32,000 nt of DNA from Nostoc punctiforme PCC 73102 (GTDB taxonomy: Bacteria > Cyanobacteriota > Cyanobacteriia > Cyanobacteriales > Nostocaceae): contig NC_010628.1 in NCBI RefSeq assembly GCF_000020025.1, forward strand, positions 6,660,001 through 6,692,000, written 5' to 3'. The notes beneath the pieces are model-generated. The model saw nothing but the letters and a program-made list of their open reading frames with translations. It was not told where the DNA came from and did no database searches. Made by a program: the position numbers and the translations under genes. Shown here one piece after another: positions 1-32,000 of this stretch (its first letter is position 1; every line of letters begins with the position of its first letter).

Positions 1-1064
1 TGATTAATTGGCCAATCTGTGGCAATGACTACGGCCAAGGATTAGGGCGGCTGATAGAGTCAGATGTGTCCAGAGGTGAATTCATCCAAGAATCTCGCTG
101 GCATAGCCAAAATTTTGCCCATTTTATTCAAAATCAGCTTGGTCGTCGCTATGGTTTAGCAGAAAAAGTATTTCCTCACGCCCCTACAGCTTTTGCACTG
201 CATCCCTATTATCGGGAAAGCCGCCGCTTATTAGGACTAACTACTGTCCGAGAACAGGATATTTTGCCGATTGCTGGGGGAAGAGTTGCATCTATATTTA
301 ATGATGCGTTCGTCCCTGGCGTTTGCGAAGCAATCGCAGTTGGTAACTACGCCAATGACCATCATTATCCTGGTGTTCAATTTTCACTACAACCAAAATC
401 TATCCGTTGGGGCGGGCGTTGGACTGGAACACCCTTTACAATTCCCTACAGTTCCCTAATTCCAGCCACAACAGATGGTTTTTTAGTTTGTGAAAAGAAC
501 ATTTCTGTCTCTCACATTGCCAATGGCGCTACCAGATTACAACCTGTGGTTATGGGCATCGGTCAAGCAGCAGGTATGGCGGCGGCGATGTGTGTTGAGT
601 TAAACTGTCAGCCGAGGCATTTACCTGTTAGATCGCTGCAAACAGCTTTATTAGAGGATAATCGTTCAAAAACAGCAATTATTCCTTTCTTTAATCTTCC
701 ACCCAATCGTTCGGATTGGCTGCACTGGCAACTGTATTACTTAAATAACCCACAAGCCTATCCAGATAGTGGTTATTGCCCTTGCCCATCGGAGAATGAG
801 TACCGTGACTCTGCTTTTGATAAGGCATTAATTCGGGAAAGTAACTGTTTTCAAGGCATTTTCTCCCGCTTGGAACAGCAGGAATACAGATTTGCTGTCA
901 CAGCGCCAACCGCATATCAAGGGCAAAATTGGCAGCTTGTGACTTTGCGATCGCATATCGACGAGCAATTACGCACTTACCCCCACGAACAATTAGTTAC
1001 ATTGTGGGGTCGTCAGAACCACTTTGGTAATTGGTTATTAGTCGAACATTTAAACGGAGGATAA
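1..1064 (+). CDS. FAD-dependent oxidoreductase, C-terminal part (5' end lies outside the window)
   Basis: Frame 3 is open from base 3 (INWPICGNDYGQGL...) into the listed 66..1064 ORF, so the gene begins upstream of the window. The GIGQAAGMAAAMCVE-type segment is typical of the cyanobacterial FAD-dependent oxidoreductase family. Call is by motif recall only. Confidence 0.6.
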   Translation, partial: INWPICGNDYGQGLGRLIESDVSRGEFIQESRWHSQNFAHFIQNQLGRRYGLAEKVFPHAPTAFALHPYYRESRRLLGLTTVREQDILPIAGGRVASIFNDAFVPGVCEAIAVGNYANDHHYPGVQFSLQPKSIRWGGRWTGTPFTIPYSSLIPATTDGFLVCEKNISVSHIANGATRLQPVVMGIGQAAGMAAAMCVELNCQPRHLPVRSLQTALLEDNRSKTAIIPFFNLPPNRSDWLHWQLYYLNNPQAYPDSGYCPCPSENEYRDSAFDKALIRESNCFQGIFSRLEQQEYRFAVTAPTAYQGQNWQLVTLRSHIDEQLRTYPHEQLVTLWGRQNHFGNWLLVEHLNGG

Positions 1065-1171
1065 GAAGAGTTTATTTTCAGTAAAACAGAATACTTTTTG
1101 ATTAATTATCCGGATATTAATCAAAAAGCTAAGTATCAGTGAAGTGGAGAGTTCCAAAATAGACATTTGCT

Positions 1172-1399
1172 ATGCGTGCTGCCATTTCACTTTTAGTATC
1201 GAGTCTGGTGTTCGGCCCCTTAGCTTCTAACTGCCAAGCAATGGTCAATCACTTATCAACTGGGCTACTTTCCACGCCTACTTCGGAACAGTGGCTCTCG
1301 GCAGCATCTGAACAAAATCCAGATGATGCGCCACGTCATCGCGGTAGTGGGCGTAGGGAAGTGACACAAAAATTCGGAAATACCTATGTTGTGGTTTAA
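1172..1399 (+). CDS. small hypothetical protein with a signal-peptide-like N-terminus
   Basis: 75-aa ORF with ATG start and a hydrophobic N-terminus (MRAAISLLVSSLVFGPLASNCQA). No recognisable domain. Confidence 0.3.
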   Translation: MRAAISLLVSSLVFGPLASNCQAMVNHLSTGLLSTPTSEQWLSAASEQNPDDAPRHRGSGRREVTQKFGNTYVVV

Positions 1400-2080
1400 C
1401 TACTGTAGGATAATGCCTGTTTTTCAAAAAGAACCAAAGTTCCAGAAAACACGATGTTATGCCAACATATTTGACACAGCTTTTCTGACAGAGATATATA
1501 CAGTTGACACGCGAAAATCTTCAGCGATCGCTTAGTATTTCAACTGCAAGCTTTGTATATCATTCGTTGGTCTTTTAATCTGGCGATCAAAACGCAAATA
1601 AAATTAAGTGTCTTGATCAACAGCATTAACAACTCCCAAAAGCTACATAACTGTTGCTTATATTCGGTCGGAAGCTCTGCATCTCAATCCTTAACGGCTC
1701 TAGAAATAGATGTTATTTAGACTATCAGTTAATCTAAAGCACGTCTAATTCAAACATTTTGCTTGCTAAGGAAATAGTCTTAAGGCAACTTCATTCACTT
1801 TATTCCCCAATATCTTTTCTTCTCATACATTGAGTAGCTGGCTTCTATATGAGCAACTAATGGGTCTTCACTTCGACGCGTGTTTAGCGTCCTTTACCTA
1901 AGCATAAAATCCCTTTCGTTCCATTTGAGCCTATCTAGGACATGGATTCGCACAAGTAGTATAGATTGATTGCACTTGGCAACAAATATTACTATTTATG
2001 AGCTACTCTTGCACCCTGGTTCGTTCTCCTCGAAGAATTTGCTAGATAATCTCACTCATCTTAATTATTCTACACCCAAT

Positions 2081-2112
2081 GACAGATGCAAAATTTTGCA
2101 TCTGTCCTTTTT
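2081..2112 (+). terminator. rho-independent terminator (26-nt perfect palindrome plus T-run)
   Basis: gacagatgcaaaa/ttttgcatctgtc is followed by cttttt on the + strand. On the - strand the hairpin is not followed by a U-run. Confidence 0.55.
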
Positions 2113-2155
2113 AGGTAAAGTTTCCTTAAAGAAAAGGCAATGAAAAGGTATTGTT

Positions 2156-3214
2156 TCAAGCTGGCTTATGAGCAATGAAATACTTGCTCATAAAATGGTC
2201 TTGTATCTCAATATTCTCAAAGCCTACTCTCTGTAAACGCTCTACCAAGTTATCAGTGGTGTAATGCTTGTAATAGGGTTCATGGAAAGTTTCAGGAAAA
2301 GAGTCCATCATATATTCCAACTCAGGTGAATCACTCAACTGAATGGAGTCACAGATAATAAAGACTCCGCCTGGTTTTGTTACCCGGAAGCATTGCTCAA
2401 TAACTGTCTGACGTACAGATGCTGGTAACTCATGGAAGAGAAAAACAGAAGTTACAGCATGAAAATAATTATCTACATAAGGTAACTCTTCGGCATTGCC
2501 TTGCAAAAGTTGCGGTAGTTCTCCTGGGATTTGCGATAGTAGTTCATTTGCTTTCCGCAAATAAGCTGGTGACAAATCTGTGCCAAACAGAGATGCTTGA
2601 GGCAAGGCTGCCCGAATTAACTTTAAAGTCCGCCCAGTTCCACAAGCTACATCCAAAATACGGACTTGCTTTGGTGTAAACGAATCAAAAGCTTTCAGCC
2701 CTTGCTTGAGAGGAGCGAGAATTCGCCGCCGCATCGCATCAGCTGCCCCACCAAAAAGAATTTCTACTTGTAAGTCATATAAATTGGCTGACAAGTCACT
2801 TAAATAGCCATTGCTTTGGTGATGGAAGTTCTGCACGTAGTAGCTGGGATAACCATCTGTGTCAATTTCGGGCGAAAAATCTTGATAATTTTGTTGTTTA
2901 AGCCGCTCCCAGATTTGAGGAGAATCTAGCCACACTAGAGGATAGTAGGAAAAAAAGTCTTGCCAGGGGTTATCAAACAATAAACTTTCCGGGTAGACAC
3001 CTTTTTGGGCATCTTGCCAGTCTGTTTCGAGCAGCTGGTTCAATCTCTGTTGAAGCTTGACTAAAAGCTCATTTGGGATGGGTTTGGTCTTTTGTTGAAG
3101 TGTCGGATACACCAGGTTCCTCAACTGTGAACTTAATATCTTATGAGCCAGACCAAAGTAATTTTTACCCTGCTGAAAGGTCTGATAAGTCAGCTTAGTT
3201 AAACTCTCAGGCAT
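2156..3214 (-). CDS. class I SAM-dependent methyltransferase
   Basis: 352-aa ORF with SAM-binding motif I (ILDVACGTGRT) and the post-I/II pattern (LFGTDLSP ... FHAVTSVFLFHELP) typical of Methyltransf_11/25-type enzymes. Confidence 0.85.
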   Translation of the reverse strand: MPESLTKLTYQTFQQGKNYFGLAHKILSSQLRNLVYPTLQQKTKPIPNELLVKLQQRLNQLLETDWQDAQKGVYPESLLFDNPWQDFFSYYPLVWLDSPQIWERLKQQNYQDFSPEIDTDGYPSYYVQNFHHQSNGYLSDLSANLYDLQVEILFGGAADAMRRRILAPLKQGLKAFDSFTPKQVRILDVACGTGRTLKLIRAALPQASLFGTDLSPAYLRKANELLSQIPGELPQLLQGNAEELPYVDNYFHAVTSVFLFHELPASVRQTVIEQCFRVTKPGGVFIICDSIQLSDSPELEYMMDSFPETFHEPYYKHYTTDNLVERLQRVGFENIEIQDHFMSKYFIAHKPA

Positions 3215-3419
3215 AAAAATAGCTTAAGTTTTGATTACTTTTATGTAAATAATTGTAACGAAAAAATTACCTCCTGTTGGAAAAGTAAAAGCTCCCAGGC
3301 AAGACAAACTTGAAGCCAGATGATTTTAGCCATCAGAGATAGATTTAGGAAGATTTTTCCAGCTTTGGGGACAAATGGCTAATATTGTCAGCAAAGCAAA
3401 ACATAAATTTATGTAAAAA

Positions 3420-3433
3420 GTAGCTTATGTTAC
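3420..3433 (+). promoter_or_regulatory. NtcA-type box GTA-N8-TAC upstream of gifA
   Basis: GTAGCTTATGTTAC lies 72 nt upstream of the gifA ATG. The same 17-mer (GTAGCTTATGTTACAGA) recurs at 5384. Confidence 0.6.
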
Positions 3434-3504
3434 AGAATTTTTGTTATGTTAGTCTTGTAAGAAAACAAAAATTATATTTTCACAAAATAGAGAGGACTAT
3501 GGTT

Positions 3505-3705
3505 ATGTCTATCGCAGATAAATCTCGTGCATTAATGGTGCGTGAACATCAGCAAGTCAAGAATCGGCAACAATCAATGCTGATGCGGGCTGCACAAGAA
3601 CTTGGTCTTCCTGAAGAAGTATCTCACTACTGGAACCCAATTCAAGGAAAGGTAGATGCTAGTAGTCGGATGATTTATGGTCCCAGCCACGCTTCCATGA
3701 GCTAA
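3505..3705 (+). CDS. gifA: glutamine synthetase inactivating factor IF7
   Basis: 66-aa product MSIADKSRALMVREHQQVKNRQQSMLMRAA...GPSHASMS matches the IF7 pattern (RALM.R.HQ..KNRQQSML.RAA, C-terminal ..AS.S). It sits next to glnA in opposite orientation, as in Anabaena. The listed ORF start at 3427 is an upstream extension; ATGs at 3499 and 3505 are the plausible starts. Confidence 0.85.
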   Translation: MSIADKSRALMVREHQQVKNRQQSMLMRAAQELGLPEEVSHYWNPIQGKVDASSRMIYGPSHASMS

Positions 3706-3761
3706 GTTTCAAGAGTTTGAAGCTAGATTTTTTGAGTGAATATCTCAACTGGCAACTCTGG

Positions 3762-3792
3762 AAAAAAAAGCCACCCTGTACTCTAGGGTGGC
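3762..3792 (-). terminator. glnA rho-independent terminator, shared by the convergent gifA
   Basis: 8-bp GC-rich stem gccaccct/agggtggc (3770-3777 / 3785-3792) with a 7-nt loop. The A8 at 3762-3769 becomes a U8 tail on the glnA (-) transcript. It lies about 45 nt after the glnA stop and about 65 nt after the gifA stop. Confidence 0.8.
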
Positions 3793-3836
3793 AAAACTTA
3801 TTAATTTTAGTTAGATACGATTCTTAATTTAATTAA

Positions 3837-5258
3837 TTAAGCATCGTAGTAGAGGTAAAACTCATAGGGATGAGGACGTAGCTGTAACTGCTTGGCTTCG
3901 TTAAGCTTATAGTCAATCCAATTTTCGATAAAGTCTTCCGTGAAAACGCCTGATTCTGTCAAGAAACCGTGATCGTTTTCTAGTGCTTGCAATGCCAGTT
4001 CTAAAGAACTTGGAGTTGAGGGAACCTTTGCAAGCTCTTCTGGAGAGAGTTCATAGATATTCTTATCTAAGGGTTCACCAGGATGGATTTTGTTCTTGAT
4101 ACCATCGATACCAGCACAAAGCATTGCAGCAAATGCCAAGTAGGGGTTAGATGTAGCATCTGGACAACGGAATTCTAAACGCTTGGCTTTGGGGTTCTTA
4201 CCAGATAGAGGAATACGGATAGAAGCAGAACGGTTCCCTTCGGAGTAAGCCAAGTTAACAGGAGCTTCATAACCAGGTACTAGGCGCTTGTATGAGTTGG
4301 TGCTGGGGTTGGTAATTGCTAACAGCGCTGGTGCGTGTTTGAGAAGACCACCGATGTAGTACAATGCCATGTCGCTCAAACCGGCATACTTATCACCTGC
4401 AAACAGAGGTTGGCCGTCTTTCCAGATGGACTGGTGACAGTGCATTCCTGAACCGTTATCGCCAAAAATCGGTTTTGGCATGAAGGTAACGGTTTTGTTG
4501 TGTTTCTTGGCAACGTTCTTGATGACATATTTGTAAGTCATCAACCAGTCAGCCGCTTCGATCAACTTACCAAAACGGAAACCTAGTTCGCACTGACCAC
4601 CAGTAGCAACTTCGTGGTGATGTTTTTCAATGGGTACACCTAATTCTGCCATTGTCAACAGCATCTCTGTACGAATATCTTGGAAAGAATCCGTCGGTGC
4701 GACTGGGAAGTAACCTTCTTTGAAGCGTGGTTTGTAACCCAAGTTGGGTTTTTCGGCTGTACCCTCTTTACCGGAATTCCAAGCACCTTCTTCGGAGTCT
4801 AAGAAGTAGTAGCCTTCGTTAGCGGTTTGGGCAAACCTAGCACTATCAAAGAGAAAGAACTCAGCTTCAGGGCCAAAGAAGACTGTATCACCGATGCCAC
4901 TGGCAACCAGGTAATCTACTGCTTTTTGGGCAATAACCCGTGGGCAACGGTTATAGGGTTCACCCGTCCGGGGGTCTTTAATACTACAAATTATACTTAG
5001 TGTTGGCACTTCCATGAATGGGTCGATCCAAGCAGTGTTGGGGTCGAGTACCATCGTCATGTCCGATTCGTTGATCGCTTTCCAACCCCGGATGCTGGAA
5101 CCGTCAAAAGGTACGCCATCAGTGAATGCAGTTTCATCGATTTGGTTTTGGTACAGTGTGAGGTGCTGCCAAGTCCCTACTGTATCGATGAATTTGAGAT
5201 CAATCAGCTGAATTTTTTCATCTTGAATTTTCTTCAAGAGTTCTTGTGGTGTAGTCAT
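3837..5258 (-). CDS. glnA: glutamine synthetase type I
   Basis: 473-aa ORF with canonical GSI signatures ([30 protein letters not shown]-like region, NPYL). Confidence 0.97.
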
Positions 5259-5383
5259 TGTTACTCCTTCTCTACCAATTTCCTAAAGTCAACCAGAATC
5301 TTACATTGCATCCTAACCCTGCTGATCTCAATCAGACCGTGACACACCAGAAATATCTTAAATAGTAGACATTAGCGGATTTT

Positions 5384-5397
5384 GTAGCTTATGTTAC
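5384..5397 (-). promoter_or_regulatory. NtcA box of the glnA promoter (reads GTAACATAAGCTAC on the glnA strand)
   Basis: GTA-N8-TAC lies about 126 nt upstream of the glnA ATG. A TACTAT (TAN3T-type -10) starts 17 nt downstream of the box on the glnA strand. Confidence 0.65.
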
Positions 5398-5615
5398 AGA
5401 TATCTGGATTATCAGGTTATATTAACCTTTCAGCGCTCATCTGTACAAAACTGGAAAGTTCATCATATAGGGGTCAACTTTGGCATAGAATCCTTAAATA
5501 GTGGATAGATTGTTTTTGTGCCGAATCTATTTTAAATAGCACAAAAATTTACTGGTGCGTGAGTGCAGCCAAATAAATATCAAACCATAAATAGCAAGGA
5601 TTGGGAGAAAAAAGA

Positions 5616-6125
5616 ATGCGCGATGCGGTAACAAGTTTAATTAAGAATTATGACTTAGCTGGTCGGTATTTTGACCGGAATGCGATCGATAGCCTAAAGT
5701 CTTACTTTGACAGTGGTACAGTTCGAGTACAAGCGGCGGCAGCGATAAATTCGAATGCAGCTGCACTTGTCAAGCAGGCGGGTTTGAAGTTATATGAAGA
5801 ACTGCCAGAATTGATTCGCCCCGGTGGAAATTCCTATACAACTCGTCGTTATGCGGCTTGTCTGCGTGATCTAGATTACTACTTGCGCTACGCTACCTAT
5901 GCGCTAGTTGCTGGGAACACAAATGTATTGGATGAACGAGTGCTACAAGGGCTACGGGAAACTTACAATTCTCTAGGCGTGCCTATTGGGCCTACGGTTC
6001 GCGGTATCCAAATTCTCAAGGATCTGATTAAGGAGCAAGTAGCAGCAGCAGGTGTGGTTAATACTGCTTTTGTGGATGAACCATTTGATCACATCACACG
6101 CGAGTTGAGCGAACAGGATATTTAG
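5616..6125 (+). CDS. apcF: allophycocyanin beta-18 subunit (core-membrane-proximal ApcF type)
   Basis: 169-aa product MRDAVTSLIKNYDLAGRYFDRNAIDSLKSYF...YTTRRYAACLRDLDYYLRYATYALVAG...LQGLRETYNSLGVPIGPTVRGIQ is a phycobiliprotein beta-type sequence of ApcF pattern. The ATG at 5616 is preferred over the listed TTG at 5601. Confidence 0.88.
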   Translation: MRDAVTSLIKNYDLAGRYFDRNAIDSLKSYFDSGTVRVQAAAAINSNAAALVKQAGLKLYEELPELIRPGGNSYTTRRYAACLRDLDYYLRYATYALVAGNTNVLDERVLQGLRETYNSLGVPIGPTVRGIQILKDLIKEQVAAAGVVNTAFVDEPFDHITRELSEQDI

Positions 6126-6196
6126 CATCTAGCCTTGGTGACTAAAAATCGCGGAACTATACAAACAAAGTTTGTGTAAGCATACTTTACAGACAT

Positions 6197-6234
6197 CGCA
6201 CTTTGGCTTGATTGGCAAGGTGCGTTTACTTTTC
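6197..6234 (+). terminator. candidate apcF terminator
   Basis: 9-bp stem cgcactttg/caaggtgcg (one G-U pair), 10-nt loop, followed by tttactttt. Confidence 0.45.
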
Positions 6235-6361
6235 TTAAAGCAAAAAACTATTTGTCGTCTCACAAATTAATTGCATTACAACGAAAGTAAGTACTGGAAA
6301 ATTTTTATACCTGCTCGTATGATATTTATTATTGATATAAATAATCTTTGGCAACAGTTAT

Positions 6362-6838
6362 ATGAGTATTAATGATCTAGAATTTCTGCACGGTGCAGCT
6401 TTTCTTCGACTACTGAAAGGAACATCTGATATCTCTATTAGTTATTTATCTTATATTCATTCATCTCTTTATACTATAAAAAGCTTAAATCAAGAATCAG
6501 CGATTCTATTTAAAATATCAAAAAAACCGACTTCTTCATGGTCATTTAGCTTCAGTTCACAGGAAGAAAATGCGCTGACAGCATTTCGTGAAAATTATCC
6601 TGATGTCAAACTTTTTATAGCATTGATTTGTCATCGGGATGGCGTTTGTTGCCTATCAGAAAAACAACTATGGACAATTATTGATCCTAGTGAGGGTTTA
6701 GCCAAGCAGCGTGTTTCTGTAAAAAGAGAAGTAAGAGGGAGTTATTATGTTAAAGGTACGGGGAGAGTTCCCTTAGAGCAGACAGTCCCTCAAAATAATT
6801 GGCCTGACGTAATTTTATCAACATCAAATAATTTATGA
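6362..6838 (+). CDS. hypothetical 158-aa protein, first gene of the Z1 cassette
   Basis: ATG-initiated ORF in an AT-rich, HIP1-free segment. Its stop overlaps the next start in ATGA (6835-6838). I see no recognisable motif. Confidence 0.6.
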   Translation: MSINDLEFLHGAAFLRLLKGTSDISISYLSYIHSSLYTIKSLNQESAILFKISKKPTSSWSFSFSSQEENALTAFRENYPDVKLFIALICHRDGVCCLSEKQLWTIIDPSEGLAKQRVSVKREVRGSYYVKGTGRVPLEQTVPQNNWPDVILSTSNNL

Positions 6839-9009
6839 TACCCACTCAGATTGAAACTAATGGCGGCTGTATTGATAAATTAATTAAGAGATTAGAGAAA
6901 CAAATTGGACAAAAAGAAGCGAATAAACTTAAAGAAACTGCTATTGAAATTGTCCAAAATTGTGTCAAAATTTACTCTGAAAATTTTGGTAATGGTGATG
7001 TAGGTGAAAATAGTACAGGTTTAGTGAGCCAACCTTATAAAGGACAAGACCCTATTCCTAATGGTACAACCGGACTTATTTATGGTCGTGTTCAAAGTGG
7101 TAAAACTAACACAACTATTGCAACTTTAGCACTGGCTCATGAAAATAATTTTTGTTGTTTTATTATTTTAACCTCCGATAATACATGGTTAGGAAAACAA
7201 ACGGCTAATCGTTTCAATAATCAAGTTCAAGGAGGCCCTGTTTTCTTTGATTGGGAAGCATGGAAAAAAGATCCCGATAGTTTTGCAGAGACTAAAATAG
7301 TACCCTATATCAAAGATACAGGTGTTGTATTAGTTTCTACAAAAAATGGTCATCACTTGGATAATTTATTGAAGGTTTTAAAAGCAGCAAAGGTTAGAGG
7401 TGTTCCTACTTTGATTTTTGATGATGAAGCGGATAACGCTAGTTTAAATACGAATGAATCTAAACAAGCTAAAAAAGGAAAAGATGCGATTGATGATAGT
7501 AAAATTTTTGAGACGATAGGTAAAATTCGTCAAGAGGTTGCTAATCATATTTATATTCAAATCACAGCAACTCCCCAAAGTCTTTTGTTACAAAGCCTTC
7601 CTCATTTTTGTAAGCCAAAATTTTGTGCAGCATTACCAGAGCCAGGAGATAGTTATATGGGAGGAGAGTTATTTTTCGCTGATAAAAGTAAATACTGTTG
7701 TATTGTAGATTCTGGAGAAATTAACCAATTAAAGAAACAAAAAGGTGCAATAAATCCGGGTAATAAATGGATAATTCCCGATGGATTAAGACTTGCACTT
7801 TGTTGTTTCTTCTTAGGTTCAATTTACAAAATGTTATCTTCTGGAAAAGAAGATGAGAAATATTCTTTTCTTGCTCATGTCTGTTATAAACAAGATATCC
7901 ATAGTGTATTAGAAAAGGTGATTAGCCAATTTGTAATTAATTTAGATCAAGCAATTCGAGAGAAGAGTTCAGATACAGAAAATAAACAAGCCCGAAAATG
8001 GTTAGAACAAGCTTATGACGAGCTAAAGAAAACTGCTGATAATTTACCTCCAATTACTGAACTGATAGATGAATTAAAAATTCAACTAAGACACGCAATC
8101 CCTAAAATAATTAATGCAAACAACCCCGAAAAAGAGCCTAATTATAATCCAGGTATGAATATCTTAATTGGGGGAAATAGATTAGGTAGAGGTGTGACGA
8201 TTAATGGTCTAATGGTAACTTATTATGGGCGTGATGCGAAACAAAAAGTAATGGATACGGTTCATCAACACGCTCGAATGTATGGTTATCGTCCACAATT
8301 AAAAGATGTGACTCGTCTCTTTCTACCAGAACATATACTAGACGCTTTTCGTTCTATTCACGAAGCAGATGAAGGGATGCGTCAAGCAATTGGAGATGAT
8401 ATTCATAATATTCAACTTCAGCCTGTTTGGATAGGAGGAAATCTCAAAGCAACTCACTCTAATGTTTTAGATCCTTCAGTCATTAATGTATTAGTACCAG
8501 GTTCATTAATTTATCCTCAAAATCCCGCTTATAAAAAAGAGGAAATTGAGCATAATTTTAAAGAAATAGAGGCACTTTTAATAAATTATCAAGATAATAA
8601 TTTATATGTTGAAGTAGATATAGACCTGATAATTAAAATTATCAGTTATACAAAAAGTTATTATATTCCCTCTGAAAAATGGGAAGATAAACGTATAATC
8701 AAAGGTCTAACAGATATGAAATCAAAGGGGATGATAAAGGGGCGTTTAAATGTTCGCAGAGGTGAGAGAAATAAAAATCAAGGATTAGATATGCCCAGAA
8801 AAGAGCCTTTTAAATGGATGTTTGGCTTTGGTTCAGGTAATTGGTACATAGAAGCTCAGAAGAAATATCCTGATGTACCAACTTTAATTATTTGCTATCA
8901 AAAAGGTGAAAAAATTACAGGATGGGATAGTCATCCTATATATCTACCTATGTTAGTTTTACCTAAACAAAAATTTGTTTTAATGTTTAATTATGATGAG
9001 GATGAATAG
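6835..9009 (+). CDS. SF2-like P-loop NTPase fused to a Z1-type domain (putative restriction/defence-associated protein)
   Basis: Walker A GRVQSGKT (7084-7107); DEAD-type Walker B IFDDEAD (7417-7434); ITATPQS (motif III-like). The segment ILIGGNRLGRGVTINGLMVTYYGRDAKQKVMDTVHQHARMYGYRP (about 8161-8295) matches my recollection of the Z1 domain core (GG..L.RG.T.EGL..sYf.R......DTL.Q..RwfGYR). The last ~190 aa have no recognisable motif. Confidence 0.7.
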   Translation: MIPTQIETNGGCIDKLIKRLEKQIGQKEANKLKETAIEIVQNCVKIYSENFGNGDVGENSTGLVSQPYKGQDPIPNGTTGLIYGRVQSGKTNTTIATLALAHENNFCCFIILTSDNTWLGKQTANRFNNQVQGGPVFFDWEAWKKDPDSFAETKIVPYIKDTGVVLVSTKNGHHLDNLLKVLKAAKVRGVPTLIFDDEADNASLNTNESKQAKKGKDAIDDSKIFETIGKIRQEVANHIYIQITATPQSLLLQSLPHFCKPKFCAALPEPGDSYMGGELFFADKSKYCCIVDSGEINQLKKQKGAINPGNKWIIPDGLRLALCCFFLGSIYKMLSSGKEDEKYSFLAHVCYKQDIHSVLEKVISQFVINLDQAIREKSSDTENKQARKWLEQAYDELKKTADNLPPITELIDELKIQLRHAIPKIINANNPEKEPNYNPGMNILIGGNRLGRGVTINGLMVTYYGRDAKQKVMDTVHQHARMYGYRPQLKDVTRLFLPEHILDAFRSIHEADEGMRQAIGDDIHNIQLQPVWIGGNLKATHSNVLDPSVINVLVPGSLIYPQNPAYKKEEIEHNFKEIEALLINYQDNNLYVEVDIDLIIKIISYTKSYYIPSEKWEDKRIIKGLTDMKSKGMIKGRLNVRRGERNKNQGLDMPRKEPFKWMFGFGSGNWYIEAQKKYPDVPTLIICYQKGEKITGWDSHPIYLPMLVLPKQKFVLMFNYDEDE

Positions 9010-9092
9010 GTGATATTTTGAATTAGCGATCGCACCTCTGTAAAAAAGTTTTGCTAGATTAAAGCTGTGTTTTTGGAGCTATCTTTCGACTA

Positions 9093-9512
9093 ATGCCAGC
9101 CAGAGACATCTACCACGCCGCAGTCATTAAAGCACTTATAGCAGATGGTTAGACAATAACCAACGATTCCTTATACCTCGCTTATGGGGATAGATAACTT
9201 TACGTAGATATTGGAGCAGAAAAAGTTACCATTGCTGCTGAGAGGGATAATCAAAAAATAGCTGTTGAAATCAAAAGTTTTCTGAGTCCTTCTCCCGTGA
9301 ATGACCTCCAGGAAGCTGTAGGACAGTATGAAGTTTATCGCAGCGTGCTTAAAGAACTACAACCAAAACGCCAACTTTATTTAGCAGTTCCCAAGCGAGT
9401 CTATGAAGGTATATTTTCCGAACGCTTTGGTCAGCTAATTCTTAATAGTATAGGAATAAACCTAATTGTCTTTGACGAGCAACTAGAGAGGATTATCAGA
9501 TGGATAAGCTAG
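9093..9512 (+). pseudogene. xisH: xisH (XisH family, PD-(D/E)xK-like) with two in-frame stop codons
   Basis: The frame from ATG 9093 reads MPARDIYHAAVIKALIADG*TITNDSLYLAYGDR*LYVDIGAEK..AVEIKSFLSPSP..., a full-length XisH pattern. It is interrupted by TAG at 9150-9152 (where W is expected) and TAA at 9195-9197. Only the distal 71 codons appear as an ORF. Confidence 0.8.
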
Positions 9513-9835
9513 CTCGGTATCGTGAAATTATTCGTCAGTTGATATTTGACTATGCTGGTCACAAACCTGCTAATGGTCAAATAGAGACTGAAGCTGTCAT
9601 TGACTCGGAGCGAGACCACTACGAAGTACTACATATTGGTTGGGATGGAGTACGCCGCGTACATGGTTCAGTGGTACATATAGATATTATTAATGATAAA
9701 GTGTGGATTCAATATGATGGTACTTCTCAGCCAGTGGCAGAAGCATTATTAGAAGCGGGTATTTTGCGCGAAGATATTGTTTTGGGTTTTCATCCTGCTG
9801 AACTACGGCAATACACGGATTTTGCTGTATTTTAA
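9500..9835 (+). CDS. xisI: XisI family protein
   Basis: 111-aa product MDKLARYREIIRQLIFDYAG...DHYEVLHIGWDG.RRVHGSVVHIDIINDKVWIQYDGT... is the typical XisI pattern. Its start overlaps the xisH end, as in other xisHI pairs. Confidence 0.85.
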   Translation: MDKLARYREIIRQLIFDYAGHKPANGQIETEAVIDSERDHYEVLHIGWDGVRRVHGSVVHIDIINDKVWIQYDGTSQPVAEALLEAGILREDIVLGFHPAELRQYTDFAVF

Positions 9836-10043
9836 TTATCTTTAATTGTGTAATTCTCAAAGAAGAAAGAAGCAATAAACTTGATCCTAGCGATCGCTTT
9901 AAATGGCGATCGCAGATGAAAGAATCGACTTTAGAAAGGCTAAGAATTTTAAACAAGCTCTAGCTGATTTGAAAGTGCTGTTAGCGGTAGCAGGGCGTTT
10001 AGCCCGTGCTGAGTAATAATCATTGAGTGGCGATCGCTCTAAA

Positions 10044-10137
10044 AGGAACAAGTGACAGCCGCAGGCATGATTAATTCTAGCTTTGCGGATGAACTGTTTA
10101 ATCACATCACACGCGAGTTGAACCAACAGATATTGAG
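10044..10137 (+). pseudogene. displaced, diverged copy of the apcF 3' end (direct repeat of 6031-6125)
   Basis: Hand alignment to apcF 6031-6125 gives roughly 80% identity over about 95 nt, with one 1-nt indel that removes the stop. There is a 21-nt identical core atcacatcacacgcgagttga (6088-6108 and 10101-10121). It translates KEQVTAAGMINSSFADELFNHITRELNQQI versus apcF KEQVAAAGVVNTAFVDEPFDHITRELSEQDI. Confidence 0.8.
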
Positions 10138-10272
10138 TAATTCAACAAGCAGTATAAAATATAGCGATCGCACTTTTGTCTTTGTTGGGAAAGAGCGATC
10201 GCTTTTTTAATTCAAGTTTTTGCCGCTAAAGGACAATATCACGCCTTTCTAATCTAGATCAAAAAAGCTATG

Positions 10273-11455
10273 TTAGCGTTGTCCACTTTGTATTTTGTCG
10301 AAGATTGCGCCGTCATCGAAAAACTTCTTCTGAACAGTATCCCAGCCTCCCAAACTCTGAACGTTGTAAAGCTTAGAAATCTTGGGAAATTTATTCTGTA
10401 CTTCCTTTATTACAGTAGAGTTAACAGGTCGAAAACCAACTTTGGCAAATTCACGTTGAGCTTCTGGTGTAAAAAGAAAATTTACAAAACCTTCCGAAAC
10501 CTGGCGAGTACCGTGCTTGTCAACATTCTTATCCACAACTGCTACTGGGCCATCCTATAGAAATGTTCACCTGGGGAACCACATAAGAAGGTGAAGTTTT
10601 TCCTTGTTGTGCTGCTAAGATAATCTCATTTTCATAGTTAAGCAAAACATCCCCTTGACCTTTCTTGTAAAAGACATCGCTTGATTCTCGCGCATCTTTA
10701 GGTAACACAGGGACATTGCGAAAGACTTGGGTAACATAGTTAAGAGCTTGAGCTTCACTTCCATCATTTTTGGTGATTCCACCCCACAAAGCCAGGAAGT
10801 TCCACCGCGCACCTCCTGAAGTTTTAGGGTTTGCTGTAATCACCTTGACCCCTGGTTTAGTTAAATCACTCCAACTCTGGATCTTTTTCGGATTACCTTC
10901 ACGAGTTTCTAGAGCAACTACTGAGTGGGTAACAATTGAGTTATTTGATGCTTCCTTTTCCCAGCCTGGTTGAATCAGTCCAGCTTTTTCAATTTTTTTG
11001 GTATCCAATGCCAGTGCCAAGGCTACAACATCTGCTTCTAATCCGTCAATTACTGCACGGGTTTGAGAGCCAGAACCACCATAGCTTTCCCGAATCACTA
11101 CATCTTGACCTTTTTCGCGTTTCCATTTCGCTACAAATTTAGGAATGATTTTCTGGTAAGCGGCTTTAGTGACTGCGTAGGAAACCAGAGTTATTTCAAC
11201 TGTTTTACCGCCTTGACTAATCAATTCAGGCTTCTGGTTAGTTTTATCAGCAGTCCCCGCAGCATAAGCAGGAATAAGGACACTTAAGCTCAAGCCAGTT
11301 GCGAATAAGAATGCAGAGGTTTTAGTTGAGGTAGGCTTTAATTGCAGAAGTAGCTGTCTGGCTGGGCGGAAAACTTGTAACTTTTTGGCTTGCAGATGTG
11401 TCATAGAAGCTGGGTGTTGTGTAGTTGCTTGATTAAACAACGGTAATTCGGTCAA
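10273..11455 (-). pseudogene. sulfate/thiosulfate ABC transporter substrate-binding protein paralog with a single-base frameshift
   Basis: ORFs 10529..11455 and 10273..10536 together are colinear with the intact paralog at 11856..13046. The frame breaks at ...VNISI|GWPSSSCG*, where ISIDGPVAVVDKNVDKHG is expected. One extra base in the CC doublet at about 10554-10555 explains it. The likely start is ATG 11404 rather than the listed TTG 11455. Confidence 0.8.
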
Positions 11456-11634
11456 CTTACCGCTGTTAGTCCTGAGAAAGAGATTATTAGATTAATTCTC
11501 AGAATTCAACTATTTTTTATACTAAAAATTTTGATTTTTTCCTGGGTAAACTCTTAGTGCAGATATGTAAAATATCTGACTACTATTTCAAATGAGAGAG
11601 AAAAATAACTAATGTCAAATTCTCAATTCCCTAG

Positions 11635-11678
11635 CAAATTGCTTGATACATTGATTAGCTGATGTATCAAGCAATTTG
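11635..11678. promoter_or_regulatory. 17-bp perfect inverted repeat in the divergent sbpA/sbpA' promoter region
   Basis: caaattgcttgatacat (11635-11651), a 10-nt spacer, then atgtatcaagcaatttg (11662-11678). TTGATAC/GTATCAA half-sites recur at 11643, 11664 and 11676. Confidence 0.4.
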
Positions 11679-11855
11679 ATACTTGAAAATAAAAGTATTT
11701 TAATTCCTTACATAATTGGTAGAATCACCATATTCTTGATGAAGAATGTGAGGTTTATTAGTGTTTGCAACTAGTTAGATGTAATCATCCGGTATGATAA
11801 ACACTATATAACTGTATTCCCATCAGTTATTTGTAGATTTAGCGGAGGAAATGGA

Positions 11856-13046
11856 ATGAGTTTGTGGCAACGCCCACTGAAAAGATTACAAGCGATGTCT
11901 TACGACAAGCTGCTTCTCTCCGAGACGCTACGCGAACGCATCTACGCTGAACATAGAACATATCGGTTCAGACTAAATTCGCTCAAAAGCTTTGTATCGC
12001 TCTTTTTAGTAGGGACTGTTTTGAGTGTGGCGCTTGCCGCCTGCTCTGGTGGAACAGCGAGTAATCCTTCCACTGAAACCCCTAATGCTACTCCTGTGGC
12101 TGCAACCAAAGATAATGTTGAACTAACTCTGGTTTCCTTTGCTGTCACCAAAGCGGCTCACGAAGCAATTATTCCTAAATTTGTAGAACAGTGGAAGAAA
12201 GATCATAACCAAACTGTTGTCTTCAAGCAAAGCTATGGCGGATCTGGTTCTCAAACTCGCGCCGTTATCGATGGTTTGGAAGCAGATGTCGTTCACTTGG
12301 CATTAGCTGGAGACACTTCAAAGATTGAGAAAGCTGGATTAATTCAGCCTGGTTGGGAGAAAGAAGTTCCTAATAATGGTATTGTCTCCAAATCGGTAGC
12401 AGCATTAGTCACCCGTCCAGGAAATCCTAAAGGCATCAAGACTTGGGAAGATTTATCTAAAGCCGGTATCAAACTAATTACTGCTGACCCTAAAACATCA
12501 GGAGTTGCTCGCTGGAATTTCTTAGCTCTTTGGAATTCAGTGATTAAAACTGGTGGAGATGATGCTAAAGCGACTGAATTTGTTAGCAAAGTGTACAAGA
12601 ACGTGCCTTTGTTGACTAAAGATGCTCGTGAAGCTACTGATGCATTTTTCAAACAGGGTCAAGGTGATGCCCTGATTAACTATGAAAATGAGATTATCTT
12701 GGCAGAACAAAAGGGTGAAAAGTTGACTGCGATCATCCCTGATGTCAATATATCTATCGATAATCCCATCGCAGTGGTAGATAAAAATGTTGATAAGCAC
12801 GGTACACGCGAAGTTGCCGAAGGTTTTGTCAAATATCTATATACTCCAGAGGCTCAACAGGAGTTTGCAAAATTAGGATTCCGGCCAGTGGATGATACCT
12901 TGAGCTTAAGTAAAGAAGTTGCAGACAAATTTCCCAAGGTGAAGACTTTAGGTACAGTTGCAGACTTCGGCGGTTGGGATGGAATCAATAAGAAGTTCTT
13001 CGCAGAGGGAGCGATTTTTGACCAGATTCAAGCCAAGAAAAAGTAA
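11856..13046 (+). CDS. sbpA: sulfate ABC transporter substrate-binding lipoprotein
   Basis: 396-aa ORF with GGAGG 7 nt upstream of ATG 11856 and a lipobox (VALAAC). The mature part (SYGGSGSQTRAVIDGLEADVV..., NYENEIILA) is the Sbp/CysP family pattern. It is followed by cysT and cysW. Confidence 0.9.
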   Translation: MSLWQRPLKRLQAMSYDKLLLSETLRERIYAEHRTYRFRLNSLKSFVSLFLVGTVLSVALAACSGGTASNPSTETPNATPVAATKDNVELTLVSFAVTKAAHEAIIPKFVEQWKKDHNQTVVFKQSYGGSGSQTRAVIDGLEADVVHLALAGDTSKIEKAGLIQPGWEKEVPNNGIVSKSVAALVTRPGNPKGIKTWEDLSKAGIKLITADPKTSGVARWNFLALWNSVIKTGGDDAKATEFVSKVYKNVPLLTKDAREATDAFFKQGQGDALINYENEIILAEQKGEKLTAIIPDVNISIDNPIAVVDKNVDKHGTREVAEGFVKYLYTPEAQQEFAKLGFRPVDDTLSLSKEVADKFPKVKTLGTVADFGGWDGINKKFFAEGAIFDQIQAKKK

Positions 13047-13140
13047 TTAGTCATTAGTCAATCGTGAGTGGTCAGTAGAAAAAACACCCAATCACTAACA
13101 AAAAACTTCGGTGTTGTTGAATCGAGTTATGAAGCTGGAT

Positions 13141-13169
13141 GTAGAGACGTTGCAATGCAACGTCTCTAC
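13141..13169. repeat. intercistronic 13-bp-stem hairpin (gtagagacgttgc aat gcaacgtctctac)
   Basis: Perfect 13-bp stem with a 3-nt loop between the sbpA stop and the cysT start. I recognise GTAGAGACG...CGTCTCTAC hairpins as a dispersed Nostocales repeat type (recollection). Confidence 0.55.
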
Positions 13170-13259
13170 AAAGATTTTGAAATTACGCAAAATTATTTTT
13201 CATACCCCAATCAGCAACACCAAAACTTCTTGTGAATTTTAATTTTTGAATTTTTGACT

Positions 13260-14120
13260 ATGACAACTGTATCTCCGTCTCTGGAAGTTGAACGCAAAAT
13301 ACCGTTCTGGAAGAAATTGGGGCGGGTTCCCTGGACTTGGCGAATCACTATAGGGTACCTGACAGTGATGTTGTTTATCCCCATAATTGCCATGTTCCTG
13401 AAAGCGAGTACGGAACCTCCAGCGAGATTTTGGGCGATCGCAACCAGTGATATCGCATTAGCCACCTATAATGTCACTTTTGTCACAGCAATATTTGCTG
13501 CCTTACTCAATGGCGTATTTGGTACCCTAATTGCTTGGGTTCTGGTGCGCTACGACTTTCCCTTAAAACGCTTGATTGATGCCACAGTAGATTTACCATT
13601 CGCGCTGCCAACTTCAGTAGCAGGGCTAACCCTAGCAACTGTTTACAGCGATAATGGCTGGATAGGTTCGCTACTAGCACCACTGGGAATTAAGGTAGCT
13701 TTTACCCGCACGGGAGTAGCGGTAGCAATGATATTTATCTCACTACCCTTTATTGTGAGAACTGTGCAACCCGTACTTCAGGAAATGGAACATGAAATTG
13801 AAGAAGCTTCTTGGTGTTTGGGTGCTTCTCAATGGCAGACCTTCTGGAAAGTAATTTTGCCACCTTTATTTCCGACGATTTTAACTGGTGTTGCCTTAGG
13901 TTTCTCCCGTGCAGTTGGGGAATATGGGTCAACTGTAATTATCTCTTCCAATACGCCCTATCAAGATTTGATCGCACCCGTGCTAATTTTCCAGCGATTA
14001 GAGCAGTATGACTATTCTGGTGCAACAGTAATTGGCATAGTTTTACTATTAATTTCGTTGGTATTGCTATTGGCAATTAATTTCTTACAAGCATGGGCAA
14101 GACGATATGACAGTAGATAA
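13260..14120 (+). CDS. cysT: sulfate ABC transporter permease CysT
   Basis: Polytopic membrane protein with the ABC permease EAA-type loop ([21 protein letters not shown]). It is directly followed by, and overlaps, cysW. ATG 13260 is preferred to the listed TTG 13254. Confidence 0.9.
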
Positions 14121-14982
14121 GCCAAGTTTTCACTCATCTGCATCTGATACACATACAGCCAAGCCTAAAGAGCAGAAGAGTTGGGTGCCAATAGTTTTAA
14201 TTGGTATAGCGATCGCTTATTTAGCCTTAGTTCAATACATCCCTGCAATTAACGTTTTTATCCAAGCCTTCAGCAAGGGATTTGGGCCATTTCTATCCAA
14301 CCTGACGCGACCAGCTTTTCTCCATGCAGCTTGGCTAACATTGTTGTTGGCTGTAATCTCTCTGCCCTTGAATACAATATTTGGGCTATGTGCAGCTTGG
14401 GCGATCGCTCGTCATAAATTTCCTGGACGCGCTGTAGTTTTGAGTATTATTGACTTGCCCTTTTCCATCTCGCCCGTAGTTGCAGGATTGATGATTGTGC
14501 TACTTTACGGACGCAATGGGTGGTTTGGCCCTTGGCTCCAGGCACATGATATCAAAATAATCTTTGCCTTTCCAGGTATGGTGCTGGCTACAGCCTTCGT
14601 GAGTATGCCCTTTGTGGCGCGGGAAGTGATTCCTGTTTTAGAGGAATTTGGTAAGGATCAAGAAGAAGCTGCTAGAACTCTCGGTGCGAAAGATTGGCAG
14701 ATATTTTGGCGTGTCACCTTACCTAGCATCCGTTGGGGCTTACTCTATGGTTTAATTTTGACCAATGCCAGAGCAATGGGTGAATTCGGGGCGGTTTCGG
14801 TGGTATCTGGCAACATTGCTGACCAAACCCAGAGCTTACCACTGTTTGTAGAAGATGCTTACAAACAGTATGAAACCGAAGCTGCTTTCTCTGCGGCTGT
14901 ATTGTTAGCATTGCTAGCAGTAGTAACTTTGGTGCTGAAAGAGATTTTAGAACGGAAAACCAGCATCAAAGATGTTGAATAG
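14107..14982 (+). CDS. cysW: sulfate ABC transporter permease CysW
   Basis: 291-aa polytopic protein with [21 protein letters not shown] (EAA loop). Its start overlaps the cysT stop. Confidence 0.9.
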
Positions 14983-14987
14983 TTAGG

Positions 14988-15075
14988 TTTTGGGCATGGG
15001 GCATTGGGCATTGGTTATTCATCCTTGTTTCCTTCCCTCCACCCCTTTGCCCCCACTCCCCTCTACGGCTATTAA
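14988..15075 (+). repeat. STRR-like GGGCATT heptamer tract followed by a C/T-rich tract
   Basis: ttttgggcatggggcattgggcattgg, then ccttccctccacccctttgcccccactcccctc. The first 21 nt are identical to the reverse complement of 21320-21340. Confidence 0.55.
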
Positions 15076-15188
15076 CTAAATTATGTCTAGTAACACACCT
15101 ACCAATAAACGGATTCGACTCAGAATTCCTAAAGACTATCACCAGGAACCTGTGATTTCTCGCCTAGTAGTCTGCCAAGCTAACTTTG

Positions 15189-15919
15189 CTATGTTAAATT
15201 TGGATATAAACGCTCCATTTTTCGGCGAGCATCTTTGGTTTGAAAACCCCAATAAACACTAGCTTTTTGCTGATTACGTTTTTTCTCCCAAGCGGCAATC
15301 TCAGAAGTTAATGTTTCTGCATTAGGAATACGCCGTTCTAAACATTGGCGAGATAAAACAGATAATTCGATTTCTACCTGATTCAGCCCTTCGGGTTCGC
15401 CAGTTGCTTCAAGTCGGGGAACCCGCCCAACGCACTGGCTCACCAAGAAGCGTGTTTAGGAGTATAGTGAAACTCTAACTTTTGAATAATTCGACGTGCT
15501 TCTTCTGGTGGAAAAACTTCATATAATGCATTGGGTGTATGAATATTCAAGTTATCAACTACTAAACGAATAACATCGGCATCTCGGTAGGAAACATCTA
15601 CTAAATTTTTCATTTGTTTAGCAAAATCGGCTTTAGTTCGACGTTCTGTAACTTCGATATGCCGCCATCCAGCCAAGGGTTGAAAACATGCGAATAAATT
15701 TACTGTCCCGTTACGTTTATACTCAAAATCATAACGTTCAGGTTGCTCTGGCTGTGGTGGCAAAGGAAGTCTTACTTCTTCTACTAATTGGTATGGACGT
15801 TCATCAAAGCAGACTACAGGGCGTTTAGGATCATAAGGCTCATTGTATAAATCCAGCACATCTTCCATTCGGAAAACATATTCTGCGTTAACTTCAGGAA
15901 TACACCATTGTTCTTTCAA
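15189..15919 (-). pseudogene. IS630 transposase DDE part (orfB), broken by a 56-nt insertion
   Basis: ORFs 15440..15919 and 15189..15446 are the two halves of one DDE domain. ...[10 protein letters not shown] is separated from LNQVEIELSVLSRQCL... by 15387-15442 (56 nt, not a multiple of 3). Confidence 0.75.
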
Positions 15920-16356
15920 CCAAGGCTTAATTTCATTTTTTTTAAAGTTTGACGTACTGTTTCATCTGAGATTGAATCTATGATACCAACGTTCACTAAA
16001 TGATCTGCTAATAATTGCATTGTCCAACGCACTCTTCCTTCTGGCGGATTAGAACAAGCTGTTGCAATCAAAAATGCTTCTTGCTTTTCATCTAATTTTT
16101 TATGTTTTGGTGGATGAACTTCATCCTTTAAAGCAAAATCTAACCCTCCAATGACAAATTTTTCTCGTATTCGTTGCACTGTTGCAACATGCGCTCTAAC
16201 TATGCTAGCGATCGCTTGATCCGTTTCTCCTTCGGAAGCCATCAAAAGAATGTTTGCACGGCTTATGGTTCTTGCCTTATGCTTACCTTTCTTAATTATC
16301 GATTGCAGTTGGGAAACTTCATCTTCATTCAAGTCAACAATGTACTTTTTTGCCAT
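15916..16356 (-). CDS. IS630 transposase, N-terminal HTH part (orfA)
   Basis: 146 aa with paired HTH/winged-helix segments. It ends just after an A8 run (15936-15943 on +) where the -1 frame continues [16 protein letters not shown], the usual IS630 junction. Confidence 0.85.
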
Positions 16357-16768
16357 GTTACACCCCGTTTTTGGCTATTTTACCAATTAGAGGTTTTACT
16401 TAGCAAAGTTACCTTGGTAGACTACTAGTGTCTGACTACAATCTGACTGTGAATATCACAGCAGCAATTTTGGGAGCCAATGCTGTCGGTGATGGTTGGT
16501 TTGACCTTGAATTACAAGGAACAGATGCACAAATTCAGAGCGGACTAACCTATCTTCAGGACTTGGAGTTACAAGTCTGGGATGACACTCAAAGAAGTGA
16601 TTGGTAAGGCTTATAGAACAATACAGTTCAGGCTTAAACTCTTTGTTAAGGTTAATTTTTTTAACGAACTGCATTCGCGCAGCGTCTCGTTAGAGAAGGA
16701 CACAAAGGAAGAGAAAGAAGAGAAGGAAGAGAAGGAAGAAATGCTTAACCCAAGCGTATTGAGTTATA

Positions 16769-16816
16769 AAACATTAGTGAAGGTATGCAGCTAACTGTAC
16801 GCCCTCACTAATGTTT
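16769..16816. terminator. bidirectional hairpin between the convergent NIL gene and the FG-GAP/RTX gene
   Basis: aaacattagtga (16769-16780) pairs with tcactaatgttt (16805-16816). A/T runs flank both sides. Confidence 0.5.
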
Positions 16817-16854
16817 TATATTCATATTGAATTATAAACTGCTATACTAACGAG

Positions 16855-19323
16855 CTACGCTTGAATGATGAAGTCTGTAGCTGTAAGATTGGGCGCACCG
16901 CTAATAATTGCAAATAGGCCACCACTACCAAAACCAGCTGCGCTGCCATTTTGGTTGTAGAACAACTGCCCACTCACAGCGTCGTAGATAATTTTTGCTG
17001 TAGTAGCCGCCCCTGAAGAAGTGATTTTAAAATCAGTGGCATTACTAAAACCGATTCCTGGAGCAGAAGCGATCGCACTGAAAGTAGTCTTATCCAGAAT
17101 AATTTTATCGCCTTGGGAGTGTTTGAAGTCAGCGATCGCATCTACACCCACAGCAGAACTGGCAAAGTTCGCATTAGTGTTGTACAAAAAACTGTCAGCA
17201 CCCGCACCACCAACAAGGGTATCATTGCCTGCGCCACCAATAAGAGTATCATTACCAGCATCACCTCGTAGCAGGTCGTTGCCACTTTTACCATTGATGG
17301 TATCGTTACCCCCCTGACCATTGATAACATCAGCCGAGTTGTCAAAACCCGTGATGTTATTGTTGAGTTCATTAAGGAAAGTTACCGTGTTCTTGTTGTA
17401 AAGGTTAGTTTGAGTGGAATTAGCATCAAAGACATCAAAGCTGTCGGCAATGTTGGTTTGCTCATCAAATAAGATATTACCAATGGCAGGTCTTGCTTCA
17501 GAAGCGGGCAAGTTATCCAGGTTTTCTAACTGAAAGTTTTGCAGAGTCACTTTGGTATTAGCCACATTTTCAAAGGTGACTTCCAAATTGTTGCCATTTT
17601 GAGTTAGTTGCAGATTTCGGGCAGTTAAACCACTCCCTGTAAATTGCAAGGTGTCAACATTGCCAATCACTGCTGCTGAAGGATTTGAGCCTTTACCAAC
17701 GCCACCAAAATCTGTAATGGTATCATTGCGATCGCCTCGGCGAATTACGAATTTATCTTGACCGCCGTTGCCAGTAAGAGTATCGTTACCACCTTTGCCG
17801 TCGATGATATTGTTGCCAGATGTGCCTAAGAGAGTATCTGCACCAGCAGTTCCTGTGAAGTTAGTGTTGCCGATATTCGTCCCGCCAAACAGCACATAGG
17901 TTTGCCCAGATTGGGAGCCGATAAGCAGGTCGTCGAACCCGTCGCCATTGACATCTCCGGCACCACTGACAGAGATGGCTGAGTTGTTCGGAGTAAAGCC
18001 GTTGATGCTAAAGCCGTTAGAGCCGTTGAGTTCCGAGAGGTTGAGGCTAGAACTAAAGCCTGTACTTTTGCCAAATACCACAAAGTTCTGCTCCGATCTG
18101 AGAATAATCAGGTCGTCAAAGCCGTCGCCATTGACATCTCCGGCACTGCTGACAGAGAATCCTGTGGAATCCGTCTTAATGCCATTGATAGTGAAACCGT
18201 TAGAGCCGTTGAGTTCCGAGAGGTTAAGGCTGGGGCTAAAACCTTTGCTGTTGCCAAACACTACGTAGCTCTGCCCAGAAGCGAAGACGGTACCGTTCTC
18301 GGAACTGAAACTTATTGCCCCGATAATTAGGTCGTCGATGCCATCGCCATTGACATCTCCAGCACTACTGACAGGGGAGCCTGAGAAGTCACCTTCCTTG
18401 ATGCCGTTGATAGTGAAGCCGTTAGCACCGCTGAGGGTAGAGAGGTTAAGGCTGGCGCTAAAGCCTGTGCTGTTGCCGAACACCACGTAGCTCTGCCCAG
18501 AAGAGGAGCCGTTAGGTGAGGCATTGGATGCCCCGATAATCACGTCGTCGATACCGTCGCCATTGATATCTCCGGCACCACTGACAGAGCCACCTGATAT
18601 GTCACCCGCTTCGTTGATGCCGTTGATAGCAAAGCCGTTAGTACCGTTGAGGCTGGAGAGATTGAGGCTGGGGCTAAAGCCTGTGCTTTTGCCAAACACT
18701 ACATAGCTCTGCCCGGAAAAGTTATTAGCATAAGGTGCGCCGATAATCACGTCGTCAAAACCATCATGGTTGATATCTCCTGCACCGCTGACAGAGCTAC
18801 CCGATATATTATTTGCTGCGATGCCATTGATGGCGAAGCCGTTAGTACCGTTGAGGGTGGAGAGGTTGAGGCTGGAGCTAAAGCCTGTGTTCTTGCCAAA
18901 TACCACGTAACTCTGTCCAGATTGGGAGCCGTTGGAGTCAGCACCAGATGCTCCGATGATTAGGTCGTCGATGCCGTCGCCGTTAACATCTCCAGCGCTG
19001 CTGACATTGCCTGAAAAGTCATTCGCCGCGATGCCATTGATAGCGAAGCCATTAGCGCCGTTGAGGTCTGAGAGGTTGAGGCTAGAGCTAAAGCCTGTGC
19101 TGCTGCCAAATACCACGTAGCTTTGCCCAGATTCAGAGCCGTTGGGGTCAGCACCGGGTGCCCCGATAATCAGGTCGTCTAAGCCGTCGCCATTAATATC
19201 TCCCGCATCGCTGACAGAGGAGCCTGATCTGTCAGCCGTTGCAATGCTGTTAATGACGAAGCCATTAGTGCCATTGAGGTCAGCAAGATTGAAGGATGAA
19301 TTAGGCATGATTTTCTCCTGCAT
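16855..19323 (-). CDS. secreted FG-GAP (integrin-alpha-like) beta-propeller protein with C-terminal RTX calcium-binding repeats
   Basis: 822 aa. Seven ~70-aa repeats each carry D.NGDG.DDLIIGA and GQSYVVFG (aa ~10-480). These are followed by GGxGxD nonapeptide runs (GKGGNDTLTGNGGQD; GQGGNDTINGKSGNDLLRGDAGNDTLIGGAGNDTLVGGAGAD) and a T1SS-type C-terminal region. Confidence 0.9.
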   Translation of the reverse strand: MQEKIMPNSSFNLADLNGTNGFVINSIATADRSGSSVSDAGDINGDGLDDLIIGAPGADPNGSESGQSYVVFGSSTGFSSSLNLSDLNGANGFAINGIAANDFSGNVSSAGDVNGDGIDDLIIGASGADSNGSQSGQSYVVFGKNTGFSSSLNLSTLNGTNGFAINGIAANNISGSSVSGAGDINHDGFDDVIIGAPYANNFSGQSYVVFGKSTGFSPSLNLSSLNGTNGFAINGINEAGDISGGSVSGAGDINGDGIDDVIIGASNASPNGSSSGQSYVVFGNSTGFSASLNLSTLSGANGFTINGIKEGDFSGSPVSSAGDVNGDGIDDLIIGAISFSSENGTVFASGQSYVVFGNSKGFSPSLNLSELNGSNGFTINGIKTDSTGFSVSSAGDVNGDGFDDLIILRSEQNFVVFGKSTGFSSSLNLSELNGSNGFSINGFTPNNSAISVSGAGDVNGDGFDDLLIGSQSGQTYVLFGGTNIGNTNFTGTAGADTLLGTSGNNIIDGKGGNDTLTGNGGQDKFVIRRGDRNDTITDFGGVGKGSNPSAAVIGNVDTLQFTGSGLTARNLQLTQNGNNLEVTFENVANTKVTLQNFQLENLDNLPASEARPAIGNILFDEQTNIADSFDVFDANSTQTNLYNKNTVTFLNELNNNITGFDNSADVINGQGGNDTINGKSGNDLLRGDAGNDTLIGGAGNDTLVGGAGADSFLYNTNANFASSAVGVDAIADFKHSQGDKIILDKTTFSAIASAPGIGFSNATDFKITSSGAATTAKIIYDAVSGQLFYNQNGSAAGFGSGGLFAIISGAPNLTATDFIIQA
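17884..19296 (-). repeat. about 210-bp coding tandem repeats (7 FG-GAP blades)
   Basis: GQSYVVFG recurs at aa 66, 136, 204, 276, 350, (413) and 473. Many spurious antisense ORFs in the track come from this periodicity. Confidence 0.8.
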
Positions 19324-19891
19324 TTTTTGTTATTCAGGGAATAACTCATATCTAGCTTCAGGCAACTCTTAGCCTCGTGTAACCGAGACTAAGAGTTGCA
19401 AGACCAGGGTTCAAAACCAGGCAGACTTGCTCTGTATGCATAAACTATGCACCTTTTAGGGTGAAATGAGAATTAGACATACAAATCCCGCCACTAGGTT
19501 TTTACCTGAGTATCCCTAGTTTTTTTCAGTCATCAGAGAAATTTCGATTAGAAAACTTAAAACAGTGGAAACACTTAAATATTCTTACAACCACTCGATA
19601 CTCTATGAGTATAAAATTGTCAACCGTCTAAACTTCAAATTCTTTTACTAAAATTATCAATATTTAAGTTAATTTACTTATTGTTTTTTTACGGTCTTTG
19701 TGAGAGTCTCCTTTACATAACAATTATTACGATAAATCGGTAGAGTTACCGTAGTTTATTAAAAATCAGAAATATGAAAATCTCTATGAAGCTAACATCT
19801 CAGCAGGTACGCTATCAGCAAGATTCTCTGCCGAAGCCAAAAATTGCGTTGGCGCAGCTCACCGTAGGCATCGCTATTGGGAATTAATCTG

Positions 19892-20224
19892 ATGTCTCAG
19901 AGTAAATCTGTAGAACCTGCTTCAGTCCACAGCCGCATTCTCGTACCTCAGAAGTATAACAGGCAACCTGTAATTTCGCGGTTGGTGTCTCGTTATGGTT
20001 TAACCGTCAATATCAAAGCAGCATCACTGGCATCCGATAGTGATAGCGATGGCTGGTTTGATTTGGAACTTTCGGGAAATTCTCAAAAACTGACAAATAG
20101 CCTATCTTACTTGCAAGGATTGGGGGTGAATTTACTCGAATTAGCGATCGCTAACCACATTCAATCTAACCAGCACTCTTTACCTTTTCCAAACCAGATT
20201 ATCACTGGTTTCTTCAGTCTCTAA
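19892..20224 (+). CDS. NIL-domain protein (module 1)
   Basis: From ATG 19892: ...HSRILVPQKYNRQPVISRLVSRYGLTVNIKAASL..DGWFDLELSGNSQKLTNSLSYLQGLGVNLLEL is colinear with the other two NIL modules in the window. The listed TTG 19877 start is less likely. Confidence 0.7.
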   Translation: MSQSKSVEPASVHSRILVPQKYNRQPVISRLVSRYGLTVNIKAASLASDSDSDGWFDLELSGNSQKLTNSLSYLQGLGVNLLELAIANHIQSNQHSLPFPNQIITGFFSL

Positions 20225-20276
20225 CAAAAGCCAAGTCACTCAGATTCGTCTGCTGATATATATTCCCAAATGCTAT

Positions 20277-20495
20277 TTGCAAGCGCCTGTAATTTCACAA
20301 TTAATTTCTGGTTACGGCTTGGTAGTTAATATTACTAAGGCTATGCTACAACCAAATACAGACGAAGAAGGGTGCTTTGATATTGAACTACGGGGGACAG
20401 TGCCACAAATCTCTAACGGTTTGGCTTATCTGGAATCCCTGAATCTTAGAATTGTGGGCAAGCCGAATGCAGACGGCGATAGCTGGTTTTGTTGA
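20277..20495 (+). CDS. NIL-domain protein (module 2); the true 5' end is probably upstream of the listed start
   Basis: The listed TTG start truncates the module. The same frame is open from 20145 and reads TQIRLLIYIPKCYLQAPVISQLISGYGLVVNI from about 20238, homologous to the first strand of the other modules. There is no ATG/GTG in between. Confidence 0.55.
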   Translation: MQAPVISQLISGYGLVVNITKAMLQPNTDEEGCFDIELRGTVPQISNGLAYLESLNLRIVGKPNADGDSWFC

Positions 20496-20510
20496 AATAA
20501 TCTAAATAAT

Positions 20511-21101
20511 TTAAATTTCGTAGTACCAAATATCTTCTTCTCGCACCACAATTCGATGCAGGGAAAGACGAGCAATTAAGCCCTCTTGCTCAAACTGTCC
20601 AAGAACACGAGTGATAGTCACACGAGTTGAACCGAGCATTTCTGCCAAGTCTTCGTGAGTCAGACGCATATCTATTAAACGTCCCTTCTCAACTTCCGAA
20701 CCAAACTTTTTAGATAACCATGCCAATAGCTTGATCAGCATGGTATCAACTTTTTTATGGCTACGAATAACCATCAATTCTTGAGCTTGTTGGATATGGG
20801 CAAGTAGAGTTTCTGTTAGTTGAGTCCACTCCTCTATAGGTAAGACTATCGCCTCTACTTTAGTTAAGCATTCCATTTGGTAAGGTTCTAATTTTGACAA
20901 AGACTTACCAACAATATCTCCAGGGCCCCACAATCCCAGAGCCACGGTTGTACCATCCTCCAAATAGGTAAAAGTCCTGACAAAACCCGTTTCAATCTTC
21001 CAAAGCCCCTTTGGATGCTCTGGCAAAAATGACCTCCGGGCAAAAATTTCTTTAGTATTATTACTGTTTAAGCTAGTTAAATTTGCATATAAAGATACCA
21101 T
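20511..21101 (-). CDS. Crp/Fnr-family transcriptional regulator (candidate CysR-type sulfur regulator)
   Basis: 196 aa with an N-terminal cNMP-binding-like beta-roll and a C-terminal HTH (THEDLAEMLGSTRVTITRVLGQFEQEGLI). The CysR idea rests on location in a sulfate-transport/cysteine cluster, as in Synechococcus PCC 7942. Confidence 0.8.
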   Translation of the reverse strand: MVSLYANLTSLNSNNTKEIFARRSFLPEHPKGLWKIETGFVRTFTYLEDGTTVALGLWGPGDIVGKSLSKLEPYQMECLTKVEAIVLPIEEWTQLTETLLAHIQQAQELMVIRSHKKVDTMLIKLLAWLSKKFGSEVEKGRLIDMRLTHEDLAEMLGSTRVTITRVLGQFEQEGLIARLSLHRIVVREEDIWYYEI

Positions 21102-21174
21102 AATTATATAACTATTCTCCGATAAATTAACCGTAGTATTATATTTATATCAGGTTCTAAGAGCATCTGGGCAT

Positions 21175-21340
21175 TTATAAAAAAGTCGGGGCAAGGGAGC
21201 AGGGGAGGCAGGGGGGCAGGGGGAGCAGGGGAAGCAGGGGAAGCAGGAAGACAAGGAAGACAAGAGGTGAGAACTTGAAACAAGTCTTTCCCCTTGTCCC
21301 CAATGCCCAATTCCTAATTCCCAATGCCCCATGCCCAAAA
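21175..21340 (-). repeat. STRR-like heptamer tract plus long C-rich (G-rich on +) tract, abutting the cysE stop
   Basis: On the - strand: ttttgggcatggggcattgggaattagg... followed by cttcctgcttcccctgcttcccctgctccccctgcccccctgcctcccctgc. The three overlapping ORFs in the track here are low-complexity artefacts. Confidence 0.55.
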
Positions 21341-22069
21341 TTAAATTCCCGCACCATCAAGAAAATCTTCAATCATCCCATCAGACTTATTGCTCTTAGG
21401 GTTGTATGTTTGTTCGTCGCCAAGCTCAGTTGCAGAGAAACTTGATTGATCTTGCAACTCCTCAAACTGTTTTTCTAGAGCCTTGACACGTTCAAATAAA
21501 GCGCGGATGACTTCAGCTTCTACGTCGCGCACTTTATCATGATCCAGAATATTGGTAGACAAGTTGTTCTGACGAGTTACGCGCCCTGGAATCCCGACTA
21601 CAGTTGTGTTACTGGGTACATCTCGTAACACCACAGAACCAGCTCCAATACGGACGCGATCGCCAATTTGAATATTTCCCAATACTTTTGCACCCGCTCC
21701 CACAACCACATGAGAGCCTAAAGTTGGATGGCGTTTGCCGCTTTCTTTCCCAGTCCCGCCAAGGGTGACACCTTGATAAATCAGGGCATAGTCGCCCACG
21801 ATCGCAGTTTCACCAATCACAACTCCCATGCCGTGGTCAATAAACACTCCCTGTCCAATTAATGCCCCAGGATGGATTTCAATCCCAGTTAAAAACCGAC
21901 TAATATGAGAGATAAACCGAGGTATGAAGGGAATCCCAATTTTATACAGCCAGTGTGCTAATCGATGAAACACTAGGGCTTGGAGTCCAGGGTAACAGAA
22001 CAATACTTCTAGCCAGTTACGCGCTGCTGGGTCACGCTCAAAAATGGTTCGCAAATCAGTTAGTAGCAT
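21341..22069 (-). CDS. cysE: serine O-acetyltransferase
   Basis: Hexapeptide-repeat core [74 protein letters not shown] with an N-terminal SATase helix region ([31 protein letters not shown]). ATG 22069 (MLLTDL) is preferred to the listed GTG 22132. Confidence 0.9.
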
Positions 22070-22293
22070 ACTCTGTTGAGATTTTCGTTGGTAATTGAGG
22101 CTCTGAAAACAGAAACTCAGGATAATTCCCACTAAAAGATCGAGTCATTTATGGGAATTATGTAAGATAATAATCTACGGTAAGTCGATAGAATATAGTG
22201 TTTTTGTGGGTAGTAAGTGGGATGCTATCACATTCCACACGTTGAAAAAATTAATTTCGGATAAACTGCCTAAGTCCCCCAATTCACCGTAGT

Positions 22294-22764
22294 ATGTTGA
22301 GTACAGTCTTGAATAGCCAAAACTACGCTCTCTTGGATCTGTCTTCCAAAGTGGAATATGCACTGCTGGCACTCTTAGAACTGGCAAGCCACCACGGAAA
22401 AAAACTTCCTCTAACCATGAGTGAGATCACTACCAAACAACCTATACCCGAACGCTATTTGGAACAAATTTTGACCAACCTCCGGCGTGCTGGTGTGGTG
22501 CAGAGTCAACGCGGCTCTAAAGGAGGTTTTGTTTTAGCTCGTGAACCTTGGCAGATTACACTCCTGGAAATTGTCACTTTAGTCGAAGGTGAGCGGAAAG
22601 AGAAAGATACATCTAACTCTCCGACTCTAGAAAAGACTCTGGTTTATGAAGTTTGGGAGCAAGCTAACGCTGCTGCAATTGAAGTTTTAGGTCGCTATAC
22701 ACTCCAAGACTTGTGCGAGGAAAGAGAGACTCGCGCACAGCAAAGCCCGATGTATTATATTTAA
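22294..22764 (+). CDS. Rrf2-family transcriptional regulator without Fe-S ligand cysteines (CymR-like)
   Basis: SSKVEYALLALLELA...LPLTMSEITTKQPIPERYLEQILTNLRRAGVVQSQRGSKGGFVLA is the Rrf2 winged-helix signature. There is only one Cys in the whole protein. It ends 18 nt before cysK. Confidence 0.85.
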   Translation: MLSTVLNSQNYALLDLSSKVEYALLALLELASHHGKKLPLTMSEITTKQPIPERYLEQILTNLRRAGVVQSQRGSKGGFVLAREPWQITLLEIVTLVEGERKEKDTSNSPTLEKTLVYEVWEQANAAAIEVLGRYTLQDLCEERETRAQQSPMYYI

Positions 22765-22782
22765 ACACGATGGAGTATTCAC

Positions 22783-23745
22783 ATGCGGATAGCGAAAGAT
22801 ATCACAGAGTTAATCGGACGGACTCCTTTAGTTCAATTAAACAAAATTCCCCAAGCTTCAGGAGCGGTTGCTCGGATTGTGGTGAAGCTAGAAAGCATGA
22901 ATCCGGCATCTTCTGTGAAAGATCGGATTGGCGCGAGTATGGTGGAAATGGCGGAAGAAGCAGGCTTGATTCACCCCGGAAAAACTGTTTTAGTAGAGCC
23001 GACTTCTGGGAATACAGGAATTGCGCTAGCGATGGTGGCGGCCGCTAAGGGGTACCATCTCATTCTAACGATGCCTGACACAATGAGCCACGAAAGACGA
23101 TCGATGCTCAAAGCTTATGGCGCTCAATTAGAGTTAACGCCAGGGGTAGAAGGGATGCGAGGAGCGATCGGTCGTGCAGAGCAGATTTTAGCTCAAACGC
23201 CCAATGCTTATATGTTGCAGCAGTTCCGCAACCCCGCCAACCCGAAAGTTCACGCCGAAACCACAGCAGAAGAAATCTGGAATGATACCGATGGAGAGGT
23301 GGATATTCTAGTGGCGGGAGTGGGTACTGGTGGGACGATTACAGGAGTTGCAGAAGTTATTAAAGGACGGAAGCCAAGTTTTCAAGCGATCGCAGTTGAA
23401 CCAAGCAGCAGTCCGGTATTAACGGGTGGGAAATCAGGGCCTCACAAAATTCAGGGTATCGGCGCGGGATTTGTCCCAGCAATTTACCGTCCAGAATTGG
23501 TGGATGAAGTGATTCAGGTAGCGGATGAGCAAGCGATCGCTTACAGCCGTCGCCTAGCAAAAGAAGAAGGATTGTTATCGGGCATTTCTACTGGCGCTGC
23601 TTTATATGCGGCTATTCAAGTAGCACAACGTCCAGAAAATGCAGGTCGTCTAATCGTCATGATCCAGCCTAGCTTCGGCGAACGCTACCTCAGCACCTCA
23701 CTATTTAAAGATCCAGAAGAGAATGAGTGGTTGAGTAAAGTTTGA
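22783..23745 (+). CDS. cysK: cysteine synthase A (O-acetylserine sulfhydrylase)
   Basis: 320 aa with IGRTPLV..LN, the PLP-lysine motif [24 protein letters not shown] and [10 protein letters not shown]. Confidence 0.93.
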
Positions 23746-23790
23746 TTCTGCATAAAAATTTTAAGCAAATATACCAGGCGATTAGAAATC

Positions 23791-23897
23791 GCGGCTACAC
23801 AAACGTACCCCGTTGGGGAACCCGAAGAGTAGGCCGCCTACGCGGACTCGAAGAATTTGAAACCCACGGAGGTGGGTTTTGTTTGTATAGCCGCGTT
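23791..23897. repeat. MITE-like hairpin repeat (terminal IR cgcggctacacaaac / gtttgtatagccgcg)
   Basis: 15-nt terminal inverted repeats with one mismatch and nested hairpins (ccccgttgggg; aacccacggaggtgggtt). A related fragment aaatcgcggaactatacaaac lies at 6147-6167. Confidence 0.5.
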
Positions 23898-24051
23898 CGC
23901 CCTTGGCGTGCCGGAGGCTCTATTCCATTCGCCAGAGCAGACTTCGCGAACAGCCCTTAAAATAGGGCTACAGCCCTCACTACAAACCTTTTATTATTCA
24001 CGTCCACTTACTTAGAATTTTTGCCAATTTCATCTACACGTTCATTATTTT

Positions 24052-25469
24052 GGCTCTCACAGACTAGATATGTAAAATTAACAAAAGAAATACCAATTTA
24101 GTAAAACCCTTCTTCTAAAACTATTAAAGTTAGTTAAGCCATAAGCTCTGCATTTAATTAGCTTAATCTTCTGATTAATTCCTTCTACAATACCTTGAGT
24201 AGTTCGGCGATCAAAATAAGCAAGAATTTCATCTATCCATCTACTTATAGTTCGGCAACTTTTGGGAAATAATTTATAAGCTCCTTGAGTCCATTCCAGG
24301 AATTTATCTAAAGCTTCATCACTGGTTATGGGACTTTCAAATATATCTCTAATGGCTTCTTTATTTCGATACATTTCTCCTAAGTCTGGAGCAACTTTTT
24401 TGAGTAAATCTATCTGAGCTTGTTCCTGAACACTGAGGCATTCTTTTTTCTTTAACAAAGGGTATTTACTGTGAGTTAAGCCAGTTAATTTCTTTTCTCT
24501 TTCTTGGCGATTTTTAATTTTTAAGGCTGCTCTTTTTTCCTGTTTTCTTCTTGCGTCTAACTCCTGATTTATTTGTTTCATGACATGGAATCTATCTGCT
24601 ACTACTTGAGCATTCGGTAGCATTTCTTGGATTAAACTTTTATAGGGTATCCATAAGTCTATGCTGACTTCTTCTATTTGATTTAATATCTCTGAACCCA
24701 GACTGGATAGGTATTCTGCTATAACCGCTTTATTTCTCTTCTCTAACAATGCTATCGGTCTTCTTGTTTCTAAGTCTACTAATACTGCTGCATAATTCTT
24801 TCCTCCTTTTAATTGCGTGATTTCATCTATTCCTAACTTTTTTATCTGGTTAGGTTTTTCTTTTAGTAGTTCTGATTCTAATTCTTTTAATATTGTTTCT
24901 ATCTCAGATGAACTCATTCTATTTCTTCGGGCTGCATTCTCTACATCAGTTTCTAACACTTCCTTAATTACTTTGTTCGCTAATCTTTTTGTATAGGTTC
25001 TTCTACTTTTTACAAAAGATAGTTTCTCACTAAATACTTTTTGGCATTCTGTACACTTTAATTGCCGACGATTTACTTTTAAAAATACTTGATAGTCACT
25101 CATGGGTATATCTCTGACTATATACCAATGATTTTGATGAGTTTTATTAGTTGTCTTTCCACACCGAGGACACTGACCAACTTTTGATTGATTTTGGATT
25201 TCAATTACGATTTCATCATCAGTGATAAAATCGTAATTCAATACTTTGATATCTTCAATATTAATAACTTTAGTAATAAAATGAAGTAAGGGATTAGAAG
25301 GCATATTTATTAAAATATTAATTCTATTTTCAATATTTCTTGTGTTTTATATTCTCAATTGCTTCTGTATTTCCTTCTCTGCACAGGCTGTTGCCACCGA
25401 TTACTGCTATTCTATTGAGATATATTGAATTTATTTATACTATTTTAACATAACTACTCTGGAAGAGCC
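24052..25469 (-). mobile_element. ISL3-family insertion sequence (1418 bp) with 8-bp target duplication
   Basis: Imperfect terminal IRs are GGCTCTCACAGACTAGATATGTAAAAT (24052-) and GGCTCTTCCAGAGTAGTTATGTTAAAAT (reverse complement of -25469). Direct repeats ATTATTTT lie at 24044-24051 and 25470-25477. Confidence 0.85.
24078..25304 (-). CDS. ISL3-family transposase
   Basis: 408 aa with an N-terminal zinc-finger CPRCG...CTECQ and a typical ISL3 (IS204/IS1001/IS1096/IS1165-type) DDE region (VSIDLW..Y...I....P.A.VV.DRFH). Confidence 0.9.
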   Translation of the reverse strand: MPSNPLLHFITKVINIEDIKVLNYDFITDDEIVIEIQNQSKVGQCPRCGKTTNKTHQNHWYIVRDIPMSDYQVFLKVNRRQLKCTECQKVFSEKLSFVKSRRTYTKRLANKVIKEVLETDVENAARRNRMSSSEIETILKELESELLKEKPNQIKKLGIDEITQLKGGKNYAAVLVDLETRRPIALLEKRNKAVIAEYLSSLGSEILNQIEEVSIDLWIPYKSLIQEMLPNAQVVADRFHVMKQINQELDARRKQEKRAALKIKNRQEREKKLTGLTHSKYPLLKKKECLSVQEQAQIDLLKKVAPDLGEMYRNKEAIRDIFESPITSDEALDKFLEWTQGAYKLFPKSCRTISRWIDEILAYFDRRTTQGIVEGINQKIKLIKCRAYGLTNFNSFRRRVLLNWYFFC

Positions 25470-26141
25470 ATTATTTTTCACCAAAATCATCAAACAGAAA
25501 CAACTAGCAGCTAACTTTATTAAGCTCAAAGCTTCACTTTTTAATACAATAAAAGCGCCTAATCCTATAAGAATAAAAGGCACAAAATTATTAACATAGC
25601 GAGTCAATATATCAGCTATTACTCTATAATGAGTTAATTTGTATGCCCCATAGCACCAAATTCCTAATAATAGAAAAAATAATCCGATAATTACCAGAAA
25701 ACTCTCTAAGCTGCTGCTAGCAAATAAAGGCACGTAGACACTAATATTATCGCTACCATTGGCAAGTGTAACGGCTGCCACACTATAAGCTTGAGGAGAA
25801 AAAAAACTCGTATTTGTTGATGCTTCAGCCTCTTCTGTCGTAGCGAAAACTTCTTTTGATGAATCATCTTCCCGATTCACCAAACTACTGATACCTATGG
25901 ACATTGGTAGTAAACCAAGTAATCCAATCCAGTTTTTGGATAATACTAACCCACCAAATAAACCAGGAAGGCTAAGGATTAGCAGAACTGTAAAACCTAG
26001 AAACTGACCAGCAACTATATGCCGAGGACGAAGGCTAGTATTTATTTGAGAAAAAAACAATAATAAAATGACAATATCATCAATATTAGTGGCAATGAAC
26101 GCAATTGCCCCTGTAGTAATTGCAGTAACTAATTCGTTCAT
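25440..26141 (-). CDS. CadD-family (cadmium resistance transporter-like) membrane protein; C-terminal tail replaced by the ISL3 end
   Basis: N-terminal IAFIATNIDDIVILLLFFSQ motif and ~6 TM segments. The last 9 codons (GSSRVVMLK*) are read from the IS terminal repeat. The native tail ERVDEIGKNSK* continues at 24043-24008. Confidence 0.7.
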   Translation of the reverse strand: MNELVTAITTGAIAFIATNIDDIVILLLFFSQINTSLRPRHIVAGQFLGFTVLLILSLPGLFGGLVLSKNWIGLLGLLPMSIGISSLVNREDDSSKEVFATTEEAEASTNTSFFSPQAYSVAAVTLANGSDNISVYVPLFASSSLESFLVIIGLFFLLLGIWCYGAYKLTHYRVIADILTRYVNNFVPFILIGLGAFIVLKSEALSLIKLAASCFCLMILVKNNGSSRVVMLK

Positions 26142-26267
26142 ATTTTACAGCAGTTTTCAGGTCTTTAGGCCGATAAGATAGGGAATGGGTATTAAAAAGT
26201 AGTGTAGTTCAATTACTTGAAAGGTTAATTTGGTATGGTGAGAAATCGTAGGTTCTAAAAATCCAGG

Positions 26268-26930
26268 ATGAGTAAGCTAGGGACAGTCTTCAGTGAAGGG
26301 ATTATTGCCTTCATAGCCACTAACATAGATGACATCATTATCTTGTTAATATTTTTTTCACAGATAGATGTTAATTTTCGGCGGCGGCATATCTTACTCG
26401 GTCAATATCTGGGTTTTTCAGCCATTATCATCGCTAGTTTACCAGGATTTTTTGGGGGATTGGTCATACAGCGAGAATGGATAGGATTGTTAGGACTGCT
26501 ACCAATAGCAATTGGTATTCAACAATTAATATATAGAAAAGAAGAACCTATAACAGTTCAGACAGTCAGTAGTGATTTTACTCAATCTACACCTACTAAC
26601 CCGGTATTGTCTTTTATTTTGAGTGTTTTGCACCCCCAAACCTATAAAGTGGCAGCAGTAACGATCGCTAATGGTGGTGACAATATTAGTATATATATCC
26701 CTTTATTTGCTGGTCATGACCTTGCCAGTTTGGGAATAATTTTAGGTATATTTTTTATCATGGTAGGGGTTTGGTGTGCGATCGCTTATTTTTTAAGTCG
26801 TCAACCTACCATTGCTTATATTTTAAGTCGCTACGGTAAAGCTGCTGTACCTTTTGTTTTAATCGGCTTAGGTCTGTTCATTATGTATGAGCGAGGTACA
26901 TTCACTCTCCTGCCTTGGGTGAGAAGTTAA
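26268..26930 (+). CDS. CadD-family membrane protein (paralog, divergent)
   Basis: IIAFIATNIDDIIILLIFFSQ and the same TM architecture as the neighbour. The two are separated by a 126-nt divergent intergenic region. Confidence 0.7.
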   Translation: MSKLGTVFSEGIIAFIATNIDDIIILLIFFSQIDVNFRRRHILLGQYLGFSAIIIASLPGFFGGLVIQREWIGLLGLLPIAIGIQQLIYRKEEPITVQTVSSDFTQSTPTNPVLSFILSVLHPQTYKVAAVTIANGGDNISIYIPLFAGHDLASLGIILGIFFIMVGVWCAIAYFLSRQPTIAYILSRYGKAAVPFVLIGLGLFIMYERGTFTLLPWVRS

Positions 26931-27117
26931 TCAATGTTGGATTTTGAATACTGGATTTGAGATTGAACGATGAAAACTCCAATCTGAAATCTAAATATCC
27001 ACAAAATGGTTAATATTCGAGCTTCAACGAAAAAGTTTTTGTTTACCAATTCTTAACCTAGACGAGGTTTAGCATCAATATAATAATTTGACAATAATTT
27101 GACTTATTGAAAGCTAT

Positions 27118-28120
27118 AGAGTTGTCGGGAAATAAAAGATAAGTGAGGCAATGCTGGTCTTGTAATTGGGATTCTCTTAAGCAGCCATCAAGTAGAAGTT
27201 CCATAATCCTGCTGCGGTCAGCATCAAATGGTCATCAAAGTTTTCAATCCGATTACGATAAATGACACTGGCGGCGTTGTAGCGCTTCACACCAGCAAAG
27301 GCATTTTCGCAAACTACACGGGATTGACTCAATTGACGATTCTCCGTTTTTTGAAGGTCACTTAACTTGCCCCCTTTGGGCTTTTTGTGAGGAAGATGGA
27401 GATTGTCATACTGCTTCTGTAATCCCTGAAAGCCCGAGTCTACTTCAATCGGAATTTCATCAGGCACACTACCTGCAATGTCATCTTCGTCATGAAAACG
27501 TTTGTCATGCAGTTTGCCTTCTCGTGCTTTGCTTAAGATCAAGACCCGTTTGGTTTCATCAACTGCCGCCAAGTGTTTACGCGTATGACGTTTCTTTTTA
27601 CCGGAGTAATTCTGTTGTTGTTGTTCTCTTTCTTGAGGTCGCGCAATTGGGCGTTCTGTCCCATCAATCATCACTCGTTGCACTCCTGGAAAGCGTGACA
27701 AAAATGCTTCAATGCTTTCGAGATGGCGTTCCGGCAGCGCCATCTTCTGTCCCAAAGCCGCTTCTAATATTGGCTGCAATCGATGCATCCACTCATGTGC
27801 CTGGGAGCGATGCATATCAAAGAGCAGTCCCGCCACATCAAAGGTCGGATAACATTTGAAATAGAAAAGGATGAAAAACAATTTGTCTTGGGCTGTAAGT
27901 AAGCGGGCTTTGCGTCCTCCACCCAGGCCACGTTGACGAGGCTTGGCCTGTTGAGTATCTAGGTACATCGTGGTAAACGTGGGCAAAAGGGCATCAAATG
28001 CTTTCCGGTTCAACCCAGTTAATGCCCTCAACAGTCGGTCTTGCTTCAGCGCACCTTCAATATTCAGCATCATTCTTCCCTACCACTGCTGTCTATTCTC
28101 TCTTATTTCCCGACAAGTCT
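27118..28120 (-). mobile_element. IS5-family (DDE_Tnp_4 / Harbinger-type transposase) insertion sequence, about 1.0 kb
   Basis: Terminal IRs are AGAGTTGTCGGGAAATAA (27118-) and AGACTTGTCGGGAAATAA (reverse complement of -28120). Flanking TAT lies at 27115-27117 and 28121-28123. Confidence 0.7.
27177..28073 (-). CDS. IS5-family DDE transposase
   Basis: 298 aa with IDGTERPIARP...YSGKKKRHTRKH, DSGFQGL and SQSRVVCENAFAGVKRY...YRNR motifs characteristic of the DDE_Tnp_4 group. Confidence 0.85.
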   Translation of the reverse strand: MMLNIEGALKQDRLLRALTGLNRKAFDALLPTFTTMYLDTQQAKPRQRGLGGGRKARLLTAQDKLFFILFYFKCYPTFDVAGLLFDMHRSQAHEWMHRLQPILEAALGQKMALPERHLESIEAFLSRFPGVQRVMIDGTERPIARPQEREQQQQNYSGKKKRHTRKHLAAVDETKRVLILSKAREGKLHDKRFHDEDDIAGSVPDEIPIEVDSGFQGLQKQYDNLHLPHKKPKGGKLSDLQKTENRQLSQSRVVCENAFAGVKRYNAASVIYRNRIENFDDHLMLTAAGLWNFYLMAA

Positions 28121-28126
28121 TATGTA

Positions 28127-28492
28127 ATGCGATACTCCCTTATACCTGCGATTCGGTGCAATTCTATCCGTTTTCGCCCAACCATCCAACCTGTTTTTTG
28201 TCTGATTTCAGCGATCGCCCCGTTTTTGTGCTTTACCTCAGCACAAGCTCAGATAATCGGACAAGATATCACTTCAATTACTACTGACATTGCTTCGTTT
28301 CCTACTATATCTATTACCAAAGTTGCAGGTGACAGCGAATTTGCAGGTAATACTTTTACTCTCAACTTCGGTGGGCAAATTCAATCAATTACAGGATTGA
28401 CAACCACAGGAAGCAGCACAACATTTAGATACATCCCTGCTTTTGTGCAGATTCGCCGTAACCCCGCTACAGATGACAGAAAGCTAGCTTAG
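28127..28492 (+). CDS. hypothetical secreted protein (121 aa)
   Basis: ATG 28127 is followed by a signal-peptide-like segment (FCLISAIAPFLCFTSAQAQ). The upstream part of the listed ORF (27998-) runs through the IS end and is rejected. Confidence 0.35.
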   Translation: MRYSLIPAIRCNSIRFRPTIQPVFCLISAIAPFLCFTSAQAQIIGQDITSITTDIASFPTISITKVAGDSEFAGNTFTLNFGGQIQSITGLTTTGSSTTFRYIPAFVQIRRNPATDDRKLA

Positions 28493-28630
28493 TCGCTAAT
28501 TCTTGTTTTCCTATGAATACTGGAACGAACGGAGGAATAGATTTAGCTGCACCTAACTTGGGTGCCGTCTTTTTGGAGAGTGAGTGAGCAGCGAAAAACT
28601 TTTACAACCAAACTCTATTACCGAGTCTTG

Positions 28631-29428
28631 TCAAACCTGATGAACTAATTTCCAACTTACCATCATCAAGATGGCATAAATAATAAACCGTAGTGGGCGT
28701 TGCGGAGCTATTTGACAGACTTTAGCACCTAATAATACTCCTGGCACAGAGCCTAACCATATAGGCAGTACCAAACTCCAATCAACTGTTCCCAGGCTGA
28801 GATGGCCGAGAGCTGTAAATAGCAGTAAAATTGCTGCGTGCGAAATATCTGTACCCACTAACTTCCGTGCATCAAGGCGGAAAAACGCAATCAGCACTAG
28901 AGCAAACATTGAACCTGATGAGACGCTAGTTAGACCAACTAAACAGCCTAAAATGGCCCCCAGAGTGATTGTTAGGAAGCGGCCAAAGTTAGTTTCTAAG
29001 TCTAACTTTGGTAGTTCGGGTAAATTGAATTTGGGTAAAAAAGTCAATAACAACAATTGCACTAGTGCTAAAGCTGTGACTAGCAAAATCATCATACCAA
29101 GCAAACGGAGCAAGATGCTATCCAGGTTATACTCACCTGTACGTTTAAGAAAGTGCAAAATTCCCACCCCAAATAGTGAGCCTGGAACACTTCCGAATGC
29201 CAGCCATTTGACAACTTCTGTATCCAGAGTTTTCTGTTCCCAATGCTTGACGCTACCAACAATCTTCATCAATGTGGCAGCTACAACATCAGAACTCACT
29301 GCGATGGAAGGCGGAACTTGAAAAACAAAAATCAACATTGGAGTAATGAGAGAGGCTCCGCCAATCCCCGTCAAACCAACTATGATTCCAACAAAGAAGC
29401 TTAAGAATGGTAGTAATAAATAGTGCAT
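28631..29428 (-). CDS. TauE/SafE-family (sulfite exporter-like) membrane protein
   Basis: GLTGIGGASLITPMLIF N-terminal motif and its internal repeat (GLTSVSSGSMFALVLIAF), with 7-8 TM segments. ATG 29428 (MHYLLL) is preferred to the listed TTG 29479. Confidence 0.8.
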   Translation of the reverse strand: MHYLLLPFLSFFVGIIVGLTGIGGASLITPMLIFVFQVPPSIAVSSDVVAATLMKIVGSVKHWEQKTLDTEVVKWLAFGSVPGSLFGVGILHFLKRTGEYNLDSILLRLLGMMILLVTALALVQLLLLTFLPKFNLPELPKLDLETNFGRFLTITLGAILGCLVGLTSVSSGSMFALVLIAFFRLDARKLVGTDISHAAILLLFTALGHLSLGTVDWSLVLPIWLGSVPGVLLGAKVCQIAPQRPLRFIIYAILMMVSWKLVHQV

Positions 29429-29728
29429 ACTCTTTGGGGGTTTGAGAAAGTCAGCTAGAACTTTACTACTAGAAAGCAATAACTCAGCCGAATTACAGCT
29501 CAGTGGTAGATAGAGCTAGTCATGGCAAGTTATTGTGTTTCTCAAAGGATGAGTGACACAAAAAAGGTTATCCAGCTAAAAGTTAGGGCAGAGGATTACT
29601 GGACAACTTAAAACCTGTCTGGAAGTTTTTGGAAGCATGACAACTGACATTTACCTGAAACAGACTTTGATAACTGCTTATGGGTCAGTTGTTTGACTAA
29701 AATCAACTTCTTACTGGTTTTTTTGCGG

Positions 29729-29742
29729 TTTTACATGTAAAA
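29729..29742. promoter_or_regulatory. 14-bp perfect palindrome TTTTACATGTAAAA (a near-copy TTTTACTTGTAAA lies at 29769-29781)
   Basis: Two related palindromes about 40 nt apart lie 70-120 nt upstream of the ADH remnant. They are candidate operators. Confidence 0.3.
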
Positions 29743-29850
29743 GCCGGTAAAACTATGTGCTTACCGTATTTTACTTGTAAACACGATCAAACGTCTAGCG
29801 TATTCGTTTTGTATATCGCTATATTTTCTGGATAATACACCGCAAGTCTA

Positions 29851-30046
29851 ATGACTCATGGAAAATTTTATTTTTACAACCCAGTCAAAATCCTGTTTGG
29901 CAAAGCTCAAATCGCCAATATTGCTGCTGAAATTTCTGTTGATGCCAAAATATATTATTACCTACAGTGGGGGTAGCATCAAAATTAACGACGTTTATAA
30001 CCGGGTGAAGTCTGCGTTGTCTGGACGGCAAAAAACACTTGACTAA
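29851..30046 (+). pseudogene. N-terminal remnant of an iron-containing (YqhD-type) alcohol dehydrogenase, frameshifted and truncated
   Basis: The frame from ATG 29851 reads MTHGKFYFYNPVKILFGKAQIANIAAEISVDAKI. It then shifts by +1 into ITYSGGSIKINDVYNRVKSALSGRQ (the listed 62-aa ORF). Together they match the YqhD N-terminus pattern (P..ILFGKG.I..L...I..DA.VLITYGGGSVKK.GV.DQV..AL.G). Nothing of the remaining ~320 codons follows. Confidence 0.65.
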
Positions 30047-30069
30047 CGAGCATGTATACTGCTAAAAGT

Positions 30070-30091
30070 AAACAGACCGAATAGTCTGTAA
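30070..30091. promoter_or_regulatory. candidate TetR operator (ACAGAC-N6-GTCTGT)
   Basis: taaacagaccgaatagtctgtaat lies about 50 nt upstream of the tetR-family gene start. Confidence 0.35.
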
Positions 30092-30140
30092 TTTCCAATT
30101 CAATAAACTACACGACTCCCTACTCTAATAAATCGCTGTA

Positions 30141-30728
30141 ATGTCCAAAGGCGAAGAAACAAAAAGTAGAATTCTCCACCAAGCAGCCGAACTGTTTAAC
30201 CAACAAGGGTATGCAGGCTCATCAATGTCAGACATTATGCGTGTTACTGGATTGCAAAAAGGAGGAATTTACAATCACTTTCAAAGCAAAGACGATCTCG
30301 CATTACAGGCTTTTGATTTTGCGATCGCTCGCATTAAACAGCATACTAGATTTGCATTGCGAAGCAAACGCCATGCAGTAGAACGCCTGCAAGCAATCAT
30401 TGGGATATTTAGTAGCTTCGCAGAAAATCCACCTATCAAAGGAGGGTGTCCACTGCTGAATACTGCTGTGGAAAGCGATGATGCTCATCCGGCGTTGCGG
30501 GAACACGCTCAACAGGCGATGAACTCTTGGCTGCATCTAATTCGTCGAATTATTGAAACGGGAATTGCCAAGGGTGAAATTCGCTCTGAAGTAAGTGCTG
30601 ATGAAATTGCCACCATCATAATTGCAACGCTGGAAGGAGCCATAATGATGAGTAAGCTTTATGGAGATTCAATTCACATGTACAGGGTAATTAATCACCT
30701 GAATCAATACTTGGAAAATCACCTTTAA
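30141..30728 (+). CDS. TetR/AcrR-family transcriptional regulator
   Basis: N-terminal HTH ILHQAAELFNQQGYAGSSMSDIMRVTGLQKGGIYNHFQSKDDL. Confidence 0.9.
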   Translation: MSKGEETKSRILHQAAELFNQQGYAGSSMSDIMRVTGLQKGGIYNHFQSKDDLALQAFDFAIARIKQHTRFALRSKRHAVERLQAIIGIFSSFAENPPIKGGCPLLNTAVESDDAHPALREHAQQAMNSWLHLIRRIIETGIAKGEIRSEVSADEIATIIIATLEGAIMMSKLYGDSIHMYRVINHLNQYLENHL

Positions 30729-30732
30729 ATGT

Positions 30733-31122
30733 ATGGTACAAATCAAAGTATATTCTTTAGCAGACAAATTAAATCTTATTAAAGCGGAGCTATCAAATGT
30801 AATCCATACCTCCCTTATAGAGGTTTTACAGCTTACCCCTGAAAAAAGATTTCACCGTTTTTTCCCACTGGATAAATCAGATTTTTATTATCCATCTGAT
30901 AGAACAAACAACTATCTAGTTATCGAAATTAGTATGTTTGAGGGGCGCTCAGTGGAAACAAAAAAAGAGTTGATTCGCCTGCTAATTAAAAATATCAATG
31001 AAAAATTCAATATTCCTATATGCGATATTGAAATCACAATTTTTGAAACGCCCAAATCTAACTGGGGTATTAGAGGTTTACCTGGCGACGAGTTAACCTT
31101 AAACTACAAAGTAGAAGTTTGA
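30733..31122 (+). CDS. tautomerase-superfamily-like protein (tentative)
   Basis: 129 aa in two beta-alpha-beta-like halves (MVQIKVY...; LVIEISMFEGRSVETKKELIRLLIKNINEKFNIP..DIEITIFETP..NWG) resembling Tautomerase_2-type proteins. It is 4 nt after the tetR stop. Residue 2 is Val, not the catalytic Pro. Confidence 0.5.
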   Translation: MVQIKVYSLADKLNLIKAELSNVIHTSLIEVLQLTPEKRFHRFFPLDKSDFYYPSDRTNNYLVIEISMFEGRSVETKKELIRLLIKNINEKFNIPICDIEITIFETPKSNWGIRGLPGDELTLNYKVEV

Positions 31123-31233
31123 AATTGTTGTAGGTAATGGGTTATTAGACAATTAATAACTACTCATACTTGAAAAGAGTAAAATTTTTTAGAATTTTAC
31201 AGACCGATCGGTTTTAAAATATTAAGAGAAATA

Positions 31234-31677
31234 ATGCTAGTAAATAACAGTTTGCACAGACCACTAGAAGTAGTATTAGAAATTCCTGTAAGAACATACG
31301 ACATTGACTTTATAGGAATCGTAAGCAATATTGTATATATCAGATGGTTAGAAGATTTACGTTTAAAGTTTTTAGATGAACATTGGCACCTCAATCAACA
31401 AATTGCTCAAGGATATGCACCTGTTCTAGCTGGAACTGAAATTGAATATAAACGTCCGATAAAAATTATTGACCAAGTAATAGGACGTTTATGGCTAAGT
31501 AATTTAGGACGATTGAAGTGGACTGTACAGGCTGAAATTTTCTCTAATAATGAGTTAGCAGCAGTAGCTAGTCAAAAGGGTGCTTTTGTCAGTTTACAAA
31601 ATAGTCGTCCTATTCCTATTCCAGAGGAATTAAAGAATAAATATTTAGAGCATCAAAAAGGGAATCTGAAAGACTAA
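31234..31677 (+). CDS. hotdog-fold acyl-CoA thioesterase (4HBT/YbgC-like)
   Basis: VRTYDIDFIGIVSNIVYIRWLEDLR... is the typical N-terminal strand-helix with the catalytic Asp position of 4HBT-type thioesterases. Confidence 0.7.
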   Translation: MLVNNSLHRPLEVVLEIPVRTYDIDFIGIVSNIVYIRWLEDLRLKFLDEHWHLNQQIAQGYAPVLAGTEIEYKRPIKIIDQVIGRLWLSNLGRLKWTVQAEIFSNNELAAVASQKGAFVSLQNSRPIPIPEELKNKYLEHQKGNLKD

Positions 31678-31794
31678 GTAAGTTGGCACAATCAAAACAA
31701 ACTATGTAAATAAAAATGAACTAGGCTAAAATCCTCAAGCAAATCAGCTAAAAACACTATAATTTGCTTAAAGCGTGATTTATCCTACTCTTAG

Positions 31795-32000
31795 ACCGGC
31801 GATCTTGATTCTGAATCTATTGATAACTTTCCTTGCACTGACTTACGAACCATTGACCAACTGTGGCTAAAATACAGCAATGGGCAATGGGCACTTTGGG
31901 TTTAGTGTGCAAAAGCGAATTTGGGAAAGCGTTGGAAAAGACTACGAAAAGTTTGGCGATCGCGTCGGATGGCAAAAAGGAATATTTTTTAATAAAGACT
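31795..32000 (+). pseudogene. GUN4-domain gene fragment, 5'-truncated and frameshifted; runs off the window
   Basis: LDSESIDNFPCTDLRTIDQLWLKYSNG is followed, after a frame change, by GHFGFSVQKRIWESVGKDYEKFGDRVGWQ, which is the GUN4 domain core. There is no start codon (TAG at 31792), and a tandem 7-nt duplication sits at 31879-31892. Confidence 0.65.

What the first reader, a model, noticed from the sequence alone, without database searches (positions are those of the whole stretch)
6031..10137. A roughly 4.0-kb islet bounded by two diverged copies of the apcF 3' end with a 21-bp identical core (att-like structure)
The last ~95 nt of apcF (6031-6125) recur at 10044-10137. Identity is roughly 80% by hand alignment, with a perfectly identical 21-mer atcacatcacacgcgagttga at 6088-6108 and 10101-10121, a spacing of 4013 bp. 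The second copy still translates as an ApcF C-terminus but has lost the stop through a 1-nt deletion. It is followed by a HIP1-centred palindrome plus T-run (about 10190-10208) that could be the original apcF terminator.

An identical core flanked by diverged homology is the signature left when an element integrates into the 3' end of a gene and supplies a surrogate 3' end (attL/attR). Everything between the copies (the Z1 cassette, xisH pseudogene, xisI) is therefore cargo. No integrase lies between the repeats, so the islet would now be immobile, or mobilised in trans.
Basis: partly seen in the sequence, partly recalled or inferred. Interest (0 to 1): 0.7.

Follow-up and report, generated by a model that had tools for sequence, protein, structure and literature searches.

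The report
Relic apcF end flanking transplanted islet
The repeat is real: a decaying leftover of a former apcF gene end and terminator marks where a 4-kb block of genes was spliced in behind apcF, but the evidence points to ordinary recombination between Nostoc strains, not a self-integrating mobile element.

Summary
Positions 6030-6125 recur at 10043-10137 with about 80% identity, far above chance, and both copies are followed by homologous terminator hairpins. Copy 2 is a truncated relic of a genuine apcF 3' end. In sister strains it is still in frame with its TAG stop; in this window it has decayed further.

Three related genomes have "empty" sites, where one apcF runs straight into the copy-2 terminator, the spacer and the sbpA gene.

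The att-site reading is not supported:
- The 21-mer "core" is simply the most conserved coding stretch; 51 of 90 natural alleles carry it exactly.
- No integrase lies in the window or in the flanks of sister loci.
- The "cargo" (orf158-Z1, xisH, xisI, in this order) sits behind apcF in many Nostocales genomes that have no second tail.
- The Z1 pair has its own boundaries, about 6241 and 9026.
- xisHI is resident at this site in most Nostoc.
- The left end of copy 2 is a homology-free joint next to a HIP1 palindrome.

The best reading is a recombination scar: one homologous exchange plus one illegitimate joint, arising once and now segregating in one Nostoc species complex. Interest is low to moderate.

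The parts
5616..6125 (+). Intact apcF-like allophycocyanin beta-family gene (169 aa), divergent from glnA (3837-5258, minus strand).
   Evidence: Pfam Phycobilisome, E = 3.7e-58. NCBIfam apcB equivalog model, 262 bits against a cut-off of 228. The name apcF rests on the 169-aa length and the glnA adjacency, from my own knowledge.
6030..6125 (+). Copy 1: the functional last 96 nt of apcF.
   Evidence: It is identical or nearly identical to the apcF tails of the empty-site and other sister strains.
6126..6240 (+). 'post1' allele of the apcF 3' flank. It has a 70-nt post-stop segment, then a terminator hairpin at 6197-6224 and a T-rich run.
   Evidence: Fold energy -16.3 kcal/mol, z = -2.7. The hairpin is homologous to the post2 hairpin. 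This allele is linked to orf158/Z1 or their remnants in about 25 loci.
6362..6838 (+). orf158, a small protein of unknown family whose reading frame overlaps the Z1 gene.
   Evidence: No hit in Pfam, PADLOC or NCBIfam. It is always found together with Z1 in relatives.
6835..9009 (+). Z1-domain, helicase-like defence-type protein (724 aa). It has low GC (29-36%).
   Evidence: Pfam Z1, E = 1.2e-54. PADLOC Helicase_II, E = 1.1e-89, and MzaC, E = 2.8e-20. GC profile. Homologues at 70% identity occur on plasmids of Calothrix brevissima NIES-22 and Nostoc sp. C057.
9026..9033 (.). HIP1 palindrome (GCGATCGC) at the right boundary of the Z1-cassette indel, relative to genomes that have apcF-terminator-xisH.
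   Evidence: Alignment A2. HIP1 positions.
9093..9512 (+). xisH pseudogene with two in-frame stops. It is intact (139 aa) in sister strains.
   Evidence: Pfam XisH.
9500..9835 (+). xisI (111 aa, intact).
   Evidence: Pfam XisI, E = 9.3e-43.
9836..10042 (+). Post-xisI spacer. It begins with the generic Nostoc post-xisI sequence and contains a small HIP1-flanked repeat ('pre2', about 9890-10040). It ends at GGCGATCGCTC.
   Evidence: Copies of pre2 occur in L025 and L076.
10042..10043 (.). Illegitimate joint. Donor-type sequence (…GGCGATCGCTC TA) abuts apcF codon about 138, with at most 2-3 nt of microhomology.
   Evidence: Alignments A1 and A3. In other genomes the same HIP1 is followed by CCGAATCG… or CATAGATT….
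10043..10137 (+). Copy 2: a truncated, decaying relic of an apcF 3' end. In this window it has a frameshift and has lost its stop.
   Evidence: In L081 and L087 the relic is in frame and keeps its TAG. In L112 it is split by an IS630 element. It shares 9 of 15 diagnostic bases with the functional alleles of L062 and L070.
10138..10250 (+). 'post2' apcF 3' flank: a 'type-a' post-stop segment, a HIP1-stem terminator hairpin at 10163-10203 with a T-run, and the first part of the apcF-xisH spacer seen in other Nostoc.
   Evidence: Fold energy -19.4 kcal/mol, z = -3.8. It is 94-96% identical to the sequence directly after apcF in L023, L026, L030, L041, L043 and others.
10250..10251 (.). Older rearrangement joint between the apcF downstream spacer and the 3' flank of sbpA. 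It is shared by the double-tail and the empty-site genomes.
   Evidence: Where the sulfate cluster lies elsewhere (L083, L113), homology to the window starts at 10251.
10273..11455 (-). sbpA-like sulfate/thiosulfate-binding protein gene. It is frameshifted in this window and intact (379 aa) in sister strains.

Best explanation
Copy 2 with its hairpin is a recombination scar. It is the stranded, non-functional remainder of an earlier apcF 3' end and terminator.

Proposed history:
- A Nostoc lineage had apcF-terminator-spacer joined directly to the sbpA/sulfate-transporter cluster. This 'empty' haplotype is still present in L085, L089 and L114.
- That lineage received a block of about 4 kb that is the usual apcF-downstream neighbourhood of other Nostoc strains. 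The block comprises an alternative apcF end and terminator allele ('post1'), the orf158-Z1 defence-type pair, xisH-xisI and the post-xisI spacer.
- The block was spliced in by general recombination. One exchange was homologous, within or at the end of apcF. The other was an illegitimate joint at 10042/10043, beside a HIP1 palindrome.

This could have happened in two ways:
- As homology-facilitated illegitimate recombination of a linear fragment.
- As a single crossover of a circularised fragment that carried an apcF tail, the Campbell type, which characteristically leaves a partial duplication.

The incoming block supplies the working apcF end and terminator. The old end has decayed neutrally and now at most serves as a terminator between xisI and the convergent sbpA.

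Shown: the repeat; the relic nature of copy 2; the empty sites; the single origin; the homology-free joint; the block at the same locus elsewhere without a second tail.

Inferred: the direction (islet into an empty site, rather than relic plus sbpA placed behind the islet) and the enzymology (RecA-type plus illegitimate joining).
For: - The repeat is real and extends into homologous terminators.
- In sister strains copy 2 reads KEQVTAAG(V/L)INSSFADEPFNHITRELSQQDI*, with its TAG stop. Different strains carry different private lesions: a frameshift and stop loss here, other substitutions in L081, and an IS630 insertion in L112. This is neutral decay of a once-real gene end.
- The distinctive bases of copy 2 occur in functional apcF alleles of other Nostoc. 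L062 and L070 share 9 of 15, and the GTGACAGCC motif is in L035, L071 and L074.
- Three empty sites carry the same spacer|sbpA junction.
- Of 89 apcF loci with at least 3 kb downstream, only the window's own strain (L090, L092) and L087 have two tails in the blastn census. A profile search over all held loci finds a second tail in L090, L092, L087 and L112 only, and FACHB-395 carries copy 2 on a contig (L081) that lacks apcF.
- Eight loci with a full Z1 cassette and about 10 with remnants have one tail.
- xisHI follows apcF without Z1 in more than 30 loci.
- The left end of copy 2 abuts sequence that elsewhere continues differently after the same HIP1.
- No integrase is present. There is no match in phage or viral collections.
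- Within the species complex the flanks are 96-99% identical and mosaic. No apcF SNP is fixed between haplotype classes, which indicates frequent homologous exchange at this locus.
- Single crossover of a circularised fragment is documented to yield 109-950 bp duplications of the homologous locus (PMC3240628).
Against: - No sampled empty site is the exact predicted precursor. All three carry the 'type-b' post-stop segment, whereas copy 2 has 'type-a'. At least one unsampled allele or a later exchange must be assumed.
- No sampled donor combines post1-Z1-xisHI with the pre2-containing spacer.
- The direction of the event, and the choice between HFIR and a Campbell-type crossover, cannot be resolved from these data.
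- Natural competence or another DNA-entry route in these strains was not tested.
- An integrase acting in trans cannot be excluded by sequence alone.
Confidence: 0.6

Rival explanations
1. A discrete integrative islet with an attP that mimics the apcF 3' end inserted by site-specific recombination at the 21-bp core. This would give attL (copy 1) and attR (copy 2). The integrase has since been lost or acts in trans.
For: - Direct repeats flank an insertion that is absent from the empty sites.
- The surrogate 3' end keeps apcF intact.
- The divergent left half of copy 2 is 'foreign' to the species complex, where all sampled apcF genes carry the copy-1 type. It lies contiguous with the islet, as a P arm would.
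- Differences between the copies lie almost entirely left of the core: 14 of 15 in the L081 version.
Against: - There is no integrase in the 32 kb window, and none is called in the about 10 kb on each side of apcF in the sister locus L087.
- The core is ordinary conserved coding sequence: 51 of 90 alleles carry it exactly, and the chance probability of such a run is 0.1-0.27.
- The left/right asymmetry mirrors where natural alleles vary.
- The same genes in the same order occupy the same locus in many genomes without a second tail. xisHI is resident there even without Z1.
- The structure has a single origin and is never seen with other cargo.
- The empty sites do not equal the predicted attB.
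- Nothing similar is found in phage or viral collections.
Confidence: 0.1
2. The mirror-image event. The Z1-xisHI haplotype was the recipient. A fragment from an 'empty-type' strain, beginning inside the apcF tail and carrying terminator-spacer-sbpA, was spliced in downstream of xisI. It was anchored by homology in the sulfate cluster on the right and joined illegitimately on the left.
For: - The relic and sbpA always occur together as one block.
- Relatives such as L002, L001, L003 and L086 have xisI followed by the sulfate cluster without sbpA. A right-hand anchor therefore existed at this locus.
- The left joint is homology-free.
Against: - Those relatives carry a different, derived sequence immediately after xisI (CCCACATTT…). 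The window keeps the generic Nostoc post-xisI sequence, so they are not the recipient type.
- This model needs copy 2's foreign-looking allele to have been the donor strain's working apcF, and no such empty-site strain has been sampled.
Confidence: 0.15
3. A local tandem or segmental duplication of the apcF end within this genome, followed by divergence.
For: The two units are direct repeats of tail plus terminator, 4 kb apart.
Against: - The left 58 nt differ by 24%, while orthologous flanks in the species complex differ by 1-4%.
- The differences are alleles seen in other species' functional genes.
- The two terminators and post-stop segments are two widespread alternative haplotypes, not private copies.
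Confidence: 0.03

Closest known systems
Homology-facilitated illegitimate recombination, and single-crossover (Campbell-type) integration of circularised fragments, during transformation or conjugation (PMC3240628 and the work cited there)
   Same: - Foreign DNA enters next to a homologous anchor.
- One junction lacks homology.
- Single crossover of a circularised fragment leaves a partial direct duplication of the homologous locus (109-950 bp in E. coli). This matches the tail-plus-terminator duplication of about 95-210 nt seen here.
   Different: This is a natural, ancient event inferred from comparative genomics in Nostoc. The DNA-entry route and the enzymes are unknown. The inserted DNA is the orthologous neighbourhood of another strain, not heterologous marker DNA.
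Genomic islands and prophages integrated into the 3' end of a gene or tRNA, with attL/attR and a surrogate 3' end
   Same: - Direct repeats of a gene's 3' end flank inserted DNA.
- The gene stays intact through a replacement 3' end.
- Empty sites exist in relatives.
   Different: - There is no integrase.
- The repeats are diverged alleles, not an identity block.
- The contents are a conserved chromosomal neighbourhood found at the same locus without repeats.
- The structure has a single origin.
- There is no evidence of excision.
Heterocyst developmental excision elements of Nostocales (nifD, fdxN and hupL elements; XisA, XisC, XisF with XisH/XisI) (PMC4874684)
   Same: It occurs in Nostocales, xisH and xisI homologues lie inside the repeat-bounded segment, and short direct repeats bracket it.
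   Different: - The host gene is not interrupted; apcF is complete.
- No xisA, xisC or xisF recombinase is present in the segment.
- xisH is a pseudogene here.
- xisHI pairs sit behind apcF in most Nostoc irrespective of any repeat.
- apcF is not mentioned anywhere in that survey's main text.
Defence-island hotspots with cassette turnover between conserved core genes
   Same: A low-GC Z1/helicase-like pair and xisHI are variably present, deleted, IS-disrupted or allelically diverged at one fixed chromosomal position downstream of apcF, across Nostoc, Hassallia and Aulosira.
   Different: No defence function has been tested. The Z1 protein does not reach the MzaC equivalog cut-off (89.7 against 1500 bits).

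Membership tests
Site-specific integrative island (attL/attR at a gene 3' end) | Direct repeats of the target gene's end flank the inserted DNA. | tested here: met
   6030-6125 against 10043-10137, 80% identity, score 98 against 18.5 +/- 2.3 for shuffles.
Site-specific integrative island (attL/attR at a gene 3' end) | A tyrosine or serine recombinase is encoded in or next to the island. | tested here: not met
   Pfam scans of all ORFs of at least 100 aa in the 32 kb window find only DDE transposases. None is called in the about 10 kb on each side of apcF in the sister locus L087.
Site-specific integrative island (attL/attR at a gene 3' end) | An identity core that marks the crossover and stands out from background conservation. 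| tested here: not met
   The 21-mer is exact in 51 of 90 natural apcF alleles. A run of at least 21 is expected in 10-27% of random placements.
Site-specific integrative island (attL/attR at a gene 3' end) | The empty site equals copy-1-left + core + copy-2-right. | tested here: inconclusive
   Empty sites exist (L085, L089, L114). They carry a different post-stop segment (type-b) and lack copy 2's GCC variant.
Site-specific integrative island (attL/attR at a gene 3' end) | The cargo is absent from the locus wherever the repeats are absent, or the structure recurs with other cargo. | tested here: not met
   orf158-Z1 and/or xisHI follow apcF in more than 50 loci that have a single tail. The double tail occurs only in one species complex, with identical junctions.
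Heterocyst excision element (XisA/XisC/XisF type) | The element interrupts the reading frame of a functional gene, which is restored by excision. | tested here: not met
   apcF copy 1 is a complete 169-aa ORF, identical in protein to the apcF of the empty-site strains.
Heterocyst excision element (XisA/XisC/XisF type) | The cognate recombinase gene lies inside the element. | tested here: not met
   Only orf158, Z1, a xisH pseudogene and xisI lie between the repeats.
Recombination scar (HFIR or Campbell-type single crossover) | Partial duplication (or deletion) of the homologous locus at the insertion. | tested here: met
   The tail plus terminator is duplicated. For comparison see PMC3240628.
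Recombination scar (HFIR or Campbell-type single crossover) | One junction has no homology or only microhomology. | tested here: met
   At 10042/10043, …GGCGATCGCTCTA|AAAGGAAC…. The same HIP1 continues as CCGAATCG… or CATAGATT… in other genomes.
Recombination scar (HFIR or Campbell-type single crossover) | The inserted DNA is orthologous chromosomal DNA of related strains, not a mobile element. | tested here: met
   The block is 86-97% identical and colinear behind apcF in L002, L020, L034, L051, L063, L078, L060 and L077.
Recombination scar (HFIR or Campbell-type single crossover) | A DNA uptake route and RecA-dependent integration in these strains. | not testable with these tools
   This needs transformation or conjugation experiments.
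MZA anti-phage system (MzaC) | The protein reaches the NCBIfam MzaC equivalog cut-off. | tested here: not met
   89.7 bits against a cut-off of 1500. Only the Z1 domain is shared.

The most novel reading that the evidence does not exclude
The islet may be a member of an unrecognised class of integrase-less defence cassettes. Such cassettes would carry a copy of their target gene's 3' end and terminator as a portable homology arm. A circular copy could then enter any related chromosome by RecA-mediated single crossover while keeping the target gene intact. HIP1 palindromes would serve as preferred breakage and joining points that shuffle the modules.
Probability: 0.08. Interest if true: 0.6.

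Novelty: new member of a known kind. Interest (0 to 1): 0.3.

Why it matters
This is a clean natural example of a small defence-type gene block moving between bacterial chromosomes without any mobile-element machinery. The stranded gene end works as a dated fossil of the event.

It is also a warning for annotation. A gene-end duplication with an 'identical core' looks like attL/attR, yet it can arise from general recombination at the most conserved part of a coding sequence.

The locus downstream of apcF emerges as a hotspot of cassette turnover in Nostocales. That could be useful for population-genomic studies of defence-gene flow. It does not change current understanding of integration mechanisms.

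Tried and rejected
- Inversion hypothesis. I considered that sbpA was brought next to the relic by an inversion whose other end lies at the TauE gene (28631-29479), because sbpA neighbours TauE in L083 and L113. Rejected: the window's TauE region has no DNA similarity to those loci.
- Junction search. I scanned metagenome contigs for the spacer|sbpA junction to find more empty or double-tail sites. There were 0 hits.
- 21-mer in metagenome contigs. This gave 13 loci, all with a single copy.
- 21-mer in viral contigs. There were 0 hits.
- Whole islet against phage records. There was no match. Against plasmids, only Z1 at 70% identity and short xisH matches were found, with no apcF tail.
- L002-type relatives (xisI-126 nt-sulfate cluster) as the ancestral recipient. 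This is unlikely, because their post-xisI sequence is derived while the window keeps the generic one.
- Foreign block left of the tail. I looked for apcF SNPs fixed between post1- and post2-haplotype strains, which would discriminate HFIR from a Campbell-type crossover. None was found. apcF is fully mosaic within the complex, so the test was uninformative.
- Empty sites as excision products of the double-tail type. Rejected: they have the type-b post-stop segment and lack copy 2's private G-to-C change.
Full report
**Observation**

A local alignment of 5950-6250 against 9950-10300 recovers 6030-6125 against 10043-10137. The score is 98, compared with 18.5 +/- 2.3 (maximum 29) for 300 shuffles. 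The repeat finder gives the same pair at 80% identity with a spacing of 4013 nt. The exact 21-mer lies at 6088-6108 and 10101-10121. Copy 2 has a 1-nt deletion, and its TAG has become GAG.

The repeated unit is therefore 'apcF tail plus terminator'.

**Local genes**

The gene order across the region is:
- glnA on the minus strand (3837-5258).
- orf158, of no known family (6362-6838).
- A Z1-domain, helicase-like protein (6835-9009).
- xisH with two in-frame stops (9093-9512).
- xisI (9500-9835).
- Copy 2 (10043-10137).
- A frameshifted sulfate-binding protein gene, sbpA, on the minus strand (10273-11455).
- sbp2-cysT-cysW.

No tyrosine or serine recombinase is present anywhere in the 32 kb; only DDE transposases occur.

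**Comparative evidence**

I fetched 80 Nostocales apcF loci, one per species. Further loci came from exact-protein look-ups of ApcF and of intact SbpA homologues. The window is 100% identical to a Logan contig from SRR16479520 (L090).

*1. The terminator after copy 2 is a genuine apcF terminator.* The sequence right of copy 2 ('post2') directly follows the apcF stop codon at 94-96% identity in many Nostoc genomes. The sequence after copy 1 ('post1') is an alternative allele of the same terminator region. It is linked to orf158/Z1 or their remnants.

*2. Copy 2 was once a real gene end.*
- In FACHB-395 (L081) and CP040281.1 (L087) the second copy is 98% identical to the window's. It is still in frame and ends in TAG (…DEPFNHITRELSQQDI*).
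- In Nostoc sp. TCL240-02 (L112) an IS630 element has landed in it.
- Each strain carries different private changes. Copy 2 is therefore a neutrally decaying relic of a real apcF end.
- Nine of the 15 bases that distinguish it from copy 1 occur in the functional apcF of L062 and L070. Its leftmost motif occurs in L035, L071 and L074.

*3. Empty sites exist.* L085, L089 and L114 (N. punctiforme UO1) have one apcF with the same protein. It is followed by the post2 hairpin, the same spacer and the identical spacer|sbpA junction, with sbpA intact. They have no Z1 and no xisHI. Their flanks are 96-99% identical to the window.

*4. The intervening genes are not the cargo of a discrete element.*
- The same block, post1-orf158-Z1(-xisH-xisI), lies immediately behind apcF in L002, L020, L034, L051, L063, L078, and also in Hassallia (L060) and Aulosira (L077). 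Remnants occur in about ten more loci. All of these have a single tail.
- A blastn census finds a second tail only in L090, L092 and L087 among 89 loci with at least 3 kb downstream. A profile search with nhmmer over all held loci adds L112 and nothing else. FACHB-395 carries copy 2 on a contig (L081) that lacks apcF.
- xisHI follows apcF without Z1 in more than 30 loci.
- Relative to those genomes, the Z1 pair is an indel between the apcF terminator (about 6241) and a HIP1 site just upstream of xisH (9026). It is not bounded by the tails.

*5. The double-tail arrangement arose once.* All double-tail genomes share the same two junctions, at 10042/10043 and about 10250/10251. They belong to one recombining species complex. 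In that complex the double-tail, empty and several deleted haplotypes segregate among strains that are at least 98% identical at glnA.

*6. The left end of copy 2 is a homology-free joint.* The sequence from xisI to 10040 is the generic Nostoc post-xisI spacer plus a small HIP1-flanked repeat. It ends in GGCGATCGCTC. In other genomes this continues as CCGAATCG… or CATAGATT…. Here it abuts apcF codon about 138.

*7. The 'core' is not diagnostic.*
- The 21-mer encodes DHITREL and is exact in 51 of 90 natural alleles.
- A run of that length is expected by chance in 10-27% of cases.
- In the less-decayed L081 version, 14 of the 15 differences lie left of the core. That is also where natural alleles vary.

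*8. Nothing similar is mobile.* No similar sequence occurs in phage or viral collections. Plasmids carry only Z1 homologues at 70% identity. Thirteen metagenome loci that contain the 21-mer each have one copy.

**Interpretation**

The structure is best read as a recombination scar. A lineage whose apcF terminator region had already been joined to the sulfate cluster (the empty haplotype) acquired the Z1-xisHI neighbourhood of another Nostoc haplotype. This took one homologous exchange at or within apcF and one illegitimate joint at 10042/10043. The old gene end was left stranded.

Two sub-mechanisms fit:
- HFIR of a linear fragment. Copy 2 would then be the recipient's old allele.
- Single crossover of a circularised fragment carrying an apcF tail. 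Copy 2's left half would then be donor DNA, with the crossover in the conserved 38 nt that include the 21-mer.

Three points mildly favour the single-crossover variant:
- Duplications are its typical product (PMC3240628).
- The left half of copy 2 is foreign to the species complex and is contiguous with the islet.
- That allele is linked to post1/Z1 remnants in L062 and L070.

However, apcF is fully mosaic in this population, and no SNP separates the haplotype classes. Neither the predicted recipient nor the predicted donor is sampled exactly. All three empty sites carry the type-b post-stop segment, whereas copy 2 has type-a. A mirror-image event, in which relic plus sbpA was spliced in behind xisI, is also possible.

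The integrase-mediated att model remains possible only with a recombinase acting in trans. I rate it at about 0.1.

**Function today**

Copy 1 and post1 are the working end and terminator of apcF. Copy 2 is non-coding debris. Its hairpin probably terminates xisI and the convergent sbpA. The two diverged repeats could in principle mediate deletion, but the sampled empty sites are not such products.

**Novelty and interest**

The phenomenon belongs to a known kind: partial gene-end duplication left by recombinational acquisition, and cassette turnover at a defence hotspot. It is a well-documented natural instance and a useful caution against reading att sites from gene-end repeats. It is not a new mechanism.

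Noticed in passing
window 9026, 9890, 9906, 10030, 10164, 10195: Six of the window's 23 HIP1 palindromes (GCGATCGC) fall within 1.2 kb. They sit at or next to haplotype-module boundaries: the right edge of the Z1 cassette, the point where lineages diverge after xisI, the illegitimate joint, and the terminator stems. This could be a recombination or breakage hotspot, or it could only reflect the intergenic and terminator bias of HIP1.
   Followed up: partly
window 6876-8076 against L087: The Z1 gene is only 82-89% identical between the window and L087, while orf158, xisHI and the flanks are 95-100% identical. The defence-type gene appears to have undergone allelic replacement or diversification within a conserved frame.
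   Followed up: no
window 9093-9512, 10273-11455, 10043-10137: In this strain only, xisH has two stop codons, sbpA is frameshifted, and the relic has additional lesions. All three are intact or less decayed in sister strains. This suggests strain-specific gene erosion.
   Followed up: partly
window 9890-10040; L025 17406-17534; L076 10637-10700: A repeat of about 140 nt ('pre2') is bounded by GCGATCGCT(C/T)TAAA(T/A)GG direct repeats. It occurs in the post-xisI spacer of a few Nostoc lineages, with shorter matches elsewhere. It may be a miniature mobile or dispersed repeat.
   Followed up: partly
window 9839-11625 against L002 14224-14349 (also L001, L003, L086, L091, L008): Relatives replace this 1787-nt stretch (spacer, relic, terminator, sbpA and part of the intergenic region) with an unrelated 126-nt filler (73 nt in L008) directly after the xisI stop. 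The origin of the filler is unknown.
   Followed up: partly
window 11856-13046: The sbp2 gene of the window is only about 85% identical to those of the other strains of the complex, which are 96-98% identical to each other. It is 92.6% identical to L089 and 90.7% to L008. This is a locally imported allele, so the locus is strongly mosaic.
   Followed up: no
window 15175-16424: An IS630-family element, with split HTH and DDE_3 ORFs at 15440-16356, is inserted here relative to L089, L086 and L085. Related IS630 copies interrupt Z1 in L087, orf158 and the relic in L112, and the islet remnant in L086.
   Followed up: partly
plasmids AP018212.1 (Calothrix brevissima NIES-22) and NZ_CP040285.1 (Nostoc sp. 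C057): Homologues of the orf158-end/Z1 region at about 70% DNA identity are plasmid-borne. The Z1 pair therefore circulates on replicons other than this chromosomal site.
   Followed up: no
The NCBIfam scan listed no separate apcF model among its matches. The apcF name rests on the 169-aa length and the glnA adjacency.
   Followed up: no
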